Source: Candidatus Bathyarchaeota archaeon (GTDB lineage Archaea; Thermoproteota; Bathyarchaeia; 40CM-2-53-6). From it: a stretch of DNA of 64,000 bases. The stretch is taken from the NCBI GenBank assembly GCA_963833125.1, contig CAWHWX010000005.1:1-64000 (forward strand), in the 5' to 3' direction. The position numbers and the translations under genes were made by a program. The notes beneath the pieces are model-generated. The model was not told where the DNA came from and did not search any database. It was given only the letters and a program-made list of their open reading frames with translations. This document shows, in pieces, positions 1 to 64,000 of the stretch. Each line of letters starts with the position of its first letter. Positions within the stretch are counted from its first letter, which is position 1.

Positions 1-1
1 G

Positions 2-229
2 CAGAGGGCTGCGGATTACAAGCGTGTGACCCGGAGTCGAATTGTTGAGGAAGCCCTTTGGGCGTACCTGTCGAAATTAACAATAAACCGGAACGTCGTG
101 GAGAGACTCCGGCTTGCGAACGGACTTATTCACCAAACCCTTGTTGAAGCCTTCAAAACTCCGTTGCAGGAACACAAGCCGGCGAACATTCATGAGGCTG
201 AAACACGGCAGGAGAGGAGGAATCGATGA
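2..229 (+). CDS. Ribbon-helix-helix (CopG-like) DNA-binding protein, 5'-truncated by the window edge
   Basis: Frame open from base 2: QRAADYKRVTRSRIVEEALWAYL resembles RHH helix A/helix B (xSRSxIVxxAL). Confidence 0.5.
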   Translation, partial: QRAADYKRVTRSRIVEEALWAYLSKLTINRNVVERLRLANGLIHQTLVEAFKTPLQEHKPANIHEAETRQERRNR

Positions 230-488
230 TCTGAGAAACTCGACGCCGCATTCGATCAGATTTACGAACTCTCACAATCCGAACAGGTTGCAGGACAGAG
301 TCAGATGCGGCGGAGTCATGTATGCGCTTTTCAGGTGTATGGCTTCAGCGAACGAGAAGATACTACGCGGCGCCGCGGAGGAGGAAATCCTTAGCTGAGG
401 TCACGAACTTCGTGAGGAGCAGAGAGAGTTTGAGGAAACTACCAGACAATTCGAGGAACAAGCTAAAGCGTCTGCAGGAAAGACGTAG
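226..488 (+). CDS. Small helical protein upstream of the terminase (possible small-terminase-like partner), frameshifted
   Basis: ATG overlaps the RHH stop. Pieces across frames read EKLDAAFDQIYELSQSE...ASANEKILRGAAEEEIL...HELREEQREFEETTRQFEEQAKASAGKT-stop (TAG 486-488). Several indels must be assumed. Confidence 0.3.
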
Positions 489-1319
489 AAAAGCCTACGA
501 GGCCATCCTCACAGGCCCCGAAGGAAACACTTCACCTCCACCGAAACTTTCGAAAGAAGACCTCGAAGACCCCGCTTCGTTCGCCCGGAAAGCCTTACAA
601 TTCAACCCCACCAGATCCAAACCAAACTTCTCCAAGATCCCTCCAAACGAATCGCCGTCATCTACCCACGCCAATCCGGAAAATCCACCACCATCGCAGC
701 CCGAGCCATATGGTTCGCATACAAAAACCCCAAAACCGTAACCCTCATCGTCGCCCCAGGACTCCGGCAGAGCATGATCATGATGGACCACATCCACTCC
801 CACCTCATGGGGATGCACAAAACCCTCCGCAGAGAACACGTCGGAAAAATGCAGCGAACCACCGTCCGCTTCAAAAACGGCTCACAAATCATCGCCCTAC
901 CCTGCTCCACAGACCTCCTCAGAGGATACACCGCCCACCAGTGCATATGCGACGAGAGCGCCTTCTTCCGCGACGACGAAACCATGTTCTACAGCGTCCT
1001 CTTCCCCATGCTCCAAACCACCCAAGGCACACTAATCGCCTCCTCCACCCCCTGGACCATGAACTCAGTCTTCTACCGCTTCACCCAAGACCCAACATTC
1101 AAAGTCCACAGAATCACCATCCACGACGTAATCAAAGAAGGCCTAACCACAACAGAATTCGTAGAAGAGATGCGCAACAGAATCCCACACGACCGGTTTC
1201 GAAGAGAATTCGAAGCAGAGTTCGTAGAGGAAGAAGACCGCTACTTCCCAATGGACCTAATCAAGAAATGCACAGACCCAAACGCAACCTTTCTAACAGA
1301 CGAATACTTCGGATTCTAA
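430..1319 (+). CDS. Terminase large subunit, ATPase domain only (one frameshift near 606-609)
   Basis: EDPASFARKALQFNP, then in the frame of ORF 774-1319: QIQTKLL, Walker A YPRQSGKST (663-689), LIVAPGLRQS, FKNGS, LRG, Walker B CICDESAF, coupling motif SSTP, RFRREFEAEF. Adding one C to the C run at 606-609 joins the frames. Confidence 0.85.
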
Positions 1320-1455
1320 CGACGCTACCTCAAGACATCACTTCCCCAGCCTCTTCCTCTTCGCGATCGCCTCGCACGCTTGCCTCTTGGGATTACCGTG
1401 CCGTTTACGCTTCGGTCGATGAGTCAAACGAGAGCACCCATAATAGCAAGACCCC

Positions 1456-1484
1456 CGCACGGTCTGAATAAAGGATAACCATTT
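1456..1484 (+). repeat. 29-bp direct repeat, copy 1 (CGCACGGTCTGAATAAAGGATAACCATTT)
   Basis: 27/29 identical to 2578-2606. Confidence 0.85.
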
Positions 1485-1573
1485 GTCTGGGCTACCGGCT
1501 TGGTCTACTCTGGAGATACGGATCCTTTCGAAACCTGCTCAGATGCAGATGCGAGGTGAATCAGGGGACCAGA

Positions 1574-1603
1574 TTTTTAAGGTTGCATTGCGTTTGCATT
1601 GCG
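1574..1603 (+). promoter_or_regulatory. TATA box followed by tandem TTGCATTGCG repeats (probable RHH operator)
   Basis: TTTTTAAG at 1574-1581; TTGCATTGCG at 1583-1592 and 1594-1603 (11-bp period) directly before the RHH antitoxin gene. Confidence 0.55.
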
Positions 1604-1619
1604 AGGGTGGATCTTGGAG

Positions 1620-1931
1620 TTGACGCAGAGTCAGGTTGTGGTGCGAGTCGCACCAAAGTTAAAGAAAGCTTTCGAGAATCAGTGCGATGCAATGGGGCTC
1701 AAGCCCAGCGAGACTTTGAGAAACCTGATGCTTGCCTTCACCCGGCTAGAAATGAGACATCGCATACTGACCGGAGAGGAACCCTTGACACGGGATCTGA
1801 CCGTATCGAGGTATATGGCCATGTCTGAGAGGGACCGGATAATGTTGTGGGAGAACTGGTACCAAGAGGCGGAGACTACCTCGAAGAACTCCGAAATTGC
1901 CGTGAAAAAGATTGCGGGTTCTCGTCGATAA
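1620..1931 (+). CDS. RHH-domain antitoxin
   Basis: QVVVRVAPKLKKAFENQCDAMGLKPSETLRNLM is RHH/RelB-like. It overlaps the downstream PIN gene. TTG 1620 start chosen (ORF track starts at 1599). Confidence 0.65.
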   Translation: MTQSQVVVRVAPKLKKAFENQCDAMGLKPSETLRNLMLAFTRLEMRHRILTGEEPLTRDLTVSRYMAMSERDRIMLWENWYQEAETTSKNSEIAVKKIAGSRR

Positions 1932-2442
1932 GAACATCGTGCGTCGATGGTTTGAATCTGTCATTAGATCGAATTTAGGCCAAGGACTCACAAAAGAGCA
2001 GGAGCTAGTCGTATCCATTCTTGCAACCGCAAGATCCCAGGACGTTGAAATCTACCTCACACTGGAAACCTATAACATACTCACTAGAATCTTGAGAAAC
2101 CCGCAAATCGCGAAAGCAATCATAGCCAACAGTGACACACTCTATCGGGCGAAACCATTCAGAGAGTGGCTTAGAAACTTAAGGGAAACCACAACCCTCA
2201 CTGGAGAAGACGCGAAAGTGCTCGCATACGCAACCTTCGGAACAAACCTACCAGGAACATTCATCGGCTGCGAGAAGATGATAACCCTCGATAGAGGGTT
2301 GGCAAACGAATTCGAACTGAAAAGAGAAAAACTTGAAGCCAAGCTACGTAAACTGAAGAGACGCCTTCCTCATCCCTACCAAGAAGTAAGATTGCCACAA
2401 ATAGTTCTCCTTGAAACAGACGATCCTGGTAACTCAACATAA
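1912..2442 (+). CDS. PIN-domain toxin/ribonuclease
   Basis: N-terminal VLVDKN, later ETYN, EDAKVLAYA and ITLDRGL supply the PIN acidic residues. Confidence 0.7.
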   Translation: MRVLVDKNIVRRWFESVIRSNLGQGLTKEQELVVSILATARSQDVEIYLTLETYNILTRILRNPQIAKAIIANSDTLYRAKPFREWLRNLRETTTLTGEDAKVLAYATFGTNLPGTFIGCEKMITLDRGLANEFELKREKLEAKLRKLKRRLPHPYQEVRLPQIVLLETDDPGNST

Positions 2443-2577
2443 CGCTCTTACTTGCTGACGCCGTTCAATATGATTGAGACGGAAGCCTTGACTAAAGAAG
2501 AGGCTTTCAAGCTGCTCGACAACTGTAAACTCGACGAGGTCATATAGCAATATGTTCTTGTCTAGATCGTTTCGTTT

Positions 2578-2606
2578 CGCACGTTCTGAATAACGGATAA
2601 CCATTT
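2578..2606 (+). repeat. 29-bp direct repeat, copy 2 (CGCACGTTCTGAATAACGGATAACCATTT)
   Basis: 27/29 identical to 1456-1484. Confidence 0.85.
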
Positions 2607-2817
2607 ATTTTGACCTTCAATGACGATTCCAGTCTGTTCTGTAGCAGTTTACTGTTAAGCGCCATATTTGGCCGCATGAAAATGATCATCGCTTAATGGC
2701 CACGTAAAGTACTGAAAACACGAGGTATTGGGAGAGTGGAAGTCGAGAGAACATTTTGTCTTATTGACTTATTTATCCAGAAACGTGTTTGATCATCATT
2801 GTCGCAGGAGTTTGGGG

Positions 2818-3307
2818 TTAGATTCTATCCTTCGACTTTCTCAGTAAGGCTGAGTCGTGTTCTTGGTTCCTATCATTGCTTCGTTTTTCTGGCTTATATG
2901 TGAAGAACTTGTGTGATAGGAAGTTACTTGTCGCCGATACAACCGTTGCAACCCAGCTCGAATACAAGTACCAAATGTGGATGTACGTGGTTAAGGCGTA
3001 GAGGATTGAGGTCGCTATGCCGAGCCCCGCACCCCCAGACCAACCAGTGTATTATGAACTGCGTCCCGGTGCTGTAAGCTGCCCTCGTTCCAGGGAGCCT
3101 GAACGCCCAGTACTTGTAGCCCGCAAACACGGCGATCTGAGTAATCACGGCGGCGACCCAACTGGAATAGATATAATATACGTGAAGATATTCGGTAAGA
3201 AAATACAGTAAGGCGGAACTGAACGCAACCCCGATGCCGCCTACAGCGCAGAACTTCACGGCCTGTAAGCCAAACTGCGCCCATAACCTATGAAGGTATT
3301 CTTTCAT
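2818..3307 (-). CDS. GtrA-family membrane protein (frameshift near 3025)
   Basis: VKFCAVGGIG...YKYWAF. After the shift: LGIATSILYALTTYIHIWYLYSSWVATVVSATSNFLSHKFFTY, giving the 4-TM GtrA pattern. Confidence 0.8.
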
Positions 3308-3402
3308 GTGCTTTCCGTTCTGGATTCAATACTGTCTTTCATATCTTTGCCTTCGGCGAGTTGTTCTAACCGCTAACTCTCCAATTCTGTACCCGGCGAT
3401 AA

Positions 3403-4194
3403 TCAGTCTCTAATTGCTAGGTAGAGCACTGAGAAAGCAAGGTACTCGGAGAACGGAAATTGAGACAGCAGTTTGTCGACCATTGTGAATATTCTCAGGA
3501 GGGTGTGTGAGCATGTTCTCGCATACAACATCGTTGGCAGAATCAAAATGCCCTTAGTTGAAACCTTGTACCTGCCCGACTGCTCAAGCATCCGTTTGAT
3601 TAGAAGATGATTCATGCGGCGCATCTCTGGAGGAAAATCATCTGATCGAAGAACATTCACAAACCGCAGCAAGGTTTGAGAAAACAGATAGGATACGTTC
3701 TTGCCGTTCCAAATGTCATAAAGCAAGATACACCCATTGGATGAACAGACCCTTTGAGCCTCACGCAGAAACTTGGCCTGGTCCCTAAGATACTTCATGA
3801 CCCTGATCGAATACACAAGTCCGAACGATCCGTCACGAAAAGGGATATGCTCCATATCAGCAAGAACGACATCTGTTTTTCTCACTCTCTGCTTGGCCGT
3901 TAGAGCCATGTTGGGTGACATGTCCAGGCCGATCACGCCGTGTCCTTTGGACGTGACTATGAGGTACCTCCCCGGCCCGCAACCCACATCTATCCCACAA
4001 TCGAACTCCAGACTACTGATGATCTTGAGAATCGCCTCGCGCTCCATGTCTGCCTGAACTTTCAAACCGAGGCTACCGTAGCCGCGAAGTGTCCCGTAGA
4101 AGGACTCTCCATCAAAGCGGTTTACTATACCTCTCTTATAATGATCATAACCTGCCTGACGTGTCATTGCCACCCCTCCTAACTGAGCAATCAT
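3403..4194 (-). CDS. Class I SAM-dependent methyltransferase
   Basis: IDVGCGPG motif I, GLDMS, ADMEHIPFRDGSF. Confidence 0.9.
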   Translation of the reverse strand: MIAQLGGVAMTRQAGYDHYKRGIVNRFDGESFYGTLRGYGSLGLKVQADMEREAILKIISSLEFDCGIDVGCGPGRYLIVTSKGHGVIGLDMSPNMALTAKQRVRKTDVVLADMEHIPFRDGSFGLVYSIRVMKYLRDQAKFLREAQRVCSSNGCILLYDIWNGKNVSYLFSQTLLRFVNVLRSDDFPPEMRRMNHLLIKRMLEQSGRYKVSTKGILILPTMLYARTCSHTLLRIFTMVDKLLSQFPFSEYLAFSVLYLAIRD

Positions 4195-4414
4195 ATTCAG
4201 ATGATGTTCATCGGACCTTATGCTCCGCTTGTCCGACCAAATGGGCTAACCTGACTAGGGTCTTTAGCTATAGTATTAGAGACGCTAAGAAACTAACCTG
4301 CCTATTGCCAATCTATCGCCGGTAATGCTGAGCGAGTCCGAGTCGAGCCCACCAGCATGGGATCCTACGCTACTGAATATTCTTAGACCGAAGACGTCGC
4401 TATCAGCGACAGGA

Positions 4415-4711
4415 TTACTCGCTCTTCACATCAAGCTCAATTTGCCACACAAAGAATCCCGCAGCCGCTACAGCAAAAGCAGTCATACCAACCTCGTCAA
4501 GCCGCCAATTGAAAGGGAAAACATTGACATGAGAGAACGGTGCCACGACCCATCCAGGATGCGTTACCTGAATTATCACAACATACACCCAAACAAGAAG
4601 ACCAAAAATAAATGCCGTCAACGCCACCGCACGCAACAACCCATGCTTACGAATCTTCAAACCATCACACCTAACGTCCCAGTCAACAATATGCTCGTTC
4701 CACAGGGACAC
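4415..4711 (-). CDS. Small membrane protein
   Basis: Two hydrophobic segments; start codon uncertain. Confidence 0.55.
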   Translation of the reverse strand: MSLWNEHIVDWDVRCDGLKIRKHGLLRAVALTAFIFGLLVWVYVVIIQVTHPGWVVAPFSHVNVFPFNWRLDEVGMTAFAVAAAGFFVWQIELDVKSE

Positions 4712-4934
4712 ATACTTAATTCTGATGACATCAGGTTGACGGGTGGTCTAGGACTTTCGTCCGATTTTTCCGGGCTGTCGGGGCACAAAATTTATCCTGT
4801 TCTAGACACACGCACCCATTCGATACCTACTCAGACTAAAACAAGTAGAGCCACAGACCGACCCGCACGACAACGCACACAACCCTTCCATTTCTCTAGT
4901 CGTTGCTTTGAAACAAAAAGAAAGGGCTGTTCTG

Positions 4935-5135
4935 TTACTCGGGTACGATGAGCCGCGAGAAAAGATCGCACATTCTGCTGAAACGTGACCCGAGCATACT
5001 CCGAAGTAGGTCGATGTCGGCCCTGCTTATCGCCTTCAATGCCCTCATCCCAAGAGCAAGAGATGAGACAACGGTTTGTAACCCGAGATAGGATACGCCC
5101 CTGGCAGCGGAAAGCGAGTTAGCCTCTTCTTCCAA
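4935..5135 (-). pseudogene. Oligosaccharide flippase remnant (N- and C-termini fused, middle deleted)
   Basis: AARGVSYLGLQTVVSSLA resembles a Wzx/MOP flippase N-terminus; MRALKAISRADIDLLRSMLG resembles the archaeal flippase C-terminal tail. Only 66 aa. Confidence 0.55.
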
Positions 5136-5358
5136 GTTTTATTCTCCCGAAAACGTAGATAGCTCGTCGGCTTGATCATCAACCGTTAGATATCAACTGA
5201 CAGAGGCGAATTACCTAATCACGTTTATCCCCCATGTGAGATAGACCGATCATATCTGACGATCCAAGACACTTCCTGTGTAAGGACTTGAGTGGCCGTG
5301 GGGGCGGGTCCCCACTAGGGCTATATCGATATTCTGGCTTTAATCGCTTGAGTCGGAA

Positions 5359-5841
5359 ATGCCGCGAATCACCTCTTCGCTAATCCTCACCGGCGCGATC
5401 TTAATATCCGTGGTAGTTATTTCCATGCACTACTCTCGAGCTCAGTTCAATCCTACTATGCAAACAGGTTTTAGTCAAGCCTTGGTGGCCGTAAATAATG
5501 CTGAAGCTGCAGGAGCTACTCCAAACGAAACTGCCCCGCTGGTAGCTTTTCTCAATAAAGCGCTTGAGATGAACCAAGAGGCATCCAGCCTACCTGCCAA
5601 CCAAACTGACCAGCGCAATGCCATAATATCAAGCGTAAACCAGATTCTGATGAATGTTACCAATCAAGCCCTCGTTCTAACTAATGCATCAGCCCAAAGA
5701 ACCTACACGAGCAAGGTCATAACATACCTCAGCGGAATAGTCGCAGTAGCTATCGGAACGTTTGCCTACGCACTCGGAGTGCAATCTTATCAGAGATATC
5801 GGATCAAACGAACTTTTCAAATGAGGGTTAAAGCGAAGTGA
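5359..5841 (+). CDS. Membrane protein with N- and C-terminal TM helices
   Basis: Signal/TM, helical AVNNAEAAGA region, C-terminal TM plus basic tail; GTGA overlap with the next gene. Confidence 0.75.
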   Translation: MPRITSSLILTGAILISVVVISMHYSRAQFNPTMQTGFSQALVAVNNAEAAGATPNETAPLVAFLNKALEMNQEASSLPANQTDQRNAIISSVNQILMNVTNQALVLTNASAQRTYTSKVITYLSGIVAVAIGTFAYALGVQSYQRYRIKRTFQMRVKAK

Positions 5842-6482
5842 AGTTCACATCAACACAGAATAAACGAACGCTAATCGCTGTTTTCATCGCCCTCCTGGTC
5901 ATCGCGGAAGCTATCACCTTTGTGGCAACCACCCCACGCCCACAAGAACAATTCTTCCAAGTCTACATCCTCGGCTCAAACAAACTTGCAGCAGACTACT
6001 ACCCTCAAAACAACCCCAACCTTCACTTATCCTCGCCCATCTCATGGTATCTAGGTGTAACGAACTTCATGGGAAACCTGCAATTAGTAGAGATAAGATT
6101 GAAGTTAGGAAACGAAACCACGGCTCCTCGCAACGACACTAGTAATACTCCTTCATCGGCGCCCGAACTAATAGCATTCGACCGATTCCTAATGGACAAC
6201 GAAACCTGGGAATTCCCATTCGTCTGGAGCATAACCAACGCCACTGCAACAAGTGGATCCACCCGCATTCTCACGGCAAGTATCAACAATGAAACTTACG
6301 TGATTTCAAATTGGTCCGCAACTAACGGCTATAACTTCCGGATCATTCTTGAACTCTGGGTATGGCAGACCAACACAAATGTGTTTGAATTTGGTTGGAC
6401 TAACAATGGAGAAAAGCAAACAGCATGGCTTCAGATCTGGTTCAACATGACCAATCCTACTAGTCCTCCACCGCCAGCCTGA
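5838..6482 (+). CDS. DUF1616-like protein (extracellular domain)
   Basis: PRPQEQFFQVYILG...ADYYP, YLGVTNFMG, WLQIWFNMT; many NxS/T sequons. Confidence 0.7.
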   Translation: MKFTSTQNKRTLIAVFIALLVIAEAITFVATTPRPQEQFFQVYILGSNKLAADYYPQNNPNLHLSSPISWYLGVTNFMGNLQLVEIRLKLGNETTAPRNDTSNTPSSAPELIAFDRFLMDNETWEFPFVWSITNATATSGSTRILTASINNETYVISNWSATNGYNFRIILELWVWQTNTNVFEFGWTNNGEKQTAWLQIWFNMTNPTSPPPPA

Positions 6483-6704
6483 TCCAACTAATGCTTTCTC
6501 TAGGCAAATCGACGGAATAACTCTTCCTGATTAGGCAAGTACCGATAACATAACGGTGGCGGTCGGTGCAATTCTCAGCTAGAAGTTCGCTAATAGAACT
6601 GATCATAAATATAGATCGGATACCGAGTTCCAAAAGGAAGTATTGACCTGGAGTTGACCCAAGGTATTTCGTTAAGGAATCTGCCTTGCGACAAGACGTG
6701 TTGA

Positions 6705-7301
6705 TCAAGTAAGCGCGTGTTTCCTTAGCAGCGCAATCACGTTCAGCGCCATAGTGGTTAACGTAAGCGAAATCACAATCGGGGTGAGCGTCATTCCCCA
6801 AGGTGTATAATTGAGGATTGCGCCAACAAGCGTTGCCAAAGCCAAACTCAATCCGAAACTCAACGCGACTCTTTCGACTGAATCCAAGTCACGGATTCCG
6901 AACAACGCTTCAACGGCTGCGAATCCCGGAATAAAGAGAATGAACACCGCTCCGAATACCCATCGGACCACAACAATAGGGAACTCTGAGGGGACGAGGT
7001 AGATAGCAAGAATTGCCCCAAACGATGCTACCGCGGATACGTAAAAACACAGGTTTAGCTCCCACTTCCACAGGAATCGTACTAACGTCTCAGATGACTT
7101 GGCTGCTTTCAAGTCGACTTTACCCTCTGCAGCCAACCGCAAAACTAAGTCAGTTATTTGACGCTCAGTCGGGGAGAGATTGCCACCCTGTAGCCCTTCG
7201 TAAAGTTGTTCAACGCTGATTTCCCCTTTTGTTGCAAGATAATCCAATATGCTGTCTTCCATCGTGTCGGCCCTAAGAGCATTTTCGGAGTCGCTCGCCA
7301 A
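6705..7301 (-). CDS. DUF1616-like membrane protein with N-terminal winged helix
   Basis: FILFIPGFAAVEALF...ERVALSFGLSLA...LNYTPWG motif. Confidence 0.75.
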   Translation of the reverse strand: MASDSENALRADTMEDSILDYLATKGEISVEQLYEGLQGGNLSPTERQITDLVLRLAAEGKVDLKAAKSSETLVRFLWKWELNLCFYVSAVASFGAILAIYLVPSEFPIVVVRWVFGAVFILFIPGFAAVEALFGIRDLDSVERVALSFGLSLALATLVGAILNYTPWGMTLTPIVISLTLTTMALNVIALLRKHALT

Positions 7302-7558
7302 GATCTCAATACTCAGGTACCTTAAACGTGTAGTGTGTTACTTGAAGAATCTCATTGTCATCAGAAGATAACGCCAAGTCTCCATCGCTAGAGTTCGGGT
7401 TCACGCTGCAGTTTCGCAATTTACTCCAATTGCAGATAAGTTGCCCGAAATGGACGCGGTGATTGCGTAATATTAAGTGTCGGCGTAGAAGTTGCCGCTA
7501 CTCGACGTGTCGCCAATCGTGCCAGATGTCAAGACGGAATGACCTCTTTAGAGTCGCA

Positions 7559-9334
7559 TCACATTGGGAGTATCTTGAAAGTTGGGGTGCCACTGTAGGT
7601 TGGAATCAGATTGTGTTGGGCAGGAACGAAGATGATTGCTCCCGTTGCGTACGATACTGCGGTTCCGTCAAGTGTCAACCCTGTTATGCCTGTGGCTGAA
7701 GTTACCACATAGTTCGCATCGTAAGAGAGTAGAGGAAATGCAACTCCAGTTCCCGGCAGAGTTGGGCTGAACGGAGATTGAGGATTGTAACCCACATTGT
7801 TTCTGATGACCGTGCTGGTTCCGCTATTGTTAAGATTGTTTGATGCTCCGCAGCCGGGATTCAATACGAAGTTATCATGCACTTGATTTCCGGTAGCGCC
7901 GCTTTCAATCTGAATCCCTATACACCAAGAATCAACTTGGTTTTCGGAAACAATGTTATGGTTGCCGAACACGTCAATCGCAAGACCACCTGCGTAACTT
8001 GTAAGTGTGTTTCCTTGAACAGTTGAATTGTTAGCGTAAAGATCTATTCCATGCGAATTGAGACTGGGTTGGTTAATCACGTTCCCAATAATGTTGTTAT
8101 GACTTGGGATAACCCCCCCAGTATTTGCGTCAGAAGCTACGCCTGCAACTGATGGTCGATAAATGGTGCAACCCACGCAGGCGCTACTGCTCGTCACCAT
8201 GGAGACTCCAACACGTCCGTTTCGCACTGTCACGCCCACGGCCGTCAAATCTAAGCAGGTATCCCCAGTCTCATCTCCAAGCATTACTCCGGTCCAACCG
8301 TTTACTCCTCCTGGGTTTACGGGCATAATAACTGTACCACCGATCACGGAGCAAGAATAGGAGTAGGAGCATAGCTCTATCCCGAAATTAGCTGTGACCG
8401 CACCTGTGAATATTGCGGTACAGTTCACGACTCGACATCCAATACTTGGAGTGCTTGCTGCTCCACCATAAACCTCAAAAGCAGCAGAATACGGCCCACA
8501 ATCAGTTGCCTTGCAATCTACCGCATTACAATACAAGCAACCGGATATTTCTACGGCTGACCCGTAACAAAGAGAGAACAGACATTTCTTAACATCTACG
8601 CCGTTGCAATACCATAAGTAAAAGCCGAACGAACCTCCACCTTGATAAGTGTTGCAGCCGTAAACATCGTCGATAAGTCCATCGGTCACATTCTTCAGTT
8701 GAATCAGCACGTGACCTGAAGCAAGTTGGCCGTTACCATTCACTTGACCACCCTGTATCTCAATCTGTACGTCGCCTCCTGCCTGATTCGAATTTCCAAT
8801 CATATACGCCATATCAACGCTGGCCGTGATTCTTCCTTGAATTTCGAAAATGGTGTAGCTGGGGACATTGATTGGAGCTGTAATGCTGATGTCTCCCACG
8901 ATGACTACCCTTTGTTTGTATGTTCTGCCCGAAGTGAGTCCAGCTAAGGCATTGTTAATCACGGTCGCAGCATTGGAGCCTGAATATGGGGTTAATCCGC
9001 TGTTGGGGGCTGGTCGAGCGTAAACTGTGTTTCCAATCAATTCAATGACATAACTTGCAACTTGTCGTGTGACAACAATAGTTTCTACTCCGCTATCATC
9101 CATTATGTATGGCATCTTGTCAAGCGTCTTAGCCGAAAGACGCAATCTACCAGATGCAGGTGCAGTTTCACCAGTCCCATCTATGAACTCTACATAATTA
9201 GTAATCTCGCTCGCAACTTGGGCCGCTGTTTCTGGAACTGATCCAAAACCGATTAAGGCTGCACCGCCGACTGCACCCACCGCTAGAAGCTTTGCAAGGC
9301 AATCTCGGCGCGAAGGAAGCTTCTCTGAATTCAA
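7559..9334 (-). CDS. Right-handed parallel beta-helix (pectate-lyase/NosD-like) protein with twin-arginine signal
   Basis: SRRDCL followed by a hydrophobic stretch and AAQ; repeated NxIxGN/NxVxxN beta-helix rungs. Confidence 0.8.
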   Translation of the reverse strand: MNSEKLPSRRDCLAKLLAVGAVGGAALIGFGSVPETAAQVASEITNYVEFIDGTGETAPASGRLRLSAKTLDKMPYIMDDSGVETIVVTRQVASYVIELIGNTVYARPAPNSGLTPYSGSNAATVINNALAGLTSGRTYKQRVVIVGDISITAPINVPSYTIFEIQGRITASVDMAYMIGNSNQAGGDVQIEIQGGQVNGNGQLASGHVLIQLKNVTDGLIDDVYGCNTYQGGGSFGFYLWYCNGVDVKKCLFSLCYGSAVEISGCLYCNAVDCKATDCGPYSAAFEVYGGAASTPSIGCRVVNCTAIFTGAVTANFGIELCSYSYSCSVIGGTVIMPVNPGGVNGWTGVMLGDETGDTCLDLTAVGVTVRNGRVGVSMVTSSSACVGCTIYRPSVAGVASDANTGGVIPSHNNIIGNVINQPSLNSHGIDLYANNSTVQGNTLTSYAGGLAIDVFGNHNIVSENQVDSWCIGIQIESGATGNQVHDNFVLNPGCGASNNLNNSGTSTVIRNNVGYNPQSPFSPTLPGTGVAFPLLSYDANYVVTSATGITGLTLDGTAVSYATGAIIFVPAQHNLIPTYSGTPTFKILPM

Positions 9335-10073
9335 TCTAGTTCACTCTTGTTGTCGCACGGCATTTTTCCATTCCCGTTTGACCTTACCGAAGGCAGTCAA
9401 AATCCGATAAGCTGTTAGAACTGTTTGTTGTTAGAAAGGTTAGAGGGCGGGAACAGTAGTGCACTAATTTATGTAAATTGGTATTTTTCAGCCAGTTATC
9501 GTAGACTCGTTCCCCGCTTTTGTAGTATAAGTGCTTGAAACTTAGCCATCCGTGTCTCTGACGACTCGTAACATGTGTTTTCAGATTCCAACATCCGACA
9601 AAATTTTTTCAGGAACAAGGGAGCTGCCTATCGAACGGAGGCTTGACGACTATGTTGCGTGCGAAGCTGGGTTTTAGCATATGTGCAAGAAAAAACTCTG
9701 ATTGCATTTTTCCAATGATTAAGACGACGCAAATAGCAGCTGGATTTCGAAGTAGTAGACGCATTGCTCTCTCGTTTAAACGGCGGTTGGTACTTTGGTT
9801 GCCGTCTATAGTGGTTTCTGAGCGCGACAACCAAACAATTGATTGTTTGGCCTGCCTGACCGAAATCTTAGTATCAACCGAAAGTAACAAGAAGGAACTC
9901 TTAATCCATCGTCCGTCAATGTAACGGTTTTGCAGATTCTATCCGCTGCGGTTAGTTGACGGAAACTTCGTTACTCGATATTCACGGGGGCCTATCAGTA
10001 TGTCTCATATAGTAAGGACGGTCATTCCAACGGGCTTATCTCAATCACCGAAGCGCGTTGAAGAGGTCAGACA

Positions 10074-11831
10074 ATGAGGCATTTCGATCAAAGGGTCTCC
10101 CTATTCTTACTGCCCTTAGGAGGCGCAGTAGTTTTTCTCAATATTCTTCTTGCTCCACCCGAAAAGACTGCAATCGTGGTTAGCGTTATCGGGTTGTTTG
10201 CACTGCTGGCTGGTCTCTATTGGGTAGGCGGAAACATTGACGCTAAGTTACCCGGATCGAGCCTTTTCCTCTTGTTTGTCTTGGTTGTCTGCGTTCTGAT
10301 TAGCGTATTGCCTCCGGGGTTAACTCCATCTCTAACGAGTCCGATCACCTTGTCGATCGCACTCCTAACATTGCTCCCTCTCTCACGTTCGAAAAACATT
10401 TCGGGAGTTCACATTGCTTTACTTGCAGTATTTCTTGGGACCCTGGGCTCGTACGAAGTGCTCTATTATTACCCACTAAACCTCGGGATAGATGCATGGT
10501 CGTATCTTGCCGGATCATCCGTTATTGTTCAGACGGGACACTATTCCGCTACTACGCTTCCGAAGGCAATAGATGTGTACTATTCACCATTTCCAATTAT
10601 GTCAATCGCACCATCAATGTTCGCGACCATCACTGGCCTTGACGTCACGATGTCCCTATTTCTTTTCCCCGGGTTGCTCATAGTACTCCAGCCATTATTC
10701 ATTTTTCTCCTTGCACGATCGATGTTCGGAATCGACGCTGCTCCACTTTCGGCTTTGACTGTAGTCAGCGAGGCCGCGGTTACTCGATGGATAAACGCAC
10801 CACTTGCTGAATCCGTAGCACTCTCACTGATGCTGCTTGTCTTGCTGGTTCTAAACGGCCGAATGTCGATCGGCCGGTTGTTTTCGATCCTAATTTTGTT
10901 TCCAGTACTAGCTGCTTTGCATGGAGTCGTTGCCTTGATGTCGGTTTTCCTCTTCTGGTTCCTCATTCCAAGGAATAGATTAGGTAAGGGAGCGGTGCGG
11001 ATACTGACTCTTGTCTTCCTAGGGTATCTCGCAATAACCGCTGGAACAATTAGGTTGTTCTTAGGGGGTTCATCCCTGCTGTCTGGCACACTCGGATCCA
11101 CATTCGGCTTTAGCTCCACTACGCCAACACAAGTTCTCTTTGCCGGATCGAGTTCTGGCCTGCCGTTTATCTGGTGGGGATTTCCAGTAGCATTAACTCT
11201 GATTCTATTTTTCTTAGACCGTAAAAAAGCCGCAAACTGGATCTATTCAGGTTTGGGTTTGCTTGGTTTGTCATTCGTGGCCAACCTGATTGCTCCTGGG
11301 ACTAACATCGACAGATATGGAGGTCTAACTGCATGGCTCATCCTCGCAGTCGCGAGTGGTCGGGCACTCAGCCTTGTGACCAAGACTCCTCGTCAAGCTT
11401 TGTTAGCTATTCCGATTCTAATGTTAGTGTTCTCTTCTAGCATGATAGATCCAACCATATCGCCGCAATACGGAATCGTGCACGGGTATGTCTTACCTAC
11501 CTCAATCGCCGATAGAGAAGCGCTGAGTTGGCTGAGTACTAGTTATGTGCACACGGTCGGCTATATCACAGTCACGAATGATTATGCGCGTGCATACCTT
11601 CTGTTTGCTCAGTTTACGTCAGGCTCTGATTACAATCGCTACATTGGTGCATGGAACCCACACTATTTGTTTCTTCCCGGCAGCTCGAATGTCCTTTTTG
11701 CGAGATCAAGCGACTTTCCAACGGAACCTTCTGGAGTTTGTGCGCCTTCTATGTTTCTGACTAGCAATCAAAATGCAAAGGTAAACATTGTCTTTAGCAA
11801 TGGCTGCGGCATAGTTGCAGGGTCTCCGTAA
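10074..11831 (+). CDS. Polytopic membrane protein (GT-C/DUF2206-like)
   Basis: About 14 hydrophobic segments; GIDAWSY loop, YYSPFP, LHG, DRY; C-terminal soluble domain. Confidence 0.7.
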   Translation: MRHFDQRVSLFLLPLGGAVVFLNILLAPPEKTAIVVSVIGLFALLAGLYWVGGNIDAKLPGSSLFLLFVLVVCVLISVLPPGLTPSLTSPITLSIALLTLLPLSRSKNISGVHIALLAVFLGTLGSYEVLYYYPLNLGIDAWSYLAGSSVIVQTGHYSATTLPKAIDVYYSPFPIMSIAPSMFATITGLDVTMSLFLFPGLLIVLQPLFIFLLARSMFGIDAAPLSALTVVSEAAVTRWINAPLAESVALSLMLLVLLVLNGRMSIGRLFSILILFPVLAALHGVVALMSVFLFWFLIPRNRLGKGAVRILTLVFLGYLAITAGTIRLFLGGSSLLSGTLGSTFGFSSTTPTQVLFAGSSSGLPFIWWGFPVALTLILFFLDRKKAANWIYSGLGLLGLSFVANLIAPGTNIDRYGGLTAWLILAVASGRALSLVTKTPRQALLAIPILMLVFSSSMIDPTISPQYGIVHGYVLPTSIADREALSWLSTSYVHTVGYITVTNDYARAYLLFAQFTSGSDYNRYIGAWNPHYLFLPGSSNVLFARSSDFPTEPSGVCAPSMFLTSNQNAKVNIVFSNGCGIVAGSP

Positions 11832-12071
11832 TCGCCGACGTGGATTGGTCCCTTGCACCGATCTCGCAATGGGGAGGCCTTCTCGTTTCCATTAAACGAT
11901 TAAATCTGCAAGCTCGAACATTCGAACGGCATTCAGTTTCATTAGGCATTAATCTGCACCGATAGTGTTCCGTATTGCATAGAGTATAGCAGCGTCCGAC
12001 TCAGTCTGGGCATTGCCCAGACCCCTGCGAGTCCACTTTGAGCGATTCATTTCCTCCTATCAGAGTTTTCA

Positions 12072-13205
12072 TCATTTGTTGATGATTGAGGAGTACACTC
12101 GTTCTAGGGAAACTCCAACTGCTTGCGGCGAAAACAATCGATTAGCCAATCGCCTATTTCGGGTACCCAAAGCATGCCGTCTATCTCGGTCGTTGAGAAG
12201 AGAGCATGCTGAATCCGCCATCTCTTCGATAGAATCACACGCTAATATTCCCGATTCATTCAAGTAAGGGAGGAGCCCACAACACGCTTCTTTTGTTGCC
12301 ACGATCGGCCTCCCAGCGACCATAGCTTCCACGAGTCGACTGTGTAATCCCATGGTCAAGTCATTCACAGGTAGGATTATCAAATCGGAATTTAGCAGAT
12401 AGTCGTATGGGTCAGTGACATAACCCAAGTTAATGATGGGGGCCTGTAAGTTTCGCAATCTCTCAGACCCCGGACCAGCCACAAAAACCCTAAGCTTGTA
12501 TCCTCTCGCTTGCATCAAGCTGGTTATCTCAGATAGACGTGCAAGTTCGCGTGCGGATCGCTCCAAGCGAAAATTAGCGTGGAAGAAGATTCTCCACTCC
12601 GAACGCTTTTCAGGGGGTTCCAACGAATATGCGTCGTTTTTTAGATGTGACACACAGTTAAGAACTACAGATACATTCTTGTGGTATCTTTGATCAAAAA
12701 GTACCCGTAACTCCTCAGTAGGGGTTACAATTGCATCCGAGAACCTCAACACAAGTTTTTCGTAGATGACAAAAGTGAGCCACTCCCACAAGGGTCGGTT
12801 CAATCCCGGTTCATGGATCCGCACGGATGCGGACCCGTGCAGGTCCGAGACGATTGGCACACCGAGCGATCTTTTGATCAGCGGATAGACAAGGCAGTTC
12901 ATGGTGTGGCTTGTAAATTGCAGCACATCAATGTGGGACCCTCGAGATATTGCCTTTAGTTTCCTAAGAAGTCCAAGCGCGAAAATAATTGAGCATACAG
13001 GTCCGGGTTTAATTGCGAACGGGCACACATCAATATACTCAGCGCCAAGTGATCTTGCGAGGCTGACCTCAGCAAGATTCTTTCCGTTTGATCCAAATAT
13101 CGTCACTTGATGTCTTCTATTTACTAACGCCTTGACGAAACCCAGTGTCCGGGCAGATGTCCCTGTTTGAGGCAACAACTCGTAACTGGCTATTGCTACT
13201 TTCAA
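12072..13205 (-). CDS. Glycosyltransferase family 4
   Basis: SDLHG, NLGYV, SRLVEAMVAGRPIVAT. Confidence 0.9.
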   Translation of the reverse strand: MKVAIASYELLPQTGTSARTLGFVKALVNRRHQVTIFGSNGKNLAEVSLARSLGAEYIDVCPFAIKPGPVCSIIFALGLLRKLKAISRGSHIDVLQFTSHTMNCLVYPLIKRSLGVPIVSDLHGSASVRIHEPGLNRPLWEWLTFVIYEKLVLRFSDAIVTPTEELRVLFDQRYHKNVSVVLNCVSHLKNDAYSLEPPEKRSEWRIFFHANFRLERSARELARLSEITSLMQARGYKLRVFVAGPGSERLRNLQAPIINLGYVTDPYDYLLNSDLIILPVNDLTMGLHSRLVEAMVAGRPIVATKEACCGLLPYLNESGILACDSIEEMADSACSLLNDRDRRHALGTRNRRLANRLFSPQAVGVSLERVYSSIINK

Positions 13206-13603
13206 TTGGCACCAGGGCGTCTTGCGATCGATTCATTCTGACTATTCAGGTTGCATTTAAGCCGCTTGATTGGTATCGGTGTTTGATTCATCGATTGAAG
13301 AGGAGTCTGTTGGTACGCCAGCTCGAAACGTTCATGCTCTTCGCTAGGAAGACCATTCTACCGTTGTCGAGACCAGTGATTTCGGGCATACGCCACCTTA
13401 GGTGGCTTTCGAACCCAACTCCGATGCGATATACTACGTATACGTAGCGGAGGTAGATGCGTCTGAAACTTGCATTCGAATCCGGATACAATATAGGACC
13501 CTTGGTATGCTCCTGCTCAAGATGAAATCCTCGAACACATTAATAGGAACTGATCAATCGTTCAAAGTCGGGATTATATTTTGGAATTCCTGGGTGAACG
13601 AAA

Positions 13604-15771
13604 ATGGTCCGATCGATAGCTCTCGTGGGATGTGGGGCAGTAAGTCAATCATACTATGTGCCAGCCTGCCGCAGTATCCCCGAATGTAGAATTGAGTGGT
13701 TCATCGACAAAAACGCCGAAAGGGCCAAAGAACTGGCGAAAGACTATGGGGGTGGTCGAGTGACATGCGACTACAAGGAAGCCATTGAGAACGTAGAAGC
13801 CGCTATCATAGCCCTGCCAAACCACCTACACGCAGAAGTGACCATAGATTTCCTCCAAAAAGGCCGCGATGTACTTTGCGAGAAACCGATTGCAAATAAT
13901 AGCTCAGACGCCACGAGAATGGTTGAAGTAAGCAATGCGCAGTGGGACAAGGCTCACGATAAACCTCATCAGACGTCGGTACAAAAGTTTCAAAATTGCA
14001 AAACAAATGCTTAATGCAGGGATCCTCGGCAGAGTTATCCGGGTGACGTGTCAAGAAGGACGCATTTTCAACTGGCCACTCTCGTCGATGGATCTACTCG
14101 ATCCAAAGCGAGCCGGCGGCGGGGTCTTGATGGATTGGGGAACCCACGACTTGGATATTTTGAGGTGGCTGTTTTCAGGCGAGCTCGAATTGGCCTCATA
14201 TGAGGATGACTCACTCGGCGGTGTCGAAGCAAATTGCAGCTTGAACCTGAGGATCAAGAATGAACACGCCGAAATACCATGCCAGTTATTGCTTGGTAGG
14301 AGTAGAATATTGCCAAACAACGTCATCATATCAGGAGACCGATGTTCTCTTGAGATCCGTCAGGATGACATCAACGGCGTTTATCTGCGAACTGGAGGAA
14401 GCGTTCACAGGATCGAACCTTCGGTAGAAGAAGAGAACAAGGTTCTCCAAGGCCTCGACTACTTTGCTGAGCAAGTGACGAAGTTCCTTGACAAATCTTC
14501 AGACGATTATACCCAAGGCGCCGACGCGGTTAAGGTTCTTAAGTTCATAGAGAATTGTTACAGAACTAAACACCAAATGACATTCGCTTGGGAGCACTTT
14601 CGATCTAGTCCGTCAAGCCATTTGACGCCGTCTTCTGATGTTGGGACCATACTCGTGGTTGGCGCTGTCCGGGTTCTTGGGGACTAGACTGGTAGAGAAG
14701 TTGTTTGTTGACATGGCTTTGAACGTGAGAGCTGCTGTCCATCATCCCGGCGCCGCAGCGAGACTCGCTAGGTTTCCTGTACAGTTTGTGGAATGCGACG
14801 TTCTAAACCCGCAACAGGTTGAAAAAGCTGTGGCGGGGTGCGACATAGTCATAAACTGCACATCCGGATCTGACGAAGTTGCCGTGAAGGGCACTCTTAA
14901 TCTAATTGAATCAGCTACGAGACATCATGTGAAGAAATACGTTCATTTGAGCTCAGCAGCCGTACATGGATTCAGCCATAGAAAATCGGTAGTTTACGAG
15001 ACATCCCGATTTGTGTTTTTCCCCAGAGGCTACGAGAGAGGCAAGATCAAATCTGAGAAATTGGTTGCAGATCATGCTCAGTCGCTTCCTTCCGTGATTC
15101 TGAGGCCGACATTGATTTACGGTCCATACTCTTCAAGTTGGACGTCTGGGATCATCTCAAGAATTCGAGACCATCAGACCACTATTGTAGAAGGGCAAGG
15201 GCTAGCCAATCTGATTTACGTTGACGATGTGGTGGACGCGATAATCTATTCGATCAAGAATGATGAAGCGAATGGTGAGATATTCATAGTCAATAACGAC
15301 CAGCAGAATGTATCATGGGCGGAGTATGCTCGAGCATACGCCGAACCACTTGGAATCATGCCTGTCACGTCCCGAGAATACAACCCTGATCTGCGAAGAA
15401 TGAAAGCTACCTTTTTGATGCTGCGAGACTCCTTAAACATCATGGTAAACGTGCTGAAGTCCCCTCAATTCCTAGCCTTACTTGCTCAGGTTCCCGTCTT
15501 TGTCAAGGTTGGTTCTATGATCATCAAAGGGAAGAGAAGGGAGACCATTGAAACCAAAGTTACATCGGAGACAAGAATATCACCGGCCAACCCTAAGATT
15601 CTTCTCGATTACGAGGGGACTAGCAAGCAATTCTACAAGTTGCTAACGTGTCGAGCAACTTTCTCCGCTTCGAAAAGCAGGAAGGTCTTGCATCTTGAAC
15701 CGTTAACTCCAATTGAAGAGGGGATTGCAAGAAGCATAGAGTGGGCGAATTGGGCTGGCTATTACGGGTAA
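13604..15771 (+). CDS. Gfo/Idh/MocA oxidoreductase probably fused to an NAD-dependent epimerase/dehydratase (two frameshifts)
   Basis: GCGAVS, CEKP, GGGVLMDWGTHDLD, then ILVVGA|SGFLG split by a frameshift near 14665, HLSSAAVHG, YERGK, ILRPTLIYGP. Confidence 0.75.
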
Positions 15772-15962
15772 GTAGCTCAAATCGAGCAATTCAAAGCCGA
15801 AGTCACGAAAGTTGGAAGATTTTTGCATCGATAGTGATTCGAAGGCAACTTAGTATGCAACAAGTAAGTATCATAGATAACGAACTTGCATTTCGAACTC
15901 AGTGAGCATTTGGAGACTAACCGTCGCAAATTGATGCTCCAAGTAGAGAGGATTGGATTAGG

Positions 15963-17817
15963 TTATCCCGATTGACCAGAATCAGGTATCCATTTTTCAA
16001 TCCATTTCCCGAACAGCAAGAGTCTGGCCCTATAGAGTCTGTACAGTCGATTATTCTCGACAAGAGCCCGTTTCTTAAAGAACGCATGCATTTCTGGGCT
16101 TAGAGTCCTTAAGTAATCCAGCGAATAGGTGAGATAATCCTGGTATTTCTCGTTTAGAATCCATTCTAGTATTGGCGTGGCAAAACCGTGTTTCTTTCTC
16201 CGAACGATTTCTGCAGGAATTGTATCTTCAATTATCGTTCGCATGAATTTCTTTGATCGAAACAATCCTACCTGCCACTCGATGGGAACTCTCTGAGAGA
16301 ATTCGACAATTCTATAATCTAATAAGGGACACCGGATTTCGAGTGAATTAGCCATAGACACTCTGTCTGTTTTAGCCAAATAATTATCGGGGAGGGTGTT
16401 GAAGAGCATGTCGTACTCGCGTAGAATTTGGGCCATAGATGTTGATCCTAGGCACAAGCCTAATTTCTCAATCGACCACTGCTTTGCCACTTCAGGATTA
16501 GGTATCTCTCCTTCCAACGCTTGAGCATAGAAAAGGGATGGGTCGCGTAACGACGCTCGAAATGCTTTCTTGAGAAGAAAGATCGAGACGTAGCCGTCGA
16601 GGTTTCGTCTTGCAGGCATCTTCGACAGGACGGCTCTCATAGACCGAGGGATCCTTTTGAGGAGATCCAGCCTGTAGCCTGCTACGTGCTCAGCATATCC
16701 TGCAAAGATTTCGTCACCCCCGTCCCCGCTTAGCGCCACTGTGACCTTCTCGCGAGCCTTCTCGCACAGTAAATGGGTAGGAAAGCATGCCAGATCTGCA
16801 AGAGGTTCATCGAATAGTGCTCCATACTTGGACAGGCGCTCTTCAAAATCTCTCTCTCTGAACATGTAATGATGGTGATTTGTCCCGAACCTTTCGGCTG
16901 CGATTTTGATGAATGGTGTTTCGTCGTAACTTCTTCCATCAAATCCCACTGAGAATGTGTGCAACGATTGTGGATCCGTAAACTTACTAGAGTAAGCCAC
17001 AATGGTACATGAGTCTAAACCGCCGTCAGAAAAACTCCGACTGGCACGTCCGCAATCATACGGAGTCGTACTGCGTCTTCAAAAAGAGCTCGCCCTTCTT
17101 GATTTAGGCGGTTGCGATAGTATGCTGGATCGTAACGTGGGAGTGAATAATAACACATTGTCTTCACTCGTTGGGTTGTCAGGTCAAAAATTAGGTTCTG
17201 TCGCGCCTCAAGTTTGAACGTGTTTCTGTAGATTGCGTAAGGCGCAGGGATGAAACCTAGCGTGAAGTACAGATTTACCCGTCAGGGCTAATGTTCGCCA
17301 TTCTGTTGAGATGCAGATCTTCATGTACTAACAACCCTCTGATTTCGGAGCTGAAGATGAATTTGCCGTTTTTGTAATAGTAGTAGAACGGCTTCTTACC
17401 CATTCTGTCCCTAGAGCAAAAGATCACTTGCTTGGTAGGGTCGTAGATGGCGAAGGCCCACATGCCATTGAAGTCTCTTACGCAATCGATTCCTGACTCT
17501 AAGTAGCTAGCAACTACAACTTCCGTGTCCGAATGTGATTTGAAGCTAAAGCCGATTAATTCTAACCTACGACGCAATTCACTACAATTGTAAATCTCAC
17601 CATTGAAGACGATAACCGCGGTTTTGCCATCGTGCGAGTATTGCATTGGTTGACTGCCAGCTTTGCTGAGGTCTATTACGGATAGCCTCACGGCGCCTAA
17701 ACTTACGTGATTATCTGAAAACGTGCCATCGTCGTCGGGACCTCTGTATTTGACGGCTCTGTTCATTGACTGAGCCAATCCAGGATCCGAAAAGTTGAAG
17801 CCGTTTATTCCGCACAT
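15963..17817 (-). CDS. asnB: Asparagine synthase (glutamine-hydrolysing)-like amidotransferase, frameshifted
   Basis: MCGING, RGPDD, FNGEIYN, RDRMGKKP, ALSGDGGDEIFAGY, DRVSMANSLEIRCPLLD. Confidence 0.9.
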
Positions 17818-17850
17818 GCAACAAACCCTCCGCAGTCGTGCTAGATAACT

Positions 17851-19008
17851 TCAAACTAGTTGATCGTAGACTCTTAGATACTCATTAACTAGGGTTTCCC
17901 AATTGCGGCTCCTTTCTATGTAACGATGCGCATTTTTCCCGAGCCTCGAGCATTCTTCTGCGCTTGTCAAGAGTACACGAATTTTCGCAGCCAAGTCCTC
18001 ACAGCTTTTGGGTCTCGCAAGCAAACCGTTCTGGGAATCCACGATATACTCGCGTGCAAATGCATAATCAAAGGCCACCACTGGCCTAGCGAGCGCCATG
18101 GCCTCCAGCGGTGAAATTGGTTGAGCCTCACAGAGGCTTGGTAGGGCGACCAATCGGGATCTGCTAATTTTCTTGAGTAACTCGTCGTGCATCACGAAAC
18201 CGTTCATAGATACATTGGTCGCTAAACTCAAGTTGGAGACAAGTTGTTTCACCTTTCTAGTTAGGGGTCCAGTGCCGCAAATTTCGAGTCTAAGGTTTGG
18301 GAATTCACTGATCAAAAGGCTCAGCGCTCGTATCAAATAGAGCAATCCTTTGTTCCACTCCAATCGACCATAATAAAGCAGCAAGTTAGGATCCTGATCA
18401 ATCCTGTTAAAGGTAGGTAATCTCCGGAAATCTATTCCGTTGCGAACCACTGAAACGGTACGACTTACGCGATGCATTGTCTTCAGATCGCGAAGTGTGC
18501 AAGAACCGCAAACGAAGATATGATCAGAATGCTTCAAACAGCCCTCCGTGAGCGCTTCGTTGAGAGGGTACGCCACTCCATGAGTAAGCAAGTCCCCGAT
18601 AGTCCACTCGGAAATGGGAGACCTTGCGAATACTTTCAAATCGCTGAGTGCATTCCCATGAATAGTTGTAACGAGAGGACGGCCCCATACTGACTTGAAA
18701 TTCGCCATAAGACCAAAGCCGAGTGCGCTCGTTGCATGCAGGACGTCAAACTTCGTGAGACGTTGTATGAATGATACAAGGTTGATCATTTGAAACCAAA
18801 GGTACCTCGGCGGGACTTGACGATACGGCAAGTGGACGATTGTAAGGTACGGGTTTAGATGATCGACTCGGTACCCTCTTGCCCTACCGCAAAATACTGT
18901 TGTTTCAATTCCTCGTTTGGATAGCGCGTAAGCCAGATCGAAGGAATAAGTTGCTATTCCTCCGATCGACAAGGGAGGAAAGTCGTCCGTGATAAGAGCA
19001 ATTTTCAA
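17851..19008 (-). CDS. Glycosyltransferase family 4
   Basis: FPPLSIGGI, TTIHG, GRLEWNKG, EAQPISPLEAMA. Confidence 0.92.
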   Translation of the reverse strand: MKIALITDDFPPLSIGGIATYSFDLAYALSKRGIETTVFCGRARGYRVDHLNPYLTIVHLPYRQVPPRYLWFQMINLVSFIQRLTKFDVLHATSALGFGLMANFKSVWGRPLVTTIHGNALSDLKVFARSPISEWTIGDLLTHGVAYPLNEALTEGCLKHSDHIFVCGSCTLRDLKTMHRVSRTVSVVRNGIDFRRLPTFNRIDQDPNLLLYYGRLEWNKGLLYLIRALSLLISEFPNLRLEICGTGPLTRKVKQLVSNLSLATNVSMNGFVMHDELLKKISRSRLVALPSLCEAQPISPLEAMALARPVVAFDYAFAREYIVDSQNGLLARPKSCEDLAAKIRVLLTSAEECSRLGKNAHRYIERSRNWETLVNEYLRVYDQLV

Positions 19009-19053
19009 TATGTTTCGTCCATGTTCATTCTATACATATTCCCTTCAGGGCAC

Positions 19054-20256
19054 TCATGCTGTCGTGATCGAACCTCGCTGCGTTGCGTGCCAGGCGCTAC
19101 CTCTTCTCACAGAATAAAACAGTCCGATTAGAAGATAATATTCGTGAACAAGGAAACTCCAGAGTAAGTCAAACTTCTTTGATCGTTTACTTACAAGGTA
19201 CAAACTTACAACAACCAGCGGAACAACTGGTAGTAGATACAGGGAGACGCATACCATCACAATGATCAATGCGACGAGCCCCGCGACAAAGAACAATGGA
19301 GAGATCATCATCAGAAGCCGCAGTGGGAAAATCAATCTGCCAAACATGCCGGACCTTTGACTGAACAATAAGTCAAGATTTGAAAACGCAGCTTGAATCT
19401 GGCGGGCTGCTCGTCGAGTTTTTTGCCTCAGCTGCTCCTTAACTTTAACAACGATGGGCTCACGAAAGATAATGGAAGGCACGCAAATGTAACGCAAACC
19501 TTTACGCACGATAGCGAGAGAAATATTTCCATCGGTTGAACCGTAATCCAACGGCATTGTCGGAAAGGCGGATCTGCGAATCATTGCGAAATTGGTGTAA
19601 CCCGGAAATGTGGAATGGATGGCACTTTCTGTTACGCTCATCCTGTCATAAAAGTCCCTATAGGGCGTTTCAATCATCGCGGCGTTTGTCTGCCCTGATG
19701 ATACCATCTCCATTCTAGATGTAACGCCTCCAATGTTTGGTAAGTTTTCAATGACTTTGATAGACTTCAATAATGCATCGTGATCAACTGTCACATCAGC
19801 GTCCGTCGTGACGATGAAAGCACCTTTCGCTTCATTGAAGCCTCGGTTATAGCAGCCGTTCACGCCTGTTCTCGATTCCATCGTTATCACTCTCCCTTGA
19901 AGGTTGAGCCTTCTTAGCGTCCGTTCTGCGAACAAACGCGTCTGATCTGTAGACGCATCATCAACAACAATGACTTCACGTTTTTCATGAGGGTAATCCA
20001 TTTCCGCCACATCATTCAGTTTTGTTTCAATTACCCCTTCTTCATTATGGGCCGGGATGATGATCGATATTACAGGAAGTTCCTCAGTCTTCACCACGAG
20101 CTTCATCGTCCTTTGCAACTGTGCCAGATATTCAACGACATCGGCCTTTCTTAGCACAAGCAAGAAATACAGTGCGAAAACTGTTATGACAAACCCGAAA
20201 CTGCCAATAGCGATCCATAATGCTGTGACCATCACTCCGGCTCCTTCTGGCGACAA
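19054..20256 (-). CDS. Glycosyltransferase family 2 with TM helices
   Basis: IIIPAHNEE, VDDASTD, TDAD, QKTRR; N- and C-terminal TM segments. Confidence 0.9.
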   Translation of the reverse strand: MSPEGAGVMVTALWIAIGSFGFVITVFALYFLLVLRKADVVEYLAQLQRTMKLVVKTEELPVISIIIPAHNEEGVIETKLNDVAEMDYPHEKREVIVVDDASTDQTRLFAERTLRRLNLQGRVITMESRTGVNGCYNRGFNEAKGAFIVTTDADVTVDHDALLKSIKVIENLPNIGGVTSRMEMVSSGQTNAAMIETPYRDFYDRMSVTESAIHSTFPGYTNFAMIRRSAFPTMPLDYGSTDGNISLAIVRKGLRYICVPSIIFREPIVVKVKEQLRQKTRRAARQIQAAFSNLDLLFSQRSGMFGRLIFPLRLLMMISPLFFVAGLVALIIVMVCVSLYLLPVVPLVVVSLYLVSKRSKKFDLLWSFLVHEYYLLIGLFYSVRRGSAWHATQRGSITTA

Positions 20257-20496
20257 GTCTACTCAACCAATTCCCGTTTTAACAAGTTGAATCCGATTTC
20301 AATGATCTTGAATTCTGAACCCGCATAACATTGTAATTAGACCGGTGATCTACTTCGATTTGGCCTCGCACTGACCTTTGTCAACCTCTCAGGGCCGAAT
20401 TTTCTGATTTCACTGAAAGCGCGCTACGCAATAAGTTTGTTACCAGTATCAAATGCGAAAAGATTTGTAGGGAGTGTTGCCTAGATGAGATTCCGC

Positions 20497-21350
20497 TCAT
20501 CTCACGGTTGTGCTGAGGGCGTTCCAGTACGACTCTGGCGTTCCTACGTCTATTCGTGTTTCGTGACGTCCAAGCTCCACCGCATACACCTTACCGCCGT
20601 CTTCGACAAGGTGCTCAATAGCATCTGTTAATTCCAATTCGCGCTCGGAATTCTTACGTGCCTGCTCTAAGCAACGATAGATCCTCTCGTTAAACGCATA
20701 TAGGGCAACGACGGCCAACTTCGATTTAGGATGTTTCGGCTTTTCTTTAACGTGCTTCACGAGATATGTCCCCGGACATATTTTGTCGCCTTCAACTACG
20801 CCGTACTTACCGGGTCCTTGACTTTTTGCACATAAAAGACTGCATCAGCTTGGTAAGAATCAAACGCGGTCATTAACCTGCTAAAGCATCCGCCAGCATT
20901 TTTTGAGATAATCAGGTCATCTCCGGCGTGAACAATGAATGAACTGTGATTTGTAAAGGCTCTCGCACGAAGGACTGCATCACCGAAGCCAAGCGGTTCA
21001 GGCTGATTTATGAATACGATGTTTGACTTCCGAACTTTTTGGTAAAAATGTTCCATCTCCATGACAAGATGAGGCTTCGCAAGTTTCTTCAAGTTCTCGA
21101 TGAATCCAGCATCCAGAGTGAATTGGTCCTCTATGCTTCTCTTCCCTCTTCCAACAATGAGGCAGAATTCTCGTAATCCAGCGTCATACAGCCTCTCGAA
21201 CACGACCTGGACAATCGGCTTGAGAAAGACCAGCCCACTAGAGCTTCTTACGAAAACAGGCAGCATTTCTTTGGGCTGCTGTTTCGTAGCTGGTAGAAGT
21301 CTCGTGCCTAGGCCAGCGCTGGGAATGACCGCGATTCTAATCTGATTCAT
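20497..21350 (-). CDS. Sugar-1-phosphate nucleotidyltransferase (GalU-like), frameshift near 20805
   Basis: AVIPSAGLGTRLLPATKQQPKEMLP, QPEPLGFGDAV, VKEKP, ELTDAI, DVGTPESY. Confidence 0.88.
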
Positions 21351-21369
21351 TGCAAAGACCTATGAACAC

Positions 21370-22272
21370 CTATTCACGTACTCCTCTGTCCACACCTATG
21401 CGTTCGTTGATTTCCTCGACGGCCTTCAACAGTTTGGCGTCATACCCTAGGTCGGTTGCAAACTTCAAGAAAGCACGGAGATCTTTTGGCAAGCATTTGC
21501 CCCCGAATGCTTTGCCATGAATCGTCCCGTAAGTCCCTATGCGCGGGTCCATTCCGGCGACTCGAGCGACTAAGTCGGAGTTGATGCCTAGCGAATTACA
21601 GACATAGTATATTTCATTCCAGTAGGAAATTCGAGTTGCCAGGGCACAATTGAAGGCGTATTTTATCATTTCAGCGGTGACTATATTCGTACGGATAATT
21701 GGTCGATCCAATCGCTCATACAACCGTGCGAGCTGAGCTCCGGATTTTTCGTCCGACTCACCGATGACGATGAATGGCTCATCAGCGAACCCGCGCTCAA
21801 ATGATAAATCGGTTGTCCATGACTTGTGTATCTCAGTCATGAACTCTGGATTGGCGCAAATTCCCAGTTGATCTCCTACCTTTCGACTAGAGTGTTGCTC
21901 CAGAGTTGGTATAACAATTCTTTCAATGGTCTTTGGCACAACTGTGCTCTTAATCACCACCAAATGGTAGGCGGCTCCGCCGTTCAGGCAGTTAGCCAAT
22001 TTTATGGTTGCCGATTCAAGGTAGGTCAGATCGATCGCTCCGTTCACCGTAGGCGTCGGAACGCAGATGAATGACACCACTGAGTCACGTAGGGCATCTT
22101 CAATTGATGATGTTGCAATTAGGCCATCTTTTCGCAGTTTATCAATTCTTGCTGTCGAGACATCGTAAAACCTGACCTCATGACGCAGCTGGAGCAGACC
22201 CATCCCGAGGCTTGTCCCTACCACACCGGAGCCGAGTATGCTGACCTTAGTCATTGCCACCGATTCCGTCAT
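21370..22272 (-). CDS. UDP-glucose/GDP-mannose dehydrogenase family protein (short form)
   Basis: GSGVVG, ICVPTP, IKSTV, NPEF, AEMIKY, FGGKCLPKD. Confidence 0.9.
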   Translation of the reverse strand: MTESVAMTKVSILGSGVVGTSLGMGLLQLRHEVRFYDVSTARIDKLRKDGLIATSSIEDALRDSVVSFICVPTPTVNGAIDLTYLESATIKLANCLNGGAAYHLVVIKSTVVPKTIERIVIPTLEQHSSRKVGDQLGICANPEFMTEIHKSWTTDLSFERGFADEPFIVIGESDEKSGAQLARLYERLDRPIIRTNIVTAEMIKYAFNCALATRISYWNEIYYVCNSLGINSDLVARVAGMDPRIGTYGTIHGKAFGGKCLPKDLRAFLKFATDLGYDAKLLKAVEEINERIGVDRGVRE

Positions 22273-23167
22273 TGAGTGTTTCGTGCTTGCCTGGAGTTTG
22301 AGTTATGCTTCGCAGTTTCTCAAATGTGTCCCGAGCGTGGTCTTCAGAGGATACCCCAACGGTTACTCCAAACAGATTAGGCAAGCTGCCGATATAACTG
22401 ATGGCCTCGTTCAGCCTCAAGTAGCCTCCCGCCATGATGCTCATAGCAACGACGTTCTCATTCTCCATCTTCGACAGACACTCTTCACACGATTGCTTTG
22501 AAGGGTTCATTTGGAAACCGATTGAATTGAATGGTGTCATTACGAGGATGTCGTTGAGAGGCAAATTCATTTCATGTAAATTGCTTACAAGTTTTGGAAA
22601 ATTGCGCGTGACAAATCCCGGCATGGCATGCCATTTCTCTCTGATGTGGCGAATGAACGACTCAAGTATCTCGATTGCTCCGAAACTGATTCCTAGATCT
22701 GTGATAACTTCGTGCAGTAGGACGCTCTTGATATTGTAGTTCCGTGGGATCTGGGATAGTTCGGAGTCTATGTAAGCCATCATTGCTCCAAGTGGGTTGA
22801 ACGTCAAGGCGGAGATGCCGCCATGAACAACTAGTTTAGCTTTCTCGGTAACAGAAAGTTGTGATAATACATCGCTCATGAGCCCAGTTACACCCTTCTC
22901 ATTAATCGTTCGAACATAACGAGCTGCATAGGGCAAGATCGGGTAGAATGCGAATTCCTCTTTGATCTCGTTCGATTCGGCAAGACTTCGCAATAGAGTG
23001 AAATTGCTTGGGTCAGCGGAAAATGTGAAACCGGTTGCGCCGCAAGAAGCGGCTTTTTCGATTACCTTTGCCTTATCCTGGGTGTCCAGGCGTCTGCTTC
23101 TTCCCCTCGCTTGGGATAGATGGCTGATTCCGAGGAATGAGTTATCCCCTATGAGTAGATGCTTCAA
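22247..23167 (-). CDS. Hypothetical protein, probable aldo-keto-reductase-like TIM barrel
   Basis: LLIGDNSFLGISH, PFNSIGFQMNP, AMSIMAGG, VGVSS; overlaps its neighbours. Confidence 0.6.
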   Translation of the reverse strand: MKHLLIGDNSFLGISHLSQARGRSRRLDTQDKAKVIEKAASCGATGFTFSADPSNFTLLRSLAESNEIKEEFAFYPILPYAARYVRTINEKGVTGLMSDVLSQLSVTEKAKLVVHGGISALTFNPLGAMMAYIDSELSQIPRNYNIKSVLLHEVITDLGISFGAIEILESFIRHIREKWHAMPGFVTRNFPKLVSNLHEMNLPLNDILVMTPFNSIGFQMNPSKQSCEECLSKMENENVVAMSIMAGGYLRLNEAISYIGSLPNLFGVTVGVSSEDHARDTFEKLRSITQTPGKHETLNDGIGGND

Positions 23168-24177
23168 CTCGCTCTCCTCCGGAAGTGACTTGGATCGCCT
23201 CTACAAGAAAGTTGACTTTTGCGGCCTCGAGGAAGTCAGGAACCGCCCGAGTTCCATGGTCGATTGCACTCAGGAAGGCTCTGATCTTCCGTTGTGTACT
23301 CTGGATTTGCTAAGAGGAAGGGGACTGAGGTGTCGAATGATTGATTATACAATATTTGTTCCTTCTGGTCTTCGTTACCAGGTTCGATCCTTAACTCGTC
23401 ATCCGTAAGAATCATATTTCCTTCCTTTCCGTGGATTTCGAGCGTTATCTCGGGGAGTCTAAATCCTCGAACACTCCAACAAGCGTCCACATGTCCGCTC
23501 AACCCTGACTCGAAGTCTAGTATGGCATGAACATAATCATCAACGGTCTTGGAGTAGAGACTACGCTTCACGGCCGATACATAATTAACATCTCCAAAGA
23601 GCCATAATAGAACGTCCAGCAGATGCGGGGCCAAGTCAAGCAGTACCCCGCCAACTCCACTTCTAAACCTCCATGATGTCCCCTCGTGGAGTACGTCGGA
23701 TGAGTAAGAGTACGCTCGGAAAAACATCAAATCTCCAATCAGGTTCTCGTCGAGCATTCGCTTCGCCTCGTAAAACAGAGGCGCGTATCTCTTCTGGAAG
23801 CCAACCATGTGCACTCCACGCGAATCCTTCACGGCTTCGCATGTTTTCTTGGCCAAATCTGCGGAGCTAGCCAACGGTTTCTCTACGAATAGGCTGAGGT
23901 CACGTTTAAGATTGGCAAGCTCGACAACGATGGAGGCGTGAGATTCTATCGGCGTCGTTATGAATACTGCATCTAGGTTCTCTTTGAGAACCATGTCGGC
24001 GCTATCCTCATAGAATGATACTTCTTCTGGCAGTATCTTCTTGGCGATCCTTGCCACTAATTTTTCCTTCTCGCAGATCGCTTGGACGCGAGAGTCTGGA
24101 AGTTGGTTTATGATCCCTCGTGTAGGACCCCCATTTTGCCTAGCCCTATTATTCCAACATTCTTCGTATTGGCCCAC
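23142..24177 (-). CDS. Gfo/Idh/MocA oxidoreductase (frameshifts at both ends)
   Basis: FITTPIESH, FVEKPL, MVGFQKRY, GGVLLDLAPHLLD. Confidence 0.85.
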
Positions 24178-24440
24178 TCACGTGAAGGTTTGTGCAGCCG
24201 TCTAATAACGGCGTTGATGAACTACTAAAAATCGAGCGCATTCCGTATGGATTGTCACCTTAATCTCAGAATAAGAAAGAGGTCTCCGCTGTTATTGATG
24301 AGTTTATTGAAAATTCTTAGCCATTCAAACGTGTTCTCTATATTCACGATTTACGCTAATGTGCCCGATCCCCTTTGTATAACGTCCCTCCCCGAATGGA
24401 ACGGGTATCCCAGTCTCTCAACATTGACCGAGGATTGGAT

Positions 24441-25379
24441 GTGACTATTATTTCAAAAGAGGATGTCACTATCGTATTGCCTGTTCTCAACGAGGAGAAG
24501 GGCGTTTCTGCCGTTATTGATGAGCTCCTTGAGAAGGGCTACAGGAACATTTTGGTTGTGGACGGTTACTCGACCGATATGACAGTCCACGCCGCACGCC
24601 AGAAGAATGTCCCAGTTATCGAACAACAAGGCAGGGGAAAGACAGGAGCCATTCAGACGGCAATTGAGCATGTGTCCACCCCCTACATGTTGATTATGGA
24701 TGGGGATTTCACCTACGACGCTGGCAACATCCAGAGATTTCTGCAAAATGCTGAAGGGTTCGATCAGATAGTCGGTGCAAGAAGCACAGGAAACATCAAC
24801 CGTGTACATCAGTTCGGAAACCGGTTGATCTCTAGGGTGTTCAACACGTTGTTCGGGACAAATATTTCTGATGTTTGCTCAGGCATGTACTTGCTCAATT
24901 CGGAATCTGCTAGGCAGCTGGTGTTTCGCACTAAGGGGTTCAGCGTTGAGGTGGAGGTGCTCGCCCAAATGGGTATGCAGGGTAGGGTTACGGAGGTGCC
25001 GATTAACTATCGGAAGCGAATCGGTGAAGCGAAGTTATCAACGGTTGTTCATGGATGGGATATTCTGAAGTCAATCTTTTTGCTTGCTAGGCTCTATAAT
25101 CCCATCTTTCTCTTCTCCATTGTTGCCTTCGGTGCCGCGGTTCCAGGTTTGGGGATATTGTCTTGGGTTCTCTTGATGTGGGCGGTTACTAGGGTGTTCC
25201 ATAGTGGATGGGCATTGGCTGGGCTGATGCTAATGTTACTCGCCTCTCAAGCCTTCATAATTAGCACCATATCGATTCTTCTAAAACGAAGCGAGATCAG
25301 AATCGAGAAATTAGTTCGAACTGATATTGACCGTCGAGAATCAACTGAACTTGAAACGCGAAACGTGACGACTCAATAA
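24441..25379 (+). CDS. GT2 dolichol-phosphate glycosyltransferase (AglJ/DPM1-like)
   Basis: VLPVLNEE, VDGYSTD, MDGDFTY, DVCSG, EVPINYRKRIGEAKL; two C-terminal TMs. Confidence 0.88.
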   Translation: MTIISKEDVTIVLPVLNEEKGVSAVIDELLEKGYRNILVVDGYSTDMTVHAARQKNVPVIEQQGRGKTGAIQTAIEHVSTPYMLIMDGDFTYDAGNIQRFLQNAEGFDQIVGARSTGNINRVHQFGNRLISRVFNTLFGTNISDVCSGMYLLNSESARQLVFRTKGFSVEVEVLAQMGMQGRVTEVPINYRKRIGEAKLSTVVHGWDILKSIFLLARLYNPIFLFSIVAFGAAVPGLGILSWVLLMWAVTRVFHSGWALAGLMLMLLASQAFIISTISILLKRSEIRIEKLVRTDIDRRESTELETRNVTTQ

Positions 25380-25434
25380 AACTGAATAATCCTTATGGCA
25401 TGCACCGTATAATGCCAATGTTTAGTGTGTAGCG

Positions 25435-26515
25435 TTGCAGCAGGTCGTAAAGTGCCAGATATGCGGGCTAGTTCCCGCCAAGACTAACGACATTTTATGC
25501 GAAGCCTGCTCCGCTGGTGTTGATCGGTACTCAAAATTACTTCAAACTCAGCGGAAGAAGACAAATGAATTTATGCTAATGTCTGAACCCACAAAACCTC
25601 GTACTGGCCCTGTTAGCTCCATATTCAGTCGAGGCCCAAGTCTTAATCAATCGGGTGCCCAAGTTACGCAAGGGCTGCTACAGCCGATACAAGATCTGAA
25701 GCTCTCGGAGCTCGAGACAGAGCAGCTTCTCACAGAATCTCAACTGGTGCGGAAACAGAGGCGCAATACGACGCTGGTCGGTTGTCTCCTGTTAGGAATC
25801 GGGTTAGGAGCCCTCGTAGCCGCCATAGTCTTCGCCTCAACAATCCTGACATTCATCGGTCTTGGGTTGACCTTCTGGGGCTCACTGACGCTTCTTCGTT
25901 CAACCGAAGAATTACGTTAGGTCAGATCTGATGAATGCCACGGCAATCTCCTCATTGAAGACGATCGATAAGATGATGATGGGTATGGGTTACAGGGAGA
26001 AGGGGGTCTACATTCCATCACACGATTCCGACAAGGCGGTTGTGTTCGTTCCCTCGGAACCATTCTCCATGATCCCGCAATTGTCCAGCTTCGAAGACGA
26101 CCGAACATTCCTCAGCAGCCCCGCGGGGCTCTTGGTTCCACCACCCGGACTCGCGCTCGCAGGTTTAATCGAGAAGAAACTAGGGTTCAAACTGAAGAAC
26201 TGTGGGTTAGAAGCCCTAGTGGAAGCCATTCCCAAAGTGCTCGTAGAAGACCTAGAGATCGTCAAGGATGTGGAGATTGAGGTCAGAGAAGATACCGTTC
26301 ACTTCAAACTCCACGACTCAATTTACGCCGACTTTTGTGACGAAGTTCGCGACACTAGCCGACGGTGCGGGCTGGGTTGCCCAATGTGCAGCGCGCTTGC
26401 ATCCATCCTCGCAATCGCAACAGGCAAACCTGTTCTCTATGAAGAAGATAAAACATCCAAGGACGCAAAAGTCACTGAATCAGTCTACCAAATAATCAAC
26501 CGATCCCGACTCTAA
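25435..26515 (+). CDS. Membrane protein with N-terminal Zn finger and C-terminal V4R-like Cys domain (frameshift near 25900)
   Basis: CQIC..CEAC, two TMs, PPGLAL, GCPMCSALA; ORFs 25435-25920 and 25931-26515 appear to be one gene. Confidence 0.6.
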
Positions 26516-26721
26516 GCGACAATTCCACGCATCCTTCTCAAAATTGGAAATTCGTTCAAGTCACCATCCACGGCCAAGTACAGGTACATCGAAGCTGCTG
26601 AGCGGCCTAACAGCCGCAACTAGCGGCCTACCTAAATTATTGACGAAGTGCTTCTTGAGAAGAAGAAAGGTCGAAGAAAGCGCTAGACGTTCGTACTGGG
26701 ATTGTGTTGTCGGCGAGTAGT

Positions 26722-27342
26722 TCAGTGTCGCTTGGGAATAATTAGAAGGGATCCGGCGACTGCAAGTGCGCTCAACGTAAGTAGCAATGCTTCGACTGGA
26801 GATGTGGCATTTGGCTGGCTCGGGGTTGTGTTGACTGCTTGGCGAGTTAAGGGAGCTACTGGGGTTCCAGCTGGAGGTGCGCTTGTTCCGGGTTGCTGGC
26901 TTGTACTTGTCGTTGAGGGTGCGAATGCGAATGCGCCAATAGAAGTGTCGACGCTTGGAAACACACGGCCATTATCATCCGCTAGACCGTTGGCTTTGAT
27001 GTATATTGTGATTGTACCTGAAAGCGACGTAGGAGGCGTGAAAGAATACGTGTAGGTTCCGGCACTAGTCTGCTTGAGCGTTGCGGTGACTGTTTGGCAA
27101 CTAGTGTTGCTGCTGCAGAGGTCAAGGGTTACTTTGTTTGTGGATAGGACGACTGGTGTTCCGTCAGCGTAGAGTACGCTTATTGCTCCACTGAAAAGGC
27201 TGGGAGCAGCCAAAGCTGGTGCACCAGTGGTGCCCAGTATCGGTAACCCAAGGTTGCCATCGGCACTATTTGCGTACACTGAGCACGACTCCAAGAGCGA
27301 GGAACATTGTAACTAGAACTAATGCTAGCGAAGAGTTTTCAT
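26722..27342 (-). CDS. Secreted, C-terminally anchored cell-surface protein (N-terminal frameshifts)
   Basis: Hydrophobic signal, Ig-like GTYTYSF, S/T/P linker, C-terminal TM plus KRH. Confidence 0.65.
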
Positions 27343-27456
27343 TTACGATCACACAAAACCATAGACACCTCATATATATAGGTTAACCAGTCGGTTCTAG
27401 AGCACCTATTCTTAAGAAAAATCAAAAGTTCAAACGAGTCCGAAATCGACTCGTTC

Positions 27457-29452
27457 TCACCTCCCACCTAGCAACGTGAATATGTTGTGAGGGTCTAGCA
27501 CTAGCGGAAAGAGAGTGCGAAACGCGGCGTTGAACAGCAACAGAGCCAAAACCGTAACAATCATGGCGTCTAAAGTTCGATATTTCGGTAACGCGACAAC
27601 AAGAAACAGAGCCACGATCAACCCCGCGACTACAAGAATCAACCTAAGATTGGGATCCCAGATCACGAACAATCCCACACCAATAGCGACGAATGGCGCC
27701 ATGGAGAGGAGAGGTACGACTCTAGGCAGGATGCTTTTGGAGATTTGAGGAGTTATCGGTTGCTTTGCAATGCTGAGGCATTTCTCCATACCCAACGCGA
27801 GAAGGAACGGAAGTGGGGAGATGTATAGCATTCTCCAAATTCCGGTCGTACTCAGCGCTGGATTTGTTTGGTTGAGCCCCGATGGGGCTACAAGGATTGA
27901 GCCGACGCACCACACGGCGATCCATGCGATTAGGTAGTTTGCCATCATTCCGCGGCGTCGGGAAAGGGCGTACGCCCCCAGAAGGCTGAGTAGCAGAAGG
28001 GTTGGGGCAAGAGCGGGTCCTACAGTAACGAACATGTTTGCCAATGCGTCACCGAACGTCAGTAAACTAGCCGGATTAACAGGAGCGCTAATGTACAATT
28101 GAAGGGTGAGCGTAAAATCAGATCTGAGGCTTGGGGAGAGTGAGTACGCTGCTATTCCGATTGGAAGAGCAAGTACTAGTGAGGACACAAGCGTCCGAAC
28201 GCAATGCTTACTCCAGAGGCTCTGCCTCGAAAGAATCGCTGTCAAGACTAAGGTTGTAACGAAGACACCCCAAGTCCACGGGTGTACGAGCAGAATTATC
28301 AAGGATAAGATGGCTAGGATGATGTAAGTCGTGATTTTCGGTTCATTGTTTGCGAAGTAGATTGCTAGGAAGAGCATCCAGAAGAGAAGTGCAACCCAAT
28401 TAGCCTGGATCCCCACGTAAATTCCGAGAGTCGTTGGCAGCCAGAGCAGGGTGGAGATTGAGGTTAGGATTGCGAGTTGAAAGTTCCATCCCCCACGCAT
28501 GGCCGCAAAGAAGACGGCAGTAGCAGTGCAGAATGCTAGAACGAGAGGGGCATACTTCACGAGTGAAATTGAGCTAACTCCGGTGGCTGATTGAATGAGG
28601 TAGAGGAACATAACGTAGACTCCGTGACTGGCTGATGTGTTGAAGGCTTGGGACGGTGTGAGGCCGACGAGGGCGTTGAGCGGCTGTAATGTACCTCCAA
28701 AAGTCATCCTCACCCACGACCCAAGTTTGTCCCGCAAGGTATGCGTAGAAGAAGATGATGATCGATACGATGGCGAAGAGATCCAACGCTGCCACAATCA
28801 TTCTGAGGCTCGGCTTTTGCGGAGACGGCTGATATCGAACCACTAGGTGACTTCTGAACTTGGGGAGGCGTGGGATGAGTGGAATCCACAACCATGAGAA
28901 CAACAGCAACAGCACAATCGGGATAGCGAGCGGGTAGAGGAAAAAGGTCAGGTTGGTTTCAAGCTGCGAGGAGAGGATCCCAACTCTCGCCTGAGGATTG
29001 ACGGCCGCCGCTACCCAGTAGAAGAGGGACGCCCATTCCACCAAAACAAAAATGGAGAGCGCAGATGGGAGGATCTCTGTAATCACGACTCTACGAGACT
29101 CGGATCCTAGGACGTTCAAAGCAGCCGCACAGATCACAACGGCATAAAGGATTGGAACCCCCAGGGGATGGCTAAGGATTGCCAAAGCAATTGATACCCC
29201 CCAGAGCACGAGAATCCCTATTGAAACAGAGGTTGAGAATCTCTTCCAATCAACCGCAAATGTCCAAGGAACACTCACGCTTGAAATCAGAAACAGGAAG
29301 AAATCATATGGATTGGAAATTAGAATCGTCTGGGTTGTTCGCGGATAGAGGAGATAGTAGGGTATCTGCAGTTGGTTGAGTAGAACAAGTAGTCCTATTC
29401 CAAGGCTAATCCCAGCAGCCCAATGGCACAACTTGCCTCGAAGATCGTTCAT
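27457..29452 (-). CDS. Large polytopic membrane protein (GT-C-like), frameshift near 28690
   Basis: MNDLRGKLCHW start; VGEDDFWRY loop; LVHPWTW; more than 15 TM segments across two ORFs. Confidence 0.7.
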
Positions 29453-29532
29453 GTGTACCCTCGGCCCCAAGTTCGCTTAAAGCGTTTGCACGGAGTACTC
29501 TCAAGTTGTGAGGAAGGTTATGGAGTAGTGTC

Positions 29533-29925
29533 CTAGTAGTGTTCGAGACGAAGGTCAGGTATTCCTGCGAAATGCTTGCTGTTTCGAGTCAAGAGCGGTT
29601 CATTGTTCTGTACGGCGATGCCGGCAATCATGGCATCCTCTGGATCAATCTTGGTTCCTTCTCTGCTTCGTTGGGCGTAGATCGCTCCACCTTTCGACGC
29701 AGATGCCGCATCAAGTGACAAGTGGGGTAGGGACTTGAGAACACTGAGAACCTTCTCCTTCTCCTCGCCCGCCTTTACGCTCAACCCCACGCCAACATAC
29801 AGCTCGAAAATGGTGGGCGTTCCCACTAGAAGAGAGATTGAAGCGTCTGATAGATCCTTAGCCTTTTGAACCGCACCTGCATCCTGCTTCATGATGTCTA
29901 TGATGAAAGTGGTGTCAACCAGCAA
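29533..29925 (-). CDS. vapC: VapC PIN-domain toxin
   Basis: LVDTTFIID, TIFEL, EDAMIAGIA, LLTRNSKHF. Confidence 0.92.
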   Translation of the reverse strand: MLVDTTFIIDIMKQDAGAVQKAKDLSDASISLLVGTPTIFELYVGVGLSVKAGEEKEKVLSVLKSLPHLSLDAASASKGGAIYAQRSREGTKIDPEDAMIAGIAVQNNEPLLTRNSKHFAGIPDLRLEHY

Positions 29926-29927
29926 CT

Positions 29928-30161
29928 CTACTCTAGGACTCCTGCTGTCTGACCGATTCGCAGCGAACTTCGCTTCCTGATTTCCTTCACGCGTCGCTCG
30001 ACAGTAGCGACTTCTCTCCTGGATATTACTCCGGCGAGCTCAAGAACGGAGCTTTTCCGCGTCATTCGTTCGATCACGTCCGTGAAACTTTCACCCGACT
30101 TCTTCAACGCCTTGAGCATTTGATACGCCTCATCTGAAATGGCAATGTTCTTAGTGCCCAT
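29928..30161 (-). CDS. vapB: VapB antitoxin (archaeal VapB family)
   Basis: MGTKNIAISDEAYQMLKALKKSGESFTDVIER; directly upstream of vapC. Confidence 0.9.
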   Translation of the reverse strand: MGTKNIAISDEAYQMLKALKKSGESFTDVIERMTRKSSVLELAGVISRREVATVERRVKEIRKRSSLRIGQTAGVLE

Positions 30162-30169
30162 TTGATTTC

Positions 30170-30189
30170 TGTGTGTGTATGTGTGTGCC
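30170..30189. promoter_or_regulatory. TGTGTGTG direct repeats, possible vapBC operator
   Basis: tgtgtgtgt-a-tgtgtgtgc immediately upstream of the vapB start. Confidence 0.35.
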
Positions 30190-30274
30190 TCAATTTATCC
30201 ATTTTGAAAGCAAATTCAATAGCCTTGCGGTCCGCGGTACTCGACCGTCGCCGTAGAGTTTGAAGTGATTGTTA

Positions 30275-30373
30275 CTAGTAGGGTATCTGCGGCTGGTTGA
30301 TGAGGACAAGTAGACCGATTCCGAGGCTAATCCCTGTAATCCAGTGGCATGACTGAGCTCGAAGGTCATTCAT
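30275..30373 (-). pseudogene. Truncated paralog of the 5' end of the 27457-29452 membrane gene
   Basis: MNDLRAQSCHWITGISLGIGLLVLINQPQIPY-stop versus MNDLRGKLCHWAAGISLGIGLLVLLNQLQIPYY; the upstream promoter region is also similar. Confidence 0.85.
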
Positions 30374-30444
30374 ACCCAAAGGTCGCCCGCAAGTTCGTTT
30401 AAGCGTTTACATGAACCTCAGAAGTTCTGTAAAGTCTTCATCGG

Positions 30445-30636
30445 TTAGCTACCTTCACTTTCACTGTTAACTTTCGTCGGGTGAGTTGCGGCGTAGTTCT
30501 TTTGCGGGACGTTTTGGCAGAGTTTCTGCTTTGATTTGGGATATAAGTAACGGCATATCACACCGTTCATGTAAGGAAGCGCTAACTCGATTTGGGGAAC
30601 GTCTACACGATAAGTGTGTTTGACCTTGTTCGACAT
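30445..30636 (-). CDS. Small hypothetical protein
   Basis: MSNKVKHTYRVDVPQIEL... open frame; no family recognised. Confidence 0.3.
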   Translation of the reverse strand: MSNKVKHTYRVDVPQIELALPYMNGVICRYLYPKSKQKLCQNVPQKNYAATHPTKVNSESEGS

Positions 30637-30790
30637 ACTACCAGTAAGCCTCCTTGTTCTGGGAATGATACTGTTAGTCGCTCCAGCCATTGGGTTATGC
30701 CTAGAAGCGTTTCGTGAGCACCCCTGATTTACCCGCATTCCGTATTAGCGTAAGCCACTTGAAAACCGTCGGACGACGGGTGGGGCTAAC

Positions 30791-32214
30791 TCAAGAGGAC
30801 TGCGATCGGTACACGACCACCACGGTGGAGGCTATTGAAGGGAACGTTAGCAGCAGTGATCTATTGTCCGGAGATGCCTGCGATACAACCGTGGGACCGG
30901 CGTTTGTCTGAATGTTCTCAACAGAATACCCCTCAGGTATCGAAATCAGTACCTGACCTGGCTCGTTCGAGCTGAGAGTCTGCGAGTAGATCAAGGACCC
31001 ATTGTTCAGGTTGTAGGTGGAGGTTTGTGTGATCGGGTTGGTTAGGTCGCGGATGAACGGCCTCACCAGATTCTGTACGAGAACGGTGCGTGCGCTCCCG
31101 TTGTCGTTGAATAGGTCCATCGTGAAGCCTCCTCGAGCGTAATCCCACCACGCTGAACTGATTGAGTACTTGTCGAAGATGGTTAGGCTGTCGTTGATAT
31201 ATTGCGCCACGCCTGGAGCGTCAGCATACATTCCCCATTCACCAATGAAGACCGGCACATTCCACTCGTTTGAGAAGCTAATGATTTTCTGCATATCGAC
31301 GAAAAGGGATGTGGGGTTGTAGGATGTCAGTGAGTCCTGGGGGTAGTGAGGCGCGTAGATTACATCGGGTAGCTGAATTGGCACGTCGTTTTCCCAAAGA
31401 CAAATGTGATTTTGATCAACAGTTCGAATCGCTTCAGTCACGTTGACGAAAAAGGATGTTGGTGCTATTGAAGGTGGTTCGTTGAGCACGTCGTATGCGG
31501 CAATTGCCGACTCGTTACTGTATCTTGACGCCACGTGCTCCCAGGCCGCATAGAATCGCGTAAGCATGGACGGGTTGGAGGGTGAGGGGGTTGTTCCGTT
31601 CGGTCCTAGTCCTGAGAAGAAGTCGTTTAGAAATGCGTTTTGGCCGTCCTCGCTGTTCGGATAGCTCGCCACATCCAGTTCGGTATCCCTGCGCTGAAAC
31701 TTCCGTTGCAGTATGCAAAGTGCGAGGACCAACATGTCTGATGCATATCCAATACGATGTATATGCCGTACTCCTTCGCCCACGAGATATCTTGGTCCAC
31801 GAGGGTTTGCAGATAGGTATCGTTATACTGTCCAGGTTGCGGTTCCAAGTTTTCCCATGAGATCGGTAGCCGAACAACATTGAATCCCCAAGAAGCGATC
31901 GTCGCGTAGTCTGACTGATAATGGGGATGGATGCTTAGGATGGGGGGGACGTATTCGTAGCCGGTCAAGTCGACGCCTCGGAGCACGACGATATTCCCGT
32001 ACTGGTCCACTATCTCCGTCCCATTTGTTCTCAACATCGACAATCCAGTTTGTCCGATCAGGGTGTGAGGAGTGTCTGTTGAAGACTCAATTTGGCTGGA
32101 TGTCCCATTCGTGCTTATCGGGGAATGGTTCGTCCCAAACGTCAAAGCAACTACCGTGATGGCCACAAGGATTATTGTGGCAATGCTGGTTTTGTGAGAT
32201 TTCCACACGGTCAA
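30791..32214 (-). CDS. Glycoside hydrolase family 5 (endoglycoceramidase/cellulase-like), membrane-anchored, frameshift near 31670
   Basis: GFNVVRLPISWENLEP, LDMHQ, YDVLNEP (acid/base), PHYP, FIGEWG (nucleophile), AWWDY; N-terminal TM. Confidence 0.88.
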
Positions 32215-32233
32215 AGCGTCAGACCCTGGCTAC

Positions 32234-32980
32234 TTGGTTCAATATAATATACCGCACACAGATATTGCCAACGCACTATCTGAGGGACGACGGGCCATGG
32301 ATGATTTGGATGCTTTGAGGAAAGTGGCTTGGAACGTGTCTGGCGACATAGCAACCAACCTGTTCTTCCGCCCCCTGTCAATAAGGATAACACGACGGCT
32401 ATCTCGGACTGCTGTAACACCAACGCAAGTCACAGAGTTACTTTTTACCCTTAGAATGATTGCGGCCGCCCTCTTTCTACTCCACATATACTTGGTCTCC
32501 ATTCTTGCGGCGATCCTACTCTACTTCGCTCAAGTCCTCGATTGTGTGGACGGCGAACTCTCACGAGTCAACAAACTCTCAAGTGAAAAGGGCGGCTTAC
32601 TCGACTACTTCCTAGACCGATTCGGCGACTTCGTCCTATACCTCGCCATAGCCGTTGGACTGTACCTTGCGAGCGGAAGAGTTGTGGCGATTGTGTTAGG
32701 GTTGTTCGTTATCGCATCAAACTCCCTAATGACCGATATGTGGCAGAAGGTGAGTAAAGTGAAGCGCAGTGCGGAACCTGAGTATGAGTACAAGAAGTCG
32801 ACCAAGTCGTCCTGGAAGAGTTACCTGACATACGGAGGACCAACCAGCGTTATGATTCTCCTCGTAACCTCTGTTCTCAACCAGATCTTTCTAGGCATGT
32901 TGATCATCGGCGCATGCTGTTTCCTATATACCGTCGCAATTTTCTTTGACACATACCTTGCTCTTCGCAGCGAGAAGTAA
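32234..32980 (+). CDS. CDP-alcohol phosphatidyltransferase family protein
   Basis: TPTQVT, DCVDGELSR...GGLLDYFLDRFGD signature. Confidence 0.88.
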   Translation: MVQYNIPHTDIANALSEGRRAMDDLDALRKVAWNVSGDIATNLFFRPLSIRITRRLSRTAVTPTQVTELLFTLRMIAAALFLLHIYLVSILAAILLYFAQVLDCVDGELSRVNKLSSEKGGLLDYFLDRFGDFVLYLAIAVGLYLASGRVVAIVLGLFVIASNSLMTDMWQKVSKVKRSAEPEYEYKKSTKSSWKSYLTYGGPTSVMILLVTSVLNQIFLGMLIIGACCFLYTVAIFFDTYLALRSEK

Positions 32981-33056
32981 AGAATCCACGGCTAAACCCT
33001 AAAGAACCAAATGTTTGCTTCCACGTGAACCCAAATAATTGCAGGTCGTGTCGAGG

Positions 33057-33920
33057 TCATGCTTCAATGTTCTTTACATTACGCCAGGTTGGCAGAAGCG
33101 CGTTGGCATCACTGAGGAATTCATGTTCGGGTCTCCACCCCAAGTCCTCGTGAGCAAGAGTGTTATCCAGAACAGCTCTATGATTCCTATGCAAAGAATC
33201 CTCGACAACTTCTCTCCCGAACAAATCTACCACCTGTTTGCAGGTCACGGCTTTTCCCGATGAGATGTTGAAAACGCCAAAGTCTAATGGGCTATTAGCT
33301 GAAATGATCATCGCCCGGACGACGTCATCGACATGGACGTAGTCGAAGAGGTCGCGGAAGGCGTGATGCAAATGCACCGGTTCAGATTCCGCAAACGCTA
33401 GATCGGCCAACAATCCTCTTCTCCGACGCAGTGTTCGACTGTAGACCCACGGTATTCTAAGAACGATTGCTCTAAGGGATGATTTCCTATTGAATAGTCG
33501 GATGTAGTTTTCGACTGCAAGCTTTGACACGCCATAGAACTCTGCTGGTTCAATTTTCGCCGATTCGGATAAAACGGTTCCCTCCTGTTTGGGTATCGCG
33601 TAAACGTGAATGGTTGAGGGAAAAATGAGCTTTACACCGTGTTTCACACAGCTCTCGATAACGTTCAAACTACCAATAACATTCACTTCACAATCCATAC
33701 CGGGCTCAGACTGGGCAGCCCAGATGAATGCGTTGGCGGCCAGATGAAATACGGCGTCCTTGTCTTTGATGTGAGAGTCAACAAGTTGTTTGTCTAGCAC
33801 ACCTCCACTGCGGCTATCTCGACTTATTCCTTCGACCTCACATCCATCCGCCGTCAATTTTTCGAATAGGTGACGCCCAATCAATCCAGTATGGCCAGTC
33901 ACCAGAATTTTCTTCACCAT
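33057..33920 (-). CDS. NAD-dependent epimerase/dehydratase
   Basis: VTGHTGLIG, HLAA, YGVSK, DYVHVDDV. Confidence 0.9.
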   Translation of the reverse strand: MVKKILVTGHTGLIGRHLFEKLTADGCEVEGISRDSRSGGVLDKQLVDSHIKDKDAVFHLAANAFIWAAQSEPGMDCEVNVIGSLNVIESCVKHGVKLIFPSTIHVYAIPKQEGTVLSESAKIEPAEFYGVSKLAVENYIRLFNRKSSLRAIVLRIPWVYSRTLRRRRGLLADLAFAESEPVHLHHAFRDLFDYVHVDDVVRAMIISANSPLDFGVFNISSGKAVTCKQVVDLFGREVVEDSLHRNHRAVLDNTLAHEDLGWRPEHEFLSDANALLPTWRNVKNIEA

Positions 33921-33971
33921 ACTCTACCGTCCTCGATGGGTTATCTGTCCTGGCTAAACAGTCGGGGCGAA

Positions 33972-35138
33972 CTATAGGGTAAGATCTTCGTACACCTCAC
34001 GATATAACGACGCTGTTATCGTTGAATCGAACTTCTTTGCCTTCAAGGCTAAGCTATGGCCCAATCCTAAGCGATCCTCCTCGGAATTCATTAGGGAAAT
34101 TAATTTTGAGGCGTAATCTTGCTCGTTAGTTGCAAGCAGCTTTGAGTGTTCGCTCCCTAGCATCTCTCTAGAGAATGGTCTGTCGAACGCGATCACTGGC
34201 TTACCCATTGCCATACCTTCCATCATAAGCAACGGGCAGGCCTCGTACAGGCTAGGAAAACAGATGATGTCACACGTGTTCATGTTCTCGAGAAGAGTCT
34301 CGCGTGTGACATGCCCCCGAAACTTAACTACCTCACTCAGCTTATGCTGCGTAACATAGTTCTTCAAGCCACCTTCAAGAGGTCCGCGACCGAAGATTTG
34401 TAATTCGAAATCAGCCGCACCGTTACCACTCGTCATCGAGGACAGGATTCTCAGTAGATGCGAGATGCCTTTTCGGTAGTATAGTCTTCCTGCAAAAAAT
34501 AATCGTATTTTCTTACCCGCACCGATTCTCCTACTGTTTTTGAACTTCTCGAAATCTGTCAGGTTGATGCAGTTGTGAATAACCTTGAACGTACCCGTCT
34601 CCAACCCATACGTACGGCAGAGTTCCTCTCGAAGGCTGTTGGCAACTGCGATTGGTTGGTCGGCCGCCTTCGGAATGACTCTGTCCATCATGTCCCAAAG
34701 GGGAAAACCGGGTACGTAGCTTACGTAGTCCAGCATAGATGCGCCTCGATGGGCGATCGCATTCAACTCTGAGAGAGGGTTGGTATGAAACGTGACTACC
34801 CAAGGAGTCTTCATGCCGCTTCTCTTGCATAGATTAAGGATCGGAAAGGAAACGCAATCTTGCCCATGGATCACGTCACAGGTTGCGAGCTCCTTCTTGA
34901 TCGAGTCCATGCTCCGAATCTGAAACCAGAGGTGCCGGGGAAGCAGAGGTTCGCGGGGAAAACGAACCACCTCCATCCCAGAAGTCATGGTTCGCGTTGG
35001 AAACCGTTCTGGCGATCCAGTAACGATCACAACGTCAGTGCCCTGTTTCGATAAGGCGGTTGCCAGATTCTGAAGGAACGTTCCTGTCCCTCCAAAGATA
35101 GTTGGAGGAAATTCCACGGTTAGGATGGCGACGCGCAT
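33972..35138 (-). CDS. Glycosyltransferase family 4
   Basis: EFPPTIFGG, GRLYYRKG, PSLYEACPLLMMEGMA. Confidence 0.92.
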   Translation of the reverse strand: MRVAILTVEFPPTIFGGTGTFLQNLATALSKQGTDVVIVTGSPERFPTRTMTSGMEVVRFPREPLLPRHLWFQIRSMDSIKKELATCDVIHGQDCVSFPILNLCKRSGMKTPWVVTFHTNPLSELNAIAHRGASMLDYVSYVPGFPLWDMMDRVIPKAADQPIAVANSLREELCRTYGLETGTFKVIHNCINLTDFEKFKNSRRIGAGKKIRLFFAGRLYYRKGISHLLRILSSMTSGNGAADFELQIFGRGPLEGGLKNYVTQHKLSEVVKFRGHVTRETLLENMNTCDIICFPSLYEACPLLMMEGMAMGKPVIAFDRPFSREMLGSEHSKLLATNEQDYASKLISLMNSEEDRLGLGHSLALKAKKFDSTITASLYREVYEDLTL

Positions 35139-35153
35139 TGTGGAATTCCTAGC

Positions 35154-36401
35154 TCATTTCTCACGTATAGGATGCTTTCGTGTTCTGAGGTCTTGTGCGT
35201 TCTGTACAAGTTCGCCGTAAAAGCTGGCGACTTTCCTTGCATTTACATCCCAATCGAACTGACTCTCTACGGATTTTCTCGCACGGGTTCCTATGCGCTT
35301 CATTAGGTTACGGTCGTCTAATAGTCCGTTGATCGCGTTCGCTAATGCTTCTGTTGATCTGGGTGGGACGAGTATTCCGTTTTCGCCGGAGGTGATGACT
35401 TCGGGTATTGCGGAGACATTTGTTGCTATTACTGGTTTTCCGCACGCCATCGCTTCCAACACCCTAGTTGGTAGGTTCTCGTAGAGGGTGGGCACCACGG
35501 ATATGTCGCATCGTCGATAGTATTCTAGGACCGCTTCTTGATCCTTTACGTAACCCACGACTCGGACGTTTTGCGTGGGAACGTTGTGTGCGAGTATTTG
35601 GTTCAGGTATGGTTGAAAGTTGCCTGGGCCGATGAAGGTGAAGGTTGCGTTCGGGTGTTTGTTAACCACGGCGGGAATTGCGTCAGCCAGAAACGTCAGA
35701 CCTTTCGCGGAGACAAACCGTCCAGTGAAAAGAATGTTCTCAGGTTCTCCTTCTTTCGGATCGGGAGTGAAAACTTTAGTGTCCACGGAATTTGGGATGA
35801 CTCTAACTCTTGTTTGATTTAATCTCGGAAAGTAGAGCCAGATTCTTTTTCTCATCCATTCAGAGATGGCGATGTATTGTCGGTCTCCAGAGAAGAAGAA
35901 TCTCTCCGCAATTCTCAGGAACGGATAGCCCATTATGGTTGCTTTTTCCGAGAAATCTAAGTCACCAAATGGTGTTCCAGAGGATTGGGCTGCTCTTTTC
36001 TGTCCTGCAATAGTCGTGTGCACCGTAGCAACTTTGGCCACCTTCAAATGACGCAGCTGAAGTAGCAGGTCTGGCATTTGGGCTGTGTGAGAGTGGATTA
36101 GGTCAATTTTTTCTCGTTTAACGAGCTTCGGAACATGTCTGAAGCAAGCGTTCTGAAAGGCGCTGTTGTAGTAGAAGGTGTCGACGGCGGAGCTTATGAA
36201 ATTAATATGAACGTTACCTGGAAAAATCTCTTCAAGATCGTAATCAGAAGTCGCTGCAGCTATGTTTCCCAGTCGGGTTCGGTACGGAGTAACAACTTCA
36301 ACTTCCACAGATCTTGGAAGGTGCCGGACCAGCTCGACTATGTAAGAACCTACTCCACCCCATATCGGAAGAAGTTCTGGGGCCAGCATGCAAATTTTCA
36401 A
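35154..36401 (-). CDS. Glycosyltransferase family 4
   Basis: PELLPIWGGVG, GRFVSAKG, YENLPTRVLEAMACGKPVI. Confidence 0.92.
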   Translation of the reverse strand: MKICMLAPELLPIWGGVGSYIVELVRHLPRSVEVEVVTPYRTRLGNIAAATSDYDLEEIFPGNVHINFISSAVDTFYYNSAFQNACFRHVPKLVKREKIDLIHSHTAQMPDLLLQLRHLKVAKVATVHTTIAGQKRAAQSSGTPFGDLDFSEKATIMGYPFLRIAERFFFSGDRQYIAISEWMRKRIWLYFPRLNQTRVRVIPNSVDTKVFTPDPKEGEPENILFTGRFVSAKGLTFLADAIPAVVNKHPNATFTFIGPGNFQPYLNQILAHNVPTQNVRVVGYVKDQEAVLEYYRRCDISVVPTLYENLPTRVLEAMACGKPVIATNVSAIPEVITSGENGILVPPRSTEALANAINGLLDDRNLMKRIGTRARKSVESQFDWDVNARKVASFYGELVQNAQDLRTRKHPIREK

Positions 36402-36564
36402 AGGTGCCGATCTCGAGCTTTCGGTTATTGGAGTGTGTGAGGGGAATTAAATACGGTTCCAATCGGCTTAAGCTTGGTTAACGCGTGTCTTAACATTCGT
36501 GCCTTTCAAGGAATATGAATTGACGGGCTAATGTTGGAGGCTGGAGCGTTAACCAAACCGAGTT

Positions 36565-37305
36565 CTATCGACCAGTATTCTTGGGAGACAAGATTCCTCC
36601 GCTTAGCTCCGACTCAAGCTCTCTAAGATCCTTCAACGTGTTCAATGTCCCCCAGAACCCACTGTGTCTATAGGCGGCAATCTTGCGCGAACGCGCCAGT
36701 TGCGGGAACGTTTCGATTTCGATGTTGCCCTTGACTGGGAGGTAGTCTACTATTCCATGACTGAAAACATACACCCCGGTACTAACCAGAGAATCTAGCA
36801 GGGCTTTCTCCTCGAAGCCTACTATCCTGTCACTCTCTACCTTAACAACGCCAAACGGGCTTCTGAGGTTAGCTACTGCAATCGTAGCAAGGGCTCCAAC
36901 TCGTATGTGGAATTCAGCGAAATCCGATACTTTGATGTCGGTTAGTTCATCGCCGTTCATTGCGAGAAAGATCCCATCCGGAACGAAACGTTCTATGGCA
37001 AGCCGGAAGCCTTCGCCAGTACCTCCCTCCACCGTGTGCTCACTAAAATCCACCCGGACAGGAAGGCTTAGCCGTCTAACGTAGTCAATCACCATGTCCT
37101 TCCTGTAAGCGACTCCGACAACAATGTGTGTTATCCCGTTACCCACTAACCATTGCAGTATCCAATCCAGAATCGGCTTGCCCGCTACAGAAATCATCAC
37201 CTTCGGTCTATCGCTCGTAAGCGGCCGTAACCGTAGCCCTTCCCCGCCCGCGATGACTATAGCAGTCTTGATCCTCACGTTGCTAGATTTTTCTCCAAGC
37301 GTCAA
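36565..37305 (-). CDS. Sugar-phosphate nucleotidyltransferase
   Basis: IAGGEGLRLRPLTSDRPK, MNGDEL, FEEK, GFWGTLNTLKD. Confidence 0.9.
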   Translation of the reverse strand: MTLGEKSSNVRIKTAIVIAGGEGLRLRPLTSDRPKVMISVAGKPILDWILQWLVGNGITHIVVGVAYRKDMVIDYVRRLSLPVRVDFSEHTVEGGTGEGFRLAIERFVPDGIFLAMNGDELTDIKVSDFAEFHIRVGALATIAVANLRSPFGVVKVESDRIVGFEEKALLDSLVSTGVYVFSHGIVDYLPVKGNIEIETFPQLARSRKIAAYRHSGFWGTLNTLKDLRELESELSGGILSPKNTGR

Positions 37306-38236
37306 TGGTTCTCTGCAACCCCTGCTGCAGGTTTACGGCTGGTTTCCAGCCTAGTTGGTTTCGTATCTTCGAACTATCGAGAACTATGTAGTCGGTGTCT
37401 TGGTCGCTCGGTCGTCTCGGGTATCCCGGCGGATAGCTACCTTCAACAATTTTCCCTTCATACCCGATCATCTTAGCGATCGTTTTCACCAAATCGATGT
37501 TTGACTTGGGGTTGCCGGGTGAAACGTTGAATACGTTTCCAATCGCAGACTCGTTCTTGATGGCTGCAAGGTATGCGTTAACGTGGTCGTCGACATGCAT
37601 GTAATCACGAACATGCTTTGGCGCTCCAATATACACAGGCTTTCCTTGGAGCATATTCTTGATCGCGTATTCGGTTAGGAAGTTTGCGTCTTCGGTTCGG
37701 CCGTAGGAGTTGTTGCATCTGAGAACAACGGCTTTCAGGCCATAAACCCGCATCGCCATCTGAACATACGTATCAGCCGCAGTCTTCGACACGCCATACG
37801 GGGAGGAGGGGTAGAGGCGAGCGGTCTCCTTGGTTGGTTCCTCCGGCTGCCAACCATAGACTTCAGCGGAACTAGCAACGATCACCTTCGCATTTGGGGT
37901 CCGTTCCAGGACCGCGTGTACTAGGTTAGTTGTTCCGAGAAAATTCACGCGCATGTAGGGTAGGGGGTCGTCAAAGCTCAAACGAACCGGCGTGAGCGCC
38001 GCCAAATGAATAACAATCTCTGGGGCGGAGGATCCTACTGCTGATTGAATAGAGTGGTAATCAGCGATATCCCCCTCAATGAAACGCATACTCTCAACCG
38101 CCTTACCTAACGCCTCGAAATCCCTACGTGTGGTATGTCTGACCAAACCGTAAATTGTGTGGTCCTCTTCGAGAAGACGCTGCGCCAGTTGAGAACCAAT
38201 AAACCCCGTACATCCCGTCAACAGCACATTAGCCAA
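37283..38236 (-). CDS. NDP-sugar 4,6-dehydratase-type extended SDR
   Basis: TGCTGFIG, HLAA, SSAEVYG, SSPYGVSK, RDYMHVDDH. Confidence 0.9.
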   Translation of the reverse strand: MANVLLTGCTGFIGSQLAQRLLEEDHTIYGLVRHTTRRDFEALGKAVESMRFIEGDIADYHSIQSAVGSSAPEIVIHLAALTPVRLSFDDPLPYMRVNFLGTTNLVHAVLERTPNAKVIVASSAEVYGWQPEEPTKETARLYPSSPYGVSKTAADTYVQMAMRVYGLKAVVLRCNNSYGRTEDANFLTEYAIKNMLQGKPVYIGAPKHVRDYMHVDDHVNAYLAAIKNESAIGNVFNVSPGNPKSNIDLVKTIAKMIGYEGKIVEGSYPPGYPRRPSDQDTDYIVLDSSKIRNQLGWKPAVNLQQGLQRTIDAWRKI

Positions 38237-38479
38237 TACCAGTTCCCCCGGGGAAACCTATCTCGTACGGTGCAATAAACTCACGGCAGCAGGGCAATGA
38301 ACTCATACACAAATACCTCGGAACCCGCTTAGAGTTCGTTTCGAAGATCCTAGCCGCCATCCTCATCGCAAAGTAGTCGCGTTGCCCGTTTCTCGCCGCA
38401 AGGGTAACGAGTCTCAGGGTTTCTTTGAGAACCATGGTTTTTAGCGGGTTACTCGTAATATGTGGTTGAGCGGACTGGG

Positions 38480-38698
38480 TTGAAGAAGAAGCGGTTCTTC
38501 GTAGCAATCGACTTCTCCCGGTACAAGGGGAGATACGTGGCGGTGGTCGGAAGGAGGGTCGTTGCTAGCGGAACGAACTGCGAAACAAGTGTGGTTAGAA
38601 GCCAAGAGGAAGAATCCTTCAGCTCGGCCAGAACTTCACAAGGTCCCGAAGGGCGAGACTCTCACGTGGTCCGATCGTACGCCGCAGTAGGGCAATGA
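38480..38698 (+). pseudogene. DUF5678-like small protein, frameshifted/truncated
   Basis: SRYKGRYVAVVGRRVVASG, then in the shifted frame KQVWLEAKRKNP...HKVP. Confidence 0.55.
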
Positions 38699-38728
38699 GA
38701 TTGATTTGATGCCGTGGCCTAACTGGTC

Positions 38729-39259
38729 TTACAGTTTTCTGAGGTATTCGAGTATCGTGCGATAGTCATCTTCGCTCAAACGCCAGCCTGCTCTTCGCAT
38801 CTCAGTGAGTTTTCCCACTGCTTCATCTCTTCGCATCTCACCTTCTTGATACATCCTTCCGAGCAGGTAACCAGTCCCGTGACATTCTACCTGCATCAGT
38901 CTAGCAGTGGACCTCGCAGCGTGGTCATCCGCGATCAGGATTCCGTCGAGTTCCTTGGCGATGGCGAGTGCCTCAGCTTCAGCTTTGTGCAGAGGCTTGT
39001 TTTCGCCTTCGACAGCGATCTTCATGAGCCTCTTGACTTCCGAGGCGCTGCGAGGTCGAGTAAGTATGAGCGCGGCTTCTTCAACAAGTTCCCGTATTAC
39101 TGCGACCTCTGGCTTCCCTTGGGCTTCGCCGGCCAAGAGTTCTTCATAGACGCTTTCGGGCAAGAACTTCTTGTTCTGTAACTTCCTTAGAGCTTCCGCC
39201 AGCGAGGCCCTGATTATGTAAATCACTGGAGTTGTGTCGAAGACTAGGGGCTTCGTCAA
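38729..39259 (-). CDS. DUF3368-type PIN-domain protein
   Basis: LVFDTTPVI, PESVYEEL, LHKAEAEALAIA, IADDHAAR, GTGYLL; TTG start at 39259. Confidence 0.85.
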   Translation of the reverse strand: MTKPLVFDTTPVIYIIRASLAEALRKLQNKKFLPESVYEELLAGEAQGKPEVAVIRELVEEAALILTRPRSASEVKRLMKIAVEGENKPLHKAEAEALAIAKELDGILIADDHAARSTARLMQVECHGTGYLLGRMYQEGEMRRDEAVGKLTEMRRAGWRLSEDDYRTILEYLRKL

Positions 39260-39267
39260 ACCGCGCG

Positions 39268-39597
39268 CTACTCTTTCTGTGCTGCCTCGAAGTCTTCGAT
39301 GAATTGCTCCGCCGAATACTGTATTGGTATCCTTCTTTTCTCGAGTTCTTCGAGAAATTCCCAGATGGAGCGGTTGGCGAGACCGGCGGCTTTCAGGGCT
39401 GTGACTCTTCCCGCTTCGTACAGGCTTATCGCTTTCCCAAGTCTCCATTCTCTGATGTACAGGTCGGTTGCGCGGGCTATCACTGAAGACTTGTCGAGCT
39501 TCTCCTCGAGCGCGATCCGCTCGATCTCACGCGCAACCTCCTTTGGTAATCTTGCCGCCACTACCTCCATTAGCCGGCTCTTTGCCAAATCACGCAC
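39268..39597 (-). CDS. UPF0175-family antitoxin
   Basis: RHH-like N-terminus and AISLYEAGRVTALKAAGLANRSIWEFLEEL. Confidence 0.85.
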   Translation of the reverse strand: MRDLAKSRLMEVVAARLPKEVAREIERIALEEKLDKSSVIARATDLYIREWRLGKAISLYEAGRVTALKAAGLANRSIWEFLEELEKRRIPIQYSAEQFIEDFEAAQKE

Positions 39598-39602
39598 CGT
39601 TT

Positions 39603-39619
39603 ACATTAGTTAACTATGT
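39603..39619. promoter_or_regulatory. Palindromic operator upstream of the UPF0175/DUF3368 pair
   Basis: ACAT-TAGTTAACTA-TGT near-perfect dyad next to TTTAAG TATA-like boxes. Confidence 0.45.
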
Positions 39620-39768
39620 TTACAATCATTTAAGGCGTTCGTCCCAATTTAAGCCTCAAACGGAAGAACAAGATAACGATCTACTACGCATGATACAGCG
39701 AGCTCTTAGCTGCGACTAGCTGCAACCCTGAAGATAAGAAATCACGATCAACCAAAGAGATTGATGAT

Positions 39769-39883
39769 TCCTGGTAGGTAAGCTGTAACTTCTAGGTGTT
39801 ACCTGCATCAACTAGTCTTCGCTTGAGGACGACGTTTATAGGACCGCTGCGGACGACGGCCGACCGAACCTACCAAAGGAGGT
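39769..39883 (+). ncRNA. Predicted structured 5' leader of the DIP1984-family gene
   Basis: TGGTAGGT (39772-79) pairs with ACCTACCA (39868-75). Internal hairpins GTAAC/GTTAC and GTCTTC/GAGGAC; GGACGACG twice. The stem abuts the AGGAGGT SD. Confidence 0.55.
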
Positions 39884-39895
39884 ATTGAAAAAGAT

Positions 39896-40384
39896 ATGAA
39901 ATTATTCGAAGCCCTCGCCCTAAAGAAAGCTCTCCAGAACCAGTTAACCCAACTCATCAGCATTAGAAACAGCACATTCGAGTACCCCGAAGACGAGATA
40001 CCTGAATTCAATTTCCAAGAGCTTACTAGTCGAATAAAAGAAAAAGTGAACGAAATTACAGGCTTGAAACTTGCCATCATGCGAGCAAACATGACCAGCA
40101 AACTACCCAACGGATACACACTAAATGAGGCAATCATTGAACTCGCAAATATCAGGTCCGCCGTAGATCAATTTCAGGACCTATTACAAATCGGAAGAAG
40201 CCGCTTCCTCTTCAGCGAAAGGAGACGAAATACCACAGAAATCAAAACAATAAAGCAGGCAGCTCCCGACAAGATCCTAAAGATGATTGAGCAATACGAC
40301 ACCAAACGAATACTCTTCGACGCAATCATCCAAGAAGCAAACCACACAACCGAGATCAACTGGCCACAAAACAGCAAACAATGA
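39896..40384 (+). CDS. DIP1984-family (septicolysin-annotated) helical protein
   Basis: MKLFEALALKKALQ start, IMRAN, TLNEAI, C-terminal DAIIQEANHTTEI match the family pattern; strong SD AGGAGGT. Confidence 0.8.
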   Translation: MKLFEALALKKALQNQLTQLISIRNSTFEYPEDEIPEFNFQELTSRIKEKVNEITGLKLAIMRANMTSKLPNGYTLNEAIIELANIRSAVDQFQDLLQIGRSRFLFSERRRNTTEIKTIKQAAPDKILKMIEQYDTKRILFDAIIQEANHTTEINWPQNSKQ

Positions 40385-40406
40385 AACAATTCCTCCACAG
40401 GCGAAT

Positions 40407-40604
40407 GTGAAGGGGAGATCAGGGAAAGAGCGAGACGAAAGCTGAAAGACCTGCTAACTTGGTACCTAGCGTAGAGGCGCTTGCTTCAAAACTCATCAGA
40501 TCCTCCAACTCAAAGATCAGACGCGTTCAAAGACGCAGATTACAGCTCAAAGATCAACCCAAGGGCTGCAACTCTCGGTCGCTCTGAACCTGACCCCAAA
40601 TCAC
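40407..40604 (+). ncRNA. Predicted ~200-nt structured RNA with internal TCAAAGA repeats, downstream of the DIP1984 gene
   Basis: End-to-end stem GTGA/TCAC, GGGG/CCCC, TCAGG/CCTGA, AGAGCGA/TCGCTCT, CGA/TCG enclosing an A/C-rich loop with TCAAAGA at 40510, 40527 and 40547. Confidence 0.65.
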
Positions 40605-40638
40605 TCAAGAAAAATCGTCCTCTAGTGAATGTAGGCAA

Positions 40639-40944
40639 ATGAAAATCGGGAGTTGGGACATTTACATAGGGTTTCTGTACTCCAGCCTGCCGGCGGATTG
40701 GAAAGGTCTGGAGCTAGATGAAGCATTCAAGCGAGGAAGACCGGTATGGCAGATCATTGGCGTGCACCTCTGGCATGACAGCACCGACGAGGTGAGAATG
40801 TTTGAAATCCACCTGAGTCGGAAAAATGGAGCCCGAGTATCTTACCGTCACCTTCCAGCATTCTGGATTGCGATGACCTGCAAGTGTGACGAATGTAAGC
40901 ATGTAAGAAGGAAGAGGAAATTGAAAACTATGAGGAGCAACTAG
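40639..40944 (+). CDS. Hypothetical protein with C-terminal CxCxxC and basic tail
   Basis: 101-aa ORF with ATG start; no family recognised. Confidence 0.5.
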   Translation: MKIGSWDIYIGFLYSSLPADWKGLELDEAFKRGRPVWQIIGVHLWHDSTDEVRMFEIHLSRKNGARVSYRHLPAFWIAMTCKCDECKHVRRKRKLKTMRSN

Positions 40945-41029
40945 CGAGCGGTTGGCAAGTATCGTTTGAGTGTAACGTCAAGTTAACGGTTGTTAAGAGA
41001 TCCGCCTTGTTTTCTGTTCGGAATTAGGG

Positions 41030-41074
41030 GGGGTGGATCCACCCCTCGAGGGGTGGTGCCAAACGGTGCCAAAC
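41030..41074. repeat. Overlapping perfect palindromes plus a tandem 10-mer
   Basis: GGGGTGGATCCACCCC (41030-45), CCACCCCTCGAGGGGTGG (41039-56), GGTGCCAAAC twice (41055-74). Confidence 0.75.
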
Positions 41075-41501
41075 GAAGGCAACCCTCGCCTCATTTTAAG
41101 CCCCGATCCCCCATGCGAAGCTGTTTGCAGCAGCAACCAACAAGTTGACGTTACCTGCGAGGAATCATCCGAATCGGGTGGAGGTTTTCGCCATCGTACG
41201 TTTAGGGGAGTTATGTGGATATGAATCGACGGACAAGTGTTGGAGTCGCAAGGCGAATATCAGGAAGGAAGAATTCCTCAATTTTGCATGCATGGCTTAG
41301 CAGTAATTTGCGTAGTCGCGAATCCTTGAAAGATGCAGGCGAACCCGTCTAGCGTCGTCCTTGTCGGAGACACACACGACTCAAACCCTCCAAAGTAACA
41401 TGTTAAGCCCCAAAAACTACACCACCCACCCCCACCCCGCCAAGACCGTGCGACCAACAAACACAATTCTTGGCGGAATGTTGAAGGACATCCTTTCGGA
41501 G

Positions 41502-42236
41502 TTACTTTTTCGCTGTCTTACCTCGTTTCTTCATCGCAAAGTACGCTACGGCTGCGATGATTACGATTACTAGGATTATGGCTGCTAGGGTTGTGGGGTC
41601 GGGACCGGTGCTCGTCGACTGCATGGTCGCAGTGGAAGTTTGCATCAGCGTCTGAACCATCTGCTGAGTCACCGTGGAGTACGCGACCATCGTAACCATT
41701 GTCGGAGCCGATGCGGAGAGGTTCGCGTTCACCTGTGCGACAACGGTTGAGGTTGCTAAGTTGTTCACGACCAAATCATACACGCCATCGGCGGGAATCG
41801 TAACCGTGAAGTTGTAGGACATTGTCCCTTTCTGGCTTGCGACCAGGCTTGCGGGCGTGCAGTTTCCGCCTGCGACGATCTGGTGGCTCCAAGCTTGAAA
41901 CGCCGGCGCCGTCATGAGATAAACGTCAACGTTACTGTTCGCGGAAACGGATCCACTCAAAACCGCATTCGCTGTCCCGTTGAACGCCTGAACAAAGTAG
42001 ACACCACACACACCATGCGTGCCAGGTATGGTGACGGACCCAGCGAAGACTGGCGTCGACCCTCCCTGAACCGTGGTTAAGGTCTGCGTTCCTAGGGTTA
42101 CAGTGCTCACTTGGCTACTCGTAGCGAGACTGGTGACAGTTATGGTTGAATACTGCTGGCTCTGCACGACCTGAGCAGCAGAAAGGAGAGCAACGACCAA
42201 GATGAGAGCGGTGATGAAGTGCTTCCCGTGATTCAT
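41502..42236 (-). CDS. Secreted, membrane-anchored protein with a GOLD/emp24-like beta domain
   Basis: Signal peptide, VDVYLM...GVYDLVVNN, Thr-rich linkers, C-terminal TM plus KKRGK. Confidence 0.75.
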   Translation of the reverse strand: MNHGKHFITALILVVALLSAAQVVQSQQYSTITVTSLATSSQVSTVTLGTQTLTTVQGGSTPVFAGSVTIPGTHGVCGVYFVQAFNGTANAVLSGSVSANSNVDVYLMTAPAFQAWSHQIVAGGNCTPASLVASQKGTMSYNFTVTIPADGVYDLVVNNLATSTVVAQVNANLSASAPTMVTMVAYSTVTQQMVQTLMQTSTATMQSTSTGPDPTTLAAIILVIVIIAAVAYFAMKKRGKTAKK

Positions 42237-42537
42237 GTTAACCGCGAAAAAACAGTAATGTTCTCCTTTTATGGCTACCGATAAGCCCAGAACTTGTGTG
42301 CTCCCCCGCTGAACCAGCTCGAAACAGGCTAGAATTCCCGGAAGTCACCCAATCTTGTCACTCAACCCCTGAAGGGCTGGTGACAACTTGGGCGGTTTTT
42401 GGGTGGGTGGCTCATGGGTGTGGGGGTCTTCGTGGAGGCGGGTTTGATGGGAATGTAGTCACTCTGTAACCACTCTCACGATAGAGTCGTCACACTGACC
42501 CGTTCTAGGCGATTGCGCTAACTTTTCTCGAAGAAAA

Positions 42538-43230
42538 ATGCGCAAAGCCGTCAGTTACCTCGTCCCGCTAATGCTACTGGCCCTCATGGCTCTAACCCCG
42601 GTTCACGCCTCAACCGAGCCCTCAATCCCAATCAACGGACGCTACTCAGTCTTAACGATCAAAATCTTCATCCCCACCTTCCCCAAGTGGGCGCATGATG
42701 TTGTTCTAAACGCAACCATCGCATGGAATAAGGCTCAGTTATGGAACCTCCAGAACAACCCCACCGCGACGTTGTACAATTTCGTTGAGACAGATGACGG
42801 CACCGCAACTTCAATCGTCAGCTTCTCAATGCCCGCTGCGTACGCTTCAATCGCGGTTGGTTGGACCATGTTCAAGTTTGCGCCGGGTTCACGAACCTCG
42901 ATAGTCTCAACCCAAACCTACCTCACCCCAACAGTCTTCAACGCTGCACAGGGCAGCAACGCGACTGCGAGGAGCTATGCGTTTTGGCTCGCCCTACATG
43001 AGCTCGGCAGGATTCTGGGTTTGGGTAGCATACTCGATGGGAAAGACATTATGGAACCAAGGTACACCACCGCTAGAATTACCCAAGTACCAAAGCTCTC
43101 GACACTCGACCTCTACGCAATACATGTACTGGCCCAAGGCAGTGCCCCGACCTTCGTAACCCTACCCGACGGAGTCCAAGACCAATTCACTCCGGTGACG
43201 ACCTTCCTCGAGTCGTCCCCATCTAGCTGA
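42538..43230 (+). CDS. Secreted matrixin/metzincin-like protein with a degenerate Zn motif
   Basis: Signal peptide, AWNKAQ, LHELGRILGLGS, Met-turn DIMEP, STLDLYA. Confidence 0.75.
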   Translation: MRKAVSYLVPLMLLALMALTPVHASTEPSIPINGRYSVLTIKIFIPTFPKWAHDVVLNATIAWNKAQLWNLQNNPTATLYNFVETDDGTATSIVSFSMPAAYASIAVGWTMFKFAPGSRTSIVSTQTYLTPTVFNAAQGSNATARSYAFWLALHELGRILGLGSILDGKDIMEPRYTTARITQVPKLSTLDLYAIHVLAQGSAPTFVTLPDGVQDQFTPVTTFLESSPSS

Positions 43231-43328
43231 TACCGCCTAAGCAAGGAAGATATTCCACAGCCTTTTCGCCCAGTCCAGTTGGTAAGCGCCTTTCCTTGTT
43301 CTTGTCAATTAGCAAGTAAGCAGACCGT

Positions 43329-43649
43329 ATGGCTCATATGGAACCAACGGGATTTCCCTCTCTGTCACCTATGTCAGATAGAGTTACGGTAGAAAGGAAG
43401 GAGTTCGAGGGCTTCCTAGCTGAAAACCAGAAACTCCTCGACCGCTCCCAATCACTGATGAACAGGATAGACCAGTTGGAGAACGAGAATAAGCAGTTAC
43501 GGGATGAAGTTCAGATGGCACGAGCAAAGCTTGAGTCCATAGAATCAAACATAGCCAACAATACCCGTCAGGGTGATGACGCGCTGAGAAAAGCCCGGGA
43601 AACTATGTCCCGGCTAGCTAAAGAAGCCGACAAACGAACATCCAAGTAA
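43329..43649 (+). CDS. Coiled-coil hypothetical protein
   Basis: Heptad pattern throughout. Confidence 0.7.
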   Translation: MAHMEPTGFPSLSPMSDRVTVERKEFEGFLAENQKLLDRSQSLMNRIDQLENENKQLRDEVQMARAKLESIESNIANNTRQGDDALRKARETMSRLAKEADKRTSK

Positions 43650-43687
43650 GCAAAGTACAACGTTAGTCGCAGAAAACTACGGCCCTC

Positions 43688-44239
43688 TCACACTCCACGC
43701 CCGCAACGATCACAAAACCTATCCGCCGCAGTGAGCGGGCGTCCGCAAACACAGACCAATCCTCCGAAATCAGCACCACAGCCCTGACAGTATCTTGTGG
43801 ATCGCACTATCTGGGAACCACAACGGCTACAGGCTGCGACCGGTTGCTGCTTGCTTAGAATCCCTGGCCGCATCCCCGTCGAAGAACTACTGGCGAGTTC
43901 CAGCTTGCTCTTCAACCGATTCAGAAAACCGCCCTTAACTTCCCCTACTGGTCGTACCTCTGGAATCTTCATAGACAGCTGCCTGGAGGCTTTCTCACTT
44001 TGCACCGCTTTCTTTTCAGAGGTGGCTAATGCTTGAAGTCTGCTCTCATCCATGTCCAGAATATTCAGCAGAAGTCTATACTTCTTCTCGAAGTGAGAGA
44101 GTTCCTCAAGAAACGCTTTCCATTCGGTCTCTTCGACCTGGATAAAGGAGTCCAAAGGCTTCTTCGCGTGAAGGTCTAAGCCTACTCTTAGAAAAGTATG
44201 ACGCACGAAACCTATGGAAAAGTAAAAGTGTAGTAACAA
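43688..44239 (-). CDS. Double zinc-ribbon domain protein
   Basis: CSRCG..YCQGCG..CVCG..FCDRCG; start uncertain. Confidence 0.7.
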   Translation of the reverse strand: MLLHFYFSIGFVRHTFLRVGLDLHAKKPLDSFIQVEETEWKAFLEELSHFEKKYRLLLNILDMDESRLQALATSEKKAVQSEKASRQLSMKIPEVRPVGEVKGGFLNRLKSKLELASSSSTGMRPGILSKQQPVAACSRCGSQIVRSTRYCQGCGADFGGLVCVCGRPLTAADRFCDRCGRGV

Positions 44240-44282
44240 GCCAGGAACAAGGGGTCGGGCGTCGGTTTGATCTGATTATGAG

Positions 44283-44985
44283 TTGCGGAATTTGAGTGAG
44301 AAGCACCTGAAAGGAGCGGAGGCTATCCTGAAGCGGAGTTTGAGTGATAGGGATCTCTCTAACGAAATTACGCTTTCAGCGAGGATTAGCCCGGCCTTAC
44401 CCGCGGGAGGGGTGCACTTTGATTGTCTATTGAAGGACCGGCAGGGAACCCTGTCCACATCGGCTGTGTTCTCAGGAACCTTAAGTCGCAGGAAACCCTT
44501 CACCGGGTTGCCTTGACGGAAACTATTTCGAGAACGTAGAATTCCAATCCCTCAACATCTCCCTAACCGATACAGGCCTCGATGTTCCACTCTTCAAGAT
44601 TCTAGGAGAACTAATCCCAACGGGGGGAAACTTCCTAGTAACCTACACGCCAAGTTCCGAAGACTCGCGAGCCCATAAAGAAACCGACCGGGCTTTGGGA
44701 AGAGGTTATCCTCCCGTAGTCACACCCATCGGCTACCTACTATTCCTTGCAGACTGCGGCATCGGACTTCAAGACATACGCTCAACAGAAAATGGACGCG
44801 TTGGAACCGGCAAACTACAGGGGCGCAGAGCGATGAACGCGGAAGAAAGGAAGAAGAACGGGTTATCTTTGATCCGTGAACTCCACCATTTCATGGGTAC
44901 CAAGTCTGAGGTTGATGAACTCGCACGCGCGTGCAGAACGAGAGCATTCGCAACGATAGAGAAAATTCATGCCACGAGCGGCTGA
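44283..44985 (+). CDS. DUF1122-family protein, frameshifted
   Basis: AVFSGTLS...; RGYPPVVTPIGYLLFLA; KLQG motif. Confidence 0.6.
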
Positions 44986-45027
44986 ACCTAACATTCCAGC
45001 CGAATCGGCTTAGTTCTCGTTAACAGT

Positions 45028-45846
45028 TCACGCGGGTTCTCGAGTTTGCTTTCCCGGCTTGCTTCGCCAGACCTCATCGAAGAGTCTCTCAGAGAGCTCA
45101 ACAAGCGGTCTATTCGTGGTCCACACCGCAACATCAGACCCCTGATCAGTTCTAGCATCATCTGGCATACAGTCCAAAACCACCAATTCTCTTGAGTCCA
45201 CGCAAACGAAAATCGGAAGCGGTTCTTGGGTGGATCTGAAATCAACAATTTCAGAGAACTCATTCACTAGCGCAGAGTTCTCGGATGTTACGGGGGATAG
45301 TACCCTTACCTTCGCTCCCTGCTTAGCCGCATGTTCCAGGGCATTAGCGTGCACTCTGTAAGCTCGAATCAGTCCAGCTGAACTTGTTGAGTAGCTGATT
45401 GACTTCGAGGCGTCTTTCATAAGTTGATTCAGTTTATTGTAAATGCTTTTTCTCCCATCAACCTTCCAAAACTGGTCTGACTGTGTAGGGGTATCGCGCT
45501 TCACATACTTGCTAGATTCGTAAGTCATCGCAAGCGACTGTACGACCTGCTCGGAATCCTTAACGTCATGATCGAGCCGGGTGACTATGGGCATTAGAGC
45601 TTCTAGCGGTGAACCTGGGGAATAGATCTCTGGTTTCCCAGGCGTTATGCTAACCAATCCCTTTCGCTGAAGCTCCTTTATCGCACCGTAAGTTTTTGTG
45701 CGGGGAACTTGGCTGAAAAAACTTAGTTGGCTGGCTTTGATTGGCCCATTCCTCAGGAGCGCGAGGTAGAGTCGAGACTCGTACTCAGTCAGACCTAGTC
45801 TACGTAGAGCGGTAATCTCACTTTCTTCAGCTCCCAAGCAAAACAA
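45028..45846 (-). CDS. TrmB-family transcriptional regulator
   Basis: LGLTEYESRLYLALL...SQVPRTKTYGAIKELQRKGLV; C-terminal effector domain. Confidence 0.9.
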   Translation of the reverse strand: MFCLGAEESEITALRRLGLTEYESRLYLALLRNGPIKASQLSFFSQVPRTKTYGAIKELQRKGLVSITPGKPEIYSPGSPLEALMPIVTRLDHDVKDSEQVVQSLAMTYESSKYVKRDTPTQSDQFWKVDGRKSIYNKLNQLMKDASKSISYSTSSAGLIRAYRVHANALEHAAKQGAKVRVLSPVTSENSALVNEFSEIVDFRSTQEPLPIFVCVDSRELVVLDCMPDDARTDQGSDVAVWTTNRPLVELSERLFDEVWRSKPGKQTREPA

Positions 45847-46328
45847 CCCAAGTGCGTTGGCTCATCCTGGAGCGAAGCGAGATCATCTTTCCGACATATA
45901 TTGGCACTATGGTTGAGGCCGCAACGAAAATGTCCAAGAAACATCCGTCTTCAGGTTAGTTGCGCCCACATAATCACCTACGGCTATTCTTGTACAAATG
46001 CCGCCCCTAGAGCACGGCATTCTTGACTAGACTTCGTGAGGGTGCAAACACAAACTAATGGAGGCACACATCGAGGAGCATCCAAATTCAGGTAACGCAT
46101 CCATAGGGGCTTCAGATCGTGGACTCAGTCGAACCGGAGAATCGCATCGAATCCGAATAGAACCGAGTGCGATTGCTCGTGCGACGAATGTATCAAAGGC
46201 GACCACGCGAATTGCCAGCTCGGCCTATGCTGGCCTTCCTGGCCCGTCTAGAAAGTTCCTGGCGAGAGGGTCGCCAAATCAGCAAGAAACGAGTATGCTT
46301 CACGGCTGCAAAATCTCAAAAATAATTC

Positions 46329-46832
46329 TCACGTGGAGTGCTGAAATACTTCTGCGAATTCGCCGCCGGTCAACTCTTTCAACTTCTTCGGGTCGATTCC
46401 GAAGACGGCGTTAGGCGTTCCGGCCGCGGCGTAGACTACCTGGAAACGCATTAGGCTGGGATCCAAAATCGTTCTTAGCGGATTATCGTGCGCTACGGGT
46501 GGGACACCGCCGACGGGGAAACCGGTAACCTGCTTCACCGTCTTCGCATCTGCGATCTTCACCTTTCCCTTCCCCACTCGATCAGCCAGCTTCTCGAGGT
46601 CTACTCTATTCGACCCACTTGCGATAACCAAGATCGGTTGTTGGTCATCTACGATGAAGACGAGAGATTTGGCGATCTGGGCTACTTCACATCCAATCGC
46701 TGCGGCAGCCAACTCGGAAGTTCGAGTAGATTTATCGAATGTTACGATTTCGATGTCTATTCCACGTGATTTGATGAAGTTCTGAACCAGCAACGAATTG
46801 TCGTTAATCGCCACGTTCGCACCTTCTTCCAA
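46329..46832 (-). CDS. YbaK/EbsC aminoacyl-tRNA editing protein
   Basis: QIAKSLVF, TGFPVGGVPP, AAAGTPN. Confidence 0.92.
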   Translation of the reverse strand: MEEGANVAINDNSLLVQNFIKSRGIDIEIVTFDKSTRTSELAAAAIGCEVAQIAKSLVFIVDDQQPILVIASGSNRVDLEKLADRVGKGKVKIADAKTVKQVTGFPVGGVPPVAHDNPLRTILDPSLMRFQVVYAAAGTPNAVFGIDPKKLKELTGGEFAEVFQHST

Positions 46833-46906
46833 GTGTCTACTGGTTCAGTTGTCTTGATACGCACATTGAACGGACAACTCTTTCCTGTATACAGAAAAAT
46901 ATCGGT

Positions 46907-46928
46907 AGGCCTGACTCAAATCAGGCCT
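46907..46928 (-). terminator. Hairpin downstream of sod
   Basis: AGGCCTGA-ctcaaa-TCAGGCCT, perfect 8-bp stem. Confidence 0.4.
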
Positions 46929-46957
46929 CTCGATTGAGGTAGGTTTCTAAACGGTTT

Positions 46958-47566
46958 CTAGTGCTTTGCTTTGGTGAAGCGTTGGTCAACATCTGACCAG
47001 TTTACTACGTCCCACCACTTGTCGACGTAGGCGCCTCTGTCGTTCTTGTACTGTAAATAGTACGCGTGCTCCCAGACGTCGATGCCTAGGAGTATTGGGA
47101 GTTGGGCGAGGTGCATGAAGTTTTGTTTCTCGACTTGTGTGAGGACAAGTTGGTCGGTGGTGTTGTCGTAGAGTAGTAGGGCCCAGCCTGAGCCTTCGAC
47201 TGCTTTAGCTGCGTCGCCGAATTGTTGTTTGAATTTGTCGAAGCCGCCGAAGTCTGCTTTGATCTTGTCGCCTACGGCGCCGCCTGGTGTTCCGCCTCCT
47301 TTGCCTGGGGGCGCCATGTTCGGCCAGAAGATGCTGTGGAGGATGTGGCCTCCAAAGTGGAAGCTGTAGTCCCTCAGAACTGCTTTGATGTCAATCTGGG
47401 CTTCGCCCTTGCGGGCTTTGTCAAGTTTGTCGAGCGCGGCGTTTGCACCATTCACGTAGGCTGCGTGGTGCTTGTCATGGTGGAGCGTCATTATCTCTTG
47501 CGAGATAACTGGTTCGAGCGCGTTGTACTTGTACGGTAATTCCGGAAGAGTGTATTTGTTTGGCAT
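46958..47566 (-). CDS. sod: Fe/Mn superoxide dismutase
   Basis: YTLPELPY, HHDKHHAAY, GSGW, DVWEHAYY. Confidence 0.97.
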   Translation of the reverse strand: MPNKYTLPELPYKYNALEPVISQEIMTLHHDKHHAAYVNGANAALDKLDKARKGEAQIDIKAVLRDYSFHFGGHILHSIFWPNMAPPGKGGGTPGGAVGDKIKADFGGFDKFKQQFGDAAKAVEGSGWALLLYDNTTDQLVLTQVEKQNFMHLAQLPILLGIDVWEHAYYLQYKNDRGAYVDKWWDVVNWSDVDQRFTKAKH

Positions 47567-47664
47567 AAGCTCAGAGGGTTGCGTCACGAAACATAAACCT
47601 TTCACCGAACCGGAATGGGGTTATGCGGTGATACGGTTATTCGAGCAAGCGAAACATCCGTAGT

Positions 47665-48072
47665 CTAGACTAGCTGCTTGACTTCTTCCGTAACCGCTTG
47701 TCCAAGGTGTCCGTAAACCGCCAGTTTCAGAACCTTCAAACCGAGTAAGGCGCATTTTATTCGTGTCGGGCCGGGGTCAATGCCTAGAAGTTCTAGAACA
47801 TTTGGCTTACCCATTGCTTTGACGTCGTCGAGTGTCTTTCCTTTGGCAACTTCGGTAAGCATAGAGGCTGATGCTTGGCTGATGGCGCATCCTTTTCCTT
47901 TGAAGCGTATGTCATCGATCTTGTTGTCTTTGATTTTGAGTTGCATTTCGATAATGTCTCCACACAGCGGGTTCGAATCCTTTGCCCGCACGTCAGGGTC
48001 GGGTAGGTCGCCGAAGTTGCGCGGGTTCCTGTAGTAGTCTAGGATAATGTCCTTGTAGATGTCAGAACTCAT
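47665..48072 (-). CDS. sufU: SufU/IscU Fe-S scaffold
   Basis: NPRNFG, NPLCGD, GCAISQASAS, RIKCALL. Confidence 0.93.
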   Translation of the reverse strand: MSSDIYKDIILDYYRNPRNFGDLPDPDVRAKDSNPLCGDIIEMQLKIKDNKIDDIRFKGKGCAISQASASMLTEVAKGKTLDDVKAMGKPNVLELLGIDPGPTRIKCALLGLKVLKLAVYGHLGQAVTEEVKQLV

Positions 48073-49318
48073 CGCGCAAATAGCTTCCTGGCTTTCTCGA
48101 GAGCGTCAATGAACACGTCAACCTCTTCCTTGGTGTTGTAAATATAGAAACTTGCCCTTGAAGTGGCTGGCAATTCAAGGAATTCCATCAGGGGCTGAGC
48201 GCAATGGTGACCAGATCTAATGGCTATTCCCTCTTCGTCGAGGATAGAGGCGAGGTCATGCGGGTGAATGTCGCCTAAATTGAATGAAACCACACCGACT
48301 CTGCGCCCCACATCAATCGGCCCATACAAGGTTAGGCCTTCCACCTCCCTCATCCGTTCAAGTGCGTAGCCTGTGATCTCTTTCTCGTGATCATGCACGT
48401 TTCGCATCCCAATTCCTCGGAGATAGTCAACTGCCGCTCCAAGCCCGATGGCTCCTGAGATGTTAGGCGTCCCTGCTTCGAACTTGTAGGGGGGCTCCTT
48501 CCAAGAGGCCTCAGTTGTGTGTACTTCCCGAATCATCTCGCCACCGCCAAGAAATGGTGGCATACTCTCGAGTAACTCCGTCTTTCCATAAAGGCCCCGA
48601 TACCGGTAGGGCCAAGCATCTTGTGACCGGAAAAGGCGGCGAAATCGCAGTCAATATCCCTAACGTCAACCGTCATGTGGGGCACCGATTGAGCGGCATC
48701 AATCAAGAACATCGCGCCGTAACGGTGGGCTACTCGCCCAATCTCATTAACCTGGTTTATCGTCCCGAGCACGTTCGAGGCATGTGTCACGCAGACGATC
48801 TTCGTCTTCTCATCAACAAGTTCGTGAATCTCATCCTGACGGAGTTCTCCTGTCTGATCGATTTTGACAAACTCAATTTTCGCACCCTTCTCTTTGGCCA
48901 GTAATTGCCAAGGGACGATGTTGCTGTGGTGTTCCATGATCGTCAGAACGATCTTATCCCCGGGGCTAATGTTTGCTCGGCCCCAAGAGTACGCTACTAG
49001 GTTAATCGCTTCGGTCGCATTTCGGGTAAAGATAATTTCTTGGGTTCGCTTGGCGTTGACGAACTTCGCAACCTTCTCCCTGGCCTCCTCATGCGCAAGC
49101 GTTGCTTCCTCTGCGAGTTTGTGAATCCCTCGATGGATGTTGGCATTGTATTCTCGATAGTACCTGCCGATTGCGTCAATCACGACGTTCGGTTTCTGAG
49201 AGGTGGCCGCATTATCGAAATAGACGAGTGGTTTGTCGTTGACCTGGCGCTTCAGGACTGGGAAGTCCTCTCGAATCCTTGCCACATTTATCGCACTGAG
49301 CTTTTCAACCAACGCCAT
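48069..49318 (-). CDS. sufS: Cysteine desulfurase SufS (frameshift near 48590)
   Basis: YFDNAATSQKP, EHHSN, SGHKMLGPTGIG, RSGHHCAQP. Confidence 0.95.
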
Positions 49319-49396
49319 ATCACACGAATCTTAGTTGCGGTGGAGACATTATCGACTTCGAGGCGATATAAGCTCTCCAACCGGTCCACAGAGGTG

Positions 49397-49705
49397 TTAA
49401 ACCTGAACGTATACGCTTGTCCCTTCAACCTTCAAGCCGTAAGTCTTCAGAGGCACGGTGGCCGGTGGGTTTTGCACTTCTCCAGTTATCACGTCAAACC
49501 GCGAGAGATGGAGAGGACAGGTTACCACGGAACCGATTAGGAAACCCGTAGAGAGATCGGCAGTCTCATGGGTACACACCCGGTCCGTAGCGTTCAATTT
49601 TCCATCCACGTTAACGATCATAAGCTTCTTGTCCCCTAGATCCACTGCACGCATAGATCCCGCCGGAACGTCAGAAACTTCGCAAACCTTCACATAACCA
49701 CTCAT
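49397..49705 (-). CDS. Rieske-type ferredoxin
   Basis: CTHE...CPLH motifs. Confidence 0.92.
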   Translation of the reverse strand: MSGYVKVCEVSDVPAGSMRAVDLGDKKLMIVNVDGKLNATDRVCTHETADLSTGFLIGSVVTCPLHLSRFDVITGEVQNPPATVPLKTYGLKVEGTSVYVQV

Positions 49706-49920
49706 TCTGGACAGCTCCCCCTCATTCAAGGCCGCCGGCATTCCATATTAGAAAAGTTACGCCAATTAAGTGCAACAGATTTTCCATTATCGAGTCTGTA
49801 CCATTCACTTGTATGAATGCGATTCTGAGATATCGGAGTCACAGCCTAATCCAAGTAAGGACTTAGTCGGAGAATCCCGATAAGTCTTTAATCCATTCAA
49901 ATCCCTAGCGGAAGCTTGTA

Positions 49921-50475
49921 TTGCTGATGAGTCAGAAAAGGGAAATTGCAACCCTAGCTGGAGGGTGCTTCTGGTGCACGGAAGCAGTATTCACGGAGTT
50001 GAAGGGCGTCGAGCAAGTTGAGTCAGGTTACGCTGGCGGGACTGTGCCAAATCCGACTTATGATCAAGTCTGCACGGGCAGAACGGGGCACGCGGAAGCG
50101 GTTCAAGTTACCTTTGATCCATCAATAATCTCTTACGAAGAGCTTCTGAAGATCTTCTTCACGGTCCACGACCCGACAACCCTCAACAGGCAGGGAGCGG
50201 ACGTGGGGACTCAATATCGCTCGGCAATTTTCTGCCACGATGATCAGCAGAAGTCAGTAGCGCAACAGGTCGTAAGTGAGGTCACGGCAGCAAAGCTTTG
50301 GAAGGCGCCTATAGTGACGCAGATTGAACCGTTCCACGCCTTTTACAAAGCGGAAGCCTATCACATGGATTACTTCAAGAATAACCCACGCCAACCCTAC
50401 TGCCAAATGGTTATCGCGCCGAAAGTGAGGAAGTTCCGGGAACACTACATGGAGAAGCTAAAGAGCCAGGTTTAG
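49921..50475 (+). CDS. msrA: Peptide methionine sulfoxide reductase A
   Basis: GGCFWC, GHAEAVQ, NRQGADVGTQYRS. Confidence 0.96.
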   Translation: MLMSQKREIATLAGGCFWCTEAVFTELKGVEQVESGYAGGTVPNPTYDQVCTGRTGHAEAVQVTFDPSIISYEELLKIFFTVHDPTTLNRQGADVGTQYRSAIFCHDDQQKSVAQQVVSEVTAAKLWKAPIVTQIEPFHAFYKAEAYHMDYFKNNPRQPYCQMVIAPKVRKFREHYMEKLKSQV

Positions 50476-51889
50476 CGGTACTTGTAGTGTCCCTCGAATA
50501 TGTCTCTGGTTTTGTGTCCTTCTTCGTAGTATTCATCGTCGAATGCCGGGACCGTTAGGGAAGAAGTGAAGTCGTAGATTCCCGACCACTTTAGGTCGAG
50601 GATCCGTCGAATCCGTTTCGCGATCTCCGGTACTGGTATTCGTTCGACTATTGGTTCGAAGAATCCAACTATGATGAGTTTCTTCGAGTCGTCTTCTGAT
50701 AGGCCTCTCGACATGAGATAGAATATTTCTTCCTCATTGATTTGGGCAACTGACGCCGAATGAGTGGCTTTCACGTCGTTGGTGTCAATTTCAAGCCCGG
50801 GTATGGCGTCGGCTAAAGCATCCTTCCCAAGTATCATTGCATGCTCCGCGAGATAGGCCCGGGAGTTTTTGGCGTTTTTATCGATTCTAATCATGCCTTT
50901 GAAAATGGCTCTTGACTTGTCCTTGACCACCCCTTTCGAGATGGCGTGGCCGCTGGTGTTTGGTCCGCTATGGGTTATGTTCGAAACGGTATCGAAGCGT
51001 TGTGTGCCCGCTCCAAACACGACCTCAACATTCTCAGAAGATGCGCCTGATTCTTTCATTACGCTCTCAATTCGAGAACGTGTAAACGCCCCGCCCAACA
51101 ACCCGGACGCCCAAACCATCTTGGTGTCTTGTTTCCCGATCGATTTCTTGTTCGAGAACACGTTTACGCTTTGGCCAAGGTTATTGATGCTGCCGTAGGT
51201 AACTTCTGCCCCATCGTGTAGATAGACCTCCGAGAGGTTGCTGTAGGTTGATTTTCTCGATTGAGCAGTCAGACGGGTCGAGTAGAGTTCTTCAATAATC
51301 GTGAACTTGCTCCGATTTTCCGCCATCACGAGATTCTGGGCGAAAACTCCGCTGTCTTCAGAGTCGAGTATGGTTACAAATCTGAATGGGACGGTTACCT
51401 CAATGCCTTTCGGGACGCGCAGGTAGAATCCTGAGGTGAAGAGGGCGTTGTTCAGCGCTGCGAACTTGTCTTCCTCTGGGAGTATTGCTTTCTCTAGGAA
51501 GTAACGATGGAAAGTTTCCGGTTCGTTGTGAATCGCGGTTCCTATGTCTGTGAAGGTGACGCCTTCCTTTCGGAGGGCTTCAGGTATCTCCGCGGGAAAG
51601 TTTTCGATTCGATCTGGAATATGGTGAGAGCTCTGTCCGATTTCAGCTTGTCCATAACTGTTTCAATTTGTGCCTTCGCAGGTTCCGTAGGGGTTAGAGT
51701 TGTAGATTCAAAGTCGACTCCGGCCAAGTCCACATACTTGGTGTAGAGGTTGGAGGTCTCGGCTGGCAGTTTTCGGTAGAGGTTGAGTGACTTGAGGCGG
51801 AATTCCTGCAACCATTCCGGTTCCTTCCTCGATTCTGCCAGCGAGCGGATGTACTGGTCGGTTGCTTGGGTCAGCGTCAACGTTGACAT
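50472..51889 (-). CDS. sufD: Fe-S assembly protein SufD (frameshift near 51590)
   Basis: [46 protein letters not shown]. Confidence 0.92.
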
Positions 51890-51944
51890 TAGTATGCACT
51901 GCCTCGGGCAGGGGAGGTCGGTACAGATTAAAGGAGGGTTTGGT

Positions 51945-53349
51945 TTAGCCGACTGAGCCGGCCATTTCCATTTGGATGAGCCTGTTCAATTCGATGGCGT
52001 ATTCCATTGGTAGTTCCTTTGTGAATGGTTCCATGAATCCCATGACGATCATGCTGAGTGCCTCTTGCTCTGATAAGTCCGCGGGACATGAGGTAGAATA
52101 GTTGGTCTTCGCCGATCTTGCCCACTGATGCCTCATGGGTAGTTGTAGCGTCGTCTTCGTTGATCTCGTTGTAGGGGTAAGTATCCGTCCTTGAAAATTC
52201 ATCAAGCAGTAGGGCGTCGCATCTGACGGTTGATCTAACCTGCTTAGCTCCCTTGGCGACGTGGAGGAGGCCTCGGTAGGTAGTCCTACCCCCATCCTTT
52301 GAGACTGATTTGGAAGTAATTCGAGAAGTTGTGCGTGGGGCGAGGTGTACGACCTTTCCGCCGGCGTCTTGGTGTTGGCCTTTGCCAGCAAATGCAACTG
52401 AGAGAATCTCTCCTTTCGCTCCTGGTCCGAGCAAGTAGATTGATGGATATTTCATCGTGAGTTTGCTGCCGAGGTTTCCGTCAACCCATTCAACAGTCGC
52501 GTTGGCGTATGCGTAGGCTCGCTTCGTGACCAAGTTGTAGACGTCACCAGACCAATTCTGGATAGTTGTGTAACGCACGGACGCGCCAGGTCTAGCTATA
52601 ATCTCAACCACCGCTGAGTGCAGTGAATCAGTGGAGTAAATTGGGGCTGTACAACCTTCTATGTAGTGAACGCGGCTGTTCTCATCGGCTATGATGAGCG
52701 TTCGCTCAAACTGGCCCATGTTCTGCGTGTTGATTCTGAAATATGCCTGAAGCGGCACATCAACTGTAACGCCTGGTGGCACATAGATGAAACTTCCGCC
52801 ACTCCAAACCGCGCTGTTCAATGCTGCGAACTTGTTGTCTTCGGGTGGAACGACGGTCCCGAAATATTTCTTGAAGATTTCCGGGTTTTCACGTAAAGCC
52901 GTGTCGGTGTCCTTGAAAATGATTCCTTTCTTCGCGAGGTCGTCTCTGAGGCTGTGGTAAACGACTTCAGATTCGTACTGAGCTCCAACGCCACCCAAGA
53001 ACTTCTGCTCGGCTTCTGGTATGCCTAGTTTGTCGAAGGTGTTCTTGATGTACGGGGGCACGTCCTCCCATGAACGGCTTTTCTTCTCGGTAGGGCTTGC
53101 GTAATACAACATTTCGTCGAACTTGAGAGTGGTAAGGTCCCCGCCCCACATGGGTAAGGGCCTCTTCAAGTAATGATCATAAGCGCGCAGCCTGAACTGG
53201 AGCATCCAGTCAGGTTCCTTCTTGATCTTAGAAATTCTCTCGACAACTTCTCTGGTCAATCCCGGCGGAAACTTATACTCGTAATCTTCGGTGGAGTCTC
53301 TAAAGTTATACTTAGTATAGTCAATGTCGAGAGTTTGTTTAGTTGCCAT
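51945..53349 (-). CDS. sufB: Fe-S assembly protein SufB (frameshift near 52075)
   Basis: [38 protein letters not shown]. Confidence 0.96.
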
Positions 53350-53370
53350 CGTTAATCACTGAGCCCCTCC

Positions 53371-53386
53371 TATGACATACGTTATA
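53371..53386. promoter_or_regulatory. TATGAC-N4-GTTAT operator, copy upstream of sufB
   Basis: TATGACATACGTTATA. Confidence 0.65.
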
Positions 53387-53396
53387 AGTGTTCCCT

Positions 53397-54185
53397 TCAA
53401 ACGGTTGCAGCAGCCTCCTGCTCGATCCACGAGTACCCTTTCTCTTCAAGCAACTTCGCCAGCTCGGGTCCTCCAGACCTGAATATTCGACCATTCACCA
53501 TCACATGCACGAATTGCGGCCTAATATAATCAAGAATCCGTTGATAATGAGTGATCAGCAGAACGCCCATCTGTGGGCCAGCCATTCGAGCAACAACCTC
53601 CGCAACCTTCCTCACAGCGTCAATATCCAAACCCGAATCTGTCTCATCCATAATGGCTATCGCAGGTTGAAGAATTGCCATTTGAAGAACTTCAGCCCGC
53701 TTCTTTTCGCCCCCAGAGAATCCTTCGTTCAAATAGCGTTTCGAAAATGCAGGGTCCATATCGACCTCTTTCATTTTCTCCTCAAGCTTTTTCTTGAATG
53801 CAAGAGCCGAGATCATTTCCCCGCCGACACCTTTTGTGTCGCTCTTCGCCTCACCCTTTAGAGATCTGTAGGCAGAGCGAAGGAATTGTGCGAGCGGAAC
53901 ACCGGAAATTTCGAGGGGGTATTGGAACGCTAGGAAAAGGCCTCGCTTCGCGCGTTGGTCTGGCGCCATGCTTACGATGCTTTCGCCGTTGACCAAGATG
54001 TCGCCGCTATCGACTTTGTATTTTGGATGGCCCATCAGCGTGTTTGCTAATGTGCTCTTTCCTGAACCGTTCGGGCCCATGATCGCGTGAATTTCACCTT
54101 GAACAACCTTCAGATCAACCCCTTTCAGAATCTGTTTACCTTCGATACTAACGTGAAGATCTTTGATTTCGAGTGTGGTCGGCAT
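53397..54185 (-). CDS. sufC: Fe-S assembly ATPase SufC
   Basis: GPNGSGKST, NEGFSGGEKKR, DETDSGLD. Confidence 0.97.
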   Translation of the reverse strand: MPTTLEIKDLHVSIEGKQILKGVDLKVVQGEIHAIMGPNGSGKSTLANTLMGHPKYKVDSGDILVNGESIVSMAPDQRAKRGLFLAFQYPLEISGVPLAQFLRSAYRSLKGEAKSDTKGVGGEMISALAFKKKLEEKMKEVDMDPAFSKRYLNEGFSGGEKKRAEVLQMAILQPAIAIMDETDSGLDIDAVRKVAEVVARMAGPQMGVLLITHYQRILDYIRPQFVHVMVNGRIFRSGGPELAKLLEEKGYSWIEQEAAATV

Positions 54186-54239
54186 ACAATTTCATCTGTA
54201 AGAGTTTTGTTCGGGTAGAGGGAAATTGGCGCTATTAAA

Positions 54240-54255
54240 TATGACGTACGTTATG
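54240..54255. promoter_or_regulatory. TATGAC-N4-GTTAT operator, copy upstream of sufC
   Basis: TATGACGTACGTTATG next to a TTTAATA TATA-like box on the minus strand. Confidence 0.65.
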
Positions 54256-54427
54256 AAAAGTTCAGAACCCAACTGGTAACGGGGCGGACTTTCGATAAGG
54301 GCCGCGCTTCCGCTTCCGAGACTTCGTCCTCTTCTCAATGTTACGCTGAATATGATCAGTGACGTCCGACATAGTTTCGCACAACACCACTCGACGTAAA
54401 TGGCGAACTTAATCCTAAGAGTTGTTA

Positions 54428-54904
54428 CTAGGTTTTAGGTTGCTTCTCAACAGGTTCGTAAGTCACACCCATGCTCCCTTTGTTTCCATGAAATACTGAT
54501 CGATAGTTGCCAACGTTGGTTGGTACCTTAGAAAGGCGCTCAGGGCTCCAAACTAGAAGCTCCCGATCATACTCCGCAAGTTCGTAATCTGGTGAGTAAT
54601 CCAGTGCTCCCGTCGGACAGTAGTCTGTGCAGAAATGGCAAAAACAGCATCGCGCATACCAATACTGAGGGAATCGGTTTTCAGGGTTCTGCGGGTGTTC
54701 CTTCCCGTCGGCAGCTTGCACGAACGATATGCATCTCTCGGGACAGATCCACGCACAAATTCCGCATCCAGTGCACTTGTCCATGTAGAGGATGTGTCTC
54801 CCCCTGAACCCTTTGGGTAGCAGAACTTTCTGGTAGGGATACTTCAAGGTGAAAGTTCGTTTGAAGATATGCTTGATTCCTTCATACATCGCCCCAAAAA
54901 CCAT
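54428..54904 (-). CDS. nuoI: NuoI-like 2x[4Fe-4S] subunit
   Basis: TLKYP, FRGRH, CTGCGICAWICP, CCFCHFCTDYCP. Confidence 0.9.
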   Translation of the reverse strand: MVFGAMYEGIKHIFKRTFTLKYPYQKVLLPKGFRGRHILYMDKCTGCGICAWICPERCISFVQAADGKEHPQNPENRFPQYWYARCCFCHFCTDYCPTGALDYSPDYELAEYDRELLVWSPERLSKVPTNVGNYRSVFHGNKGSMGVTYEPVEKQPKT

Positions 54905-54916
54905 GAGAAATCCTCC

Positions 54917-56066
54917 TTACCTGTCTGCCTCTACTGGCCAATAGTCTAGGCTGCCGTAAATGATGGGCATGTCTGCGACGTGCACGTTTCGAAGTAAGTA
55001 GGGCAGTGCTATGAGGCTTCGGAATGAGCCGTTCATTATTTTCACTCGGCTCGGTTTGTCGCTGTTGTCGCCCTTCACCAAGTACGTTAATTCACCTCGG
55101 GAGGATTCAACGCGGCCGATCGCTTCACCTTCCGGTATGATCAGTGGAGCTTTTCGAGCGATTGGTCCCTTGGGCATTTTCTCGAGTGCTTGGCGAATTA
55201 TTCTGATGCTCTGTTTCATCTCTTCGAACCGGACTAGGAAGCGTGCGTAGGAGTCGCCTTCCTCAAAGGTTGGGACCTCAAAATCTAAGTCAGCATAAGC
55301 GCCGTATGGTTCTACCTTGCGGACATCGTACTTGACTCCCGACCCTCGCAGAACCGGCCCTGTAAGGCCAAGTCTTATCGCTTCTTCACGTTTGAGTGTG
55401 CCTATGCCTTTGGCGCGGGCGATGACGAGTGGGTTGCTGAAGAATATGCGATCATATTCGCCAAGTCTCCTTTCGAAATAGTCGAGCAATTTGAGGAGGC
55501 GGTCTTGGAATTCAGCGGGAAGGTCACGCCTCGGCCCTCCAGGTGGAAGGAACGAGTAGGTTAACCGGGCACCGAGTTAACATCTCAGCCAACTCGATGA
55601 ACAGATCGCGATCTCCGAAAGCGTACATGAAGATCGTGGTGTGGCCTGAGAATACGCCGGCATTGATCGCCAGCCAATATAGGTGGCTCATTATACGGTT
55701 CATTTCGGCTGCTATCGTCGAGATGTATAGTCCTCTCGGAGGAACAACCACACCTTGCAATTCTTCGATCGGAAGAACGTAGCCCCAATTGAGGTGGATG
55801 GCATCGATGATACATGGCCTCTCTAGGTGTGGAATGTTGCTTACTGCGGTTCGGTATTCAGCGATTTTTTCGCAGCCGCGGTGGACATATCCGATATCTG
55901 GATCGACGTTGACTATGTAATCGCCGTCAACGCGGATGAGCATTCGTAGGTGGCCTGAACCCGGGTGTTGCGGTCCAACTGACACGTCCAGCGTTGATGG
56001 TTCTTTCGCGGCTGTAATTGTGATGGGTGGTGCTGGTGGTTTCGTTTGGTCTGGGTTCGTTGTCAT
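54917..56066 (-). CDS. nuoD: NuoD-like subunit (frameshift near 55570)
   Basis: GPQHPGSG, GYVHRGCEK, GPVLRGSG, ESSRGEL, C-terminal EADR. Confidence 0.9.
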
Positions 56067-56556
56067 CGTTGGCCCATCTCTGGGAATTTGATGTCTTTTA
56101 GCATCGGCGGCGGTCCGTCCCAGTTATCTAAAGTCAAGAGTTTCCTAAGGTCTGGGTGTCCTTCGAACTTGACGCCAAACATTTCGAATGTTTCGCGTTC
56201 GTGAAAATGAGCGCTCTCCCATACAGTAACGGCTGAGGCGATTGTTGGGTTGTCGCGAGGTAATTCTGCTTGTAGAACACGATTAGATCTTCGATTTCTG
56301 GTTTTGAGAGGGAGCCGGTGAAGTAGAGGACCTCTATCTTCTTGTGGGTTAGGTCGTCGACGCCAGCCACTCCCTTGACGTGATCGAAACCTAGTTCGTC
56401 GCGCATGAATTGTGCGATGTCAAGCAGCTTATCCTTATCGAAAGGGATTGTTATGCGATGTTTCCCTTCGATCTTCGAACCCTTGATGGCTTCGGGGAAA
56501 CGGGTTTTCAGTTTGTTCACTAGGTCTTCTTCTCTAGTGGGGCTTTGGGTAGCCAC
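56063..56556 (-). CDS. nuoC: NuoC-like subunit (frameshift near 56275)
   Basis: GFDHVKGVAGVD, HERETFEMFGVKFEGHPDLRKLL. Confidence 0.88.
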
Positions 56557-57074
56557 TAGGCGAATACCTCTTCTCTACGTATTTTTTCTCGGAGCTTCAC
56601 AATTGCGCTAAGGAGCGCTTCGGGTCTCGGGGGGCATCCTGGGATGTATACGTCTACGGGAAAGAGCTTGTGAACGTCGTTTACTATGCTGTACGAGTCA
56701 TGAAACAGCCCGCCCGAACATGCGCAGTCGCCCATTGCTACTACGTAACGTGGCTTCGCCATCTGCTCGTAAACGATCTTCAATCGCTTGGCCATTTTCT
56801 TGGTGACCGTACCTTCGACGATCAGAAGATCGCACTGTCTTAGTCCTCCGGCTACTGCTTGCAGTCCGAATCTTTCAGGGTCCAGGCGTGGGCCCATCAT
56901 GGCGCCGAACTCAGCGCTGCAACATGCGGTTGTGATGTGAACGGGCCATAGAGCGTACATGCGGCTCCAGTTGATCAGATACTTGACAGGGCCAGAGCCA
57001 GTTATTGTTCTTACGACTTCGCTGATCTTTCCTATCCAGACCCCAGCGAAGTCCTGGAGTGTTTCCTGGCTCAT
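56556..57074 (-). CDS. nuoB: NuoB-like subunit
   Basis: TACCSAE, MGDCACSGG, PVDVYIPGCPPRPE. Confidence 0.93.
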   Translation of the reverse strand: MSQETLQDFAGVWIGKISEVVRTITGSGPVKYLINWSRMYALWPVHITTACCSAEFGAMMGPRLDPERFGLQAVAGGLRQCDLLIVEGTVTKKMAKRLKIVYEQMAKPRYVVAMGDCACSGGLFHDSYSIVNDVHKLFPVDVYIPGCPPRPEALLSAIVKLREKIRREEVFA

Positions 57075-57177
57075 TCTTGCCCGTCCCTTAGGTTAAGCAC
57101 ACGGGTGCGAACACTATTGAAAAACTTTGTCAGGTGAATGGGGCATGTCGTATCAATGACAGACATGAGAGCACAGG

Positions 57178-57639
57178 CTAGGTTGCCAGTTCCTTTAGAG
57201 CCGACACTACTTCCTCGGTGTGCTTTGTCACGTCCACTGTCGGAAATATCTTCGCCACTTTCCCTGACTTGTTGATGATGAATGTTACGCGGCTGGCGGA
57301 TGTTCCAGTGTCCTTTAGGACACCATACGCATTCGCTATCTTCTTCTCTTTGTCGCTGATGAGTGGAAACGGTAGCCCATATTTTGACGCGAACTTACTG
57401 TGAGACTGGATACTGTCTAAGCTCACTCCAATAATTTCAGCGCCCATGTCTCTTATCGGTTGCAGGTTGTCCCTGAAGCTGCAAGCTTCCTTTGTGCACC
57501 CCGGTGTGTCATCCTTTGGGTAGAAGTAGAGTACTACATTCTTCTTTCCTACAAAGTCCTTCAGCCCCAGTCTACTTCCATCTGAGGTTGGACCTTCAAA
57601 ATCCGGGGCTGGGTCTCCCGCTTTCACTTTTATTGGCAT
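57178..57639 (-). CDS. bcp: Peroxiredoxin Bcp/PrxQ
   Basis: YFYPKDDTPGCTKEACSFRD. Confidence 0.95.
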   Translation of the reverse strand: MPIKVKAGDPAPDFEGPTSDGSRLGLKDFVGKKNVVLYFYPKDDTPGCTKEACSFRDNLQPIRDMGAEIIGVSLDSIQSHSKFASKYGLPFPLISDKEKKIANAYGVLKDTGTSASRVTFIINKSGKVAKIFPTVDVTKHTEEVVSALKELAT

Positions 57640-57682
57640 TAATTAAAACACGACTTTTGCGTAATCGCGTTGATGGTCTAGA

Positions 57683-58067
57683 TCACTGTTCGCATACGTG
57701 ACAGGAGTTTACGTCCATGGTGGGTTCAAGTTTCTTGTGAAGGTCGCACATGTACCGATTTCTGCGAACATAATCGCATGCTGATTCGATCTTGCTCATA
57801 ACCTCAATCTGAGGAACCTTTCTCGAGGATACAAGTTCTGCGATCTCTCCTGTTGCTCGGTCAATCTCCTTTATTCCGTTGAGCTTGATCGCTGCGCCGA
57901 CGTTTTTCGTGAAGGTATTTGCTGACGGCTGGCTGCGTTACTCCGAGAAGTTTCGCTGCCTCCTGTTGCGTTAACCCGTGCTCCTCGACGAGGCGCTTAA
58001 CAACCAACGCCCTGATCGCAGGGATGACGGATTTCGAAGCTAACTCTTCAGGGAGAATCATAGGCAT
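57683..58067 (-). CDS. COG2522-like HTH regulator with Cys/His-rich C-terminus (frameshift near 57900)
   Basis: VIPAIRALVVKRL...GLTQQEAAKLLGVTQPAVSKYL; after the shift CDYVRRNRYMCDLHKKLEPTMDVNSCHVCEQ. Confidence 0.8.
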
Positions 58068-58089
58068 AGGAGATTTCCACGACTCCGAG

Positions 58090-58105
58090 TATGACAGAGG
58101 TTATA
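58090..58105. promoter_or_regulatory. TATGAC-N4-GTTAT operator, copy upstream of the HTH regulator
   Basis: TATGACAGAGGTTATA overlapping the minus-strand TTTATATA box. Confidence 0.65.
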
Positions 58106-58131
58106 TAAACGTGCTAGGTCGACTTTCCAAT

Positions 58132-59608
58132 CTACAGTCTTTCCTGCGATTCGCTAGGTAGCAGAATATCGTGGGGTCCGGCTTCTTGCGCACCTGAAGG
58201 GCTCAGCGCCGCTAACTTTGCTTTGCTCCAAAGTTCCTCAATATTTCGTGCGCCTGCATATCCCATCGACGCGCGGAGACCCGAAGTTAATTCATCGAGG
58301 GCGATTGTAACTTCGCCCTTGTACGGCACCCAACCCTCGACTCCTTCTGGGACACCTTTGGATGGCATGCTGTAGCGGTCGAGCGAGTACCTCTTTGCAC
58401 GTGCTGTGGGGCTGCCCATCCCTCGATATTGCTTGTAGTATCGGCCTCCAATTGTAATGAGGTTTCCAGGAGATTCCTTACACCGGGCAAAGAGGTTTCC
58501 GATCATGGCTGCAGATGCTCCGGCGGTCAGAGCGATCGCTACATCTCCTGGAGTTCGGATGCCTCCATCAGCGATTATCGGAATCTTCGCTGCATATTTC
58601 GCCACCGCGTCTGAAACTTGTGCCGTTGCGAAGAGGGTTGGTGATCCTGCTTTTGTTACCTCTGCGGTCGTGCAGATCGATCCTGATCCAATACCGACCC
58701 TGAAACCGCTTATCCCCTTCCAATTCAGTGATAGCGTCCTCAGCCGCTTCGAAAGTTCCTATATTCCCAACAACGACCTCGGCGGAAACATCAGCCATGA
58801 TTTTCTTCGTGGCTCTAAAGACGTTTTCATTGTGGAAATGTGAAACGTCCGTGACTAGAATGTCAGCGTATTCATCGAGTTTCTTCGCTCTATCGAGGTC
58901 GAAGGGCGACACGGCTGCAGCGCATAACAGATGGCCGGTCTCGTCGCGGGCCGCGTCAGGGTATTTCCCCCTCAATAGGATGTCCTTGAAGGTCATTAGG
59001 CCTGAGAGTTCTCCGACCTCGTTAACGATTGGGAGTTTCTCGATCTTGTGGTCGTGAAGCAGACGTTGGGCCTCCTCCAACGTCGTTCCTTCTTCGGCTT
59101 TTACGACCTCCTTAGTCATAACCTGCTTCACAAGAAGGGTTGGTTGTGAAAATCGAAGGTCGCGGCCAGTCACTATGCCGACGAGCTTTGTCCCATCCAC
59201 CACAGGGAAGCCCGATATGTTATGTTGTTCCATGAGCGCTAACGTTTGCCCAACTGTGTCGGTAGGCGTGACCGTGATCACGTCGCGTATTATGACAGCC
59301 TCCGCTCTTTTGACTCGCTTTACCATCTCCACCTGCTCTTCTGTAGAGCAGTTTCTGTGAACAACGCCGAGCCCGCCTTGTCGCGCAATCGCGATGGCCA
59401 TGTCACTTTCCGTGACCGTATCCATCGGTGACGATACAAACGGAATGTTGAGCGCATGTCTCTTTGTTACGCGGGTGTGCACGTCGACTTCGCTTGGTTC
59501 AACTTCGGCTCTTCCTGGAAGGATCACAACGTCGCGAAATGTTAATGCAACTTGTATATCCTTGAACTTCGCTAGAAACGATTGTCTCGAGGTTTCCTCG
59601 GCTTTCAA
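58132..59608 (-). CDS. guaB: IMP dehydrogenase with CBS pair (frameshift near 58715)
   Basis: ALTFRDV, SSPMDTVTE, VGIGSGSICTT, IIADGGI, YRGMGS, PEGVEG. Confidence 0.95.
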
Positions 59609-59674
59609 GGGTTTGACTCTCTATTGGTGCAATTATGATGGTTCGGAATTTAAGCTATAATTGCCTAACGAAAC

Positions 59675-60418
59675 CTAGAATTCAATTCGGGCCAAATCTG
59701 TTGCGAGCGTCACGTCACTTCCATACGCTTTGGTTGCTTCACGAAGGAATTCTTCCTCCCTATGATCATTGGGGGGTGGGATGTGGAACAACGCTAAGCG
59801 TTTCGCTTTCGCTTCTCTTCCACTGCTTCCAGCCATGCGAGCCGTGGAATGCTTGGTTAACTCCGCGATCGGGGCCTGGTCCTCGAGGAATGTCGCTTCA
59901 TGGATTAGCAAGTCGACGTCCTGCGCCAATTCTATGAGCGTAGGGGAATAGATTGTGTCGGCGCCGTAGCAGATCGATTTTCCGCCTGAATCAAGCCTGA
60001 ATGCCAAGGTTGGAATGCTGTGGTCTGTTTGGCAGGTTTGAATGCTGCCCTCCGTGTCCCCGAATTGCATCTCGGTAATCGTCAGCGGGAACGTGAAGAA
60101 GTTGTCCGGCGTATTCGTGCATTCTCGCAGCTTCTGGAAGATCACTTTGAATCCCGGTGGTCCAATGATACGTAGTGGGTTCTTGCGTCCGTCGATCTGA
60201 ATCGCCCATAGGAACGGGATTAGATCGGATACGTGATCCGCGTGGCAGTGGGAGATGAAGACCGATGACAAACGCTCCGTCTCAATCCGCGATCGGCGTA
60301 TGTTTCCAAGCGATCCTGGCCCAAGATCGAAAACAATTGATTCATCCACCAGCATAGAAGGGCAGGCTCGCTTTGCACTCACGGCTGACCCTCCTGAACC
60401 TAGAAAGGTGAGTTTCAA
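59675..60418 (-). CDS. RNase Z-like metallo-beta-lactamase hydrolase
   Basis: FLGSGG, SHCHADH, DHSIP, ADT, HEAT, HST. Confidence 0.88.
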   Translation of the reverse strand: MKLTFLGSGGSAVSAKRACPSMLVDESIVFDLGPGSLGNIRRSRIETERLSSVFISHCHADHVSDLIPFLWAIQIDGRKNPLRIIGPPGFKVIFQKLRECTNTPDNFFTFPLTITEMQFGDTEGSIQTCQTDHSIPTLAFRLDSGGKSICYGADTIYSPTLIELAQDVDLLIHEATFLEDQAPIAELTKHSTARMAGSSGREAKAKRLALFHIPPPNDHREEEFLREATKAYGSDVTLATDLARIEF

Positions 60419-60426
60419 CTAGAGAT

Positions 60427-60507
60427 CTACCGTTTTCGCTTTGAACGCTTTCTTGTTTTGCGGTTGGTTGGCGGGGAATCGATCGGTGCAACTACTTCAT
60501 CGCTCAT
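60427..60507 (-). CDS. Putative 26-aa basic peptide
   Basis: MSDEVVAPIDSPPTNRKTRKRSKRKR preceded by a GGTGA SD-like sequence. Confidence 0.35.
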   Translation of the reverse strand: MSDEVVAPIDSPPTNRKTRKRSKRKR

Positions 60508-60773
60508 ATCGGTCACCTTAGTTGAGGAATCACCTCGTCCCTAAAGGTTTCTAGGGGTCGGATTCCAGTGTCCCCTGTAAAGCCCAAGAAGAAATTCTTC
60601 CACCTAAGTCTTTGAATTTTCTCAGTTGATTGGCGCAAACATTTGGGGTCCGAGGATAAACCCTCTGTCGACCAGACTTTTTCGACGTATCACGTTTGCT
60701 CTCTGAACTACGATAAGCACTTATAGCGCAAGTTCGGTTTTGACTGCATCATCATTAAGGAAAGTGCAAATCT

Positions 60774-61211
60774 ATGGGAAGCGGTGCCGGTGGCATTCTA
60801 GCTGCAAGGAAGGCAAAGAAGGATCGGCGTCGCTTTAGATGGCACTACAGGCCTTTCAAACGTAGAATGCTTGGCCTTGACTATAAGGCGGATCCATTGC
60901 AGGGAGCGCCGCAGGGACGTGGCATCGTTCTCGAAAAAGTTGGAGTAGAGTCGCGCCAACCGAACAGCGCTGTAAGGAAAGCGGTGCGCGTTCAACTGAT
61001 CAAGAATGGTAAGGTCATTACTGCTTTCGTGCCTGGTGACGGCGCACTCAACTTTATCGACGAACATGACGAGGTTCTGATCGAAGGGATTGGCGGTGCG
61101 GAAGGCAAAGCGATGGGTGACATTCCCGGGATACGATACAAGGTCTATGCCATCAATTCCGTATCGCTAGACGCTTTGATGAAGGGTAAGAAAGAGAAAC
61201 CAAGACGTTAG
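60774..61211 (+). CDS. rps12: 30S ribosomal protein uS12 (archaeal S12/S23e type)
   Basis: [43 protein letters not shown]. Confidence 0.97.
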
Positions 61212-61233
61212 ACTAGTCTCGTGAAAGATTAGC

Positions 61234-62275
61234 TCACAGGTGTTTCTTCCAATTCTCGATTAGGCGCCCTAAGGATAGGGCAGATAACGCGCCAAGCAAG
61301 ATGAAACTCAACAGTACCGAAATGGCTCCGACCATAAGCAGCATTGAGATTCCCAACGTTTCTCCCAAAACTAGGACTAAAACTGCGGTAACGCACGATG
61401 CGAAGGATACCTGCAAACTTCTACGGCCTATTGCACGTTTGCCTAATTTGGAGATCTTGCAAAAGGCCGCGACAATCGGTCCCACATAGACGCTGCCAAT
61501 GCCGATCGCAGCGAATACTCCGGCCGCCGTTACGGCTAGTTCTCCATTGAATGAAAGTGTCGTGAAAATTCTATCGGAGACGTAAAGAATCCCGATTAGT
61601 GGGTACAGTAGGATTCTCGCGGCTGATCTTACCGCCGGCTTGGACGCTATGAAGGAAGCCACCTGAGGGCTGAAGCTATAGTAGAATGAGTTGAAGGCCA
61701 GCATGAAACTTCTTCCTGCGGAGGTTGTGGAGATCTTCTTGTCTCTGAGATTGCGGAGGAGTGTAACTTCAGGTGAGAGTTCCGAGCCGTATGTTGCGGT
61801 TGCGATGAAGCATTGGCTTGGTGGAGTCGTTTGTGATGTTGAGGATGACGAGGTTGTGGTCGAAGGCGTTTGATTTAGAACGTTAAACTGTGTTTGTTGC
61901 GCGGCCGTGAGATTGCCCTTATCGAGCCGTAACGTAGATGGTGTACTGGCCTGGTGGAAAGGCGTTAGATAGGACGAATTGGTTCGAATAGGATCCGGAT
62001 TGATCTGAGGAGACGAGTTGCACGTAAATGGGCGGTTCGTTTACCTCGATCGACACTGCGGCCCCTACGATTGGGTTGCTCTGGTTGTCCACAACCTTAC
62101 CGAAAATCGAAACCGTGTCGCCCGGCGCGTACTGAGTTTGATTTGTGGATACTGTAACGTTCAGTGAGCCTTGTGAGAAGACTTGTGGTGAAAGCAACAT
62201 CACAGAAAATATGATTATGACAAGTGCTCTTCTCACAGTATGCAGTGGATCCACCTTTGGAGAGCTGCACATCAA
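61234..62275 (-). CDS. Secreted Ig-like protein with CFI-box-CTERM domain (frameshift near 61920)
   Basis: Signal peptide, YAPGDTVSIFG, QCFIATATYGSELSPEV..LRNLRD, FYYSFSP, C-terminal TMs. Confidence 0.85.
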
Positions 62276-62319
62276 AGGATTAAATTTAGTTTATCCCATT
62301 GTGTGCTTCGGAACATTGC

Positions 62320-63354
62320 TCACTCGAAGAGAGCAAGTAGCTTCGTGTCTGCAAGTTCCCCGGTTGTGCCATTCACGACGGTTTCGTGTGGCACGAGTCC
62401 CTTCTGAGTTGGAACCCTGATCAAGGGCACGTATATCCGCTTTAGCTCTGTTACCTGTAGTTTGTTGCTTAGGATCTGCTTGAAGTTTTCAGGCATACGT
62501 ATTACTTGTTCTCTGAATTTCGCAAGTAACATATCCTTTGGTACTGCTGGATCGCGGATTTGCACTTTGGCTCCGCGAACTTTCATATCTTCCTCGTCGA
62601 AAATCCTCTTTGACTTCCATGAAGTCAATTCAGCTTCGTCGTCAGCAGAGACCGGGCGGCCTGCTCCGCTAATTACGAGTTCTGCTTCGGATGATTTACT
62701 GGCTAGCTCGAGGGCGTCGGTGATTACGAAGTATTTCGATTCGTTTGACAGGAATGAGCTTATTCTCTGTAGTCTATCCATTATCGCTACTGGAATGAGG
62801 CGACTATGTTTGCGTTCGAGCATTAGGTCTCGACTCTGTCCCTCCATCTCAACCGCAACAACATCATCTTTCAGGTTCACTTTGTATGAGCTGCCGCGGA
62901 TGTAGTAGCACTCATGGAAGCCCTTCACTTTCCAAATGGGAACGAATTCAACGGTCGGAGTTCCGACCAAATTGAAGTCCTCTTTTCTTTTTCTGAATGA
63001 GAGGCGTTCTCCAAGCGTTCTGTTCGAGGAGACGGCGATTTCAACCGCCCTCTTGATCGAGATTGGTTCAATTTTGAAGACTTGTTCAACGACTTGGTTA
63101 GCGTCCCATCCGTTTCCAGTCTTGAGCCCTTTGATTTCTTTCTTCTCTAGAGGGACTTCGCCTATTTGCTGCAGCCTACTGGCGAGGTATTCTTCGAGTG
63201 CAATCGTGTTCGGATCCTCAGTTGGTTTGCCGTTCTCGTTAATGTGGTCCATGTTCTTTGGCGCAGAAGTTATTGTTCCCCATCCTTCACCCTCGTGACT
63301 GCGATTAAGGTTCGAGATGATGTCGTCTAAGTTGTTGCCCTTTGAGTCTGACAT
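62320..63354 (-). CDS. Hypothetical protein
   Basis: 344-aa ORF; FVPIW...IYVP...VNGTTG pattern. Confidence 0.7.
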   Translation of the reverse strand: MSDSKGNNLDDIISNLNRSHEGEGWGTITSAPKNMDHINENGKPTEDPNTIALEEYLASRLQQIGEVPLEKKEIKGLKTGNGWDANQVVEQVFKIEPISIKRAVEIAVSSNRTLGERLSFRKRKEDFNLVGTPTVEFVPIWKVKGFHECYYIRGSSYKVNLKDDVVAVEMEGQSRDLMLERKHSRLIPVAIMDRLQRISSFLSNESKYFVITDALELASKSSEAELVISGAGRPVSADDEAELTSWKSKRIFDEEDMKVRGAKVQIRDPAVPKDMLLAKFREQVIRMPENFKQILSNKLQVTELKRIYVPLIRVPTQKGLVPHETVVNGTTGELADTKLLALFE

Positions 63355-63361
63355 GTGCGTC

Positions 63362-64000
63362 TCAATCTATCAGAGCAAATTGTGCATCTGCGCTGGCTAG
63401 GAATGTACCCCCCTGTGAAATCAGCTTGTCGGAGACCAGGGCATTGACCGTATAAACTCCGATAGGGTGGTTTACCAAGGTGAACCCAAGTCCATCTTTG
63501 ATTGTTCCACCTGCGTCGAGCTGGGATATATGTATCTGAATCTGCACGGGCACTCCGTTCGGGTCACGCACCTGAATCCAGACTACGCCTTGGAATGTGA
63601 CGCCGATATTCTCGATTACAACCCAAATCCATATCGTCTGTCCTTCTGTAAACGTAGATGTTGGATTGCCGGCGCTATCACCCGCGTAAACCGCTTTGAT
63701 TATGACGCTAGGTGTTGAAGATGTTCCCACTACGAATGTGGTGCGTGTGGTTACGCTTGAGTAACCTGATTTTGTCGCCGAAGTGAAGACGGTATATGTT
63801 CCTGTTGGCGAGCTGGGTGGGAGGCTGACTTGGGTTTGGAATATGCCCGCTGCATCCGTTTGAAGGTTGTTCGCAAAGAATAGTTGGCTGCCGGTTGAGG
63901 CGTCAACTTGCACTGAAACGGTAACTCCAGCGACTGCGCTCCCGGTTGAATCCGTCACTTGGCCCTGGATGGTGACTGTTGAGTTTGGCTGGTATTGGGG
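63362..64000 (-). CDS. Ig-like (MG2-type) cell-surface protein, 5'-truncated by the window edge
   Basis: YQPNSTVTIQGQV, GTYTVF, VQVRDPNG-type repeats. Confidence 0.75.
   Translation of the reverse strand, partial: PQYQPNSTVTIQGQVTDSTGSAVAGVTVSVQVDASTGSQLFFANNLQTDAAGIFQTQVSLPPSSPTGTYTVFTSATKSGYSSVTTRTTFVVGTSSTPSVIIKAVYAGDSAGNPTSTFTEGQTIWIWVVIENIGVTFQGVVWIQVRDPNGVPVQIQIHISQLDAGGTIKDGLGFTLVNHPIGVYTVNALVSDKLISQGGTFLASADAQFALID

Follow-up and report, generated by a model that had tools for sequence, protein, structure and literature searches.

The stretch that follows the gene for a 162-residue DUF6847/DIP1984-type protein in the window (the whole 64,000-nucleotide stretch of DNA analysed here, which belongs to a Bathyarchaeia genome) forms, as comparison of the homologous loci supports, a conserved and covarying structured RNA that travels with the gene. 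The stem closing this RNA end to end has, by its sequence, the geometry of a bulge-helix-bulge (BHB) splice motif, at which, it appears, the tRNA-splicing enzyme releases the RNA and a 182-nt circle is formed. With moderate confidence, we favour a two-part module in which the DUF6847 protein and an RNA excised from the 3′ untranslated region of its message and circularised would form a protein-RNA particle.

Conservation and fold of the downstream RNA

The earlier note on this DNA had placed an element of about 200 nt with a long closing stem just after the gene. The element indeed lies 22-27 nt past the stop codon, and the long stem closing it holds up as a conserved feature. A covariance model based on 25 downstream elements matched 29 of the 33 homolog loci, always on the gene's strand and directly after the gene, including two (L033 and L037) that had been left out of model building; the four misses are all on contigs that end inside the gene. 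The element is present once in the window's own genome. Of 401 genomes of the class, five contain a 24-nt core pattern; four of these also carry the gene, and the fifth has a truncated remnant. Mean nucleotide identity over 276 pairs was 0.778 for the RNA compared to 0.779 for the coding sequence, and in the 150 nt after the RNA identity to the window drops to 0.45-0.56 in 21 of 23 loci, the exceptions being L007 and L011 (0.72-0.80). Element lengths range from 193 to 209 nt, with no open frame conserved in any frame. A search of positions 39600-40700 against Rfam at E up to 10 gave no match, a result that a permuted known family could also produce by escaping the search.

The features of the RNA to which we refer are as follows.

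40427..40433, + strand: P2 5′ strand AGAGCGA, pairing with 40579-40585
40468..40481, + strand: P4 hairpin AGCG-UAGAGG-CGCU, within the most conserved core of the element
40486..40555, + strand: repeat region and P5, with motif copies at 40493-40502, 40510-40518 and 40547-40555 and a variant at 40486-40494
40523-26 with 40533-36, + strand: P5 hairpin, between motif copies 2 and 3

Folded as a single sequence, the downstream element does no better than its shuffles (z = −0.98). The check for covariation in the flanks of homologs that the earlier note had called for came out positive on the downstream side. Across 27 sequences and 35 pairs, 89.1% of cells were paired compared to 29-44% when the partners were slid, 18 pairs changed on both sides compared to 3-8, and the covariation score reached 0.219 compared to 0.03-0.07, with the reservation that the 27 sequences represent few clades, many from related metagenomes, so that covariation counts overstate independent events. 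None of 500 shuffles matched the observed paired percentage, double-change counts or covariation score, and a MAFFT alignment of the elements led to a similar outcome. Compensatory changes maintain four helices. In P2 they occur in L031, L032 and L034, and in P5 all six pairs show changes on both sides; the P4 stem, identical in all 27 sequences, offers no covariation. The motif UCA-N1-3-G-N-UC is present in a mean of 4.0 copies per element across 27 sequences, compared to 0.07 in shuffles. The earlier statement that both flanking loops carry short repeats therefore stands for the downstream side; upstream, the "repeat" is GGACGACG occurring twice, on either side of a TATA-like box.

The GAUC copies are mutually complementary yet invariant. 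A pseudoknot was rejected, as a scan of all column pairs gave no further covarying helix. A loop-loop interaction between the P4 loop and CUCU was likewise dropped, the variants being non-compensatory by eye, as was a K-turn at the P2/P3 internal loop, which fits just one clade. Base pairing alone is indecisive as to strand (89.1% on + compared to 89.6% on −), as are the counts of G-U versus A-C; we infer the + strand from the constant placement behind the gene, the absence of a promoter of its own and the GAAA-type loops.

A probable splice motif and the back-joined RNA

The ends of the element and the RNA between them are laid out as follows.

40407..40423, + strand: BHB 5′ half, with outer GUGA (40407-10), central GGGG (40412-15), bulge AGA (40416-18) and inner UCAGG (40419-23)
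40589..40604, + strand: BHB 3′ half, with inner CCUGA (40589-93), central CCCC (40594-97), bulge AAA (40598-600) and outer UCAC (40601-04)
40418..40599, + strand: 182-nt RNA, putatively excised and circular; one RNA contig joins 40599 to 40418

The 5′ half is present in both the minimum-energy and the centroid folds, and the geometry agrees with the description of the motif in excerpts of PMC4090602. Of the 27 aligned sequences, 26 show the inner helix, the 3-nt 5′ bulge and the 4-bp central helix together, and manual inspection added L010. Cells of the central GGGG/CCCC helix are paired in 95% of cases, with AGGG/CCCU variants, and those of the inner helix in 98%, with covariation from UCAGG/CCUGA to UCGGG/CCCGA; the 5′ bulge measures 3 nt in all 27 sequences. 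The outer helix is variable in relatives and in the window comprises 4 bp and one extra unpaired A (A40411), which faces the 3′ bulge. The latter is defined only where there is an outer helix, that is, in the window, L007, L010, L032, L034 and L037. L032 shows the textbook form. Group 2, the largest clade, to which L021 and L025 belong, has an outer helix that is weak or cannot be made out, and the motif there could at most count as a relaxed BHB.

The circular junction comes from contig 9 of RNA run X10, a peat metatranscriptome. This contig of 157 nt, which has one mismatch to the window, maps to 40546-40599 and then to 40418-40520, so that its joint goes back 182 nt. The joint was absent from three DNA runs compared. 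It is found in this sole contig from one run, at a depth of 3.4, and shows a 4-letter microhomology (ATCA) that fits either side; reverse-transcriptase template switching is an alternative source of a joint with such microhomology. The same run has no cover of the coding sequence or its flanks, an observation that carries no evidential weight. The single low-depth contig and its microhomology would fit an RNA that remains linear, its closing stem protecting or defining linear ends and the back-joined contig being a library artefact. We nonetheless regard this explanation as unlikely, since the joint coincides with the predicted cut points (after the second base of each bulge) and with the limits of conservation, and since a de Bruijn assembler should, by our reasoning, be unable to join over just 4 shared letters. 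The window's own genome encodes two tRNA_int_endo (EndA-domain) genes and one RtcB gene. As a tRNA-intron control in that genome, ARAGORN in intron mode flagged 27 of 31 tRNAs, with unreliable boundaries. The earlier note overlooked the BHB nature of the closing stem and the apparent circularity; taken as a whole, its observation is partly confirmed and its interpretation partly supported.

The protein, its promoter region and its genomic setting

The gene and the signals preceding it are listed here.

39785..39802, + strand: palindrome GTAAC-N8-GTTAC, upstream of the promoter and its TATA-like box
39825..39841, + strand: purine-rich BRE-like block GAGGACGACG followed by the TATA-like box TTTATAG; putative promoter
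39878..39883, + strand: Shine-Dalgarno-like GGAGGT, 13-18 nt before the ATG
39896-40384, + strand: DUF6847/DIP1984-type gene, ORF of 162 aa

The ORF is present as described earlier, and its assignment to the DIP1984 family is borne out by a match to PF20935 (Pfam DUF6847) of 52.4 bits, compared to a cut-off of 27, in which residues 11-154 align with profile positions 2-141 of 141, i.e. the full domain. The NCBIfam model DIP1984_fam (NF038048) gave 65.4 bits, just below its curated cut-off of 70, and by these sequence scores the protein is related to that subfamily but falls slightly short of its model. The AlphaFold2 model (pLDDT 82) shows four helices and, at residues 106-119, a disordered loop rich in Arg that the wider family does not conserve. 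The sole fold match found with Foldseek was 3kdq (TMq 0.73-0.74, TMt 0.77-0.78), which has the same four-helix architecture; every other match had E > 0.5, and there was no nuclease among the fold matches. The entry 3kdq is the crystal structure of Corynebacterium diphtheriae DIP1984, dated 2009, which our protein thus resembles in both sequence family membership and fold (TM 0.73-0.78). We know of no function or RNA partner on record for 3kdq. In the papers searched, "septicolysin" is used as a gene label and the names DIP1984 and DUF6847 were not found; the label is annotation only and is misleading.

Structure prediction with four copies of the chain gave a self-association score of 0.68 compared to 0.17 for the best of 3 controls, with at least 79% of contacts in agreement between runs and a partner pLDDT of at least 80; 20 of 30 proteins whose structures were solved as pairs attain the mark used for self-association, as does 1 of 23 proteins solved as single chains. 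The DUF6847 protein is thus predicted to form a homo-oligomer, as the earlier note had proposed. This prediction may echo the solved four-chain entry 3kdq.

The region upstream of the gene gives no support for a structured leader. The 8-bp perfect stem reported there exists (TGGTAGGT at 39772-39779 pairs with ACCTACCA at 39868-39875), but its pairing in 8 relatives (66% of cells) is not above controls, and the paired percentage over all upstream pairs tested (stem and hairpin) was reached by 56 of 500 shuffles. The 127-nt upstream stretch has a folding z of −1.0, its stability being matched by 36 of 200 shuffles. Moreover, the 5′ arm of the stem lies upstream of the BRE/TATA-like block, and should therefore be absent from the transcript. 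A structured leader was rejected on these grounds, and the idea that the protein autoregulates through it finds no support either. A BRE/TATA-like block of this kind is conserved 47-62 nt ahead of the start codon at almost every homolog locus, and we infer that it is the archaeal promoter of the module, with transcription predicted to begin near 39860-39866. Seven of 8 relatives retain the palindrome, none with a compensating change at any of its 5 pairs, and it is probably a DNA operator rather than an RNA hairpin.

The PIN pair described as a neighbour at this locus is confirmed, as a PIN/UPF0175 pair at 38729-39597. The module is found in variable patches with toxin-antitoxin genes, its neighbours often being PIN pairs or terminase fragments. 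Its distribution is sporadic (3 of 60 relatives and none of 300 other genomes of the phylum), and PF20935 itself was found neither in these 300 genomes nor in 200 genomes of the class around the genome of L010. The 1.1-kb module occurs in a single copy in the window's own genome, which rules out a repeat or transposon copy. A tblastn search of plasmids and phages with the representative protein P0076 gave no match. Viral origin was also rejected: viral contigs gave no protein relative, and the lone viral match to the core pattern, inside an ORF and of 15 bits, is a chance one. Among the PADLOC defence models only weak PtuB matches were obtained (E 0.004-0.007), short of identifying a defence protein.

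A proposed protein-RNA module and competing explanations

The favoured module would be small and self-contained: about 840 bp would hold the DUF6847 gene with its promoter and, in the gene's 3′ untranslated region, the RNA. The RNA would be co-transcribed with the gene and its ends would pair into the BHB. EndA, the archaeal tRNA-splicing endonuclease, would then cut AG|A and AA|A, past the second base of each 3-nt bulge, and a ligase, probably RtcB, would seal the excised 182 nt (40418-40599) into a circle. The circle would fold as a stem, P1-P2-P3, opening onto the invariant hairpin, the covarying hairpin and about four copies of UCA..G.UC. The DUF6847 protein, a predicted homo-oligomer, would probably bind the conserved single-stranded repeats and the invariant hairpin, so that protein and circular RNA would form a stable particle.

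An element located in the 3′ untranslated region and devoid of its own promoter could also be a cis-acting or selfish BHB intron, which stabilises or terminates the message or is tolerated, with no protein partnership. According to excerpts of PMC7714728, just two mRNAs are known to contain BHB introns, which otherwise occur in tRNA and rRNA: that of cbf5 in Crenarchaeota and that of Haloferax volcanii HVO_1309, whose 46-nt intron shows that an untranslated region (in that instance the 5′ UTR) can host one. As seems to be so in the present case, the BHB of these introns lies within the transcript of a protein gene and the excised piece was recovered as circular RNA; the same excerpts report no function for the excised pieces. 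The RNA described here differs in its location in a 3′ UTR, its length of 182 nt, its conserved internal fold and repeats, and its association with one constant protein family. We find an intron of this kind rather improbable. A passive intron needs the BHB motif alone, whereas this element is conserved like coding sequence; its long single-stranded stretches and invariant hairpin are kept across proteins that are 52-91% identical, and it was not found apart from the gene, save for the one truncated remnant.

Functional non-coding RNAs freed by BHB cleavage have a precedent in the C/D box small RNA of the tRNA-Trp intron, which works with proteins according to excerpts of PMC4090602; for our RNA, the protein partnership is a proposal. 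In contrast to that example, the host here is an mRNA, there are no C/D boxes and the partner gene lies next door. The omega RNAs of IS200/IS605 elements, found by tnpB, also place a structured RNA at the 3′ end of a partner gene and form circles in archaea, but these circles arise without a BHB and the protein is the RNA-guided nuclease TnpB (excerpts of PMC12558985). Unlike the omega RNAs, our element comes with no transposase and no guide-like segment.

The adjacency of gene and RNA, the repeated motifs, the sporadic distribution, the frequent PIN toxin-antitoxin or terminase-fragment neighbours and the existence of decayed copies would all suit a type III-like toxin-antitoxin or defence pair, in which the RNA neutralises the DUF6847 protein or is sensed by it. 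ToxIN-type systems have a tandem repeat array upstream of an endoribonuclease toxin. The earlier note had invoked both these systems and TRAP, and the likeness lies in an oligomeric protein (here predicted) paired with an RNA showing short repeats. Both analogies fail on the fold and on the layout of gene and RNA: the protein has a different fold, matching 3kdq only, with no nuclease signature found, and the RNA is downstream, as a single structured unit with about four repeats instead of a tandem array of many. Given this and the weak PtuB matches, we give a toxin-antitoxin or defence pair little credence. Finally, DUF6847 could be a DNA-binding protein for which the repeats act as DNA, in the manner of operators or centromere-like sites, an idea in keeping with their GATC-bearing palindromic cores and the neutral strand statistics but very improbable, since DNA sites would not need the four helices that compensatory changes maintain and since the element occurs in an RNA library as a permuted molecule.

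For the favoured protein-RNA module, the location is the sole hint of a role in defence or genetic conflict. More tentatively still, DUF6847/DIP1984 may be a family of RNA-binding proteins with dedicated structured RNAs, of which the case described here, circularised and maybe engaged in genetic conflict, would be a portable island module of 840 bp. The 182-nt RNA is conserved and folded, and selection on it appears as strong as on the protein. If real, the proposed module would make this the first description from prokaryotes of a particle in which a protein is paired with a dedicated circular RNA. The module would also add a new kind of BHB substrate, in which the splicing machinery makes a functional circular RNA from a message, and a dedicated RNA partner would give the function-less DUF6847/DIP1984 family its first testable biochemical handle.

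A conserved RNA directly downstream of the DUF6847 gene

The 162-aa ORF at 39896-40384 (+) matches Pfam DUF6847 (52.4 bits, cut-off 27) and falls slightly below the cut-off of NCBIfam DIP1984_fam (65.4 bits, cut-off 70). From the window alone, the observation of RNA elements around this gene is weak, since the upstream and downstream flanks each fold no better than shuffled sequence (z = −1.01 and −0.98, respectively), an Rfam search of both gave no match at E values up to 10, and the 1.1-kb module is single-copy in the window's genome. We compared 33 homologous loci, of which 29 came from metagenomes and 4 from genomes. Alignment of the 350 nt after the stop codon revealed a block of ~186 nt (window 40412-40597) conserved in all loci whose sequence continues past the gene, even beside proteins just 52-66% identical to that of the window; similarity is sharply lost after ...AACCYGACCCC at its 3′ end. 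A covariance model (R1) built from 25 distinct copies of the element gave hits in 29 of the 33 loci, each on the same strand as the gene and immediately 3′ of it, and these hits included two loci outside the seed alignment (L033, 135.8 bits; L037, 163 bits). In the four loci that it missed (L035, L036, L038 and L039), the contig stops inside the gene. Averaged over 276 pairs, the RNA (nucleotide identity 0.778) is as conserved as the coding sequence (0.779). Over the 150 nt past the RNA, 21 of 23 loci have an identity to the window of 0.45-0.56; L007 and L011, which both share the next ORF, reach 0.72-0.80. Aligned elements range from 193 to 209 nt and contain no conserved reading frame (minimum longest open stretch, 11-24 codons).

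Thirty-five pairs were defined, forming a central helix, P1 (UCRGG/CCYGA), P2 in two parts, P3, and the hairpins P4 and P5. Pairing and covariation exceeded those of slid partners and of shuffles in both alignments. No pseudoknot was found.

Table. Pairing and covariation of the 35 pairs, in place and with partners slid by 1-3 columns. The sequences represent a few clades, with many from related metagenomes, and the model-guided alignment is biased towards the structure used to fit it.
Measure; MAFFT alignment (25 sequences); model-guided alignment (27 sequences)
Cells paired; 87.8%; 89.1%
Cells paired, slid; 32-42%; 29-44%
Pairs with both partners changed; 14; 18
Pairs with both partners changed, slid; 2-10; 3-8
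Covariation score; 0.192; 0.219
Covariation score, slid; 0.04-0.08; 0.03-0.07
Shuffles at or above the unshuffled value for percentage paired, double changes or covariation score; 0/500; 0/500

At one position of P5, three pair types are seen (GC 14, UA 8, CG 4). The invariant hairpin P4 (AGCG-URRAGG-CGCU) is uninformative either way because it lacks any variation. The motif UCA-N1-3-G-N-UC occurs on average 4.0 times per element, compared to 0.07 in mononucleotide shuffles, so the earlier note's remark on short repeated motifs holds for this element; the L010 locus has zero copies under the strict pattern. In the window, it is found at:

40493-40502, copy
40510-40518, copy
40547-40555, copy
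40486-40494, variant

The structured RNA proposed to follow the gene thus turned out to be conserved and covarying. We conclude that it is real, new and tied to the gene; a literature search found no account of such an RNA.

A splice motif and a probable circular form

The closing stem of the element has the geometry of a bulge-helix-bulge (BHB) splice motif, already present in the minimum-energy and centroid folds of the window sequence:

40407-40410 and 40601-40604, outer helix, GUGA and UCAC, with an unpaired A at 40411
40412-40415 and 40594-40597, central helix, GGGG and CCCC
40416-40418 and 40598-40600, bulges, AGA and AAA
40419-40423 and 40589-40593, inner helix, UCAGG and CCUGA

The 5′ strand carries the central helix ahead of the bulge, as do pre-tRNAs, which place the first two anticodon bases within that helix (PMC4090602). 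Of 27 aligned sequences, 26 contain the core of the motif (central helix, 3-nt 5′ bulge and inner helix); it was found in L010 once its 5′ half was placed 16 nt further upstream. L032 carries a textbook BHB: AGGA AGGG [AUA] UCGGG ... CCCGA CCCU [AAA] UCCU. The outer helix covaries (GUGA/UCAC in the window vs GUGU/ACAC in L010). In the largest clade it is at best weak, and just a relaxed BHB form would be present there, of a type described as accepted by lenient α2-β2 endonucleases (PMC4090602). The window's genome codes for one RtcB ligase and has two endonuclease-domain genes, consistent with this enzyme type. ARAGORN in intron mode flagged 27 of its 31 tRNA genes as intron-bearing; some introns were implausibly long and the boundaries looked unreliable.

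PMC12558985 and PMC7714728 outline an archaeal route in which the tRNA-splicing endonuclease EndA cleaves at a BHB motif and the released piece is then circularised by a ligase. Cuts after the second base of each bulge (AG/A and AA/A) would produce a 40599-40418 junction and a 182-nt circle, whose ends fall where conservation stops. Twenty public sequencing runs contain small shares of the stretch; from these, the metatranscriptome X10 and the DNA runs X1, X2 and X4 were compared with the window. X10 provided a single 157-nt contig (depth 3.4, one letter differing from the window), the first 54 letters of which lie on 40546-40599 and the remainder on 40418-40520. Its joint leads from 40599 back 182 to 40418, with four letters (ATCA) fitting either side. 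This joint is absent from X1, X2 and X4, whose contigs continue into the flanks. Template switching during reverse transcription could also account for the 4-nt microhomology at the X10 joint. We consider a circular, BHB-made form of the downstream RNA likely, on thin RNA evidence consisting of one contig from one run with strandless contig data. BHB introns in mRNAs are known, according to the available text of PMC7714728, for cbf5 and the HVO_1309 5′ UTR only.

The upstream flank and the DUF6847 protein

The conserved core upstream of the gene consists of a purine-rich block and, 3′ of it, a T/A box:

39825-39841, purine block and box of the window, GAGGACGACG TTTATAG
Counterpart in the largest clade, GAATGAAG TTTAATAG

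This core is positioned 47-62 nt ahead of the start codon at almost every locus, with a GGAGG-type Shine-Dalgarno sequence downstream. In archaeal promoters, transcription is expected to start ~25 nt after the box, and the 5′ arm (39772-39779) of the 8-bp stem reported in the earlier note would thus fall outside the transcript. That stem is perfect in the window alone; across eight relatives it was paired in 66% of cells, not above controls. A structured upstream leader is therefore not supported. The palindrome GTAAC-N8-GTTAC (39785-39802), kept in 7 of 8 relatives with a compensating change in 0 of 5 pairs, is more probably a DNA operator.

A PDB sequence search with the protein gave only a weak match, 3kdq (E 0.022). 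Its AlphaFold2 model (24 sequences; pLDDT 82.1, pTM 0.68) comprises four long helices and a disordered loop (residues 106-119), and 3kdq was the sole match in a structural search (TM 0.73-0.78; all others E > 0.5). As the earlier note had anticipated, self-association is predicted: the four-copy score was 0.68 vs 0.17 for the best of 3 controls, a mark that 20 of 30 proteins solved as pairs, and 1 of 23 solved as single chains, also attain, with contact agreement of at least 79%, partner pLDDT of at least 80, and two predicted interfaces (helices 1 and 4; helices 2 and 3). Since 3kdq was solved with four chains, this pass may stem from likeness to it. An RRR in the loop is conserved within the window's clade and not kept family-wide; only N65 and N149 are invariant across 58 diverse members. 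Among the papers listed for any of the names DIP1984, DUF6847 and septicolysin, only the last of these occurs, as an annotation label. Given the obligate linkage and the conserved single-stranded repeats, we infer that the protein binds the downstream RNA.

A portable accessory module

The protein has 62 relatives in a large protein collection (33-100% query coverage), and a profile search gave 182 protein clusters at E ≤ 0.001; two of ten looked up bear names from Thermoplasmata and Woesearchaeota. The gene is sporadic, being present in 3 of 60 related genomes, in none of 300 further genomes of the phylum and in none of 200 genomes of the class around L010's genome. Around the module, the window contains:

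38729-39597 (−), upstream of the gene, overlapping PIN-domain (239 aa as called, with DUF3368) and UPF0175 antitoxin genes, both products matching PADLOC candidate system PDC-S70; a sugar-nucleotide and glycosyltransferase cluster lies further upstream
39951-39960 and 40490-40499, 10-nt direct repeat AACTCATCAG
40639-40944 (+), 101-aa ORF after the RNA, no Pfam or NCBIfam match
41028-41061, G+C-rich near-perfect palindrome GGGGTGGATCCACCCC, then GAGGGGTGGTGCC, in a gene-poor stretch
48069-49318 (−), class-V aminotransferase (cysteine desulfurase-like) split into overlapping 164- and 261-aa ORFs by a frameshift or assembly error

The 101-aa ORF is 75% identical to the ORF at the same position in L007, and aligns over its start region with L011. 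Other clades lack it downstream of the RNA, and it may represent an optional third component of the module. Terminase large-subunit pieces 1-2 kb downstream of the module in L007 (5146-6486, −) and L008 (4500-5384, −) suggest that the module there sits in a provirus or island; the Pfam matches of the window ORFs scanned (26-56 kb) included no terminase. In the largest clade, the module is preceded by a conserved ~255-aa ORF lacking a Pfam match, at a distance of ~200 nt except in L016, where it is farther with two ORFs between:

L016, 1115-1882
L026, 2033-2800
L030, 1081-1848
L021, 796-1575

Contigs of several metagenomes part from the window at 39768-39776 (left side) and 40604-40620 (right side), and neighbours vary (among them PIN pairs, terminase fragments and the 255-aa unnamed ORF in one clade). 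In L007 the protein is 91% identical, yet the upstream UPF0175 gene is merely 27% identical to that of the window. Decayed copies also occur. An X2 DNA contig lacks 39951-40489, with the break between the two copies of the direct repeat, a natural deletion that takes out the bulk of the gene along with the RNA's 5′ part. Genome G021 keeps just the 3′ two-thirds of the RNA and no DUF6847 gene; this remnant (L042 1427-1541, −; model positions 45-162) abuts a DUF5678-like small ORF resembling window 38462-38698. Because of these divergence points, varied neighbours, the L007 contrast and the decayed copies, we conclude that the unit, to which the span first flagged corresponds almost exactly, behaves as a portable accessory module of ~840 bp.

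Follow-up and report, generated by a model that had tools for sequence, protein, structure and literature searches.

What kind of molecule is produced from the intergenic element that follows a DIP1984/DUF6847 family gene in a member of the Bathyarchaeia, and does it act together with the protein encoded by that gene? The 64-kb stretch of DNA analyzed here (64,000 nucleotides, hereafter the window) contains this element on the + strand, where it begins 22 nt past the stop codon of the DIP1984 gene, which is encoded on the same strand. A preliminary description made from the nucleotide sequence proposed a structured non-coding RNA of about 200 nt with a long terminal closing stem, a view that comparative and transcript evidence proved right. 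The same description compared the RNA, by analogy only, to Y RNA or sponge RNAs. The stem differs from the protein-binding stem of a Y RNA and instead forms a bulge-helix-bulge (BHB) processing motif, from which the interior appears to be released as a 182-nt circle. Considering all the evidence jointly, we regard it as fairly likely that the locus encodes a circular non-coding RNA whose maturation uses the archaeal tRNA-splicing pathway and that the circle is the functional product, with the DIP1984 protein as the best candidate for its partner.

The pairings originally listed for the element were all confirmed by reading at their positions, namely GTGA/TCAC, GGGG/CCCC and TCAGG/CCTGA (Table 1), AGAGCGA at 40427-40433 with TCGCTCT at 40579-40585, and the GAA/GAA internal loop. 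They are also all used by the minimum-free-energy fold. The short motifs TCAAAAC at 40486 and TCAAAGA at 40510, 40527 and 40547 were found as described, and CTCAAAGATCA occurs exactly at both 40509 and 40546. A small GCTA/TAGC hairpin from the same list is not conserved in the other clade of the family. The pattern CTCAN{2,3}GATC has three matches in the 64-kb window (both strands), and all three lie within 40492-40555 on the + strand; about six are expected per window by chance.

The folding energy of the element was borderline when compared with that of shuffled sequences (on the + strand z = -1.7, and 15 of 200 shuffles were at least as stable; on the - strand z = -2.4). The circular form gave z = -1.6, with 20 of 300 shuffles as good. 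The folding energy is not significantly better than that of the shuffles, and the case for the RNA is carried by comparative and transcript evidence. No known family was matched in Rfam searches, which were performed at the gathering score for the window, at E <= 10 for 40300-40700 and at E <= 1 for five related loci. No tRNA was found in the 64-kb window, and TRF returned 0 rows for the element. The preliminary statement that the element is neither a terminator nor a CRISPR was borne out, and it is no MITE either. Both blastn and a covariance model built in this study detected only one copy in its own genome. With a single copy and no adjacent integrase or tRNA, the element has the features of neither a MITE, an IS end nor an attachment site.

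Table 1. Features of the DIP1984-RNA locus in the window
Feature	Position	Strand	Observation
TATA-like box TTTATA	39835-39840	+	61 nt 5' of the DIP1984 start codon; putative promoter
DIP1984/DUF6847 family gene, 162 aa	39896-40384	+	Pfam PF20935, E 6.9e-14, over the cut-off
Outer (exon-side) helix h, 5' strand GUGA	40407-40410	+	Partner 40601-40604; 57.8% of cells paired over 16 sequences
Central 4-bp helix H, 5' strand GGGG	40412-40415	+	Pairs with CCCC 40594-40597; G-C at all four pairs in 16/16 sequences
5' three-nucleotide bulge AGA	40416-40418	+	From the fold; predicted cut after 40417; back-joint starts at 40418, its exact place uncertain by 4 nt (ATCA at either side)
Inner (circle-side) helix h' UCAGG	40419-40423	+	Partner CCUGA 40589-40593; 100% of cells paired
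Helix GAGC	40428-40431	+	Partner GCUC 40581-40584; 98.4% of cells paired; G-U variants fit the + strand only
Invariant hairpin AGCGU-AGAG-GCGCU	40468-40481	+	Inside the most conserved block (~45 nt); hardly varies; predicted pairing
Three CUCA-N2-3-GAUC motifs	40492-40502, 40509-40518, 40546-40555	+	UCA and GAUC cores conserved in the alignment
Covarying hairpin GCGU/ACGC	40523-40536	+	6 bp in most relatives
3' three-nucleotide bulge AAA	40598-40600	+	Opposite the single unpaired A40411; predicted cut after 40599
Outer helix h, 3' strand UCAC	40601-40604	+	From reading and the fold
Excised RNA, 182-nt circle	40418-40599	+	Back-joint in one RNA-library contig
101-aa ORF	40639-40944	+	No Pfam, NCBIfam, PHROG or PADLOC match; seen with the module solely among members of the window's clade

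The closing stem is an archaeal BHB motif. This motif is defined as a 4-bp helix flanked by two 3-nt bulges (PMC7714728, PMC3978253), and strict and relaxed forms of it are distinguished in PMC3978253. From the outside inward, the stem in the window consists of GUGA/UCAC, A40411 opposite AAA, GGGG/CCCC, the AGA bulge and UCAGG/CCUGA. The central helix is exactly 4 bp long, and the flanking helices h and h', each expected to have at least two Watson-Crick pairs, comprise 4 and 5 bp, respectively. The 3' bulge AAA faces an unpaired A and forms a 1x3 loop, so the motif in the window is not strictly canonical; members of a second clade have a 2x2 or larger loop at this place, which is a relaxed form. 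Fifteen of the 16 aligned copies retain the central helix together with the AGA bulge and h'; the 5' bulge AGA is clean in 15 of 16 sequences, and U-A/A-U swaps occur in the outer helix of some of them. In most members of the second clade the outer helix is absent, or the flank pairing is displaced or irregular, and these copies would be relaxed (HBh'-type) substrates. The handedness of a BHB motif is present on the + strand only.

The enzymes that act on such motifs are encoded in the genome carrying the window (87.8% complete). It has two EndA-family genes (PF01974, 84.1 and 52.3 bits), the products of which are 185 and 190 aa long, and one RtcB gene (PF01139, 574 bits). The presence of two EndA paralogues suggests a heteromeric endonuclease. 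According to PMC7714728, the (alpha-beta)2 endonuclease, which occurs mostly within the TACK superphylum including Bathyarchaeota, accepts a broader range of BHB motifs. As a control, the intron-bearing tRNA-Val(CAC) of the same genome was inspected and had the same layout, a helix followed by NN^N.

Evidence for excision comes from a peat metatranscriptome, in one run of which a contig matching the element exists. This contig, 157 nt long with 1 mismatch, reads through 40546-40599 and then continues with 40418-40520. The back-joint from 40599 to 40418 jumps back 182 nt and thus implies a 182-nt circle; the two sides of this joint have the four letters ATCA in common. Each of its ends lies on the boundary between the second and third bases of one of the two bulges predicted by the fold. 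The contig was placed on 39850-40950 and was the only matching contig of the run, which belongs to one study; its depth is 3.4, it leaves 40521-40545 (25 nt) uncovered, and contigs of this kind show neither strand nor abundance. The run contains only 0.06 of the sampled words, and we draw no claim on habitat from it. It has no cover over the DIP1984 ORF and the flanks, which is not evidence about the mRNA.

In an alternative reading, the DIP1984 transcript ends in this structured element in linear form, and the joint is an artefact of reverse transcription or of a rare tandem duplication in the DNA of the sampled strain. The joint is known from a single contig of a single run. The 4-nt repeat at the joint is typical of template switching by reverse transcriptase, and the library may hold DNA. 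We nevertheless consider this explanation quite improbable, given that both ends of the joint coincide with the two BHB cut sites recognizable from the fold alone. The chance that two random ends in 1101 bases match both sites is on the order of 1e-5 by rough reasoning. In addition, all 22 DNA copies known to us show the element in linear form between its flanks, and an assembly with k=31 cannot make this join from the 4-nt shared ATCA. Taken together, these data suggest that the tRNA-splicing machinery excises the interior and circularizes it to a 182-nt ring.

To which genomes is the element confined, and is it always linked to the same gene? We found 21 further copies in 4 related genomes and 15 metagenome contigs, which gives 22 copies including that of the window. 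With blastn, 4 of the 41 related genomes searched had the element; among 105 genomes of the order there were 5 with it, members of a single family. The covariance model retrieved the same 5 genomes among 59 of the family. The 15 metagenome contigs were matched by a 20-base degenerate pattern taken from the invariant 3' part, and this pattern had no match in viral contigs. Seventeen copies are full length, one (G004b), located at the start of a contig, is full length but decayed, and four are truncated at the 5' side. A tblastn search revealed a DIP1984 homologue directly upstream, on the same strand, in 17 of 17 full-length copies with room upstream and beside none of the four truncated copies. 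Conversely, a protein-first search detected DIP1984 in 4 of 401 Bathyarchaeia genomes, all 4 of which have the RNA, and PF20935 was found in 1 of 401 sampled Thermoproteota genomes, which is the one that contains the window. In addition, 62 clusters of DIP1984 proteins were found, some of them 48-61% identical. The DIP1984-RNA pair is therefore a rare, patchily distributed module.

The protein of this module belongs to a family on the function of which full-text literature searches returned nothing. In addition to the Pfam match (Table 1), it matches the NCBIfam model NF038048 with an E value of 6e-18 and 65.4 bits, under the 70-bit cut-off of that model. The sole relative among structures is the PDB entry 3kdq ('uncharacterized conserved protein'), to which it shows a weak full-length match. 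Arginines R24, R87 and R110 are invariant among the homologues, with R109 and R111 nearly so, and these residues would suit RNA binding. Regarding expression, an A/T-rich box is present in all 14 of 14 homologous loci at the place equivalent to that of the TATA-like box in the window (TTTATA in 4, TTTAAT in 7 and variants in 3). A comparable box is not apparent immediately upstream of the RNA, and co-transcription with DIP1984 would thus be the simplest reading.

We compared the RNA with the neutral sites of its neighboring gene. Between the two clades, four-fold degenerate sites of DIP1984 are only 16-33% identical (37-45 sites, 28 pairs) and are saturated. Over the same 28 pairs, identity within the 182-nt RNA amounts to 68-75% when every gap is scored as a difference. 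The RNA is conserved to this degree where neutral sites are saturated, which indicates purifying selection on it. About 110 of the 190 interior columns of the alignment are invariant or nearly so, including a 45-nt block.

This result bears on an alternative in which removal itself is the point, with the element being a BHB intron of the DIP1984 mRNA, located in the 3' untranslated region or between cistrons. Its excision would, for instance, trim or stabilize the message or affect expression of the next gene, and the circle would be a by-product without a function of its own. Such an intron would account equally well for the BHB motif and the back-joint and for the constant location in cis to one gene, and it has a precedent in the intron of the HVO_1309 5' UTR in Haloferax (PMC7714728). 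However, removal needs the ends only, yet the interior contains the near-invariant columns, the 45-nt block and the three CUCA-N-GAUC motifs, and it has been kept by selection where neutral sites have diverged to saturation. Moreover, the downstream gene varies by locus, being the 101-aa ORF, a convergent ParE pair or others. We therefore regard an intron of this kind as unlikely and prefer the circle as the product on which selection acts.

Covariation was examined in an alignment of 16 sequences, from which L033 (an exact duplicate of L029), L035 (by eye near-identical to L027) and the four truncated copies were left out. RNAalifold predicted the closing stem and a branched interior, and pairs were counted after the outer helix had been added to this structure and one hairpin lengthened. 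In total, 92.7% of the cells were paired, in comparison with 30-43% when the partners were slid; the covariation score was 0.174, in comparison with at most 0.066 for the slid controls. None of 500 shuffles reached the observed value. In the inner closing helix h', one pair is A-U in 5 sequences and G-C in 11. In the hairpin at 40523-40536, pair 140/153 is G-C (6), U-A (6) or C-G (3), and pair 143/150 is C-G (10), U-A (5) or U-G (1). Firm covariation is limited to these two helices, and the interior structure is partly supported. Several other predicted helices never vary, and many G-U pairs are compatible with the + strand only.

Compensatory changes in two helices and G-U pairs fitting one strand favor RNA over an element acting at the level of DNA, such as a recombination or attachment site or a cluster of GATC protein-binding sites conserved for reasons other than RNA. 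Some features of the loci would fit a DNA element: the four truncated copies keep the 3' part only, at least three conserved GATC sites lie within 80 nt, the surroundings of the element are rearranged, with inverted copies in G004 as one case, and a look-alike of the hairpin unit is located upstream of the promoter in the second clade. The truncation points differ among L016, L017 and L034, the last of which is the same as L037. The copy of L034/L037 corresponds to an L029 locus that has lost the promoter, the DIP1984 gene and two-thirds of the RNA from the 5' side, and the missing part spans from the hairpin of the RNA to the look-alike upstream of the promoter. It is a deletion within an otherwise identical locus, which rules out an attachment-site duplicate. 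Given also the lack of an integrase or tRNA next to the element and the single copy in the genome, we judge a role at the DNA level to be very improbable.

On the basis of these results, we propose that the RNA is formed and works as follows. The promoter about 60 nt 5' of the DIP1984/DUF6847 gene would drive one transcript containing the ORF and then the element, the flanks of which would fold into the BHB motif. The splicing endonuclease would cut both bulges between their second and third bases (AG^A and AA^A), and RtcB would join the ends of the excised piece to form the circle. Free of ends, the circle should persist and may present its conserved parts, namely the three CUCA-N-GAUC motifs and the invariant block of 45 nt, which would most likely serve as protein-binding sites. 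The best candidate for the binder would be the cis-encoded DIP1984 protein, and the two would constitute a two-part, horizontally moving module like those of toxin-antitoxin systems or defence islands. From the selected interior, the three motifs, the invariant block and the endless form, we infer that the circle is the working molecule.

With the circle as its RNA partner, DIP1984 probably constitutes a mobile and patchily distributed module that resembles toxin-antitoxin systems. The likeness to toxin-antitoxin or defence systems is based on the patchiness, the company of PIN/ParE toxin-antitoxin genes and the pattern of decay. A PIN/DUF3368 gene is located upstream in the window, and a convergent ParE-type pair is present near the module in G004, G065 and several metagenome loci. 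As for decay, the DIP1984 gene was never seen without the RNA, and remnants of the RNA without the gene occur. This pattern is a weak argument for a toxin-antitoxin pair, since most of the sampling started from the RNA and the remnants are truncated copies. A more far-reaching proposal is a new archaeal class of two-component modules for toxin-antitoxin function or defence, in which a circular RNA antitoxin or regulator would hold several DIP1984 copies on its three CUCA-N-GAUC sites and would be matured and made long-lived by the hijacked tRNA-splicing endonuclease and ligase of the host; we put this forward as a speculative idea that is unlikely to hold.

In type III toxin-antitoxin systems, about 34-40 nt tandem direct repeats are located upstream of a ToxN/AbiQ-type toxin gene. 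The DIP1984-RNA module resembles the ToxIN system in combining a protein gene with a processed, repeat-bearing RNA and in its patchy spread among toxin-antitoxin genes. Unlike in that system, the element follows the gene, has no tandem array, is predicted to be processed by a host endonuclease rather than the toxin, and is accompanied by a DUF6847 protein.

The element resembles the BHB-dependent circular RNAs of archaea in its 4-bp helix, in the flanking bulges, which deviate from the canonical form on the 3' side, and in the predicted cuts in the bulges and ligation to a circle; such RNAs are tRNA and rRNA introns, pre-16S/23S circles, and the HVO_1309 5'-UTR and cbf5 mRNA introns. In contrast to these circles, it is located outside tRNA, rRNA and coding regions, after a gene for a protein of a rare accessory family. 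It also differs from them in forming a 182-nt RNA with a strongly conserved interior and in representing a family of its own without an Rfam match. PMC7714728 reports the 5'-UTR intron in Haloferax and states that just one further archaeal BHB intron, that of the cbf5 mRNA, had been described. Permuted tRNAs, as described in PMC3978253, are alike in that the active form would be the circle rather than its linear precursor. Unlike them, the circle bears no sign of a restored known RNA: ARAGORN in circular mode found no tRNA or tmRNA in 16 of 16 circles, and there were no partial Rfam matches to the element that would point to a permuted known RNA. The permuted SRP RNA of Thermoproteus is an example of a circularized functional RNA produced from a BHB-flanked gene.

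The circular omega-RNAs of IS200/IS605 elements in H. salinarum (PMC12558985) adjoin and are co-transcribed with the gene of a mobile-element protein, as would be the case here. According to PMC12558985, these RNAs lack a BHB motif and have TnpB as the partner, whereas the present element has a BHB motif and is accompanied by a 162-aa helical DUF6847 protein. With the Y RNA/Ro system, the element has in common a terminal stem formed from both ends and a large, partly unpaired interior. It differs in that the stem is a cleavage motif and would be removed from the final molecule. No Rfam Y RNA match was obtained at the gathering score or at E <= 10, and a TROVE/Ro gene (PF05731) was not found in the own genome at 87.8% completeness. 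A literature search that covered papers without their supplements, which might list further circular RNAs, found nothing on this RNA or on circular RNAs beside such genes.

Several other functions were considered and rejected. C/D box sRNA models gave only two weak matches on the minus strand (E 3-4, 15-16 bits against cut-offs of 45-52), and the order of the boxes does not fit. A K-turn in the GAA/GAA loop was discarded because this loop, judged by eye, is different in the second clade. Possible antisense targets in the own genome were limited to matches of 14-20 nt, no better than chance (E 0.6-7.5). A pairing between the circle and the ribosome-binding site of the gene was also rejected, since CCUCC is confined to the window's clade. 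The window has at most short ORFs across the element, and neither an 81-aa frame in G019 nor a 93-aa antisense frame in the second clade is conserved. The copies differ in length by 8, 7 and 1 nt, which are not multiples of three, and the element is thus not coding. A read-through fusion is conceivable in the window, where DIP1984 and the 101-aa ORF would be in frame after splicing; a 1-nt difference breaks this frame in G019, and we attribute the arrangement to coincidence.

If the proposed reading is true, DUF6847, for which 3kdq is solved but unexplained, would gain its first functional lead in the form of an RNA partner. The element would also represent a conserved, selected family of circular non-coding RNAs in uncultivated Bathyarchaeia. 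Beyond tRNA and rRNA, hardly any natural substrate is known for the archaeal splicing endonuclease, and the element would offer a natural, gene-encoded, stable circular RNA in a mobile module. It would also be a compact natural BHB cassette, like those now engineered for the production of circular RNA. Back-joints in public metatranscriptomes can expose such RNAs in organisms that are impossible to grow.

The surroundings of the module differ among the loci. Terminase genes or their fragments are located near it in G019 and G004. A link to proviruses was rejected, because the nearest terminase homologue in the own genome is 39 kb away and the viral contigs searched contained neither the RNA patterns nor the DIP1984 protein; plasmid and phage collections gave no match to the protein either. 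Two unknown genes are located upstream of the module in the second clade, and the ESM Atlas gave no usable match for the 259-aa protein encoded by one of these upstream genes. No homologue of the 101-aa ORF was found in the second clade. In the window's clade, its homologues are located 3' of the RNA in G019 and 5' of DIP1984 in G004.

BHB splicing is clearly in wide use by the source organism. When introns were allowed, ARAGORN reported introns in 29 of the 35 tRNA calls in its genome (contigs C2, C3 and others); several of these introns lie at non-canonical positions and some have implausible lengths of >500 nt, and many of the 29 intron-bearing calls may be false. At the element itself (window 40382–40641), the predicted splicing would place the DIP1984 gene and the 101-aa ORF in one frame, separated by a TGA stop and 24 sense codons. 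This shared frame is probably a coincidence, because a 1-nt difference breaks it in the related genome G019.

Directly outside the BHB, the element is bracketed by an imperfect direct repeat of 21 nt (71% identity), parts of which are able to pair across the element and to give a longer outer stem. Within the ~550-nt gap 3' of the 101-aa ORF lies a further site, composed of a run of seven Gs, the perfect 16-nt palindrome GGGGTGGATCCACCCC (41030–41045) and GGGGTGG; it may serve as a binding site for a protein or form a hairpin resembling a terminator.

Features around the element and its relatives
Feature	Location	Strand	Remarks
Terminase large-subunit homologue	window 594–1277		37% identity to the G019 terminase
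PIN-type protein, 239 aa	window 38729–39448	(-)	DUF3368; PADLOC candidate PDC-S70, E 2e-15
Direct repeat, 21 nt	window 40388–40408 and 40612–40632		
G-run/palindrome site	window 41027–41056		
Element copy in G004:C48 (L015)	128–340	(+)	Inverted pair, ~3 kb apart
Element copy in G004:C48 (L015)	3452–3658	(-)	Inverted pair, ~3 kb apart
Look-alike unit region	L029 1647–1776		Also the equivalent region of other second-clade loci

The DUF3368 PIN-type gene adjoins the DIP1984 gene upstream in divergent orientation, and in G019 the homologue of its product comes after a 100-aa ORF, which we read as putatively antitoxin-like. The terminase homologue at the start of the window is 39 kb from the DIP1984/RNA module, and more complete copies of the terminase large subunit are present on contigs C1 and C16 of the same genome. 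A terminase large-subunit fragment was also found in the related genome G004, where it is enclosed, together with a ParE-type pair, by two inverted copies of the element on contig C48. Conserved motifs of the copy at the start of that contig have suffered small deletions, and this copy appears to be decayed.

In the second clade of the RNA family, a look-alike (~35 nt) of the RNA unit "CUCA..AGAUC – hairpin – AGAU" was observed upstream of the DIP1984 promoter. At the metagenome locus L034/L037, a deletion fuses this upstream look-alike to the unit inside the RNA, with loss of the promoter, of DIP1984 and of the RNA's 5' two-thirds.
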